The position numbers were made by a program, and so were the translations under genes. Positions 1 to 41,678 of a stretch of 41,678 nucleotides of DNA are shown in pieces. This stretch comes from Sulfurimonadaceae bacterium (GTDB lineage: Bacteria > Campylobacterota > Campylobacteria > Campylobacterales > Sulfurimonadaceae), in contig JBFESZ010000004.1 in NCBI GenBank assembly GCA_041548245.1, positions 1 through 41,678 on the forward strand, written 5' to 3'. Under the pieces are notes generated by a model that was given only the letters and a program-made list of their open reading frames with translations, was not told where the DNA came from and searched no databases. Positions within the stretch are counted from its first letter, which is position 1, and every line of letters starts with the position of its first letter.

Positions 1-137
1 TAAAAAAAGAGTTTGATACTATTACATTGCTATCAATTAGCAAAAGTTTGAATGTATTTTATGAAAAAAATAATTTTCAAGAAGATTTATTGAAAACAAA
101 ACAAAAGAATACTACAAACTATATGTGGACCAAATAG
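1..137 (+). CDS. 3' end of a CDS entering from the left, possibly a GNAT acetyltransferase
   Basis: Frame 3 reads KKEFDTITLLSISKSLNVFYEKNNFQEDLLKTKQKNTTNYMWTK* (TAG 135-137). FYEKNNF resembles the C-terminal GNAT FYxKxGF motif. Partial, not in the ORF track. Confidence 0.4.
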   Translation, partial: KKEFDTITLLSISKSLNVFYEKNNFQEDLLKTKQKNTTNYMWTK

Positions 138-219
138 AGTTGTGAAAAACTAAAAAAAAGTGTCATGTAAGAAAAAGGGGATAGGCTGCTTATTACTGTC
201 CTTTAGATTTTAGGTTTAA

Positions 220-456
220 CTATTTAATAGAACATCCCTTAAATGTAGTGCCATAATAACAGCCTTTTATCTTCATCCTATCCATTGCCTGTTCATAATT
301 CAGGTCTGAGTCTTTGGTGAGTTCAAAAGTTTCAACAAAACCTTTAATGCTGTAGCCATCAGGCATCTCAAATTTTTCTATATCGGTACCGTGTTCTACT
401 AGCACCCATATATCAGCACCGGACTCTGCTGAAACATCATATTTGTCTACTCTCAT
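220..456 (-). CDS. small hypothetical protein (78 aa)
   Basis: ORF with AAAGGG SD-like element before the ATG, protein-like composition, no competing gene on the other strand. Confidence 0.6.
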   Translation of the reverse strand: MRVDKYDVSAESGADIWVLVEHGTDIEKFEMPDGYSIKGFVETFELTKDSDLNYEQAMDRMKIKGCYYGTTFKGCSIK

Positions 457-598
457 CTAAACCCTTTGTGGTAACTGTTTTTATTATGCTTATTGTATCA
501 AAGTTCAAAGAGGAGATTGGTCTTTTCTGTAAATCTTAGATATTTAGGCACTATATTATTTACCTGACGCCATTTATGTTCATCTGAGTAAGTTCCGC

Positions 599-604
599 TA
601 AAAT
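599..604 (+). promoter_or_regulatory. -10 box (TAAAAT) 6 nt upstream of ATG 611; probable leaderless transcript
   Basis: gcTAAAATtccgccATG with no Shine-Dalgarno. Confidence 0.5.
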
Positions 605-610
605 TCCGCC

Positions 611-1138
611 ATGAATAAGAAAAGATTAGCCATATTAAGCAACGGAAATTTAGCCAAGAAAGATCAGGGAATGCCCCTTTATACGGGGAAGTACCTTGAG
701 TCCAACTACAGTTTTGAGCCATCAGTAGACATTATCTTTAATGATATTGAGGGAATGAGTCTGATAAACATCTTCATGCAGTACCAGATGGTCATTGTAC
801 TTGATGTTATCGGTGTGGATGATACTCCGGGTTCAATTTATCACATTCCTATGCAAGAGTTTCGTAGTTTAGATACGAGTGAGAACAGTGATGATACGGG
901 TGTTCTGGGTTGTTTAAATATATTAGAAAGCAAAAGAGAGATGTTGCCTGATGTCAGCCTTCTTGCGATTGTTCCCGATGCTATGGAAGAGGGTATAGGA
1001 CTCAGTCCTATCCTGAAACACTCCATGGAAGCCTATGTGTTAAATATTGTCAAAAGTATTGAGAAACAAGGCTTTAGTTATGAGGAAAAGCCTGAGAAAA
1101 TGACAATAGACAACATTGTCGAAAGTTTTAATACATAG
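611..1138 (+). CDS. hydrogenase maturation protease (HydD/HybD family)-like protein with degenerate active site
   Basis: GN..KDQG, YLESNYSF.P.VDII, VIVLDV, PGSIY, AIVP, GLSP match the family. Glu is replaced by Gln and the His ligand is absent. Confidence 0.8.
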   Translation: MNKKRLAILSNGNLAKKDQGMPLYTGKYLESNYSFEPSVDIIFNDIEGMSLINIFMQYQMVIVLDVIGVDDTPGSIYHIPMQEFRSLDTSENSDDTGVLGCLNILESKREMLPDVSLLAIVPDAMEEGIGLSPILKHSMEAYVLNIVKSIEKQGFSYEEKPEKMTIDNIVESFNT

Positions 1139-1140
1139 TC

Positions 1141-1161
1141 ACTTTCAAACTCTTTGAAAGT
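1141..1161. terminator. inverted repeat (hairpin or operator) between the HydD-like gene and the FIST kinase
   Basis: ACTTTCAAA-ctc-TTTGAAAGT, perfect 9-bp stem with no strong U-tract. Confidence 0.4.
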
Positions 1162-1265
1162 CAAAATGCAGGAATATTGATTTATAAAACCTAACAGCAA
1201 AGCATCGTCTTTATGCGTTATAATGGAAAAGACGAATAGCTATTGCTTACTAGATTGAGATCGGA

Positions 1266-3689
1266 GTGGACATGAAAGTCGAAAATAGTAGTTTTTTCAG
1301 TATAGAAGAGCTTGATGAAAAACTGGATATATCAGGTATTGACTGTGACAAGACTCTAATCCAGGTATTCAGCGGTTTTGTTTTAAAGGAAGAGATTTTA
1401 AAGATACAGTCCGTTCTCCTATCTAAAAACAGCTCAGCACAGTTTATCGGTACGACTACAGCGGGTGAGATCTATGACGGTCGCTCGTTGTCAAAAAGTA
1501 TTACCGTCTCTATTATCTCATTTGATGACACGGTAGTGAAGCATTGTGATTTTATAAATAATGGTGATTATGCATTAGGTGAGACATTGGGGAAATCTCT
1601 TTTTGGCCCAAAGACCAAAGCGAGTATCATCTTTGTAAGCGGGCTCAATACAAGTGAAAACAGTGTACCGATGAATGGAAGCAATGTTGTCGAAGGTATA
1701 GCGAGTGTCGACAGTTCTATTCCTATAGCCGGTGGTATCTCCGGTGAAAATGGTGCGTTTATAGAAACGTTGGCCTTTAATCATAACAATGTTTACAGCA
1801 ATGGAGCTGTTGGAGTTTCGTTAAACAGTGACACGCTGCAAGTGGAAAACGGTTATCAGTTAAACTGGAAAGGGATCGGCAAGGTGATGACCGTGACCAA
1901 GGCTGATCAGAACCGAATTTATGAGCTTGATCATGTACCTGTCGTTGAAGTCTATCGAAAATATTTGGGTAATGATATCGCCGATCAGTTACCGCACTCA
2001 GCAACGGAGTTTCCACTCATTGTCATCGATGGGGATGTAGAAGTGTGTAGAGCACCCTTAGAGACTTTTGATGATGGGTCCATGTTAATGTTCGGAAATG
2101 TCAAAAAGGGTGACAAAGTCAGGTTTTCATTGGGTAATATTGACTCCATCATCAGTGAAACGAACCAGAGAAGTCGTGTTTATGGTGATTTTCAACCCGA
2201 AGCGATGTTCTGTTTTAGCTGCGCGGGACGTATCGGTTTTCTGCAAGACAAAGTCTCTTTGGAGCTGGAGCCTTTAAACCGCATCGCCCCTATTACCGGA
2301 TTCTTTACCTATGGAGAGATCACCCATCAAAGTGGCAAAGACTATTTGATGAATAACTCCCTTACCATTTTATCGCTGAGGGAAAAAGTGTTTGATCCAT
2401 CACACAAGACTACCTACGTAGAGGTAAAAAAGAAAAAGAAGCTCGAAAATCTTTTCGATGATAAGCGATTCTTGGTTATCAATGCTCTGACAAATCTCTC
2501 CACTGCCGTTATCAATGAACTGGATGAGGCTAAAAAGGCTGCAGACAAAGCCAATAGGTATAAATCGGAGTTTCTGGCTAACATGTCCCATGAGATACGA
2601 ACACCAATGAACTCTGTCATCGGTATGACAGATCTTGTACTGGATACCGACCTTGATGCCAAACAAAAAAACTATATACAAAAAGCGAATACGGCAGCTA
2701 AAAATCTTCTTGGTATCATTAATGATATATTGGACTTTTCAAAAATCGAAGCGGGTAAACTCGAACTCACTAACACCCATTTTGAGCTCAAAGACATCAT
2801 TAATAATACGCTTCACCTTATTAGTATCGCTGTTCAAGACAAAGACCTCTATACCAGAGTAAAACTCGATAAAGATGTGCCAAAAATCTACTATGCAGAT
2901 GCCCTGAGATTGGGACAAGTTCTTACAAACCTCGCAAGCAATGCCGTTAAATTTTCTCATACAGAGGGGCATATAACGATAGCTATATCTTTGCAAGAAG
3001 AGAATGACACAGAAGCGATTATAAAGTTTTCCGTCATGGATGATGGTATCGGTATAGCATCTGAAGCACAAAAAAGACTATTCCAATCATTCACCCAGGC
3101 AGATAGCTCTACACAAAGAAAATTTGGGGGAACGGGTCTGGGACTTGCCATCTCTAAAAGAATCGTTGACCTCATGGGCGGAGAGATATGGGTAGAGAGT
3201 GAGGAAGGCAAAGGAAGTACCTTCAGTTTTACGGTAACCATGCAAAAATCAGATGCCGATAAGATTATCGAGCATTCAAAGAACAGTGAACAGGTGATGC
3301 AGCAAGTGCTAAAAAGACTGCGTGCTAAACGTGTTTTGCTTGTAGAGGACAATGAGATGAACCAGGAACTGGCAATAGGCTTGCTGGAGTCCAAGGGAAT
3401 GGCAGTCGTTTTGGCCTGCAATGGAGAGGAAGCATTGAAGAAACTCGAAGTTGACAACTTTGATATCGTGCTTATGGACGTACAGATGTCGGTCATGGAC
3501 GGCTATACCGCTACAAAAAAGCTGAGAGAACAGCAGAGGTACAAGGACCTTCCTGTTCTTGCAATGTCGGCGAATGTACTGGCAGAGGATGTGTCCAAGG
3601 CAAAAGAAGCGGGAATGGATGATTACGTCAGTAAACCTATAGACCCCTCTCAGATGTTCATTACCATGGCGAAGTGGGTCAAAGAGTAG
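1266..3689 (+). CDS. FIST (NosP-like) domain hybrid sensor histidine kinase (FIST_N/FIST_C-HisKA-HATPase-REC), cytoplasmic
   Basis: FIST motifs [29 protein letters not shown]-box [51 protein letters not shown]. Start is probably ATG 1272. Confidence 0.92.
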
Positions 3690-3881
3690 CCGGACAGAAT
3701 AAAGGAGGCAGTTTCCGCTTTAAGGCTCTTTGATGAGATGATCACGGGATTGTGCCTGCTGCGCGGGAGTATTCTGAACGATCGTATACATATGAATATT
3801 TTTAAAGTTGACTTGTAGTCTAAAAACTTATCATACATACAGCTATCTTGGCTATAAATCCACATAAAAAACTTACTGCTT

Positions 3882-4217
3882 ATGGAGAAAATGATGGCTG
3901 AAGAAAAAGTCTATGAGGTTATCACCTATGATGAAGAGGTGAAGTTTAAGTACACTTTGCCTGATGAGGATGAAGAAAGAGTTGTTGAATGTGAACTCAC
4001 TTTCGCCTGGGAAGATAGTCTTGAAAAATTTATAGAAGAACATGGTGCCGACAAACCCTATAAAGTTCATACTTTTAAATTAGAAAGACACTACAGGTTC
4101 TTTATAGATCAGTTGGAAAGTCGAACGGAAGATCAGATCGAAGAGGTCGAAGAAGAGATAGCGAATAAAATGAAATTCGGCTTCGAGTTTACGGGACAAC
4201 TGCATAACGACGATTAA
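3882..4217 (+). CDS. acidic hypothetical protein
   Basis: ORF with GGAG SD before MMAEE (likely start near 3891-3894); 5 nt gap to the next gene. Confidence 0.7.
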   Translation: MEKMMAEEKVYEVITYDEEVKFKYTLPDEDEERVVECELTFAWEDSLEKFIEEHGADKPYKVHTFKLERHYRFFIDQLESRTEDQIEEVEEEIANKMKFGFEFTGQLHNDD

Positions 4218-4222
4218 GAACG

Positions 4223-4432
4223 ATGGCGTTTGAGTTTATAGAGTTCAAAGTCGCTCAGAAGTGGATGACTCGTATGGGAAAAAGGTTTATCATCAAAGAG
4301 ATTCGTGAAGACGAAGAGTATCCTCTTGTCTGTATTAGTATGGACACAGGAAAAAAACATTTTTTTGACGAGGATGGTTTTGAAGTGGCAGGTTATCCTA
4401 CGGATAATGATTTAGTTGAAAAAATTTCGTAG
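4223..4432 (+). CDS. small hypothetical beta-rich protein (69 aa)
   Basis: Closely follows the previous ORF and is followed by a hairpin. Confidence 0.65.
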   Translation: MAFEFIEFKVAQKWMTRMGKRFIIKEIREDEEYPLVCISMDTGKKHFFDEDGFEVAGYPTDNDLVEKIS

Positions 4433-4433
4433 T

Positions 4434-4452
4434 AGGTTAAGTCTATTAACCT
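4434..4452 (+). terminator. hairpin after the 3882-4432 gene pair
   Basis: AGGTTAA-gtcta-TTAACCT immediately after the stop codon. Confidence 0.4.
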
Positions 4453-4524
4453 GGCTTCTGAGTTCTTAATAGACATTTTTAGAATACCTCGCCATAATTA
4501 CATATTCAATAAAAAAGAGAAAAA

Positions 4525-4980
4525 ATGCATACCTTACAAATTTCAGAGACTGTATTAGATAATTATAGTAAAGAAAAACTTACTGAAGAGAGAATTGACT
4601 TTTTGAAAGCACAAGTTGATGAACAACTTGATGAAATAGTCGGGAACAAAGAGATATATGATAACTTTTTAAACAAAGTTAAGGTACACCAGCCGATGGA
4701 TAAGATCATACTTTGGATGCTTTTTATGTCAAATGAAGATATTGTCGATGAATATATCGATGAGTTTGGCAAAAGCTATAGAGAGATCATACCGGTCAGT
4801 GATTTGGCAGATCTTTTGGTCTACAGTGTGCATTTAAAAAAAGTTCAGGACATTCAGTTAGATGGATTTGATTATCTGTTAGATTATGAACATCCCGGGA
4901 TTGATGAGATGGACCAATATGCTTTTACCAATGTTCTTCTTTATGTTGAAAAATCAAAACAGCCAGAGATAGAATTCTAG
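4525..4980 (+). CDS. hypothetical acidic helical protein (151 aa)
   Basis: Long ORF with a CATAAT -10-like box upstream. Confidence 0.75.
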   Translation: MHTLQISETVLDNYSKEKLTEERIDFLKAQVDEQLDEIVGNKEIYDNFLNKVKVHQPMDKIILWMLFMSNEDIVDEYIDEFGKSYREIIPVSDLADLLVYSVHLKKVQDIQLDGFDYLLDYEHPGIDEMDQYAFTNVLLYVEKSKQPEIEF

Positions 4981-5019
4981 TTTTATTAGTCAACTTATGA
5001 CTGACTCGTAAAGTCTTTT

Positions 5020-6729
5020 TTACGAAGAACAACTTACGTGCGATACTCCAGCTATATCAAACAAGTGGGAAGGTTTTTCTTTATAGTATTTTTCCTCTAT
5101 CTCTTCAGACTGTTCATCGTATGGATGGGTCATTATTTCCTCTAATTCCCTAATGAGCGTGTAATCACCTTTTTCGGCTGCTTTGTAGGCAGGCACGAGA
5201 AACCATTCGCGCAGTGTGTATTTTGGATTGGTCCTTTTCATTTGCTGTGACAGCTCTTCTTTGGCTTCAGGTGTAGCTGCATTGATAAGTGATTGCCATT
5301 TCTCCAGCCACTCTGTCCATCTGCTTCGGAGTTTTTCATCATAAATAGCATCACCGTAAAAACTTTTTACCAGTGGTTCAATGTTTTCAGGCAAGCCAGA
5401 GAGTTCACGGAAGAAGATGGTGTAATCGACCGATGTCTCTATCATCAGTACGACCAGTTCATTAAAAAGTTCTGCATTAAAACTCTCTAGTCCAAGTTTG
5501 GATGCCCACATCTTGATCATACGCGCCTGCATAAGCTTGGAAAAGCCACTTCTTATCTCATCAAGCTGTTCTAGCTCCTTCTCATACGAATGAAGCAGGG
5601 GAAGCAAAGCCGTGCAAAACATATGAAAGTTTCGCTCTGCAGCTATTGGCTGATTGAGAAATGAGAAGTGAACGCCACCGCCCGTCCACGGCTGATATCT
5701 GGGATCAAACATATCGATAAAGCCAAATGGACCGTAATCAAGGGTAAAGCCTCCCAAGGCTGTGTTGTCACTGTTGAAGTTCCCCTGGCAGTAACCTACA
5801 CGAATCCAGTTTGCAACTAAAGATGTAAGACGGGAGCGAAACTCACGTGCAAGTAAGATCACCTTTTGCTCGATAGGCAGGTTTTTATCGATGACATCGC
5901 TGTATTCACGATCAATAATATGCAAGACGATCTTCTCGAGCTCTTCCATCGCTTTTGGATGTTCGTTTTTACGGGCACGACGACCGAAAAGTTCCAGTTG
6001 ACCTACTCGAAGAAAAGAGGGAGCAACCCGTGTTGTGATCGCCACATCTTCTTCTATCATTACTTCAGGGTCTCTGGAATAGGAACCGTTTAAAAACCAT
6101 GGGCGTTTTACTTTTTCTGTTTTAGAGGTGTACAGACTTAAAGAACGAGATGTTGGAATGCCCAGGGCATGCATATGCTCCTGTGCTAAAAACTCTCGGA
6201 TACTCGACCGTAAGACAGCTCGACCGTCGGCACCACGGCAGTAGGGTGTCCGGCCACCGCCTTTGAGCTGCATCTCCCAGCGTTTTCCCTTGATGACGGC
6301 TTCTAGGATGGAGACAGCACGACCATCACCATAGCCATTACCTGTCTTAAAGGGGCATTGATCGTAATATTCGGTACCATAGATAGAAAGTGCATATCCC
6401 GTTGCCCAACCATGCTTACGTAAAGGCTCTGATAGTTGAGAGGTATCTCCTGAAAACATTCGGATAAAATCTTCCGACTCTGCCAAGCTGTCGGCAAAGC
6501 CCAGTTCGTTAAAAAAGGTTTTACTGTGTATGATATATTCAGGATCCTTGATGGGCGTTGGGTTTACGGGGACATAGTGGCCGCTGAAGACTTGTCGCGG
6601 AAAATGGTCAACACCGTCTGCTGTTGCATCAGGATCACTATGGAGTGTCTCCATAAGTGAATAATCAGCCAATGTCGCGAGATCATCGAGTGTTTCTATC
6701 ATTTCAGAATTTTTCTCTTTCTCTTTCAT
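5020..6729 (-). CDS. selO: SelO/YdiU family protein adenylyltransferase, long type
   Basis: [56 protein letters not shown]-terminal SCSS. Confidence 0.92.
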
Positions 6730-6910
6730 AATCAGTTCCTAATTTTATAACGATACGCAGGTGTATAGTATCTACTGAGTTTTAGTCGTATTATAGTGCA
6801 GTTGGGTGAAACAATCCATAGCAAAAGAATCTAATCATTTCATGCAAGATTGAAATAGGTTAGAGTGGATTTTTTTAAGTTAGAACAAATATATGCTAAG
6901 TCACATGGAC

Positions 6911-7816
6911 TTAGATGGAATGAGTATCTTTTTTTGTACCCACAAGCCAGTAAGCAATCGCTAGGCCTACTATCACACCACCAATCGTGAGTAAATCATT
7001 TGCCTTGTCCGGTGAGAGAGAATAGATGAGTATCTTACGAATCAGTGCGGCCATAGCCAACATGATAAATGCACCAATCGCAAAGCCTTTCCCTTGAAGA
7101 TGATGTATCTCTTCATGAATCAGTTCAATGGCCGCCCATAAGACCAAAAGACTTCCTAGGACTGTTAAAATGCCTTTTTCGATACCTATATCTGAGAAGA
7201 AAAGAAGATAGATGTCATATCCAAACAGGCCAATGGCAAAAAAAGCAACTAATGCCAAAGCACTTGCTAAAAAAAAGTTGACGTAGGAGTTGAACTTTTT
7301 GAGGCTTGAAAGGATGCTTTTTTCAACTTTTGAAAGTGATAAGAATTTACTGAGCTCTTCTTCTCTATAAGAACTTGTCAAGACATCAAGATTCATATCA
7401 ATGATCTTTTCAATCGCTTTGATTTCTTTTACATGTTGGTCTTTGTCTGTATAAGTGTTTTCAAGACTACGTAAGGCAAAGGTTCTGACAAAATTAAATG
7501 CAGAGTTTACATAGTGTGTGGGAAGACCAATTTTGACATGAATCTCACCAATTTTGTAAAGGTACATAAAGTATTGAAAATCATAGGTTCCGTTAAACAG
7601 GTGAATGAACCATAATTTTATTTTCTGTTTATGGCGTGAGATGATCTTTTTATCTTTTAGAAATTGAGCGGTGTCGCCAAGTCCCCAAATATGATCATAG
7701 AATTCATCTACAAATTGTTCAGATAAAGCTTGCATTGTGGGCTGTAGGTTCTGAAGTAATTGGGCTTCTTCTTCTGAAAACCTATAATCTTGTTTAAATG
7801 TTTTATAGTCTTGCAT
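6911..7816 (-). CDS. protoglobin (globin-coupled sensor) domain fused to a PsiE-like transmembrane domain
   Basis: N-terminal globin FVDEFYDHI ... IGEIHVKIGLPTHYV ... DMNLDVL; four C-terminal hydrophobic helices with ALIRKIL (PsiE-like). Confidence 0.85.
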   Translation of the reverse strand: MQDYKTFKQDYRFSEEEAQLLQNLQPTMQALSEQFVDEFYDHIWGLGDTAQFLKDKKIISRHKQKIKLWFIHLFNGTYDFQYFMYLYKIGEIHVKIGLPTHYVNSAFNFVRTFALRSLENTYTDKDQHVKEIKAIEKIIDMNLDVLTSSYREEELSKFLSLSKVEKSILSSLKKFNSYVNFFLASALALVAFFAIGLFGYDIYLLFFSDIGIEKGILTVLGSLLVLWAAIELIHEEIHHLQGKGFAIGAFIMLAMAALIRKILIYSLSPDKANDLLTIGGVIVGLAIAYWLVGTKKDTHSI

Positions 7817-7939
7817 AGGAATACCTTTTAAATAACGCTATCACTTTATACTTTTAGGGGTAAAGGAGTACTTAAATTGCTTTATAGTAGTTATTTAGAG
7901 TGCGATAATGACTTGTTATGTTTAAAAAACAAGTTGAGA

Positions 7940-8548
7940 TCAGATGATCCAATTTTTTACTGGTATTTTCTCTCTTATTCTATACCACACTAATGGAAAC
8001 ACGACTAAAGATGCCCCAAGAGTCATATATATAGGCAAGATCAAACTTTCTAGGGTGTATTTCTCAATCCCAAAAAGAGCGATGAATGAGCCAAAAAAGA
8101 AACAAAGCCATGCCAAAGGTGCTTCTTCATCGGGAGCCATATAGACAAAACGCAGTGTTGGCAAAAGAGCGAAAAAATCAGCGGCAATTGCCATACTGAT
8201 AGGAAAGAGACCTGAACTGTTTCTAAAAAGATACCATACTACGATGGCAGAGAGTCCTACTAACAGTGAGAATATCTCAAGTCCGTCCGGTTTTTGATTT
8301 TCGCCTTTAAAAAGTGTTAGTATGAAAATGAGGCTTGGATTCACCATGAAAATGACGGTAAGCATCTTGGTGACCTCATCGGCTGTTTGAGGTGTGATGA
8401 TCCAAAAGGCAAAACCGATAACACTCCAGATGAACCATGATATACGGTTAGGTTTGACCGTGCCACGAAAAATGCTTATTGTGTAAGGTAATATCGAGAC
8501 AGCCAGAATAAACTGGGCTAAAAGACCTAAGAGGTAGGGGATTGTCAT
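7940..8548 (-). CDS. polytopic membrane protein of unknown function
   Basis: About 7 hydrophobic segments; motifs PY..SI..G.VKP.R.SW..W and D..A..PT.....P..E. Confidence 0.8.
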   Translation of the reverse strand: MTIPYLLGLLAQFILAVSILPYTISIFRGTVKPNRISWFIWSVIGFAFWIITPQTADEVTKMLTVIFMVNPSLIFILTLFKGENQKPDGLEIFSLLVGLSAIVVWYLFRNSSGLFPISMAIAADFFALLPTLRFVYMAPDEEAPLAWLCFFFGSFIALFGIEKYTLESLILPIYMTLGASLVVFPLVWYRIREKIPVKNWII

Positions 8549-8881
8549 TTATAAAACTATCTTGTCGATCATATCGAATATAGTTTGTATTCCATCGAGC
8601 ACATTGGTTGCCTTGATAACAGACTCATCCTCTTTTTTGATATCATCTATTATTTTTTCAGAAACTGCTTTGATGGCATTGAGTTGTTCATGCAGCCCGT
8701 TTATATCTTTGGTCTGTTCTTCCAGTGCTTCAACATCAAAGTTTTCTAAAAGTTCACCCAGTTCCTCATGTTTTAGCATTACAGGCGAGTGTTCTCGCCC
8801 AAGTTGAGTCGTTTCAAGATAGTTTTTAATCTCGAAAAAGGTGTCTTGTAGTGAATCGTAAAGTGAATTATCTATAGCCAT
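8549..8881 (-). CDS. hypothetical helical/coiled-coil protein
   Basis: Stop abuts the next start (TAA-ATG); TATAAT upstream. Confidence 0.75.
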   Translation of the reverse strand: MAIDNSLYDSLQDTFFEIKNYLETTQLGREHSPVMLKHEELGELLENFDVEALEEQTKDINGLHEQLNAIKAVSEKIIDDIKKEDESVIKATNVLDGIQTIFDMIDKIVL

Positions 8882-9117
8882 GAACTCTCTTTTTTTATCG
8901 AATTATATAGCAGGAAGGTCAAATTAAACCTATGAAACAAATTAAAAAAAAGGTGACAGCTATTTTTTATATTTATTTAGAGAACGTCTAGGTTGATGAC
9001 ATGGATAAACAGCTACCGTAAGTACGATAACTCCTATGAAATCCTAAGATGATATAAGCTCTAATTCGATACTATTTGACTCTTAATACAGTTTCATAAT
9101 CAAAAGGTTTACAAATA

Positions 9118-11379
9118 ATGAGTGAGCATAAAGATTTTTTACGTACTATAGTAGAAAAGGATCTACAATCGGGCAAGTATAAAGGGGTCGTGACACGTTT
9201 TCCACCCGAGCCTAATGGATTTCCACATATCGGCCACGCTAAATCAATATGTATCAATTTTGGTATTGCCAAAGACTATCACGGGTACTGTCATCTCAGA
9301 ATGGACGATACCAACCCGACCACAGAAGACACGCAATATGTTGAGGCCTTAAAAGATGCCGTAAAATGGCTTGGATTTGAGTGGGAAGGCAGTGTTCGTT
9401 TTACCTCGGACTATTTTCAAAAACTGTATGAATATGCGCTGGACCTTATCAAAATGGGCAAGGCCTACGTGGACAGTATAGATGAAGACCAGATGCGGGA
9501 ATTTCGCGGTACGGTGACTGAACCGGGTAAACGCAGCCAGTATGCCGAACGCTCTATCGAAGAGAACCTTGACCTGTTTGAACGTATGAAGAAGGGTGAG
9601 TTTAAAGACGGCGAACATGTCTTAAGGGCAAAGATCGATATGAGTGCGGCCAATATGAAGATGCGTGATCCGCTTTTATATCGTATCCGACATGCCCATC
9701 ACTTTAGAACAGGTGACGCCTGGGCAATCTATCCGATGTATGATTTTGCTCACTGTCTTTCTGACTATATCGAAGGAATATCACACTCAATATGTACCTT
9801 GGAGTTTGAAAACAACCGTGATATTTATGATTGGATATTAGACACGCTTGGCTTGACACCGGCCCGTCCTTATCAGCATGAGTTCGCACGTCTTGACATT
9901 AACTACACGGTGATGAGTAAAAGAAAGCTTTTACAGCTAGTCAATGAAAAGAGAGTGAACGGCTGGGATGATCCGCGTATGCCAACCATCGCTGGCTATA
10001 GACGCAGAGGCTATACACCCGAGTCAATTGTCAATTTTTGTGACTCCATTGGTATCGCCAAAGCCAACTCGATGGTGGATGTGGCTCAGCTGGAGTTTTG
10101 CATCAGAGATGATCTGAACACCAAAGTACCACGTGTGATGTGTGTGCTTGAGCCACTCAAAGTGACGATTGAAAACTATGAAGGCAGTGAAGAGCTTGAT
10201 GCGAGTTACTATCCTGAAGATGTACCCAAAGAGGGTTCACGAAAGATTCCTTTTTCAAAAGAGATCTATATCGATCGTGCGGACTTTGCAGAAAACCCTC
10301 CTCCGGGATATTACCGTCTGACGCCAGAGCAGCCTGTACGGCTTAAACATGCTTATATCATCACCTGTAAAGAGGTAATCAAAGATGATAAGGGAGAGAT
10401 CATCGAGATTATCGCAGAGTATAACCCAGAGTCAAAAAGCGGATCGGATACCAGTGGGATCAAAGTCAAAAGCGCGATACAGTGGGTGGACGCTAAAGAA
10501 GCGAAGGAGGTTGAGGTAAGAATTTATGACAGACTCTTTAAAGATGAATCGCCAGAGGGGCTGGAGGATCTCAATCCTGATTCACTTAAAGTGATCAGAA
10601 ATGCCCTTATCGAACCTGCTGTGATCACGCAGAAGCCTGATGTAAGATTTCAGTTTGAAAGAGAAGGCTACTTTTTTGCCGAGCCTGTGGATTACACCGA
10701 TGAAAAGCCTGTGTTTAACAAGATTGTAGGTCTGAAAGACTCCTGGGGCAAAAAGAAAAAAGAGGATAACAGAAGATCTAATACAGAACGAAATCCTTTA
10801 GTTAAAAAGGAGCAGATCGATGGTGAAGTCGCTCCTATGAATGAAACAGAGCAAACACGTTTTGACAAGTACATCAATGAGGATAAGCTTAACAGTGAGG
10901 TGGCTAATACCCTTGCTCGTGATGAGAAGCTTTCCTCTTTTTATGAAGAAGCATTGGCTGTTGAATATACTCCTGTGCATCTTGCTAACATCGTAGCGAA
11001 TGAAGTGGCACGTGAGTTAAAAGAAAACGAGATCAGTGAGTTAAAGTTTAGTCCTAAAGAGATTGCAGAACTTGTGAAAATGGTAGATGAGGAAAAAATC
11101 TCAAACAAAATAGCCAAACAGGTCTTTGAAGAGATGGTGGCATCCGGTGAATCTCCTGAAAAAATTGTAGAAGCAAAAGGTCTTATGCAGATCAGTGACC
11201 CTGCTGTTATTGAAGCTGTTATTGATGAGGTAATAAAAAATAATCCAGAGAATGTGGCTAAATTCAAAGCAGGAAATCAAAAGCTATTAGGCTTCTTTGT
11301 GGGGCAAGTCCTCAAAAATACCGGCGGAAAAGCCAACCCTAAAATGGTTAATGAGCTCGTAGAGAAGAGATTGAAATAA
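9118..11379 (+). CDS. glnS: glutamine--tRNA ligase with C-terminal YqeY/GatB-like domain
   Basis: TRFPPEPNG.PHIGH, RMDDTNP, YPMYDFAH, VMSKR, GWDDPRMPT, FQFEREGYF; C-terminal GLMQISD...GFFVGQV...GKANP. Confidence 0.96.
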   Translation: MSEHKDFLRTIVEKDLQSGKYKGVVTRFPPEPNGFPHIGHAKSICINFGIAKDYHGYCHLRMDDTNPTTEDTQYVEALKDAVKWLGFEWEGSVRFTSDYFQKLYEYALDLIKMGKAYVDSIDEDQMREFRGTVTEPGKRSQYAERSIEENLDLFERMKKGEFKDGEHVLRAKIDMSAANMKMRDPLLYRIRHAHHFRTGDAWAIYPMYDFAHCLSDYIEGISHSICTLEFENNRDIYDWILDTLGLTPARPYQHEFARLDINYTVMSKRKLLQLVNEKRVNGWDDPRMPTIAGYRRRGYTPESIVNFCDSIGIAKANSMVDVAQLEFCIRDDLNTKVPRVMCVLEPLKVTIENYEGSEELDASYYPEDVPKEGSRKIPFSKEIYIDRADFAENPPPGYYRLTPEQPVRLKHAYIITCKEVIKDDKGEIIEIIAEYNPESKSGSDTSGIKVKSAIQWVDAKEAKEVEVRIYDRLFKDESPEGLEDLNPDSLKVIRNALIEPAVITQKPDVRFQFEREGYFFAEPVDYTDEKPVFNKIVGLKDSWGKKKKEDNRRSNTERNPLVKKEQIDGEVAPMNETEQTRFDKYINEDKLNSEVANTLARDEKLSSFYEEALAVEYTPVHLANIVANEVARELKENEISELKFSPKEIAELVKMVDEEKISNKIAKQVFEEMVASGESPEKIVEAKGLMQISDPAVIEAVIDEVIKNNPENVAKFKAGNQKLLGFFVGQVLKNTGGKANPKMVNELVEKRLK

Positions 11380-11456
11380 AAAGACGATCAAATAATATAT
11401 GTTTTATCACAGGTGTGAGTGTTTAATAGATAGAGTTAATGGTAAAAAGGTAGAGC

Positions 11457-11963
11457 GTGGTATATGACAATATAGTTTTAATAGGCTTCATGGGCAGCGG
11501 TAAAACAAGTGTAGGTAAAGCTTTGGCACGCCAGCTTCTTAAAGAGTTTGTGGATGTTGACACAGTGATTGAAAAAGAGCAAGGGAGTACGATTAACGAG
11601 ATCTTTGCTACCAAGGGAGAAGAGTATTTCCGTGCTCTTGAACAAAAGTCTATTGATCAGATCGCTCAAAAGAAAGGACAAATCATCGCCACAGGCGGTG
11701 GTGTTCCTATTTACAGTGTTATTCCGGAAAAGTCTCTCATTATCAATATAGATGCAGATTTTGACGTCATCATGAGACGTTTGAGTAAAACAGAGCGTGA
11801 CAAACGTCCTTTGCTTCAAGATGAGGTCAGGGCGAGGGCGTTGTATGATGAGCGTATTGATACCTATAGAGAATTGGCACACTACAGTGTTGATGCGAAT
11901 CAAGCGATCCCGGTGTTCATTCATATGATTGTAGATTATGTATTGGACAGAAGAGTTTTATAA
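11457..11963 (+). CDS. aroK: shikimate kinase
   Basis: GFMGSGKTSVG, D.D..IE, GEEYFR.LE, IATGGG, RPLL. Confidence 0.92.
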   Translation: MVYDNIVLIGFMGSGKTSVGKALARQLLKEFVDVDTVIEKEQGSTINEIFATKGEEYFRALEQKSIDQIAQKKGQIIATGGGVPIYSVIPEKSLIINIDADFDVIMRRLSKTERDKRPLLQDEVRARALYDERIDTYRELAHYSVDANQAIPVFIHMIVDYVLDRRVL

Positions 11964-11983
11964 CTCCATAATAAAGGGATGAA

Positions 11984-12652
11984 ATGTTAATTAATTGTGC
12001 GATTGGTGAACGAGGTGTTGCTCATGCAGTAGATGATCAGCTTATTTCTCTCATTCATATAGCAGATATTGCCTGCGGAGGGCATGCCGGAGATAAAAAT
12101 AGCATCAACTATTATAAAGATCTTTCAAAGAAACATGATGTGAAGTGTGCAGCTTACCTCTCTTATGCGAATGAGAACACTCAGGTCTCACATGAGGAGC
12201 TGATAAGCTCTTTAGAGGAGCAAGCCGCTGCTTTTGGTCCTATGGAATGTGTTAAGTTTCAAGGAGATCTTTACTTTCATCTTAACCGTAGTGTCGAGCT
12301 GGCAGAGCAGGTGGTAAATTGGCTGAGAAAAATGGGAGTTAAAGAGGTGATCGCACCTTATAGAAGTATGCTCCATAAACTATGTACAGAAAACTCGATC
12401 AGAACGATCTATGAAGCCTTTGCAGATAAGAAATATACCTCGATGAATGTAGGGCTTGAACTGATGTCACGAAGTCAAATTGGTTCTACCCTAGAGAATA
12501 TTGATGATATTGTACGACAGGTACGAAAGATAAGGCAGGGAGTTGTAGTTATTAATGATCAGAATCATCCTATAGAAGCAGAGACCATCTGTGTAGACTC
12601 TACTTCAGAGCATGCTATAGAGACAGTAAAAGCTCTGTTAAAGATATTATAA
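11984..12652 (+). CDS. LamB/YcsF (PxpA)-like protein with degenerate active site
   Basis: INC.IGE, IACGGHAGD, EAFAD..Y, ETICV are retained; the His residues of GAHP, KPHG and VH[GS]D are substituted. Confidence 0.8.
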   Translation: MLINCAIGERGVAHAVDDQLISLIHIADIACGGHAGDKNSINYYKDLSKKHDVKCAAYLSYANENTQVSHEELISSLEEQAAAFGPMECVKFQGDLYFHLNRSVELAEQVVNWLRKMGVKEVIAPYRSMLHKLCTENSIRTIYEAFADKKYTSMNVGLELMSRSQIGSTLENIDDIVRQVRKIRQGVVVINDQNHPIEAETICVDSTSEHAIETVKALLKIL

Positions 12653-12655
12653 CTG

Positions 12656-13087
12656 TCAGTCTTTCACGGGATCCATTTTTCTTGCAAGGTAATCAGCAGT
12701 CGGCGCATCTACGGATTTGACATGCATAACAATCCATTCGGGTGTTTTGCGTACAAAATTGATGATTTTATGGATATCACCATACTCTTTCCAGCTTTTG
12801 GTAGCGTAAGCAAGATCTGCCAAAAACATATCGTGAGCTAACTTATGCATCTCGTATGATGGGAAATTATATTCCTTCATCAATTGTTCTTCGTTGGCGA
12901 AATGCTCATGAACATGTTCGATGTACTCATTGAGTTTTTTCTCTAGCTCTTCTTGTGTCGCATTCCCTTCTTCACATCGGTCAGCAAGTTTGTCAATCTC
13001 ATTAAGAATTTTAATCTCGTTTTCGTGCGTTTGCTGCATCTGCTCAATGCTCATATATTCTACTTGTTCAGCGTAAATCAATGCCAT
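12656..13087 (-). CDS. single-domain bacteriohemerythrin 1
   Basis: Ligands H..HFANEE..HKLAH..HVKSVD. True start is ATG 13087 with AAGGA SD; the ORF-track TTG at 13150 lies inside the promoter. Confidence 0.9.
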   Translation of the reverse strand: MALIYAEQVEYMSIEQMQQTHENEIKILNEIDKLADRCEEGNATQEELEKKLNEYIEHVHEHFANEEQLMKEYNFPSYEMHKLAHDMFLADLAYATKSWKEYGDIHKIINFVRKTPEWIVMHVKSVDAPTADYLARKMDPVKD

Positions 13088-13136
13088 TGTAATTTTCCTT
13101 TTATGTGTATTATAAAATGAAATCAAGAATAAAGTA

Positions 13137-13150
13137 TTGATGAATGTCAA
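13137..13150 (-). promoter_or_regulatory. FNR/CRP-family box centred at about -41.5 of the hemerythrin 1 promoter
   Basis: TTGAT-GAAT-GTCAA (9/10 to TTGAT-N4-ATCAA); minus-strand TATAAT at 13114-13109. Confidence 0.75.
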
Positions 13151-13290
13151 GAAGAGAGGATTTCGGTTAAATCAATATGACTGTTTTACGCACGCTCTTA
13201 AAAATGTTTATTAATTATTATTCTGGCGGTTAGATAAAACTCTTTTGCTATAATCCTATCGATTTTTTAAATGGATAAAGGGAAAAAAAG

Positions 13291-13566
13291 ATGTTTGGTA
13301 TGCCAGAGACACGTACAGGTTATTCGATGAAGGTTGAGGGAAAGCATTTAAATCGTCCTGATCTGCATTTAATCGCGGCAGATTTAGGAATCAGGACTAT
13401 GGATGTTATCATCAAGGATGGACGCCTAGTTATTTACAATACATCGCAGGAGTGTCAGGAGATCATAGATGATAATGCATTAGCATCTTTTGTCGCAATG
13501 GCTCTTGATCTATCTCCTGAAAATATCACAGATATACAAGAGGTTAAAGCAGAGGTGGCACAGTAA
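13291..13566 (+). CDS. hypothetical protein (91 aa)
   Basis: TGcTATAAT promoter and AAGGGA SD upstream. Confidence 0.75.
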   Translation: MFGMPETRTGYSMKVEGKHLNRPDLHLIAADLGIRTMDVIIKDGRLVIYNTSQECQEIIDDNALASFVAMALDLSPENITDIQEVKAEVAQ

Positions 13567-13654
13567 AGATCTCTCCGCTTGATGATGCTTTTGTCATATT
13601 TTTTGTTACAATAGCTAGTGAGAGCTAAAAATCTTGAAAGTGAGGACATACACC

Positions 13655-13885
13655 ATGGAAATTCGAGTATATTTTTGTGCGGTTCTTTATAATGAGGACT
13701 CGGAGATCATTCAAGTTACCGATGCGAAAAAACAATCGGGTGAAACAGGTGTGACAGATGCCGTCTCGCAGGTTCAAAACTCCAAGACGACATTAACGGA
13801 TCTATATAAAGAGGGTTGGAGATTGGTTCATGTCATTGCTTCACATGAGACGAATGGATACAGGCTTTTTTTAGAGAGAGGTTAA
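13655..13885 (+). CDS. small hypothetical protein, DUF4177-like
   Basis: LYKEGWRLVHV...LFLER pattern; GAGGA SD before ATG 13655. Confidence 0.6.
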   Translation: MEIRVYFCAVLYNEDSEIIQVTDAKKQSGETGVTDAVSQVQNSKTTLTDLYKEGWRLVHVIASHETNGYRLFLERG

Positions 13886-13891
13886 CACGCT

Positions 13892-14308
13892 TCAGGAGTC
13901 TTCTCTTGTAGCCGAACCTGTTTGTAAATAGGATGCCATCGCATTGTCCATTGTTTCAACATGACTGATGAGCCAAGGTGTTAAATTACCTTTGATGTAA
14001 GCGTGAATGGCATTGATATCTTGATGTTGCTCAAAATACTTTATGATTGATTTGAGCTCCCGTAGATGTCGGTCATGCTCATTTTTATGCATTTCAAAGG
14101 CCGGAAAATCAGCCTCTTGCATTATTCCTTCTTCGTCGGAAAAATGCATGATCGTATGTTCCAATAATGCATTCAGTTTTTCGCTAACAGCTTCTATCTC
14201 ATGATTGATCGCAGCATTATCAAGTCTGTTTATAATTAGTATCTCTTCCAAATGCGTGTCATTCATACTTGGCAATGCAACCATAGTAAGTTGTTCTTGT
14301 GTGATCAA
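13892..14308 (-). CDS. single-domain bacteriohemerythrin 2
   Basis: MNDTH..HFSDEE..HKNEH..HVETMD; TTG start with AAGGA SD. Confidence 0.9.
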   Translation of the reverse strand: MITQEQLTMVALPSMNDTHLEEILIINRLDNAAINHEIEAVSEKLNALLEHTIMHFSDEEGIMQEADFPAFEMHKNEHDRHLRELKSIIKYFEQHQDINAIHAYIKGNLTPWLISHVETMDNAMASYLQTGSATREDS

Positions 14309-14326
14309 GCTTTTTCCTTTACCCGG

Positions 14327-14602
14327 TTACACCGAGTAGACTCTTATATTGTTGGTTTCAAGTTGTCCGTTCAAAATTCTTTGAATCGATGCCAGCGTTC
14401 CTCCTGAACTGTCACATGAACCACAAGCACCTACAAACGAGATATAAACGTCTGTTAAACCGTTTGTCTCTCTAAGATCGATAAAATCCAAGTCCCCACT
14501 ATCTGCGTGTAGATACTCTCTGATCTTATCATCTATTATCTTGTCAATAGCCGTTATCTTTTGGCCAATACTCATCTCGTCAAACTTTATTTGTTCACTC
14601 AT
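14327..14602 (-). CDS. NifU C-terminal (Nfu-type) Fe-S carrier protein
   Basis: IR.YL..D.GD, GACGSC (CxxC) motif; AAGGA SD. Confidence 0.85.
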   Translation of the reverse strand: MSEQIKFDEMSIGQKITAIDKIIDDKIREYLHADSGDLDFIDLRETNGLTDVYISFVGACGSCDSSGGTLASIQRILNGQLETNNIRVYSV

Positions 14603-14729
14603 ATGTTTCCTTTTTGAAAAAATATCATCTTATACCTTATTTCAAGATATGAAAAATAAGTAGCGTGATATTACAAGAATAGTTTTTAGTAAAGCTGTGT
14701 TACCCTCACAAAAAAATCAGGGGTTTGTT

Positions 14730-15236
14730 TTGAATGATGATTCAGGATGTATAACAGTTAACAAAAAGCAGGCATATCACAATTGCGAGATGACTTTTTG
14801 TTTTTACTACAGCAATGAGAAAAGTGATTTCAAAGTTGAGAAAGATCAGAAATACAAGATACATACAACGATTAAAGAAATAGAGCAGCTGAATGAAGCA
14901 CTGAATATCTATCAGGCTGATGGTTTTAAAGAGGCTTATTTGCGTTATGTGTCGGAAGTGGATGGTAGCCAGAGATACCCCGAGTTTGTTATAGATTATA
15001 TTGATGCAGTCGAAGCAGGCAGAAAACTTCAAGCTTTGGCTAATGATGAAGATACTTTAGTCCAGTTGTCGGAGTATTGCATTGAGACAGCTCCGACTTA
15101 TGCCGATGATTTTGGAATAAACAAGCAAATAGAAGCCATTAGTATAGATGCCGATACAAGAACTGTAAACGGCTATGAAGATTTAAGAGAGTATATTGCA
15201 GAATTAAAGAGAACAAAGGCGTCGCTGTTTGAATAA
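14730..15236 (+). CDS. hypothetical protein
   Basis: Long ORF (track start 14697); TTG 14730 preceded by AGGGG is the more plausible start. Confidence 0.65.
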   Translation: MNDDSGCITVNKKQAYHNCEMTFCFYYSNEKSDFKVEKDQKYKIHTTIKEIEQLNEALNIYQADGFKEAYLRYVSEVDGSQRYPEFVIDYIDAVEAGRKLQALANDEDTLVQLSEYCIETAPTYADDFGINKQIEAISIDADTRTVNGYEDLREYIAELKRTKASLFE

Positions 15237-15292
15237 GCAGTGTTAGATTTCTAACTACTTTGCTGAGATATCAAAGGTCTAAATTCCAAGTC

Positions 15293-15724
15293 TCAAGTGT
15301 GTGATTGTTGTTTAAAAAACATGGCAGTGACCGTATCCATTGTTTGAATATGATTAGTTAACCACATTGGAATTTCTTGGGATATGTACTCTTTGATGGG
15401 AATAATCTCACGCTCTTTCTTCCATTTCCTATACACAGACTCCATCTTTTCTAATGCTTTTTCATGCTCTGCTTTATGCATAGGATAAGGGGGAAAGTTC
15501 AGTTCGAGCATTTTTTGTTCTTCACCTTCAAAGTGATCAAGCGTATGCTCATACCAAGTTTCGAACTTCATATCAATATTGACAGCGTTCTCTTCACTCA
15601 TATCTTTGGTATATTGTACGATCAGATCATACAGATCATTAATAATATCCACATCTTCTATATGTACATCGTTCATAAAGTCCATAGCGACTTGCGGTAC
15701 TTTTTCTTTTGAAATCAAGCTCAT
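15293..15724 (-). CDS. single-domain bacteriohemerythrin 3
   Basis: MNDVH..HFEGEE..HKAEH..HIQTMD; AAGGAG SD. Confidence 0.9.
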   Translation of the reverse strand: MSLISKEKVPQVAMDFMNDVHIEDVDIINDLYDLIVQYTKDMSEENAVNIDMKFETWYEHTLDHFEGEEQKMLELNFPPYPMHKAEHEKALEKMESVYRKWKKEREIIPIKEYISQEIPMWLTNHIQTMDTVTAMFFKQQSHT

Positions 15725-15769
15725 ATATTCTCCTTTTAGAAATTATAATCTCTTTATGAGAAGCAGCTA

Positions 15770-15783
15770 TTGATATTTGTCAA
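15770..15783 (-). promoter_or_regulatory. FNR/CRP-family box centred at about -41.5 of the hemerythrin 3 promoter
   Basis: TTGAT-ATTT-GTCAA; minus-strand TATAAT at 15747-15742, the same spacing as at hemerythrin 1. Confidence 0.75.
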
Positions 15784-15924
15784 GGAAAATTCCAATAGTC
15801 TACGAAGATATGTGATTTCATAAGTCTATTGTTATTGTTGGATGAACAGCATTCCTATTCTTAGTAGAGACAAAGCAGGATAAATTACTCTTGAGACGCT
15901 AGGTGGTATTTATTACTACAAATG

Positions 15925-15930
15925 TAGAAT
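15925..15930 (+). promoter_or_regulatory. -10 box (TAGAAT) 6 nt upstream of ATG 15937; probable leaderless transcript
   Basis: gTAGAATcccgctATG with no Shine-Dalgarno. Confidence 0.5.
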
Positions 15931-15936
15931 CCCGCT

Positions 15937-17376
15937 ATGAATTTAGATAATTTAACACTTCAGACCCCCTATCTGTCACTTGATGATGAGTTCTACGATT
16001 TAATCGATCCCATACCGCTTGAGAACCCCTATTTGATAAGCTTTAATCCAAGTGCTGCAAAATTGATTGATCTTGATAGTGAGACCCATAACGATCCTTT
16101 ACTGGTTGAACTGCTAAACGGTTGTTTTATTCCGAAGGAGTCACGTCCCTTTGCCATGTGCTATGCAGGGCATCAATTTGGCCATTATAATCCTTGGTTA
16201 GGTGATGGCAGGGTATGTAATCTGGGAAGTGTGTCTGGCTGGAATTTACAGCTCAAAGGTAGTGGTGAGACGATGTACTCACGTATGGCTGATGGTAGGG
16301 CAGCTGTACGTTCATCCATTCGGGAGTATCTGATGAGTGAAGCGATGCATCATCTTGGTATTCCCACAACACGAGCTCTTGGGATCATCGGTTCAAAGAC
16401 AAAAATCATTCGTCAACAGATAGAACATGCCGCTATTATTATGCGTATGTCTACGAGTTGGGTCCGCTTTGGTACCTTTGAATACTTTTATTACAGAGGT
16501 GAACACCAAAAGCTGCAGACATTAGCTGAATATGTCATTGCCGAGTCGTATCCGCACTTGACAAACGATGATGACCGCTTTTTTAAGATGTTTTGCGAAG
16601 TTGTTGAGTGTACAGCTACCTTGATTGCAAAGTGGCAGGGAATAGGTTTTTGCCACGGGGTCATGAATACCGATAATATGTCTATAGCCGGTCTTACCAT
16701 CGATTACGGACCTTATGCTATGCTTGATGACTTTAATTACAGTTATGTGTGCAATCATACAGATCGTTTGGGCCGTTACAGTTATGGAGACCAGCCTAAT
16801 ATCTCCTATTGGAATCTTACTATGCTTTCCAAGGCACTTTCTCCGATCATCTCTAAAGATAGAATGCAGAAAAAACTTGATGAGTTCGGTGCGTTTATCT
16901 ACCCGAATGCCTATGTCGATGTCATGCGTAAGAAGCTGGGTCTTGTCGAAAAGTTTGAAGATGACGTTGAATTGATAACAGAACTTGTCGGAACGTTACA
17001 GGATGCCTACGTCGATCATACGCTTTTTTATCGGACGTTGAGTCGTTATGACGGTGACAGAACCCCTTTGTATGATATCGTCATGGAACCAGTCATAATG
17101 GATAACTGGCTGAAACTGTATGACGAACGATTGTCAAAAGAGCCTCGTACACAAATCGAACGCCAAAAAGCAATGTTAAAATGCAATCCTAAATATGTTT
17201 TGAAAAACTATATGTTGCAAGAGGCAATAGTGAAGGCAGAACACGGTGACTTTTCGATGGTCGAGACACTTTTACATATTGCTGCGCATCCTTTTGATGA
17301 GCTGCCAGAGTTTGAACATTTTGCAGGTGACACCCCTGAAGAGTACAAAAATATAGGGCTTTCCTGTTCATCATAA
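15937..17376 (+). CDS. selO: SelO/YdiU family protein adenylyltransferase, canonical E. coli-like type
   Basis: YAGHQFG, LGDGR, QLKGSG.T.YSR.ADGRA, RSSIREYL.SEAM, HGVMNTDN, IDYGPY, CNHTD, NPKY, C-terminal SCSS. Confidence 0.95.
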   Translation: MNLDNLTLQTPYLSLDDEFYDLIDPIPLENPYLISFNPSAAKLIDLDSETHNDPLLVELLNGCFIPKESRPFAMCYAGHQFGHYNPWLGDGRVCNLGSVSGWNLQLKGSGETMYSRMADGRAAVRSSIREYLMSEAMHHLGIPTTRALGIIGSKTKIIRQQIEHAAIIMRMSTSWVRFGTFEYFYYRGEHQKLQTLAEYVIAESYPHLTNDDDRFFKMFCEVVECTATLIAKWQGIGFCHGVMNTDNMSIAGLTIDYGPYAMLDDFNYSYVCNHTDRLGRYSYGDQPNISYWNLTMLSKALSPIISKDRMQKKLDEFGAFIYPNAYVDVMRKKLGLVEKFEDDVELITELVGTLQDAYVDHTLFYRTLSRYDGDRTPLYDIVMEPVIMDNWLKLYDERLSKEPRTQIERQKAMLKCNPKYVLKNYMLQEAIVKAEHGDFSMVETLLHIAAHPFDELPEFEHFAGDTPEEYKNIGLSCSS

Positions 17377-17410
17377 AAACATCACATAAGAAAACGAGAG
17401 GTTATATTAA

Positions 17411-17872
17411 ATGATATTAGGTAGTATGCAAGATGATATAAGCGATGTAGAGTTAAAGCAGAGATGGAGACTGTATTGGATTCAGTGTATTTTTGAATTT
17501 TCAAATCTTAAACTGCAACACATGTCATGGATAGAAGGTTCAACGGCTGAGTGGCCTGATGATGATATATGGTCGTCCTCTTTTAGTGAGTGTATGTCTG
17601 CCTATTTTGATGTCTTGTCATTGGATGACGGTTATGCGAAAGCTGTTGAATGGGGAAATGTTTCACAAGAAGAAGCACAGATGGCTAGCACGTTTAATCA
17701 ACATGCCTATTCATATATAGAACCTAGCGAGGACCCGATAGAAATATTAAAAGATGAGGAGTGGCTAGAGGTTGTCACACTTGCGAAAGAGTTCTGGAAT
17801 TATCTGAAATCAACGGTTACATCTCAAAGAGAGATTGACTTGATCAACAAGTTAGAAAAAGGATTTTGTTAA
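17411..17872 (+). CDS. hypothetical Trp-rich acidic protein
   Basis: GAGG SD; 34 nt after selO; ILKDEEW.EVV.LA motif. Confidence 0.75.
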   Translation: MILGSMQDDISDVELKQRWRLYWIQCIFEFSNLKLQHMSWIEGSTAEWPDDDIWSSSFSECMSAYFDVLSLDDGYAKAVEWGNVSQEEAQMASTFNQHAYSYIEPSEDPIEILKDEEWLEVVTLAKEFWNYLKSTVTSQREIDLINKLEKGFC

Positions 17873-17903
17873 GTAAAACAAGAACGTCTTAACCTTGTTT
17901 TAC
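17873..17903. terminator. hairpin between convergent genes
   Basis: GTAAAACAAG-(11 nt)-CTTGTTTTAC, 10-bp stem. Confidence 0.5.
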
Positions 17904-17918
17904 CTATCAAGCTATTGA

Positions 17919-19166
17919 TCAGGCCCTTGCATCAATGCTTTTGATTTTTTTGATGTTTGCTAGCATTAGTACAGAAGTGAGTAGGGCAATAAAGAAAAGC
18001 CCTACGAAAACATAAAGTGTACCGGTATAGCTGCCAGTTGAATCTTTGACATAGGCAATAATAATAGGACCAGCAAGACCGGCTAAGGCCCAGGCGGTAA
18101 GAATATAGCCGTGAATCGCGCCCAGTTCTTTGGTGCCGAAAATATCGCCTATATATGCAGGGATTGATGCGAATGCCCCACCGTAGCAGGTCATGATATA
18201 GTAAAGCAGTACTTGAAATATAAGTATGCTTGTAACAGTTGTCAGGAAATAAAAAGCGACAATCTGTGTAATAAAGAAAAGAATAAACACGACAGGCCTT
18301 GTAAGATAATCAGAGATACTAGCCCACATGATTCTACCGGCACCATTAAAAATACCCATAAGTCCTACTGCAGAAGCTGCGGCAAGAGCTGAGATACCGA
18401 CTACCTCCTGTAAAAGCGGAGATGCAACAGAAATAATGGCAATCCCACAGGTGACATTAATAAACAGCATGATCCATAAGCCGTAAAATCTGGCCGTTTT
18501 GACTGCTTCATTGCGCGTGATGTTTACCAGATCTTCCTTAATCTTCCTTTTCCCTTGCGCAATCGCTTGACTAAAGCGTTCTGGAAGATAGCCTTCCGGC
18601 GGGTTGGCAAGGTATTGGGCTGCGCTGAACATAACGACAAAATAGATAGCACCCAGAATATAAAAAGTTGAAGAGATCCCCACGGCGTCTATCAACACTT
18701 TGATAGCAGGTCCGGAGATGGCAGAGGCAAAGCCAAAACCCATGATCGCAAGACCTGTTGCCATGCCGCGTCTGTCGGGAAACCATTTTACTAGCATAGA
18801 TACCGGAGAGATATATCCAATTCCCAAACCTGTACCTCCTAAGACTCCATAGGTAAGATAGAGAACTACCTTGGACTCAAGAAAAATAGCGAGTCCAGAG
18901 CCTATTGTACCGAGTCCAAAGAGGACTGCAGCCAACGATGCAGCAACACGAGGCCCCTGTCTTTCAACGAATTTTCCCATGAGTGCAGCGGATAGACCAA
19001 GGAAGAAGATGGCAATAGAAAAGGTTATAGTGACATCTGTCAGTGTCCAGTTCATTGTCGATTGTATTGGTTTAACGTATACGCTCCATGCGTAAACGGA
19101 ACCAATGCACATATGTATGGCCATGGCCCCTATTGCCATCAACCATCGATTTTTGATTGTAGTCAT
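17919..19166 (-). CDS. MFS transporter, oxalate/formate antiporter (OFA) family
   Basis: NRW..A, GSVYAWS, KWFPDRRGMATG...GFG, NG.GR, YGG.F...PA, FGTK..G.I.G; about 12 TM segments. Confidence 0.92.
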   Translation of the reverse strand: MTTIKNRWLMAIGAMAIHMCIGSVYAWSVYVKPIQSTMNWTLTDVTITFSIAIFFLGLSAALMGKFVERQGPRVAASLAAVLFGLGTIGSGLAIFLESKVVLYLTYGVLGGTGLGIGYISPVSMLVKWFPDRRGMATGLAIMGFGFASAISGPAIKVLIDAVGISSTFYILGAIYFVVMFSAAQYLANPPEGYLPERFSQAIAQGKRKIKEDLVNITRNEAVKTARFYGLWIMLFINVTCGIAIISVASPLLQEVVGISALAAASAVGLMGIFNGAGRIMWASISDYLTRPVVFILFFITQIVAFYFLTTVTSILIFQVLLYYIMTCYGGAFASIPAYIGDIFGTKELGAIHGYILTAWALAGLAGPIIIAYVKDSTGSYTGTLYVFVGLFFIALLTSVLMLANIKKIKSIDARA

Positions 19167-19371
19167 TACTTTTGTCCTTCCATTATTTGTACTTGAATAG
19201 ATTTCGTGGATTCTATCCTATTGAAAATAAGATAGAAATTGATTAGATTGCTAATGTAGAAAACTCATTATTCATTAAAGTTTATAGATTGATGTTTCTA
19301 TGGATCTGTCAGAAAGTATAAACCTTTTATAGCTATAATCCTTTTTTAAAACTTTATATTACGGAGATAAG

Positions 19372-19767
19372 ATGTTTATTGAAGCACATGAGGTACAAAA
19401 AGTCACCAATGAAGTAATGAATATGCTACATGATGATGAACTAGAAGTGATCAATAGTTTTTATGATGCCGTCAAAGCTAAGGATGTAGAGAAAGTGGAT
19501 GAACTTTTTCCAGGTTTTTTAGCTGAAATAGAGACGCACTTTAAAACAGAAGAAGATATGATGGAGCAGAGTGCTTATTCGGATGCGCAAATGCATAAAA
19601 GTGATCACGACGTTATACGAAAAAAGCTAGAAAAGTTTCATAAACGCTGGGAAGTACTCAAGGGCCCGACAGAACTGCTTGGATTTTTAGAAAAAGATTT
19701 TAAAAAGTGGTACACCCAGCATGTTTCAAAATGGGATGCACAGGCTGCTTTACATATTGGTGGCTAA
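19372..19767 (+). CDS. single-domain bacteriohemerythrin 4
   Basis: MNMLH..HFKTEE..HKSDH..HVSKWD; TATAAT and GGAG upstream. Confidence 0.88.
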   Translation: MFIEAHEVQKVTNEVMNMLHDDELEVINSFYDAVKAKDVEKVDELFPGFLAEIETHFKTEEDMMEQSAYSDAQMHKSDHDVIRKKLEKFHKRWEVLKGPTELLGFLEKDFKKWYTQHVSKWDAQAALHIGG

Positions 19768-19805
19768 AAAACCACCATCCTCTTGTTGAAAAGGAAAGGT
19801 GAGCA

Positions 19806-20183
19806 TTATTGCTTAGGAGTGGTGTCCATCTGTGAGATCACTTCCAATGCCTGATCCAGCTGTTCCGGAGTCAACAAGAAAGTATGTACTCCAAAGTCAA
19901 TCAGTCCTCCTATATTCTCTTCATCTTTGGCTGCGACCAAAGCCACCTGTACTTGTTTAGGCTTCATATCTTTGATCTGTTTGGTAAAGGTTGTGCCATA
20001 GATTGGGTCTGTTGTTATATCATGTATGATGATATCATACTCGTTAGCATAGATCAGTTTTAGTGCTTTATGTTTATCCGGGGCAATCTCAACTTTATTA
20101 AAAAGTTCTGTGAAAGCTTTGGCATTGGTCTCTAGCATTGAGTTCTCATCTTTGATGAAAAGCACATTCAATTTTTTATTCAT
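19806..20183 (-). CDS. stand-alone atypical receiver (CheY-like) domain protein
   Basis: REC pattern LNVLFI.DE..YDIIIHD..G..IK; conserved Thr/Ser and Lys are absent (LVAA, FLLTP). Confidence 0.75.
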   Translation of the reverse strand: MNKKLNVLFIKDENSMLETNAKAFTELFNKVEIAPDKHKALKLIYANEYDIIIHDITTDPIYGTTFTKQIKDMKPKQVQVALVAAKDEENIGGLIDFGVHTFLLTPEQLDQALEVISQMDTTPKQ

Positions 20184-20215
20184 TCTTTTCCTTTGGTATG
20201 ACGATAAACATCTGT

Positions 20216-20599
20216 TTAGATTTTTTTTGTACTGGTAAAAAACTCTTTAACAAGTTCTGTGGCTTTCTTCTTAAAACGTTCGGCGACTTCAGGTATGTAG
20301 ACTTCATCCGCTGTTTTTGAAAAAAGTGCCAACCAGGTGGCATAATTTTCTCTTTTGATATGTGGCATCTTTACATGGGCACCTACAAAGTTCCCGTAAT
20401 AGGTATCTTCACCTAGAAGTTTAGCCAGCCAGAAATCAGCAAGAAGCTCAATATGCTCGACCCATTCCTCATCGGTAATATCCTCTCCGATCTCATCGAT
20501 AAAAAAAGGAGATAGTTCTTCATTGCGAATCGCTTTTTCATAAAATGATGTCATCAAGACACGCAGACTCTCTCTGGTAATACTATGTTGAAGTTCTAT
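20216..20599 (-). CDS. group III truncated haemoglobin (Ctb-like), probable ATA start
   Basis: FYEK, L.P.F, EEW.EH, DFW, Y.G....AH, WL.LF. Similarity to Ctb extends 14 codons upstream of the track start to ATA 20599, which has AAGGA 6 nt upstream. Confidence 0.85.
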   Translation of the reverse strand: MELQHSITRESLRVLMTSFYEKAIRNEELSPFFIDEIGEDITDEEWVEHIELLADFWLAKLLGEDTYYGNFVGAHVKMPHIKRENYATWLALFSKTADEVYIPEVAERFKKKATELVKEFFTSTKKI

Positions 20600-20721
20600 A
20601 CCTCATCCTTTTGTACAAATCACCGCTAAATATAAGTTTGATAAGGCTGATGATGGTTTTTTTTGAAATGGAATTATAGCGAACCTTAAATAAAGTCAGC
20701 TTGTAAATGGAGTAAATATAC

Positions 20722-20746
20722 AGAAGAGAAGGGGTGGTTCTCTTCT
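20722..20746 (-). terminator. hairpin downstream of the AAA gene
   Basis: AGAAGAGAA-(7 nt)-TTCTCTTCT. Confidence 0.5.
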
Positions 20747-20779
20747 TTCTTAGCTAAACCTTCGATAATCGAAAGTGTA

Positions 20780-23404
20780 TTATCTAGCAATTACTGTTTC
20801 AAGTTCATCGGTATAGATGATCTCTTTTTCAAGAAGAAGTTTTGATAGTTTATGGATCGTATCCCAGTGTCTATCGACTAGCTCAGTAACCCGTTGTTCA
20901 CCTTCAAGCATCCATCTTTCCAAAGCGGCATCGATTTTTTCATGGTAATGCTCGGTGTCTTTATTATTGAAAGACTTGTTTTGTGCATCCATAATTCCGT
21001 TGATATTGATATATCCGACTTCTTTATCCATCCCATAGTGTGCTATGGCAACGTAGGCATCACGTGTGGCTTGTTGCAGGTCATTTGAAGCACCTGAATC
21101 CATACCTTCTATCTCACCAAAGTGTTTTATCTGGGCTGCTCTCCCTGCCAGTGATACAACGATCCTGTCTTTAAAGTCTTTGACTGTCATATTCTCTTGG
21201 ACATCACTGTAGTTATGTGAGATGAAATGCTCATTGTTGTCTTTTGGTGTCAGGCTGACATGTTCGATATTGACATGTGGCATCAAAGTTCTGGAGATAA
21301 CAGCACGTCCTGCCTCATATACGGCGGTCTCTTCAAACATCTGCTCAAGCGAGAGGTAGGATTGTCTCTCTCCATATTTGATCATATTGATCTGATCAAT
21401 TAAAATCTCTTGAGTGATTGCATGCAGACCATGCCTTAGGCAGTAAAAGGATGCCTCTTTACCCAACATTTCGAGTTGAGACCCTGTAAATCCTGTGGTA
21501 TACATCAACAGTTTTTTCATGTCAAATGTACCCTCGGTAGGTTTCTCATTGATGATTTTATCCAAGAAGTATTGTCTTGCATCCTTATCAAGATTGTTGA
21601 TTTCTATATGGATCTCTACACGTCCTGGTCTGATGATTGCCGGATCGATGTTTTCTTTATAATTGGTTGCCGCTATGACGAAGATGTCCTCACCTTTTCT
21701 ACCGGCAAAACCATCCATTTCTGATAATAGTTTGTTGATAGGTACTTCTCTGCCGTTTTCACCATCACGTTTTCCTATAGTGTCGATCTCATCAATAAAA
21801 ATGATGGCCGGTGCATAGGCTTTTGCCTTAGTAAAAATAAGCTTTGTCTTTTCAGGTTTGAGCAGTTCAAGACCGGTTGTCGAGATAAATGGAAGTTCTG
21901 CCTCTTTCGCAAAGGCTTTAGCCAGCATCGTCTTACCTGTCCCCGGAGGTCCATACAGCAGCATACCTTTAGGTGGATTGATATTAAAACTCTCCAAAAG
22001 TTTTGGCTCTTTAAAAAAGTTAATTACTTCGCCCAGTCTCTGTTTAGCTTTATGGTGGCCTGCAATGTCATTAAATGAGACATTTGGGATATCAAAGACC
22101 AGCCCATCTTCACTAAAGTCTTTGATTCTGACCACTTGAGAAAACTTACATGAGTTTACCTTGTAGGTAATGATACCGTTCTTCTCAGTGATAGCATCGT
22201 CGATATGAAGGGTAGTGTTTTTTCTAAAGACTTCTCTTACGAGTGTCTCATTTTCAATGAGTGGAGCGACCCTCTCCTTTAAGAATGCTACAGACTCTTT
22301 AGAGAGTGATACTTTGATCTGTTTAAAATTCATCAGCGGCTTGTCTGATTCCTGCATAAACTGAGTGATCCTGTTGAAGAAGTGCGCACTTACTTTCTCT
22401 TTAAGGCGTCTTGCATCAAGTTCTGGGGCAAAGTTAAGCATCTGCATAGTTAAAAAGTTATCGAAGTTTTTGGCAACTACAAATTCAATTTTATACCGAT
22501 CATAAAACTCATCCTTAAAGTTTAGGAAGACTTTTTTGGATATTTTTTCAAAAGCGTCATATTCGAGTTTATTAAAGAGGACAATGTTGGCTTTGGAGAA
22601 TCTGGAAACAAGCTCAGGTACGATAGCTTCTTGTACGCCACCGCTTCTGCTGTCTCTTTTGGTTTCCCTCTTGATCGCTTCAAGGATCATTGATTCGGCT
22701 TGGATGTAGTCTTTTTTTACCAGGTCTTTGAATCTGTAGTCAAGATAAAGTTCTTTTCCCACGCTGGTTGTGATGATAAAGATAGTCTCCGTAAAATCGA
22801 CCAGATAATTTGCGTTTTCATCGTTGTAGATAATGTCGGGATCTTCGTTACACGGTTCATCGGTTATCTTGTCCCAACCACATGCATCACGCATTTTACC
22901 GCCTTCAAAGATGGAAAAAAGGTTGTTCTGAATGGTGTTGTCACACTTCTCAAAAGCGTCAAGTACGATGACAGACTTAGGGTTTCTATGAACAAAACCC
23001 GTTAACTGACCGACACCATAGCCTTTCCAACCGGCAGGGTAACCATAGAGCTCGCCTCCGTTTTGTTGATGATACTGTGTCATGTCAAACTTCATGATCT
23101 TGTATTTTGGTAAATGTTTAGCCATCAGTTCGGCAAGAAAGGTTTTACCGGTAGCAGGAGAACCAAGGAAAAGGTAGGTCGCTTTAGGTCCACTTTCGTC
23201 TTTAACAGAGGTTTTCATACTGTTGGCTACGATATTGATTGCTTGTTCCTGTCCGAAAAGCTCTTTGGATATCTCTTCTTTGAACTGTTTTACAAACTTT
23301 ATATTATCTTGTGCTTCGGTTAGGGCTTCTTCATCCCACTCGCCTGAATCAAGCTTTTTATGTTTTTCAATATTTGCTTTAACTAATGCTTCTGTTTCTG
23401 TCAT
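20780..23404 (-). CDS. soluble double-AAA+ protein: ClpA/B D2-like domain + FtsH-like AAA + inactive M41 peptidase domain
   Basis: GQEQA, GSPATGKT, FDM.QY, G.PAGW.GY, VDF; then F.DIAG, PKG.LLYGPPGTGKT, IFIDEID, EMDGF, AATN, DPA..RPGR; AVYEAGRAV, LAGRAA, GASNDL. No TM segments. Confidence 0.9.
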   Translation of the reverse strand: MTETEALVKANIEKHKKLDSGEWDEEALTEAQDNIKFVKQFKEEISKELFGQEQAINIVANSMKTSVKDESGPKATYLFLGSPATGKTFLAELMAKHLPKYKIMKFDMTQYHQQNGGELYGYPAGWKGYGVGQLTGFVHRNPKSVIVLDAFEKCDNTIQNNLFSIFEGGKMRDACGWDKITDEPCNEDPDIIYNDENANYLVDFTETIFIITTSVGKELYLDYRFKDLVKKDYIQAESMILEAIKRETKRDSRSGGVQEAIVPELVSRFSKANIVLFNKLEYDAFEKISKKVFLNFKDEFYDRYKIEFVVAKNFDNFLTMQMLNFAPELDARRLKEKVSAHFFNRITQFMQESDKPLMNFKQIKVSLSKESVAFLKERVAPLIENETLVREVFRKNTTLHIDDAITEKNGIITYKVNSCKFSQVVRIKDFSEDGLVFDIPNVSFNDIAGHHKAKQRLGEVINFFKEPKLLESFNINPPKGMLLYGPPGTGKTMLAKAFAKEAELPFISTTGLELLKPEKTKLIFTKAKAYAPAIIFIDEIDTIGKRDGENGREVPINKLLSEMDGFAGRKGEDIFVIAATNYKENIDPAIIRPGRVEIHIEINNLDKDARQYFLDKIINEKPTEGTFDMKKLLMYTTGFTGSQLEMLGKEASFYCLRHGLHAITQEILIDQINMIKYGERQSYLSLEQMFEETAVYEAGRAVISRTLMPHVNIEHVSLTPKDNNEHFISHNYSDVQENMTVKDFKDRIVVSLAGRAAQIKHFGEIEGMDSGASNDLQQATRDAYVAIAHYGMDKEVGYININGIMDAQNKSFNNKDTEHYHEKIDAALERWMLEGEQRVTELVDRHWDTIHKLSKLLLEKEIIYTDELETVIAR

Positions 23405-23612
23405 ATTCTACTCTTGATAGTTTTGTGATGCTCTATTATGGATTATTAGGGGAATTGTAACTTTTCTATCTTAATTATCAAGTATCACGTATAACAATAA
23501 AAAAATATTTTAGAAAGATGAAAGTAGCCGAGGATAAAAGAGATGACTGGAAGTCATAGGTTTACCTCTATAGTACTACTTAAGCTTTGTTAAATATCTA
23601 TATGTATTGTAA

Positions 23613-23990
23613 TTATGCTTGAGACTTTATACGATAATCCTCATTCACTTTTGCGATAAAGGCATCCGTGAACATCTCTGTTAGCTCTTCATCTTCGTGT
23701 TCATCGTCATAAAAATATTCGACAAACCCAAAAAAGTCTTCAGGGCTTATCTTACATTCATACATCTTGTTGATTGCATCCGTATAGTTTTCACTAAAGA
23801 AAAGAGTTGCTATCTCTTCTCCCTGGTTTTCGTGTTTGGCACTATCAATCTTTTTAAAACACTTTTGCTGATACAACAGTGCTTCGAGTCTGTCTATCTC
23901 ATCAGCCTCTTCAATTGTTGCCGAGCCATTTTTTAAGATGGTCATGACCAGTTGTTGTATCTGTGCAATGATTTTTGATTGTTCACTCAT
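23613..23990 (-). CDS. hypothetical acidic helical protein (125 aa)
   Basis: AGGAG SD; 12 nt downstream of the RHH gene. Confidence 0.75.
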   Translation of the reverse strand: MSEQSKIIAQIQQLVMTILKNGSATIEEADEIDRLEALLYQQKCFKKIDSAKHENQGEEIATLFFSENYTDAINKMYECKISPEDFFGFVEYFYDDEHEDEELTEMFTDAFIAKVNEDYRIKSQA

Positions 23991-24002
23991 TCTATCTCCT
24001 TG

Positions 24003-24368
24003 TTATCGTTTTTTGCTATCGGCAATGCGTTTGAGCATGGCATCAAGAGTGCCGGTTGATCGTACTTCTACGACTGCTGATACGACTGCATGCAAGGCAA
24101 CATATCGTAGGTATGTATCAAGTGCATCACAGCCGCTTTCTTTCATGTTTTCTTCAATTTTTGATTTCTGTGAGGGTGTAACTTTAAATCCAAGCACTAT
24201 GGACGGTTCTTCTGTTGATAAGCCAGCAGAGGTTAGGTTGAAGGAAGCCGTTTTGAGAGCAACGACTTTTAAATAGGCGGGTATATTATCAAATCCATTC
24301 TCAGCCGCTCTTAAATCTATGGTCTCTTTTTGAGACGGTGTTACTTTAAAGTGTATATCCACATCCAT
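24003..24368 (-). CDS. tandem ribbon-helix-helix-like DNA-binding protein
   Basis: Internal repeat FKVTPSQK..I......G......YL..VAL twice; start ATG 24368 after AAGGA. Confidence 0.7.
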   Translation of the reverse strand: MDVDIHFKVTPSQKETIDLRAAENGFDNIPAYLKVVALKTASFNLTSAGLSTEEPSIVLGFKVTPSQKSKIEENMKESGCDALDTYLRYVALHAVVSAVVEVRSTGTLDAMLKRIADSKKR

Positions 24369-24525
24369 TAGTCTGTTTATCCTTGAAAGTTTCGTGCAAT
24401 GGTATGCTAAATTCACTTAAAAGGCTATTGTAATGCTTAATAGGATCTGTAAGGTCAAGGGTTCCAAGCAAGAAGATAGAGAGAGTAATATGATAGAATT
24501 TTCATATTATATGTATTGAGGGATT

Positions 24526-24729
24526 ATGCAGTTAGATTTGAAGACAGTAGAAAAAATAGAGGCTATGGCTGTATTATTAAAAAAACGACCGGATCATGTC
24601 ATTGAAGAGGCTCTGGATTTATACCTGAAACAGGAACGCGAAAAACAGCTTGAAATTGAGCTGGAAGAGCATAAAAAAGAGACGAACCTCTCCTATGAGG
24701 AGTTTTGGGACGATGTCGATTTTGATTAG
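24526..24729 (+). CDS. small CopG/RHH-like hypothetical protein
   Basis: GAGGG SD; VIEEALDLYL helix; acidic LSYEEFWD tail. Confidence 0.65.
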   Translation: MQLDLKTVEKIEAMAVLLKKRPDHVIEEALDLYLKQEREKQLEIELEEHKKETNLSYEEFWDDVDFD

Positions 24730-24800
24730 GACATCATAGTGTTCTAGCACTTGAAACAGATGGTTCAACAGGTGTTGAAAAAAATATCTTTGTTGACATA

Positions 24801-26264
24801 TTACTCCGGTCTGTAGACCTTGACATTATCGCACTTGAGTTCATCTCTGAGATATTGTGCATGAAGCTGACTCATGATGCCTTTTTCACAATAGAGTAGG
24901 TATTTCTTCTCCTGGGCAAGTTTTTTAAACTCTGTTTTGAGTTTATGAAATGGGATTTTGAGCGTTTCACAAGGTGTTTGAATACACTCCTCTTCGGCAC
25001 GAATGTCTATAACGATATAATCATCAGAACTTAAGTCGCGCACAATTTCTACCGCCTCAAGCTTATTGACATCGTTGACTATCTCATCCACATAAAGATG
25101 CTGTGCATTTTCAATAGCTTGGTTGAGTACCTCATAGTCAAAACGGGTTGCTTCTTTCTCCATACGTTTGAAGGAACCATGCGTAACAGGATTTTGAGAG
25201 ATCACGCCGCAATACTCAGGCATGCTCTCTGCAAAATGGCGTGTTCCTATATGACTGGCTATCGAGATGATCTCCGGCTTGTTCATTGTCGAGAGCGGAC
25301 GCAAAATCAATTTATTGCATACCTGATCGATAAGCGCAAGGTTACGTAGGGTCTGGCTTGAGACCTGTGCTACGCTTTCACCGGTAAGCAATGCATCTAT
25401 ACCGAGTTGATCGGCTATTTTTTCCGAAGCCATGAGCATCAGGCGTTTTAGTGTTACTCCCATATAAGTAGGTGCAGTAGATCGAAATATCTCCTCGATG
25501 ACGGCATCAAAAGGAACGGAGATAAACTTGACTCTGTGAGATGAGCCGAATTTTGACCATAAATACAGAGCTACCTGTTTGACACCGATTTCATGAGCAT
25601 TGCCGCCAAGGTTGAAAAAGACGAAGTGTGTCTTGATCCCTCTTTTCATCGTCAGATAAGAAGCGACTGTGGAATCAAACCCTCCGGACATCAAGGAAAG
25701 GATATCCCCCTGTGTACCTATGGGAAATCCGCTTAGACCTTTGTATTTGGATGTAATGACATTGAGCTGGTTGTGGACAAGTTCAATACGTACAGTGACT
25801 TCCGGGTTACGAAGGTCGACATTCTTAGCTTCTGAATGCGCGAGCAGGTAACCACCCACCGTCTGTTCAAGTTCAGTAGACTTGAACGGATGCGTGCCTG
25901 TACGTTTCGCTCTGACGACAAAGCTCTTGTCCCTAAGGGAGTCACTGACTAGTTCACCTACTTTTGTCTTGATCTTATCAAGTGTGTCCATATTGTCAAA
26001 CTGCACGGCTTCTAGTATCTGTTCGATACCGGAAGTATCTAAAAGGACTTGCCTGACTTTATCTAAGACGTCAGTGGGTGCAACTACTTCGATCTTGTCA
26101 GAAAACTTTCTGACTTCGATTTTTTCATGAATACGTTCCAGTATAGTTAGAAGGTTAGTATAAAGTTGTCCGACCATCTGCCGTTTGGCAGAAGAACCTT
26201 TGATCATGATTTCAGGAAAGAGTTTAAGTATAAATTTCTGGGTGTTGCTTGATGAGTTATTCAA
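24801..26264 (-). CDS. thiI: tRNA 4-thiouridine synthase ThiI with C-terminal rhodanese domain
   Basis: KLFPEI.IK, THUMP region, SGGFDS PP-loop, TGES.AQVSSQT, MPEYCG, LLYCEKG.MS. Confidence 0.95.
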   Translation of the reverse strand: MNNSSSNTQKFILKLFPEIMIKGSSAKRQMVGQLYTNLLTILERIHEKIEVRKFSDKIEVVAPTDVLDKVRQVLLDTSGIEQILEAVQFDNMDTLDKIKTKVGELVSDSLRDKSFVVRAKRTGTHPFKSTELEQTVGGYLLAHSEAKNVDLRNPEVTVRIELVHNQLNVITSKYKGLSGFPIGTQGDILSLMSGGFDSTVASYLTMKRGIKTHFVFFNLGGNAHEIGVKQVALYLWSKFGSSHRVKFISVPFDAVIEEIFRSTAPTYMGVTLKRLMLMASEKIADQLGIDALLTGESVAQVSSQTLRNLALIDQVCNKLILRPLSTMNKPEIISIASHIGTRHFAESMPEYCGVISQNPVTHGSFKRMEKEATRFDYEVLNQAIENAQHLYVDEIVNDVNKLEAVEIVRDLSSDDYIVIDIRAEEECIQTPCETLKIPFHKLKTEFKKLAQEKKYLLYCEKGIMSQLHAQYLRDELKCDNVKVYRPE

Positions 26265-26497
26265 AGATATCGCCTTGTTTTATGTGGACGAAATTATAGC
26301 ATAAGCGCATGGAATGAGAATTCTCAGTAACTGTATCTCATTGAACAGTAAAACAGTGAAGAAATTACTCATATATTGATAAGTTTGTCTCTTGTTTTCT
26401 ATCTATTTATTTTCTTTCTATACACTTTGATAGTATACGTAGAATTATTTATAAACTATTATTAAGCTTATCTCTTTGATATAGGCATAGGGAGCGA

Positions 26498-28090
26498 GTG
26501 ATGCCGTCACATACTACCAACTTTTCCAATATGAGAATCATCTATCTGCAGACACCTACGCACCAGACTTCAATTACAAGTTATGCCAAAAATATCACAG
26601 TATATACTTCCGGTTCCACCATATCCTCCGTACTTCATCAGAAAAATTATGACTGTTTGATTTTGGATATGGAACATGTGGAGAGTATGGAAGTCTTGCA
26701 GACTATCAAGAATTTTTTACCCGAACGTTATGTGATCGCCTGTAGTAGCGAATCTGCAGTCATACTGAGTGCGTTAACGCATGGTGTCGATGCCGTTGTC
26801 CTTAATCCACTTGATAAAAATGAGTGTGAGCGTACACTGCTTAAAGCTGCCTCATATATCAATATGCAAGAGATATTTGATGACACCTATTTCGTCGATA
26901 AACTTACTTCATGTATGAACGTGTATGCTTTGCAGGAACGGATCGCATTGCAAGAGGAGAGTGTACTGCTGAAAGTCTCTCTTCATAGCTTTAAAGCCTT
27001 TCAAGTCTATTATGGTACGGAGCTGACCAACAAGGTTCTTGTCGAGTTCAAAGATGCCATCGGGCTCAATTTACCTGTCAATGCTGAACTGTTCAGAAGT
27101 AACGAGGATGAGTTCTCTATTTTATTAAAGAATCCATCTCCCTCTCAGGAGAAGATTCTCTCTTCTCAGTTAAAATCATTTTTTGAGCAGACCCCTATAG
27201 AAGTTGATGGCTTTTTGCTAAAGATTCGTATCGATATTGGTATCGCATCAGGAGATGAGCTCATAGAGAAGGCTGATATCGCCTTGTTTGAAGCAAAAGA
27301 GGGGAGTCGTATCGTTACGTATAATGAGGACTCGGTTTTTATTAAACAACAGCATGCACAGATCAAATGGGTGAAGATCATTCAAGAAGCAATTTGCGAT
27401 GATCGCATCAGAGTCTATTTTCAACCTATTCTGGATAACTCCAGCGATCATATCACAAAGTATGAGGTGTTATGTCGTATAGAAGGTAAGGACGGAAGTC
27501 TATATCAACCTCAGGAGTTCATTCCATCCGCTATTGTCGCGGGCAGGATGAGTGATATTACACGTGTTGTCATAGATAAAAGTTTTAAATATTTTAAAGA
27601 CAATTCCTATGCATTCTCTATCAATGCGACACTTGAGGATTTTGAGGCTGATTATCTGGTCGACTATATTGAATACAAATGCGATTTTTACGGGATAGAC
27701 CCAAGTCGCATTTACATTGAGATACTTGAAAATATTAGTACAGAGGCGACGAGTGGCTGTATCGAGCAGATTCAGGCTTTAAAAGAGATGGGTTGTAATA
27801 TATCCATTGACGATTTTGGGGTAGATAGTGCAAACTTCTCAAGAATGATGCAGATACAGGCCGAAGTGTTGAAAATTGACGGGCATTTCATCCAGCATCT
27901 TCTTCATGACAAGAATGCAAAAATCATTGTAGAAAACATTGTGCAGTTTTCACAAAAAATGGGTGCTAAAACAGTCGCAGAGTATGTTGATTCGAAAGAA
28001 CTGTTGGAGCTTGTAAAAACATTGGGAATTGACTATTCACAAGGTTTCTACATCGGTGAACCGGCTGCTGTAATCCAAGAGTCGTATTGA
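26498..28090 (+). CDS. atypical REC - degenerate GGDEF - EAL c-di-GMP phosphodiesterase
   Basis: D.LT, RSNEDEF; FQPI, YEVLCR, SIN, IEILE, IDDFG, LKIDG, VAEYV, QGF. Confidence 0.9.
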   Translation: MMPSHTTNFSNMRIIYLQTPTHQTSITSYAKNITVYTSGSTISSVLHQKNYDCLILDMEHVESMEVLQTIKNFLPERYVIACSSESAVILSALTHGVDAVVLNPLDKNECERTLLKAASYINMQEIFDDTYFVDKLTSCMNVYALQERIALQEESVLLKVSLHSFKAFQVYYGTELTNKVLVEFKDAIGLNLPVNAELFRSNEDEFSILLKNPSPSQEKILSSQLKSFFEQTPIEVDGFLLKIRIDIGIASGDELIEKADIALFEAKEGSRIVTYNEDSVFIKQQHAQIKWVKIIQEAICDDRIRVYFQPILDNSSDHITKYEVLCRIEGKDGSLYQPQEFIPSAIVAGRMSDITRVVIDKSFKYFKDNSYAFSINATLEDFEADYLVDYIEYKCDFYGIDPSRIYIEILENISTEATSGCIEQIQALKEMGCNISIDDFGVDSANFSRMMQIQAEVLKIDGHFIQHLLHDKNAKIIVENIVQFSQKMGAKTVAEYVDSKELLELVKTLGIDYSQGFYIGEPAAVIQESY

Positions 28091-28260
28091 TTTCATTGCC
28101 ACCAATAGGTGAATATTATCTAATATGAATGGCGTTTTCCACTACTATTAAGTAATAAAGCTAGCTTTGAATATTTACTCTGCATTAGTTTAGTTATGTT
28201 AAAGTTTTTACAATAGAACATTTTCGCGGTTATTCTATGAACCGTCAGAAGAGGTGTGAA

Positions 28261-30105
28261 ATGATAGAGATTCAAGATTTATTACCCTATACAAAAAAAC
28301 TCAAACTGCTTTGTGTAGACGGAGACAGCGCCACAAGACAATCTCTTGTTAAAACTTTTTCGCGTGTTTTTGCACAGGTTGACGATGCCGCTGATGGTTA
28401 TGACGCTCTTAATCATTACAAGATCAACAAACATGACCTTATTATTACAGAGACGGATTTAAGTAACTATTCCGCACTTCAGATGATGGAACAGGTTAAA
28501 AAGATATCGCCTTCTCAGCATGTTATTGTCATCTCCAAGTCACAAGATGCAAAGACCCTTCTGGCATGGAGTAACGTGGGCGTTTCTGGTTTTATTCCCA
28601 AACCGATAAATATGCAAGCACTACTTGATAGTATCTATAAGAGTTGCATTCAGCTTTATGCTTTGGCTCAGAAAAACCAACAAGCAGATGCCTCGCAAGA
28701 GATAAAGGCGCAAAAACGTAAACTACAAGAGCATTATGAGGAGAATGAGAAGAAACTCAATGACATGCTCTCTTATGAGAGAAAACGACTCGGACGTTTA
28801 CTTGCCCAAGAAAAAGAGCTTCAAACACGTTTAACTGAGCAAGAGAAGCTGATTGAAGTTATTCGTTACCGTGACGATCTTACAGGTTTACCTAATCAGC
28901 GTGCATTGAAAAAGGCGATCTCGCAACCTGGAGAAAAAGCGCTTTTATTTATGAATATTGACCGTTTTGATTTTATCAATAGTATTTATGGAATGGGGTA
29001 CGGAAACAAAATACTTAAAGAGGTGGCTTCACGTCTTGAACAGTTTCTTCCAACTAATACAAAACCTTACAGGATAAGTGCCGATGAATTTGTCGTACTT
29101 ATTTCATCGCCGACAGCAAATCAAGAACTGATTCTTTCTCAGCAGATATTGGCTATGTTTCAACAGTCTGCGATTATTATTGACGATATTGAGTTTGATA
29201 TCAGTTTTTCAATGGGTATGGACAGGGGCGATCATAACAAACTTTTTGTACATGCCAAAACGGCGTCAGCTGAAGCAAGAGAAAAAGGACGCGCTCAAAT
29301 GGTGGTCTTTAAGAGTGATTCCGCCTATGTAAAGGCACAAAGAGAGACGCTTTATTGGATACAAACTGTAAAAGATGCCTTGCAAAATGACAGAGTCATG
29401 TCCTATTATCAACCGATCTACAATAATGAGACAGGCCGTATTGAAAAATATGAAGCCCTATGTCGTATATTGGATAAGAAAGGTAATATTTTGGATGCCA
29501 GCAGTTTTATAAACTCTGCTGCCTCTGCCGGTCTATTGACAAAGATATCAAGAGTGATGATCGATAAGGCATTCAAACATTTTCAGACCAACACATACGC
29601 TTTTTCATTAAATGTATCCGCACAGGACTTTCGTGAAGGCTATTTGGAGGATTTTTTACAATATAAGTGCGATTATTATAACATCTCGGCTGATCGTGTC
29701 TATATAGAAGTTGTTGAGAATATCTCTGCAAACGATACGGATAATATGCTACATCAGATCAAAAGTCTGCGAAAAAAAGGGTTTAATATAACCATAGATG
29801 ACTTTGGGATCGAACAGTCAGTATTCTCACGTCTTCTCCGTTTGGAAGCGAAGACGATCAAGATTGACAGTTCATTTATACAAAATCTTGATACAAACCT
29901 TTCAAATCAGATGATCGTTGAAAACATTGTTGCCTTTGCCAATAGAATAGGGGCACAAACCATCGCGGAGTTTGTTAATACAAAACAGGTGCATGAAAAA
30001 GTATGTGAACTTGGGGTAAATTATTCTCAGGGCTTTTACATCGGAGAACCTGCCGAAAGTGCTGTGAACAAATCAGTGCAGCATTCTGTAAATAATATCG
30101 CCTAG
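28261..30105 (+). CDS. pseudo-REC - coiled coil - degenerate GGDEF - EAL c-di-GMP phosphodiesterase
   Basis: DLIITE (Asp to Glu), FIPKP; DDLTGLPN, RISADEF; YQPI, YEALCR, DDFG, IKID, IAEFV, QGF. Start ATG 28261 after GAGG (track start 28237). Confidence 0.9.
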   Translation: MIEIQDLLPYTKKLKLLCVDGDSATRQSLVKTFSRVFAQVDDAADGYDALNHYKINKHDLIITETDLSNYSALQMMEQVKKISPSQHVIVISKSQDAKTLLAWSNVGVSGFIPKPINMQALLDSIYKSCIQLYALAQKNQQADASQEIKAQKRKLQEHYEENEKKLNDMLSYERKRLGRLLAQEKELQTRLTEQEKLIEVIRYRDDLTGLPNQRALKKAISQPGEKALLFMNIDRFDFINSIYGMGYGNKILKEVASRLEQFLPTNTKPYRISADEFVVLISSPTANQELILSQQILAMFQQSAIIIDDIEFDISFSMGMDRGDHNKLFVHAKTASAEAREKGRAQMVVFKSDSAYVKAQRETLYWIQTVKDALQNDRVMSYYQPIYNNETGRIEKYEALCRILDKKGNILDASSFINSAASAGLLTKISRVMIDKAFKHFQTNTYAFSLNVSAQDFREGYLEDFLQYKCDYYNISADRVYIEVVENISANDTDNMLHQIKSLRKKGFNITIDDFGIEQSVFSRLLRLEAKTIKIDSSFIQNLDTNLSNQMIVENIVAFANRIGAQTIAEFVNTKQVHEKVCELGVNYSQGFYIGEPAESAVNKSVQHSVNNIA

Positions 30106-30111
30106 GTCTTG

Positions 30112-30135
30112 CCTTTTAGTACTGATACTAAAAGG
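30112..30135. terminator. hairpin terminator between convergent genes
   Basis: CCTTTTAGTA-ctga-TACTAAAAGG followed by atgttttt. Confidence 0.6.
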
Positions 30136-30150
30136 ATGTTTTTGAAGGCT

Positions 30151-30825
30151 TTAATGAGGGAAAAGTACAGATCCTAAGCGTACCATATTTGATCCGCATT
30201 TAATAGCCAGTTCAAAATCACCACTCATCCCCATAGAGCAGATGTCAGCACCTTTAAGGTCTGCGTAAATATTGTAGGTTGTCTCAAAGCTTTTCTTAAT
30301 GAGTTTTTTGTCCTGCGTGTGTGCACCGATACTCATCGTCCCGCGCAACTCGATATTTGGACAGCTCTCTTTGATTTGTGCGTAAACATCTTTTGCTTCT
30401 TCTGGGGTGACACCGCTTTTACTCTCTTCATAGGCTGAATTGATTTGAAGCAGACACTCCATACTGCTCTCTTTGGCTTCTAGACGCTTTTGAAGTGCCT
30501 GTGCGAGTTCCAATGAGTCAAGGCTTTGAACCATGTAAGGATTGGCATCGATAAGCTGGTTGATCTTGTTCTTCTGAAGGTTACCGATAAAGTGCCATTC
30601 CAGGGGAAGGTCGTCAAGGTTTTTACTTTTTGTGACAAGGTCTTGTACTTTGTTCTCGCCAAAAGCACGTTGACCGATCTGATAGAGACGTTTAATCGCC
30701 TCCTCACTTGAATATTTGCTGACTGCGACTATCTTCACGATATGGTGCTCACTAACGGAGATACGTGCATCCTCTATACGCTGTATGATACTGTCCAAGT
30801 GTATTTTATATTCTACTTCATTCAT
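30151..30825 (-). CDS. yggS: YggS family pyridoxal phosphate-binding protein
   Basis: VAVSK, FGENKVQ, WHFIG.LQ.NK, SMGMSGDFE.AI..GS.MVR.G. Confidence 0.95.
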   Translation of the reverse strand: MNEVEYKIHLDSIIQRIEDARISVSEHHIVKIVAVSKYSSEEAIKRLYQIGQRAFGENKVQDLVTKSKNLDDLPLEWHFIGNLQKNKINQLIDANPYMVQSLDSLELAQALQKRLEAKESSMECLLQINSAYEESKSGVTPEEAKDVYAQIKESCPNIELRGTMSIGAHTQDKKLIKKSFETTYNIYADLKGADICSMGMSGDFELAIKCGSNMVRLGSVLFPH

Positions 30826-30830
30826 GTTTT

Positions 30831-31877
30831 TTATCCTACTAGTCTGTTGACGTCATTATACAAGCCCAAAAACATTAGGCCGATTAAAAGTGCCCATCCT
30901 GCTATAGTCAAGCGCACAAGCATTGCCTCACTCGGGGGTACACGAAATATCATCTCATAAAGGTTGAACATAATATGCCCACCGTCTAAAGCCGGGATGG
31001 GTAAAAGGTTCAACACGCCTAAATTGACCGATATCAGGGCGGCAAAGAAGAAAACAGCCATCCATCCCTGTGAACTTGCATCGGCAGTGATCTTCACGAT
31101 ACTAATAACACCACCGAGCTCTTTAGCCGGAACATCACCAAAGATAAGACGTTTTACACCGCCAAAGATTAATGTTGATGCCCAGAGTGTCTTCTGCCAT
31201 GCGTATTCCAATGAATCTTCTATGTCAAGTGTTTTAGAGACGCCTGCTGCACTGATACCGATCATCCTACGCTGTACTGTCTCATTAAAGTCATTGCGTG
31301 CCTCACGCATTTGAGGTGTAATCGTGATACTTTGAATGTAATTGTTACGTTCAACAAGGAAGTTAATTGCACTTGAAGACTCAGCAATCTTTTCTGCCAT
31401 CTCACTCCATGTCTCGATTTTGACCCCGTTGATCTCGGAGATGATATCATTGCTTTGAAGCCCTGCTTTTTCAGCTGGGGAGTCTTTGAGGACTTCACCG
31501 ACGACAGGCGAGAGGACCTGTGGACCTCCCAATGCAATCAACCAAAAAAGGAAAAATGCGAGTAGGAAGTTTGCGAAAGGTCCGGCAAGGAGAATAAAAA
31601 TTCTTTGCCATGGTTTTTTGACGTTGTAGGAATCATCATCGTTAGAATATGCAGAAGGGTTCGTGTCGTCTTGCCCTTTCATCTGCACATAACCGCCTAA
31701 AGGAATCATGGAGATACGCCATTGTGTGTTTTTCCATTGGAATGATGCTATTTTCTTGCCAAATCCAATACTAAAGACTTTCACATACACACCCATAGCA
31801 CGTGCAGCTAAAAAATGCCCGAGTTCATGAAAAAAAATCAGCAGAGATAGAACCAGTAATGAGACGAACCAACCCAT
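30831..31877 (-). CDS. rseP: RIP metalloprotease RseP
   Basis: HELGH, FSIGFG, PLGGYV, AGP.AN, PDZ domain, NLLPIPALDGG. Confidence 0.95.
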   Translation of the reverse strand: MGWFVSLLVLSLLIFFHELGHFLAARAMGVYVKVFSIGFGKKIASFQWKNTQWRISMIPLGGYVQMKGQDDTNPSAYSNDDDSYNVKKPWQRIFILLAGPFANFLLAFFLFWLIALGGPQVLSPVVGEVLKDSPAEKAGLQSNDIISEINGVKIETWSEMAEKIAESSSAINFLVERNNYIQSITITPQMREARNDFNETVQRRMIGISAAGVSKTLDIEDSLEYAWQKTLWASTLIFGGVKRLIFGDVPAKELGGVISIVKITADASSQGWMAVFFFAALISVNLGVLNLLPIPALDGGHIMFNLYEMIFRVPPSEAMLVRLTIAGWALLIGLMFLGLYNDVNRLVG

Positions 31878-32464
31878 TATTTACCTTTGAAGGCTTTGGC
31901 AAAGCCAATTATATATTCTATACCGGAATAGATTGTAAGGATAACAGCCAGCCAAAGCAGGGCGTCATCGACGGCAAAGATGAAATACTCTTGTAAAGAC
32001 CAGTGCATAATCAAAAAGCCGATGGCAATCATTTGTACAACTGTTTTAACTTTTCCAGCCCAAGAAGCACTAATATCAATGCCTTCCGCAACAGCAACTG
32101 TTCGTAATCCGGTAATGAAAAGCTCGCGGACGATGATGATGTAGATAGCCCAGGCATTGGCATCACCGACAACCATCAAGGCTAAAAAGGCACCGATGGT
32201 AAGCATCTTGTCTGCAAGGGGATCCAAAATCTTTCCCAACAGAGTTATCTGGTCAAAATTTCGTGCGATATAGCCATCAAAAAAATCCGTAGTACTTGCA
32301 AGGACAAAGATTAAGGCGGCAAGATAGTATACCCAGGTAATATGAACACCCTGATCGGTGAAGTATTCAGGGGTAATAATGACCCAGAACATGATAGGGG
32401 CCATAAGAATGCGTATAGATGCTAGTAGATTGGGTATATTGAGTATTTGATTTTTATTAGACAT
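31877..32464 (-). CDS. pgsA: CDP-diacylglycerol--glycerol-3-phosphate 3-phosphatidyltransferase
   Basis: NIPN.L, TDFFDGYIAR, G..LDPLADK, RE..ITGLR, GK.KT..Q. Confidence 0.95.
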   Translation of the reverse strand: MSNKNQILNIPNLLASIRILMAPIMFWVIITPEYFTDQGVHITWVYYLAALIFVLASTTDFFDGYIARNFDQITLLGKILDPLADKMLTIGAFLALMVVGDANAWAIYIIIVRELFITGLRTVAVAEGIDISASWAGKVKTVVQMIAIGFLIMHWSLQEYFIFAVDDALLWLAVILTIYSGIEYIIGFAKAFKGK

Positions 32465-32500
32465 AAGTTACTTTGTGACGAGCCACAAAGGCTCGTGATA

Positions 32501-33268
32501 TTATTGAAATGTTGTTCCACCATCAACGACGATGGTCTGACCTGTCAACCAGCTTGAAGAGTTGTCGCATAAGAAGAGACAGGCTCCGGTAAGATCTTCA
32601 GCCTCACCCATGCGAGATAGAGGCGAACGCTTGACAACTTCACCTTTGACCTCTTCGTAGTTAGGAAAGGCTTTTAGGGCGTCTGTGTCAATAGGGCCTC
32701 CACTGACTGCATTGACACGGATTCCTTTCTCGCCAAGTTCAGCTGCAGCATAGCGTACCATGGCTTCAACTGCTGCTTTGTTTGTACCATGGCCTGCGTA
32801 GTTAGGTGTATAGACAAGGTTACCTGTCGAACTCATTGAGATGATCGATCCACCACCGACTTTTTCCATACGCTTTGCAGCCTCTTGCGCACCGACAACA
32901 AAGGCATCTACAGTCGCTGTATAGATGTTATTGAGACCTTTTGGCTTAAGGCGCATAAAGGGACCGAATCCTCCGACTACAGCACGGCCAGAGATGATGG
33001 CGTTTGATATGAAGAAGTCGAGACGATCAAAATCCTCATCGAACAGCTGATATACATCTTTATAGGTTTCCGGCTCTAGGATATTGAGTAGGTAGGCTCT
33101 ACATTTGACACCGTATTTGGATTCAACATCTGCAATGATTTCATTCGCAGTCTCTGCATTTGAAGCATATGTGAATGCTACATTACATCCTTTTTCGGCA
33201 AAAGCATATACGATTGCTTTTCCGATCCCACGTGTTCCGCCACTAACGAAAAGAGTTTTACCTTGCAT
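32501..33268 (-). CDS. short-chain dehydrogenase (enoyl-ACP reductase / HdhA-like)
   Basis: GGTRGIG, Y.GHGTNK, RVNAVSGGPIDT, TGQTIVVDGG. Confidence 0.9.
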   Translation of the reverse strand: MQGKTLFVSGGTRGIGKAIVYAFAEKGCNVAFTYASNAETANEIIADVESKYGVKCRAYLLNILEPETYKDVYQLFDEDFDRLDFFISNAIISGRAVVGGFGPFMRLKPKGLNNIYTATVDAFVVGAQEAAKRMEKVGGGSIISMSSTGNLVYTPNYAGHGTNKAAVEAMVRYAAAELGEKGIRVNAVSGGPIDTDALKAFPNYEEVKGEVVKRSPLSRMGEAEDLTGACLFLCDNSSSWLTGQTIVVDGGTTFQ

Positions 33269-34161
33269 TACAGTCCTTTGATTTCATATTGTTTGAGTAT
33301 ATCTTCGATAAGTTTCATATTATCCATATTAGGCGCAAGAAGAGGAAGCCTATACTCTAGAGTGTCAATCAAACCGGCAATATACATAGCCGCTTTGATC
33401 GGAATAGGGTTGGATTCACAAAAGAGTACCTTATTAATAGGATAGAGTTTGTCATTGATGGCTTTTGAACCCATAAAGTCACCTTCAAGAGCCTTGTGGA
33501 CAAGTTCACTTTTTAAATTTGGCAGAAGGTTTGATGTTACAGAGGTCGATCCAGCACCGCCGTTTGCTAGAATAGGGTAGTCTATTGCATCATCACCACT
33601 CAGTACTGCGAGCTCCGGACGGCGGGAAAGAAGTTCTACTGTTCGCTCCAGGCTCCCTGTGGCTTCTTTGATACCATAGATGTTTTTTACATCATCAAAA
33701 AGGCGAATAGTCGTGTCTGCTGAGATGTCAACACCGGTACGGCCTGGAACATTGTAGAGCATAAAAGGCAGGTCAGAGACAGCAGTAGCAATCGCTTTGT
33801 AATGTTGATATAGTCCCTCTTGTGAAGGTTTGTTGTAATAAGGGCTTACAGAAAAGATGGCATCTACACCCGATTTTTGCGCGTGCTTTGCAATATCGAT
33901 GGCTTCAGCTGTTGCATTTGAGCCTGAACCGGCAAGCACTTTCGTCGCTGTTCCTTTACAGACTTCTACGGCGATCTCTATGCATCGCTTGTGCTCATCA
34001 TGAGTCAATGTCGCACTTTCACCTGTCGTACCTACGGGACATACCGCATCAATACCGTTATTTATCTGACGTCTGATAAGTGCTGCGTAAGTCTCTTCGT
34101 CAAGCTTTCCATTTTTAAATGGTGTAATAAGTGCTGTTGTCGCTCCTGTTACTATGTTCAT
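33268..34161 (-). CDS. dapA: 4-hydroxy-tetrahydrodipicolinate synthase
   Basis: TALITPF, GTTGES, PYYNKP, LYNVPGRTG, GIKEA, SGDD, ESNPIP.K. Confidence 0.97.
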   Translation of the reverse strand: MNIVTGATTALITPFKNGKLDEETYAALIRRQINNGIDAVCPVGTTGESATLTHDEHKRCIEIAVEVCKGTATKVLAGSGSNATAEAIDIAKHAQKSGVDAIFSVSPYYNKPSQEGLYQHYKAIATAVSDLPFMLYNVPGRTGVDISADTTIRLFDDVKNIYGIKEATGSLERTVELLSRRPELAVLSGDDAIDYPILANGGAGSTSVTSNLLPNLKSELVHKALEGDFMGSKAINDKLYPINKVLFCESNPIPIKAAMYIAGLIDTLEYRLPLLAPNMDNMKLIEDILKQYEIKGL

Positions 34162-35462
34162 TTGTCACCTTTTCGTAAAATTACTGTTGTTGATTGTGTT
34201 TCATTGAAATATTTCACTGCGACTTCCTGGATGTCTTGAGGAGTGAGGGCATTGATATTGTCCTCGTATTCCATCAATGGCTTAAGATCACCACGGGCTA
34301 GATAGCCTCCAAAAAGATCTCCAACGGATGATGAAGATTCAAGTGAGTAGATAAAATCAGCTTTCGTATTGACTTTGATCTTGTCAAGTTCTTCAGCAGG
34401 TGTTATCGTCGTTTTAAGCTTTTTTATCTCAGCAAGAATCTCTTTTTCAACATCTTCAGCTTTGACTCCAGGATTACACACAGCCATAAATATGAAAAGA
34501 CCCGGATCGATGTTCTCCATATTGTAAGCATATACCTGGTTGGCCAAGCGTTTTTCATTGACCAGGCCCTGATAAAGACGTGAGCTTTTTCCTGCACTTA
34601 ACATTTCACTAACAGCAGAGAGTGCAGGCTGGTCTTTGTGCTGAAAGTTGGGGATGTGATAAGTGATAGCAAGCATCTCTACTTCGCTCTCCTTGTAGAC
34701 AACAAGACGCTTGGCCCCATCTTGTTTAGGCTCTACTTGATGTACAACAGGAATCTCTTTTTTATTTTTTATTTTTTCAAAACGCTTCTTCGTAAGAGTA
34801 AAGACATCATCTGGGTTGACATCACCTGTAACAACGATGATCGCATTCTTTGGCTGATAAAAGGTCGCATGGAACTCTTTGATATCCTCAAGGGTCCAGT
34901 TTTGGATATCATCCATAAATCCGATTGGTGTCCAGTGATAGGGATGGTAGATATAGGAGTTGTTAAAAAGTCTAAAATACATATATCCAAGCGGCGAGTT
35001 GTCAGTACGCCAACGGCGCTCTTCAGCGACGACGTTACGTTCAGGCTGGAACTCTTCGTCTTGAAGTTTGAGGCTCTCCATCAGTTCACCAAAAAGGTCT
35101 AGTGATTTTGAAAGGTTTTTTGTCGATGACTTAATAAAGTAATGTGTATAGTCAAAACCTGTGGAGGCATTGCTCATACCACCCATGCCTTTGACGATAT
35201 CGTCAAACTCTCCCGCTTTTAGGTTGTCAGTAGATTTGAAGTTCATATGCTCAAGCATATGTGCAATTCCGCTTTTTCCCATAATTTCATTTCTGCTACC
35301 GACTTTGTAAAAAATGTCCGTAGAGATGACGTTCGTGTTGTTCTCCATAGGGATCACAACGACCTGAAGACCATTATCTAAGGTCTGTGTTTTGTATGAT
35401 GGTAAAGATGCTGACATCATTACTCCTGCAGTCAAAAATATTAAACTTACGAATCTAAGCAT
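34158..35462 (-). CDS. M16 family zinc peptidase
   Basis: L.NGL, GSRNE, GIAHMLEH (HxxEH), NAST, ER.VV.EE, HPY...PIG. Confidence 0.93.
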   Translation of the reverse strand: MLRFVSLIFLTAGVMMSASLPSYKTQTLDNGLQVVVIPMENNTNVISTDIFYKVGSRNEIMGKSGIAHMLEHMNFKSTDNLKAGEFDDIVKGMGGMSNASTGFDYTHYFIKSSTKNLSKSLDLFGELMESLKLQDEEFQPERNVVAEERRWRTDNSPLGYMYFRLFNNSYIYHPYHWTPIGFMDDIQNWTLEDIKEFHATFYQPKNAIIVVTGDVNPDDVFTLTKKRFEKIKNKKEIPVVHQVEPKQDGAKRLVVYKESEVEMLAITYHIPNFQHKDQPALSAVSEMLSAGKSSRLYQGLVNEKRLANQVYAYNMENIDPGLFIFMAVCNPGVKAEDVEKEILAEIKKLKTTITPAEELDKIKVNTKADFIYSLESSSSVGDLFGGYLARGDLKPLMEYEDNINALTPQDIQEVAVKYFNETQSTTVILRKGDK

Positions 35463-36519
35463 TTTTTCTATCGGCTCCGATAGCTTCAGTTATGTTGGTG
35501 TAACCATCGGCTTGGAGAAGTTCAATCAGACCTGTGTTGATATCACGGATCAGTGTTGGTCCATGAAACACAAGAGCTGAATAGATTTGAACCAAAGAGG
35601 CTCCAGCTTTAATGCGTTTATAGGCCTCTTCAGCTGAGTCGATTCCACCTACTGAAATGAGTATGGCTTTACCATAAAGCTCTTTGGCTACGGCTTCAAA
35701 TATCTTAAAGCTTTTCTCTTTCAAAACGGCACCGCTGATACCGCCGATAGCTTCTGGTTCTTTTACCAAAGAGTAGTCAATGGTTGTATTCGTTGCGATG
35801 ATCCCGGCTGCTCCGGCATCAACAGCCAACTTAGAGAGTGAAACGGCTTGCTCGGGCGTCATATCTGGCGCAATTTTGAGCAAGATGGGTTTATCGGTCA
35901 GTTTTTTTGCCTCAGCAAAGAGTCCTGTGATAAAAGCTTCGTTTTGAAGATCTCTCAGACCAGGCGTGTTTGGCGAAGAGATGTTGATGACAAGATAGTC
36001 GCATAGATCCTTGAACTTATTGATCAAAGTAGTATAGTCATTGATTGCGTCTTTTTCATCCGTTGCCTTGTTCTTACCAATATTCACACCGATAGGCGTT
36101 GAGAAAGGAAAACGTTTTTTCAGACGTTTATATACAGCTTTCATTCCCGCGTTATTAAAGCCCATGGCATTTTGCACGCTCTCTTCTTCAATATGACGGA
36201 ACATACGTGGTTTCGGATTTCCCTCTTGAGGTTTAGGCGTGACAGTACCAATTTCGGTAAAGCCGAAACCGAGAGCCTGTATCCCACGTATCATGGCTGC
36301 ATTTTTATCAAATCCGGCACCAAGGCCTACTGGGTTTAAGAATGTTCGTCCAAAAAGTTCTTGTGAGAGGGACTCATGCGTAATGAAATGCTTCTCTATC
36401 CATGGATTGTATGCTGAAGGCAAGATATTTGCACCACGCAAAAAATACTCGACAAGATGATGGGCAGTTTCGGGTTGAAGTTTAAAAAGATATGGCTTTA
36501 CACTGGAGTAGGGAATCAT
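35455..36519 (-). CDS. pyrD: quinone-dependent dihydroorotate dehydrogenase
   Basis: PE.AH, AGFDKN, GTVTP.PQ.GN.KPR, N.MGFNN, NISSPNTPGLR, KIAPD. Confidence 0.97.
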   Translation of the reverse strand: MIPYSSVKPYLFKLQPETAHHLVEYFLRGANILPSAYNPWIEKHFITHESLSQELFGRTFLNPVGLGAGFDKNAAMIRGIQALGFGFTEIGTVTPKPQEGNPKPRMFRHIEEESVQNAMGFNNAGMKAVYKRLKKRFPFSTPIGVNIGKNKATDEKDAINDYTTLINKFKDLCDYLVINISSPNTPGLRDLQNEAFITGLFAEAKKLTDKPILLKIAPDMTPEQAVSLSKLAVDAGAAGIIATNTTIDYSLVKEPEAIGGISGAVLKEKSFKIFEAVAKELYGKAILISVGGIDSAEEAYKRIKAGASLVQIYSALVFHGPTLIRDINTGLIELLQADGYTNITEAIGADRKNA

Positions 36520-36622
36520 CTGTCTTCTTTGTTTTTTTTGTGATTATACTGCAAAATCATTAAGACGAGTTTTAATTGATCTACAGTAGGGAAAATGGAA
36601 GAAGAACCGGGTAGGATATCTA

Positions 36623-38017
36623 CTAGTTTTTCTCCCAGAAAGTTCCCTGTGGGGTATCCATAATCGAGATGTCAAGTGCAAGGAGTTCGTCTCTGATACG
36701 ATCGGAGGTGACAAAATCTTTTTCTGCTTTAGCAGCAGACCTTTGCTGAATTAATGTGTCGATCTTTGTCTTGAGCTCATCATTGATGCCAAATTGAAAA
36801 TACTCAAAAGGGTTTTGCAGGCCAAAACCAAGAAGTTTTTCGACATAGGCCATATCAGCCAACGATTGGCGTTTGATTACTTTGTCTTTTGGATTGGCGT
36901 CAAGGCTCTCATTTGCCTTTGAGATCATCTCATCAAGAAGGGAAAGGCCTTTGGATATGTTCAGGTCATCACTGAGCGCTTCAAGCAGGGCAGTTTGAAA
37001 GGGTGTCTTTTCTTCAATACTCTTCATCCCAAACAGTCGTTTTTTGAGACGGTAGAGTTTGTCAAGACGTTTTTTTGAAACCAGAAGATCGAGTTCATTG
37101 AAATTAAAGTCACTTCTGTAGTGCGTACTTAAGAGATAAAAACGCAAAACCTCGCCATGGTATGACTTGAGAGCGTCTTTGAGGAAAAAGCTGTTGCCAA
37201 GGCTTTTGGACATCTTCTCACCATCTATATTGACAAACCCATTGTGCATCCAGTATTTGGCCAGTTCCTGGTTCGTCGCACATCTATGCTGGGCAGCTTC
37301 ATTCTCATGGTGAGGGAAAAGAAGGTCAGCCCCGCCACCGTGAATATCGATGGCATATTCACCCTCAACTGCCAAATGTTCTTCAATCATGGCCGCACAT
37401 TCGGTATGCCAACCGGGACGACCTGCAGAAAAAGGAGTATCATAGGTTATGCCTTCATCAAAATGTTTCCAAAGGGCGAAGTCAGCCGGATTTTTTTTCG
37501 AAGCGTTTGTCTCTATACGGCTTTGGGTTGCATCTTGTTCCTGCACTCTGTTAGAGATACTGAGATATTTACTGTCTTTTTGCGTATCAAAATAGACATC
37601 ACCCTCTGCTGTTTTGTAGGCATGGCCACTTTCAATTAGAGTTGATATGAGCTGAACCATCGATTCCATAGACTCTGTCGCCTTGGGTTCAATGTCCGGA
37701 CGGCGAATACCCAGGGCGTCCATATCTCGATGATAGGCAGCCGTGTATTTGTGTGTTAACTCATCAAGACCAAGGCCTGTCTCATTGACTTTTTTGACGA
37801 TCTTGTCATCGATATCTGTAATGTTACGGGCAAAGGTGACATCCAAACCGTTAGCTTCAAGTGTTCGTACAAGTAAATCAAAAACGAGTGCACTTTTAGC
37901 ATGACCAAGGTGGGCATCGTCATAAACGGTAGGTCCGCAGACATAGAGTGTTGCTTTGCCTGGGATGATAGGAATAAAGTCCTGTTTTGTTTTGCTTACA
38001 GTATCATAGATAGTCAT
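36623..38017 (-). CDS. cysS: cysteine--tRNA ligase
   Basis: CGPTVYD..HLGH, DFALWK, GRPGWH.EC, DIHGGG.DL.FPHHENE, KMSKS. Confidence 0.97.
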   Translation of the reverse strand: MTIYDTVSKTKQDFIPIIPGKATLYVCGPTVYDDAHLGHAKSALVFDLLVRTLEANGLDVTFARNITDIDDKIVKKVNETGLGLDELTHKYTAAYHRDMDALGIRRPDIEPKATESMESMVQLISTLIESGHAYKTAEGDVYFDTQKDSKYLSISNRVQEQDATQSRIETNASKKNPADFALWKHFDEGITYDTPFSAGRPGWHTECAAMIEEHLAVEGEYAIDIHGGGADLLFPHHENEAAQHRCATNQELAKYWMHNGFVNIDGEKMSKSLGNSFFLKDALKSYHGEVLRFYLLSTHYRSDFNFNELDLLVSKKRLDKLYRLKKRLFGMKSIEEKTPFQTALLEALSDDLNISKGLSLLDEMISKANESLDANPKDKVIKRQSLADMAYVEKLLGFGLQNPFEYFQFGINDELKTKIDTLIQQRSAAKAEKDFVTSDRIRDELLALDISIMDTPQGTFWEKN

Positions 38018-39410
38018 GGATCATCTCTTTAAAAATATATAGTATTGGAATCAGTAAAGCACACGCTAGTAAAAGGATAAGAGCTTTTTTATCCGAAATT
38101 ATAACGAAAAAGCGCGCGCTTCCATAGGCTTTTATCGTATAGACAAACAGGACCAATCCACTTAGGGAAGAGGCTAAGGCAAGACCCGCAGCACCTAAAG
38201 GAGAGATGAGCAGCAGTGAAAACAGTACGTTCGTACCAAGTGAATAGGTGGCTATCTTCGCTGCTTCGCCTTGACGGTGTTGTGCATAGAGTTCCAAGGC
38301 AAAGAGTTTGCTTAATCCAAAAGGAAGTAGTCCAAGCATATACATCTGTAAAGCTAAAGCGGTGTTTTGAGTGTCAAGCTTTCCAAAAGCGCCACGTTCA
38401 AACAAAAGCCAGATAATCTCCTCTGAAAGCATATACCCTCCAACCAGGCTAAAGCTAAGCAGAGTACTTAAAAACCAGAAAGCCTTATAAAAAGCGGCAT
38501 CTGCTTCTTCATGTTTGTTATGACGAATATACCTTGAAATACGGGGAAACAGAGCGACAGAGGTCGCAATAGCAAAGAGGGCAAGCGGGAGTTGGAAAAT
38601 CCGATTGGCATAATATAGATAGGAGATGGAACCACTGACGAGAAAACTTGCTAACCAGGTGTCTAAAAATGCGGATACCTGAGCAGTGGAATTACCCCAT
38701 ATTGCAGGCAAAAAGCTTTTTTTAAACCTTTTCTGATCATCAGCGACTTTCTGCTTTTTATTGAAAAAGTGCTTTAGGCCGCCATAAAGGAGTTTTATGA
38801 TGCCTTTGTTTTTTGCAACAAGAAAATGGGAAAGAAACTGCATGAAGCCACCCAAAAGGACGCCATAACTCAGATAATATACCACTTCGATTGACTCTTT
38901 TTCATAAGCTAATAACAAGGCAATGATCATAGCAATATTAAGCAACCCTGTGGAGAATGCTGTTGTTGCAAAATGCTCTTTGTATTGAAGCAGAGCTGAG
39001 AGAAAACTAACCGTAAAGATAAAAAGAAGATAATAGAAGTTCAAAGCGACAAACGGCTGGGCCAATAGAAGTGTATTATGATCAAACCCAATGGCGATAG
39101 CTTTGGCGGCATAGAAAGGGAAGAACTGAACAAGCATTGTAAGCAGAAAAATAATAAAAAAGAAGAGGATAAAGATATGCACAGCAAATATAGCTTTGTT
39201 CTTGGAAGCAGTAAAGCTGGGAATAAAGCTCTGCGCAAAGGCACCTTCAGCAAATATGCGTCGAAACAGGTTGGGAAGCTTAAAAGCGACAAAGAAAATG
39301 TCGCTATAGATATTGGCACCGAGGACAGAAGCTGTCAAAAGATCACGGATAAAACCCAATATCCGAGAGAAAAGTGTACCGATACTGTTGGTGAAAATTG
39401 ATTTGAACAT
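38004..39410 (-). CDS. murJ: lipid II flippase MurJ
   Basis: SRILGFIRD, AFKLPNLFRRIFAEGAF, YANRIFQLP, LFERGAF. Confidence 0.96.
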   Translation of the reverse strand: MFKSIFTNSIGTLFSRILGFIRDLLTASVLGANIYSDIFFVAFKLPNLFRRIFAEGAFAQSFIPSFTASKNKAIFAVHIFILFFFIIFLLTMLVQFFPFYAAKAIAIGFDHNTLLLAQPFVALNFYYLLFIFTVSFLSALLQYKEHFATTAFSTGLLNIAMIIALLLAYEKESIEVVYYLSYGVLLGGFMQFLSHFLVAKNKGIIKLLYGGLKHFFNKKQKVADDQKRFKKSFLPAIWGNSTAQVSAFLDTWLASFLVSGSISYLYYANRIFQLPLALFAIATSVALFPRISRYIRHNKHEEADAAFYKAFWFLSTLLSFSLVGGYMLSEEIIWLLFERGAFGKLDTQNTALALQMYMLGLLPFGLSKLFALELYAQHRQGEAAKIATYSLGTNVLFSLLLISPLGAAGLALASSLSGLVLFVYTIKAYGSARFFVIISDKKALILLLACALLIPILYIFKEMIHDYL

Positions 39411-39521
39411 AGGTGCCTATAGTATAGATTGGTATAATTATTGCTCATTTTTGAACGAATTGAAGTTCACATGATATAATAATACACAAATGATTTTGAT
39501 TAAACTTGACAAAGGGCCCAT

Positions 39522-41408
39522 TTGAAGCAGAGTGAAACACCAATAAGTAACTTTTCACCTTTTGTTGTCCGTACTGACAATATTGCCAAAGAACTCGTTT
39601 CAACCGCTGCAAAAAATGGCTTAAAAGCAGCAGAATTAGATTTTAATCTTCTTGATGTTCAGACTTTTGTTAAAAAGGGTGATGAAGAAGAGCGTGAGGT
39701 CATCGGCGATGAGCTAAAAGAGCTTAATGATGAAACTACTCTTTCAGACGAGAAGTTGGTGGTTCGCCAAAGCTATGAGATAGAGATCATTCCTAGAGAC
39801 AAAAGTGACAAATTTTCCAAACTAAATTTGAGCATTGGTGCCAACCCTTCGATGACACGCCTTTTCGCTTCAATCAAACCGGGTTCTCAAATTGAGTATT
39901 TTGAAGGTATTGAACAAGAATTAAAGACTTTCATCAACAAAAGAAAACTGCGTGCGAATATGTTTATCGGTGTGTGGGATGAAAAACTGTCAGAGGAGAT
40001 TGAAAAGTTTGTGGCTAGAGTTCGTATTAACGGAGTCTTGAACGTAGATAAACGAATTGTATTCGAGGTTGGCCACACTCTTGATCTTGACCCGACAGTA
40101 GATGACAAGCTGATTTTTCATTATAAAAAAGATGAAAATGCAAAAAAAGACAAGGTAGACCATTTTAATCGTGGGTTTATACAGTCAGTCGCTCAAAACG
40201 AATTATTAATTGAGTACATCAAACCAAAAAAAGGTGATCCCGGGCGTAACTGCAGGGGCGAGTTTATTGAACCTGCAGAACCTGTGATCTCGAATACACC
40301 TGATTTTAATGTTAGTGAAAAGATCGATGTAATCGACAATGAGGATAATATTGAATACCGGGCAAAGAACAGCGGTTATGTCGTCTTTGAAAACAATACC
40401 TACGATATTAATGTTGAGGTCGAAGTCAGTGAGATAAGTTTCAAGACGACAGGCTCTATCGGTGCAGGGATAGATACCGATGTCTGCATTAATGTTAAGG
40501 GTTCAGATGCTTTCCAGGATGCCATTGGTGCAGGCATGGAAATCGAAGTCAATGAGATCAATGTCGATGGGAATGTCGGCAACAATGCCAAAATAAAAGC
40601 ACGCAAGGTTAAGATACTGGGCCAGACACATCAAAGTTCATACATTGAAGCAGATGATATTGAGATAAACATTCATAAGGGTAAAGTCAAAGGCAAAGCC
40701 GTTAAAATCACACGTTTGGAACAAGGTGTAGTCGAAGCAGAAACGGTTGAAGTGTCGCAGGCCAATGGTGGTAAGATTGTTGCCAAAGAAGTCTTGATTG
40801 ATACGATTGCTTCACATGTCTATATTGTTGCAAGTGCCAAGATCGAAATCAAAAACTTTAATGGCGAAGAGAACAGCTTTACCATCTCACCTGTGCTGTA
40901 TGATGAAGATAAAGAGGCATTGAGTGAGAATGCTAATGCCGTGGTTGAGCAAAAGCGCAAAATTAGAGAGCTCAAAACCGAAGCAGAAAAGAAGGAAAAG
41001 ATCCTGCATGATAATGCCGGATCGATTGTGGATTTGAAAAAGAGACTGGCACATTACAAGCAAAGCGGAGCAAAGATGCCTGCTGCTTTTGTGGCTAAGT
41101 TTAAAGAGTTTCAGGAGTTACAGGCCCAGCTTGAAGAGTTGAAAAAAGAGATCAAACAAAAAGAGGATATGTATGATTTGTTGTGTGCCAAATCAAACAA
41201 ATATCAAGATGATATCTTTAAATCAAAAATCATCAATCATGATCAATATAAAGGGCATAATGAGATCCGTTTTAAATTGATCGAACCTGAGCTTGAACTT
41301 TATTTGGTGCCTAAAGGTACACCGAATGAACAGTGTTTTATGCTCGGAAAAAACGAAGAGACAGATGCTTATGAAATAGTTGCTGCAGCAATAGGAGAAG
41401 CGGAATGA
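39522..41408 (+). CDS. flagellar assembly protein A (DUF342/FapA family)
   Basis: [28 protein letters not shown]; coiled-coil C-terminus; position between murJ and ruvA as in Campylobacterota. Confidence 0.8.
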
Positions 41409-41678
41409 TAGTCGGAATCGAAGGCAAGATAGAAAAAAAAGAACCTACTCTTGTTCATATCAATGTACATGGATTGATTTATGAAGTGTTTGTCTCTATC
41501 AATACGTTTCATGCCTTGGTTTCGGATAGCGTTAAACTCTACACGATTCAGGTCATACGCGAAGATGCCCATAGTCTATATGGATTTGCACATGAGAATG
41601 AAAAACAGATGTTTGCACAGCTGATAAAAATCAATGGAGTAGGGCCAAAGGTCGCACTAGCAATCTGTTCCACCTATA
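41405..41678 (+). CDS. ruvA: Holliday junction branch migration protein RuvA (5' part, truncated by window end)
   Basis: MIVGIEGKI...G.IYEV...[11 protein letters not shown]...[20 protein letters not shown] overlap with the preceding stop. Not in the ORF track. Confidence 0.95.

Follow-up and report, generated by a model that had tools for sequence, protein, structure and literature searches.

How can a protein built from the parts of an ATP-dependent protease stay tightly conserved after losing its cutting site and the hydrolysis residues of one of its two motors? This question is raised by a gene in the window, the 41,678-nucleotide stretch of DNA from a Sulfurimonadaceae bacterium (contig JBFESZ010000004.1, assembly GCA_041548245.1) that was analysed here. 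The original prediction, made from the letters, described a soluble chimera of a ClpB-D2-like and an FtsH-like AAA module that would act as a non-proteolytic remodeller or holdase. Our preferred reading, to which we assign a probability of about 0.65, is that of a domesticated, non-proteolytic type-II AAA+ ATPase in which the second AAA module forms the sole hydrolysing ring, and which belongs to a pseudoprotease clade of an undescribed family.

A soluble double-AAA protein with an M41 fold

The open reading frame encodes an 874-residue soluble protein composed of an Hsp100/ClpB-NBD2-type AAA+ module (D1), an FtsH-type AAA module (D2) and an M41 domain (Table 1). Re-translation from the window coordinates placed all the motifs quoted in the original prediction at their expected positions and, together with Pfam, upheld its account of the frame and the domains. 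Pfam matched AAA_2 at residues 73–270 (84.2 bits, cut-off 27), AAA at residues 481–603 (141.8 bits) and Peptidase_M41 at residues 691–871 (89.4 bits, cut-off 29.9), and AAA_lid_3 at residues 628–666 with 24.1 bits, below its cut-off of 27.2. The membrane anchor is absent, as proposed: the highest Kyte-Doolittle mean over 19 residues is 1.09 (threshold 1.6), and the same scan of the genome's own FtsH gave two hydrophobic segments above 2.2.

The N-terminal helical hairpin stands where protease-competent relatives have extensions of 70–275 residues, and its dN/dS of 0.03–0.10 in close pairs is the highest among the regions. The connector between the AAA modules, modelled with strands at residues 362–367, 397–408 and 411–423 and helices within 369–394, matched no Pfam family. 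The promoter-like site is weak, as the region has 12 such sites with 14.2 expected by shuffling; seven terminator-like sites were found, with 3.0 expected.

Table 1 Features of the gene and its protein, with coordinates in the window
Feature	Residues	Coordinates	Strand	Basis or remark
Promoter-like site TTGATA-16-TACAAT		23454..23481	-	about 50 nt upstream of the start codon
Whole ORF (protein P0001)		20780..23404	-	874 aa and stop
N-terminal helical hairpin	1–46	23267..23404	-	helices 2–19 and 25–46, pLDDT 55–85
D1, large and small subdomains	47–355	22340..23266	-	Pfam AAA_2, Foldseek
D1 Walker A GSPATGKT	81–88 (K87)	23141..23164	-	K87 in 116/116 close relatives
D1 pore loop GYPAGWKGY	121–129 (W126)	23018..23044	-	W126 in 116/116 close relatives
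D1 Walker B VLDAFEK	147–153	22946..22966	-	Ala150 at the catalytic Glu position
Beta-hairpin before sensor 1	170–203	22796..22897	-	insertion with conserved C175 and C185
D1 sensor-1 strand IITTSV	210–215	22760..22777	-	Asn to Ser at 214
D1 Arg finger region SRFS	R268	22595..22606	-	R268 in 116/116 close relatives
D1 sensor-2 region DARR	R332	22406..22417	-	R332 in 116/116; invariant in alignment A2
Alpha/beta connector between AAA modules	356–435	22100..22339	-	strands and helices, pLDDT ~90
D2 with lid, FtsH/classical-clade AAA	436–680	21365..22099	-	Pfam AAA; AAA_lid_3 under cut-off
D2 Walker A GPPGTGKT	485–492	21929..21952	-	116/116 close relatives, K491
D2 site of missing pore-1 loop, TTGLELLKPEKTK	509–521	21842..21880	-	6-residue gap relative to FtsH and VAT
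D2 Walker B IFIDEID	535–541	21782..21802	-	D538 and E539 in 116/116 close and 66/66 distant members
D2 sensor 1 (AATNY) and second region of homology (PAIIRPGR)		21620..21673	-	N581, R592, R595
M41-fold pseudoprotease domain	681–874	20783..21364	-	Pfam Peptidase_M41, Foldseek
YEAGR replacing HEXXH	696–700	21305..21319	-	HECGH opposite in the genome's own FtsH
Remodelled strand and loop, HVSLTPKDNNEH	715–726	21227..21262	-	clade-specific Q715H, T717S, L725E, G726H
GASND, retained	771–775	21080..21094	-	D775 in 115/116 close relatives
Terminator-like hairpin, 9 pairs		20722..20746	-	34 nt past the stop codon

D1 and D2 divide hydrolysis and pore-loop residues

The protein has 116 full-length close relatives (73–100% identity) and a wider family that shares its architecture over query residues ~30–870 at 29–51% identity, of which 66 distant members were compared. 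D1 is ClpA/B D2-like, as originally proposed: in addition to the AAA_2 match, Foldseek aligned it with NBD2 of Thermus thermophilus ClpB (TM-score on target 0.71–0.74), with further matches to ClpC1, ClpC, Skd3 and ClpA. The NCBIfam ClpB and ClpA models match residues 32–176 far below their cut-offs (93.3 bits against 1232 and 106.3 bits against 993, respectively).

The Walker-B glutamate of D1 is missing not only from this copy, where its loss was first noticed, but from all 116 close relatives, in which position 150 is alanine in 38, serine in 69 and asparagine in 9; sister relatives have DEFEK or DEIEK. The reported sensor-1 change was borne out and refined to a replacement of asparagine by serine. 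The strand reads IITSNL in the sisters versus IITTSV/L in the clade that carries YEAGR in place of HEXXH; position 214 is serine in 115 of the close relatives and asparagine in one, and it is asparagine in 19 of the 20 distant members with DE in D1. The two residues directly after Walker B, C154 and D155, are also specific to the YEAGR clade (A154C, H155D). Residues 170–203, with strands 170–178 and 198–203 in the structure model, form what we take to be the pre-sensor-1 hairpin of the HCLR clade. Its two cysteines are kept in 116/116 close relatives, and the sisters carry a CGWC motif there. The pore-loop position is aromatic (Y, W or F) in 63/66 distant members. An arginine at the Arg finger is present in all 20 DE-bearing distant members and in 15 of the 46 without DE; because it is retained in every close relative, D1 of the YEAGR clade is not simply dead. 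Taken together, D1 is without its hydrolysis residues but retains those of ATP binding and of the pore loop.

D2 matched VAT, Cdc48 and FtsH in PDB sequences, and the NCBIfam model FtsH_fam (TIGR01241) aligned over residues 440–868 with 299.8 bits, below its cut-off of 600. Its Walker A, Walker B and second region of homology are intact, as first described, with K491, D538, E539, N581, R592 and R595 present in 116/116 close relatives and the last three invariant in an 89-row alignment. When D2 is aligned to the genome's own FtsH (FIEMFVGVGAARVRD), a gap of six residues deletes MFVGVG, and the HMMER alignment to VAT has the identical gap at pore loop 1. The pore-loop deletion that had been reported is therefore real, but it is not peculiar to this protein: the 15-residue segment has the same length in 116/116 close and 59/66 distant members. 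Because it is common to 59 of 66 members of the wider family, the deletion is ancestral and not a matching inactivation, and the proposal of 'complementary inactivating substitutions' is not supported in that form: the changes particular to the clade are those in D1 and M41. The catalytic residues support an intact D2 ATPase minus the FVG pore loop. The short ELL loop that remains is conserved and could still contact substrate.

The M41 domain has lost its HEXXH motif

D2 and M41 align end to end with the cytosolic regions of FtsH (query residues 441–872; PDB E 1e-62 to 1e-60; TM-score on target 0.74–0.87 in Foldseek), with 29–34% identity to solved FtsH chains. The protein resembles FtsH in the intact ATPase motifs of D2 and in the M41 fold; it differs in lacking the membrane anchor, the FVG pore loop and HEXXH, and in having an extra Hsp100-type AAA module at its N-terminal side.

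The substitution of YEAGR for HEAGH with retention of GASND, as noted from the single sequence, extends to the close relatives. Position 696 is tyrosine in 116/116, position 700 is arginine in 114 and histidine in 2, both histidines occur together in none, and E697 is kept in 110. Zinc binding in M41 needs both histidines, as stated in a passage of PMC8197885, and the residues support the view that canonical zinc protease activity would be impossible for this protein. A putative R700–D775 salt bridge may take the place of the zinc, and a residual metal site or other chemistry is possible given the retained E697 and D775. The counterpart of the remodelled strand reads TxxPRxxxLGF in relatives and IIPRGLAALGY in FtsH; model confidence is lowest at residues 721–726 (pLDDT below 50).

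Three copies of residues 681–874 were predicted to self-associate with a score of 0.54 (best of three controls 0.00), a mark reached by 20 of 30 proteins solved as one-chain pairs and by 1 of 23 solved as single chains, although this pass may only reflect likeness, because FtsH hexamers have already been solved. Contacts agreed by at least 78% between runs, with partner pLDDT of at least 77. Residues 764–789 fall in the predicted subunit interface, and the conservation of GASND can be explained without catalysis by the retained helix there.

The losses map to one branch and are kept under purifying selection

The alignment of homologues suggested by the original prediction showed that the loss of the D1 glutamate, the short D2 segment and the loss of the histidines are conserved across the 116 relatives. 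NG86 dN/dS was 0.027–0.045 overall, finite in 8 of 10 orthologue pairs and approximate because dS is ~1–2 or more, near saturation. By region, the seven closest pairs gave 0.011–0.029 for D1, 0.012–0.045 for D2 and 0.037–0.087 for M41, which makes D1 the most constrained part.

Among the distant members, HEXXH is intact in 65/66, DE is present in D1 of 20/66 and a hydrophobic segment is absent from 61/66. Most have an N-terminal extension of 70–275 residues, so that matching begins at their residue ~100–270; the extensions of nine of them gave no Pfam match. The nearest relatives have an active-looking protease site and a complete D1 ATPase. In a D2+M41 tree of 90 rows (quick search, SH-aLRT support only, rooted on the genome's own FtsH as a single long-branch outgroup), the 24 rows of the YEAGR clade (SH-aLRT 100) branch from within the relatives that carry HExxH and DE, and the sister of the clade, with support of 97, is a relative with HESGH and DE (P0121). 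Clade-specific substitutions cluster at D1 Walker B, D1 sensor 1 and the M41 active site. As judged from this alignment and tree, a single clade, seen only in the bacterial family of the window, lost its zinc site and the D1 residues on its stem branch, which is a derived state inside an HExxH-bearing bacterial soluble family.

Names in the wider family are generic only ('AAA family ATPase' or 'ATP-dependent Zn protease'), as were those returned by a protein atlas. Full-text searches of the literature yielded nothing on a soluble AAA_2 + AAA + M41 protein, on a STAND + FtsH-like module or on the function of a protein like this, in agreement with the original statement that no such characterised protein was known. 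The main text of a 2026 STAND survey (PMC13581612) does not contain DUF4062, metalloprotease, AAA+, ClpB or M41, and its supplements could hold such a family. The soluble Hsp100-NBD2 + FtsH + M41 parent family appears undescribed.

Genomic context differs between the clade and its relatives

STAND/NACHT-type NTPases adjoin the relatives at loci L047, L048, L062 and L064, that is, at four of the five full-length HEXXH-type loci scanned; the neighbours at the fifth, L049, had no Pfam match. In the window, the large open reading frames that were scanned include no STAND gene. Neither this association of the family nor the derived position of the clade was visible to the earlier reader from the window. 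We considered a homotypic adaptor, but when the extensions of five protease-competent relatives were compared by BLASTP with the STAND, TrkA_N and unknown proteins encoded next to them, no match was better than E 0.14.

The YEAGR clade lies near hemerythrin, haemoglobin and protoglobin genes. The chromosomal neighbours common to 11 orthologue loci are hemerythrin, SelO, an MFS transporter and a response regulator, and a NikA-like ribbon-helix-helix gene is directly upstream in 5 of the 11. A mobile-element origin, prompted by the NikA-like gene, was rejected: GC content is unremarkable and the neighbours are syntenic chromosomal genes. Of the 151 genomes in the family sample, 18 carry a close orthologue, counting G000 and 10 from the 16 further members of its genus; the remaining families sampled from the order have none.

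Besides FtsH and this gene, an M41 search of the window's genome returned only an end fragment of FtsH and a 545-residue membrane paralogue that likewise lacks HEXXH; the 96%-complete assembly has no second soluble family member. A contig scan with generic D2 patterns gave at least ten loci. One related genome (G294) holds two members, a close orthologue together with a full-length relative at 38% identity. None of ten genomes with a protease-type relative of ~800 residues carries the 874-residue orthologue at E <= 1e-100, a threshold that may miss some. A hetero-complex of these two forms was rejected for this genome because the ~800-residue form is absent from the assembly. In PADLOC, IetA models cover only residues 443–680 and PDC-M37B and DolB only residues 25–176; the two upstream genes have no relevant match.

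Interpretation

We infer a hexamer without proteolysis or D1 hydrolysis that handles clients and may have a link to its neighbouring genes. On one stem branch, both zinc histidines were lost and the adjoining M41 strand was remodelled, and the D1 Walker-B glutamate, the D1 sensor-1 asparagine and the N-terminal extension went on the same branch; the ATP-binding and subunit-sensing residues of D1, its tryptophan pore loop and the complete D2 ATPase were kept. Most likely, an M41-like disk and an ATP-bound, non-hydrolysing D1 ring would hold the hexamer together, with ATP turned over by the D2 ring alone, while the D1 pore loops would bind a client polypeptide that the machine would hold, remodel or release but not degrade. 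The protein looks like a domesticated descendant of proteases that act beside STAND/NACHT NTPases, and its gene now lies on the chromosome among genes for O2/NO-binding proteins. With the cutting site and the ATP-hydrolysing residues of one motor lost yet conservation tight, it probably acts on other proteins but leaves them undegraded. The residues would allow the arrangement originally proposed, one ring gripping substrate and the other hydrolysing ATP, and D1 as an ATP-bound assembly or regulatory ring is an equally simple reading. Because no ring pairs hydrolysis with an aromatic pore loop, 'remodeller' may be the wrong word, and a switch or a scaffold is possible. Conventional hand-over-hand threading is hard to picture without both in one ring.

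D1 shares with Hsp100 NBD2 the fold, Walker A, aromatic pore loop, Arg finger and sensor-2 Arg. Unlike ClpB, ClpC, ClpA D2 and Skd3/CLPB, it naturally lacks the Walker-B Glu and the sensor-1 Asn, and the protein lacks NBD1, an M-domain and Clp_N (no such Pfam domains). Hsp100 Walker-B mutants are the forms solved with trapped substrate, according to entry titles ('DWB mutant ... bound to casein', 'Skd3 E455Q'). NSF D2, Pex1/Pex6 D1 and p97 D1 are nucleotide-binding modules with poor or no hydrolysis and a role in assembly or regulation. These type-II proteins likewise have two AAA modules per chain, one of them with Walker A minus hydrolysis residues. They belong to different AAA clades, and here the aromatic pore loop stands in the ring predicted not to hydrolyse and is absent from the hydrolysing one; we know of no characterised AAA+ with this arrangement. 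A close parallel for the lost zinc site is plant FtsHi, an FtsH-type AAA + M41 protein with a mutated HEXXH, an intact AAA module and a function as a non-proteolytic ATPase, as defined and described in passages of PMC8197885 and PMC9020784; Ycf2-FtsHi chains are among our Foldseek matches. FtsHi proteins are membrane-anchored members of chloroplast hetero-hexamers, whereas this one is soluble, bacterial and has a second AAA module, and its genome lacks an active partner of its own family. The loss of HEXXH was independent of that in FtsHi: in the tree, the YEAGR clade falls within a soluble family of bacteria.

As in that comparison, the protein could be an inactive subunit that co-assembles with an active protease and tunes or targets it; the partner would be FtsH of the same cell or a further member of the family. 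FtsHi pseudoproteases work in hetero-oligomers with FtsH12 and Ycf2 (passages of PMC9020784 and PMC8197885), the M41-like interface is conserved with predicted self-association, and G294 shows that two family members can occur in one genome. A mixed complex is nevertheless rather unlikely here: the window's genome offers no second soluble member, the 29–34% identity to solved FtsH chains and the membrane anchor of FtsH speak against pairing with FtsH, and the ten genomes with the ~800-residue form lack the orthologue at the threshold used. We regard as equally doubtful a more elaborate reading, in which a former protease of STAND/NLR-like immune sensors would grip clients with the tryptophan pore loops of an ATP-locked D1 ring, take power strokes from D2 and respond to redox state or metals through five clade-conserved cysteines, among them C154 beside Walker B and C175 and C185 in the hairpin insert; tied to the O2/NO genes, it might, for example, hold or recycle O2/NO-damaged metalloproteins in microaerophilic sulfur oxidisers. 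The protein could instead still serve a conflict or defence system as a decoy, sensor or non-proteolytic effector and have no housekeeping role, given the STAND/NACHT genes beside its nearest protease-competent relatives, its patchy distribution, the NikA-like gene and the PADLOC matches. This is improbable, as each PADLOC match spans one generic AAA module, no PADLOC model matches the STAND and TrkA_N genes beside the relatives, the large frames scanned in the window include no STAND gene, the orthologue loci share chromosomal neighbours, and purifying selection is very strong with no diversifying region.

A peptidase with a non-canonical site, in which Glu697 and Asp775 would act with Tyr696 and Arg700 or a metal would be arranged in some other way, would account for the conservation of E697 and D775 and for purifying selection on the M41 fold, yet we consider it very unlikely, because both histidine ligands needed for zinc are missing throughout the close relatives and the PRxxxLGF strand of active relatives is rewritten. 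That a double-AAA protease gene is decaying here is the least probable reading of all. Several catalytic residues are indeed missing, but the frame is intact, the losses are shared by 116/116 relatives and constraint is strongest in the 'dead' D1; orthologues with DE and HEXXH under relaxed selection, which the original prediction named as the sign of decay, were not found (0/116), and the low dN/dS refutes it.

Domesticated non-proteolytic ATPase remains our preferred reading, and its interest lies in the division of labour between the rings. By the common view, an AAA+ unfoldase requires both hydrolysis and an aromatic pore loop within one ring. Because the two are split here and strong selection keeps the protein nonetheless, the clade would serve as a natural experiment in how rings are coupled and in what an Hsp100 ring does when it naturally lacks the Walker-B glutamate. 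It would also offer a clean case of bacterial pseudoprotease evolution, independent of plant FtsHi, in which coordinated losses can be dated and a shift of context, from STAND-NTPase modules to an O2-sensing neighbourhood, is visible. The parent family may be a new class of ATP-dependent proteases linked to prokaryotic NLR-like systems.

Domain architecture and folds

We found that the window encodes, as an intact open reading frame, a protein of 874 residues in which Pfam identifies an AAA_2, an AAA and a Peptidase_M41 domain, bearing out the double-AAA plus M41 architecture of the original prediction, all of whose motifs were recovered where it had placed them when the window coordinates were retranslated. 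The NCBIfam FtsH model matched residues 440-868 with 299.8 bits (cut-off 600), and matches to the NCBIfam ClpA and ClpB models were confined to residues 32-176. The maximum Kyte-Doolittle mean was 1.09, so that there is no hydrophobic segment, in agreement with the predicted lack of a membrane anchor; the true FtsH of the home genome (G000) has two. Alignment with this canonical FtsH (contig C29) opens a gap of six residues in the protein, where MFVGVG is gone, and an HMMER alignment with VAT gives the identical gap, so the proposed pore-loop deletion in the second AAA module is real. In the alignment with FtsH, YEAGR faces HECGH and LTPKD-NNEHF faces IIPRGLAALGY.

An AlphaFold2 model of the full chain, built from an 89-row alignment, had a mean pLDDT of 83.9 and a pTM of 0.66. 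Its C-terminal half superposed on FtsH cytosolic regions with TM-scores on the target of 0.74-0.87, and no solved structure spanned the chain in full, TM-scores on the query reaching 0.40 at most. Residues 1-435, modelled separately (pLDDT 87.1, pTM 0.81), matched ClpB NBD2 alone with TM-scores on the target of 0.71-0.74, with ClpC, ClpC1, Skd3 and ClpA as further structural matches. On the basis of the fold matches of both models, we divided the chain into a helical hairpin, an Hsp100-NBD2-type module (D1), a connector, an FtsH-type module (D2) and an M41-fold domain (table).

Coordinates of the protein, its surroundings and the loci of its relatives
Feature	Sequence	Coordinates (strand)	Remark
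874-aa protein gene	window	20780-23404 (-)	intact
AAA_2	874-aa protein	residues 73-270	Pfam
AAA	874-aa protein	residues 481-603	Pfam
AAA_lid_3	874-aa protein	residues 628-666	Pfam, below own cut-off
Peptidase_M41	874-aa protein	residues 691-871	Pfam
Helical hairpin	874-aa protein	residues 1-46	short
D1	874-aa protein	residues 47-355	Hsp100-NBD2-type module
Connector	874-aa protein	residues 356-435	alpha/beta, unclassified
D2	874-aa protein	residues 436-680	FtsH-type module
M41-fold domain	874-aa protein	residues 681-874
D1 hairpin insert with Cys	window	22796-22897 (-)	residues 170-203
Group III truncated haemoglobin	window	20216-20557 (-)	113 aa; directly downstream; PDB 2IG3, E 1.7e-15
Hemerythrin-domain genes	window	12656-13150, 13892-14308, 15293-15724 (-), 19372-19767 (+)	four, at 12.7-19.7 kb
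NikA-like ribbon-helix-helix (RHH) gene	window	24003-24416 (-)	Pfam match to second copy only
Protoglobin-PsiE-family membrane domain fusion	window	6911-7816 (-)
SelO (protein adenylyltransferase) paralogues	window	5020-6729 (-), 15937-17376 (+)	two, in one 12-kb stretch
Class-I Glu/Gln-tRNA synthetase	window	9118-11379 (+)	C-terminal GatB/YqeY domain
FtsH paralogue	L004, G000 contig C9	202-1839	545 aa, membrane-anchored
~800-aa relative	L050	5578-7968 (+)
~800-aa relative	L051	5983-8385 (-)
Sulfurovum MAG protein	L053	4001-6538 (+)	845 aa; more divergent member
Modules beside STAND NTPase	L047	5432-5962 (-), 12574-14394 (-)
Module beside STAND NTPase	L048	3392-5728 (+)
N-terminal extension	L062	6001-6420	protease-competent relative
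N-terminal extension	L048	5725-5934	protease-competent relative
N-terminal extension	L049	5659-5868	protease-competent relative

Conservation in close relatives

A search of 5.8 billion proteins listed 120 relatives, from which 4 shorter rows were discarded, leaving 116 close relatives of at least 860 residues that are 73-100% identical, the window's own protein included. Where named, they come from Sulfurovum or Sulfurimonas, and they are labelled merely 'AAA family ATPase' or 'ATP-dependent Zn protease'. D1 residues K87, W126, D149, R268 and R332 are each invariant (116/116), as are K491, D538, E539, N581, R592 and R595 of D2. The D1 Walker-B Glu is lost throughout, its position being occupied by Ala (38), Ser (69) or Asn (9), and the D1 sensor-1 position is Ser in 115 and Asn in one. 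Loss of the zinc site of the YEAGR type is likewise conserved: position 696 is Tyr in every relative, position 700 is Arg in 114 and His in 2, and none of the 116 has both zinc His together. D775 of GASND is retained in 115.

We estimated dN/dS by the Nei-Gojobori method for ten orthologue pairs, two of which were saturated; the values are rough because dS was about 1-2 or more. Overall dN/dS was 0.027-0.045 for the eight pairs with finite values, showing no relaxed selection, and in the seven closest pairs it was 0.011-0.029 for D1, 0.017-0.086 for the connector, 0.012-0.045 for D2 and 0.037-0.087 for the M41 domain. Despite the roughness of the estimates the direction is clear: all parts of the protein are constrained, the 'inactive' D1 most of all. 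A decaying gene copy is ruled out by these low ratios and by the conservation of the substitutions across the 116 relatives.

Each of the protein's five cysteines is conserved in 110-116 of these relatives. The close 874-aa orthologues (the YEAGR clade) have C175 and C185 in the D1 hairpin insert, plus a new C154 beside Walker B, whereas in their nearest protease-competent relatives the insert carries a CGWC motif and, further on, another Cys. The cysteines of the clade may form a metal or redox site.

The wider family and the possible order of losses

We searched 1.84 billion cluster representatives exhaustively with HMMER; many matches were full-length (query ~30-870) at 29-51% identity, and 150 matches were listed. 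Most of these members of the wider family carry an N-terminal extension and reach lengths of 830-1150 residues. We aligned the 66 of the 150 that formed single-stretch, full-coverage rows. HExxH is intact in 65 and the D2 Walker-B DE in all 66, and 61 have no hydrophobic segment. At the D2 pore-loop site, 59 have a short 15-residue segment and the remaining seven have 16-24 residues, with an FVG-type loop in one long-branch row, P0178. These counts indicate that the wider family is soluble and that the missing D2 pore loop is ancestral, coexisting with an active-looking protease site; the original prediction's view of the substitutions as complementary and inactivating thus does not hold for the pore loop. 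The D1 Walker-B DE is present in 20 of the 66, with sensor-1 Asn in 19 of these and the Arg finger in all 20; just 15 of the 46 members without DE retain the Arg finger. Judged by eye, the N-terminal extensions of three protease-competent relatives (table) open with a segment that may resemble a Clp_N repeat; Pfam gave no Clp_N match for P0121.

In a D2+M41 tree of 90 rows and 440 columns, built by the IQ-TREE quick search with SH-aLRT as the sole support measure and the G000 FtsH as root, the YEAGR clade (24 rows, support 100) was nested deep among HExxH/DE relatives, with P0121 (HESGH, DE) as its sister (support 97). We counted as clade-specific those sites at least 90% fixed in the clade and differing from a residue at least 70% fixed in the DE-bearing group. 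The 26 such sites include A154C and H155D directly after D1 Walker B, S213T and N214S at sensor 1, and H696Y, H700R, Q715H, T717S, L725E and G726H in the M41 active site and adjacent strand. The Sulfurovum MAG protein L053 already has DAFEK and the Asn-to-Ser change in D1; its zinc motif, REAAH, is broken otherwise than YEAGR, its PR..GF strand is unremodelled and its GASND is replaced by EGSPD. This single sequence, an apparent intermediate, suggests stepwise loss.

The degeneracy is reversed in the ~800-aa relatives: in L050 and L051 HEAGH is intact, whereas degradation affects the two Walker A motifs as well as sensor 1 and the SRH Arg of D2. These forms occur in the window's bacterial family and in other families of its order, and none of the 10 genomes in the family sample that carry them has the 874-aa form.

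Distribution and gene neighbourhoods

Close orthologues were found in 18 of 151 genomes sampled in the window's family: G000, 10 of the 16 congeneric genomes besides it, and 7 outside the genus. A phylum-wide sample of 201 genomes gave one in G000 alone, and an order-wide sample of 401 gave one in just two members of the home family, G000 and G316; absence here holds for the sampled genomes. Full-length relatives at 38-45% identity are sporadic (5/401 in the order sample), and distant family members were also found in Clostridia among the matches listed.

Comparing 11 orthologue loci with wide flanks, we found a hemerythrin gene directly downstream on the same strand in six (gaps of 9-51 nt), a hemerythrin homologue anywhere in the flanks in ten, and a NikA-like RHH gene directly upstream in five; SelO, an MFS transporter and a response regulator also recur. 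Downstream of the gene in the window come a truncated haemoglobin, which Pfam and NCBIfam left without a match, and then a response regulator; upstream are an acidic ORF of 125 aa that belongs to no known family, and the NikA-like gene, whose product contains the 'FKVTPSQK...' unit twice and is thus a tandem RHH in one chain. The four hemerythrin-domain genes, clustered within 7 kb, make up 4 of the genome's 7, and two receiver-GGDEF-EAL genes lie nearby. A tRNA synthetase gene and a protoglobin fusion are also present (table). Synteny among kin is not independent evidence for a functional link.

The protease-competent relatives are differently placed. L047 and L048 adjoin DUF4062 plus STAND (nSTAND1/NACHT/ATPase_2) NTPase and TrkA_N proteins, and the sister-type loci L062 and L064 adjoin NACHT/NB-ARC-type proteins of 1660 and at least 1338 aa; no Pfam family matched the neighbours of L049. 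STAND/NACHT-type neighbours thus occur at four of five full-length HEXXH-type loci that were scanned for neighbours, whereas the 874-aa loci are associated with hemerythrin, SelO, MFS and response regulator genes. The STAND and TrkA_N neighbours match no PADLOC model. The L047 and L048 modules include TrkA_N-domain proteins of 606 and 778 aa, and those of L047 a zeta-toxin/AAA_33-type kinase.

Relation to known proteins and proposed mechanism

The protein differs from FtsH in all four of anchor, HEXXH, FVG loop and a curated score over the cut-off, and it falls outside ClpB and ClpA by their membership models. Like plant FtsHi it is an M41 pseudoprotease, but it is a soluble bacterial protein with two rings, and it arose independently of FtsHi. 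G000 also encodes a second, independent FtsH-type protein (L004) that by its motifs is a pseudoprotease, with the pore loop FVQIYVGMG and AAA motifs kept, HEXXH absent and an NCBIfam FtsH score of 448 (cut-off 600). Our literature search found no description of the double-AAA plus M41 architecture or of its parent family, in line with the original prediction, which knew of no characterized protein like this one, and the parent family looks undescribed. In the parts consulted, two reviews (PMC9020784, PMC8197885) present FtsH as a membrane-bound protein, and a soluble double-AAA form is not mentioned.

For three copies of the M41-like domain folded together, a head-to-tail association was predicted in which residues 764-789, GASND among them, face residues 789-808 and 738-742; the score was 0.54 (best control 0.00), contacts agreed by at least 78% between runs and pLDDT was at least 77. 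Of 30 solved one-chain pairs, 20 attained a score of 0.54, as did 1 of 23 single chains. Because solved FtsH hexamers exist, the predicted association may show mere likeness to FtsH.

In AAA+ ATPases the attacking water is activated by the Walker-B Glu together with the sensor-1 Asn, and ATP binding and sensing between subunits fall to the Walker-A Lys, the Arg finger and the sensor-2 Arg. Hsp100 Walker-B mutants hold substrate stably, as in solved entries with titles such as 'DWB mutant ... bound to casein'. The D1 residue pattern is exactly that of an ATP-binding, non-hydrolysing ring still able to touch polypeptide through Trp126. D2 appears hydrolysis-competent by its residues, without an aromatic pore loop, and the M41-like domain lacks the His pair for zinc binding and has a rewritten active-site strand, yet is still conserved.

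Several roles can be considered for such a protein. It could be a residual peptidase, a component of a conflict system, a subunit of a mixed complex, or a pure scaffold or switch. From the residue patterns of D1, D2 and the M41-like domain, together with the predicted M41-like association, we infer instead that it is probably an ATPase that forms hexamers and does not degrade its clients. Assembly would rest on the M41-like disk together with the ATP-bound D1 ring; clients would be held by D1, and conformational change would be powered by D2.
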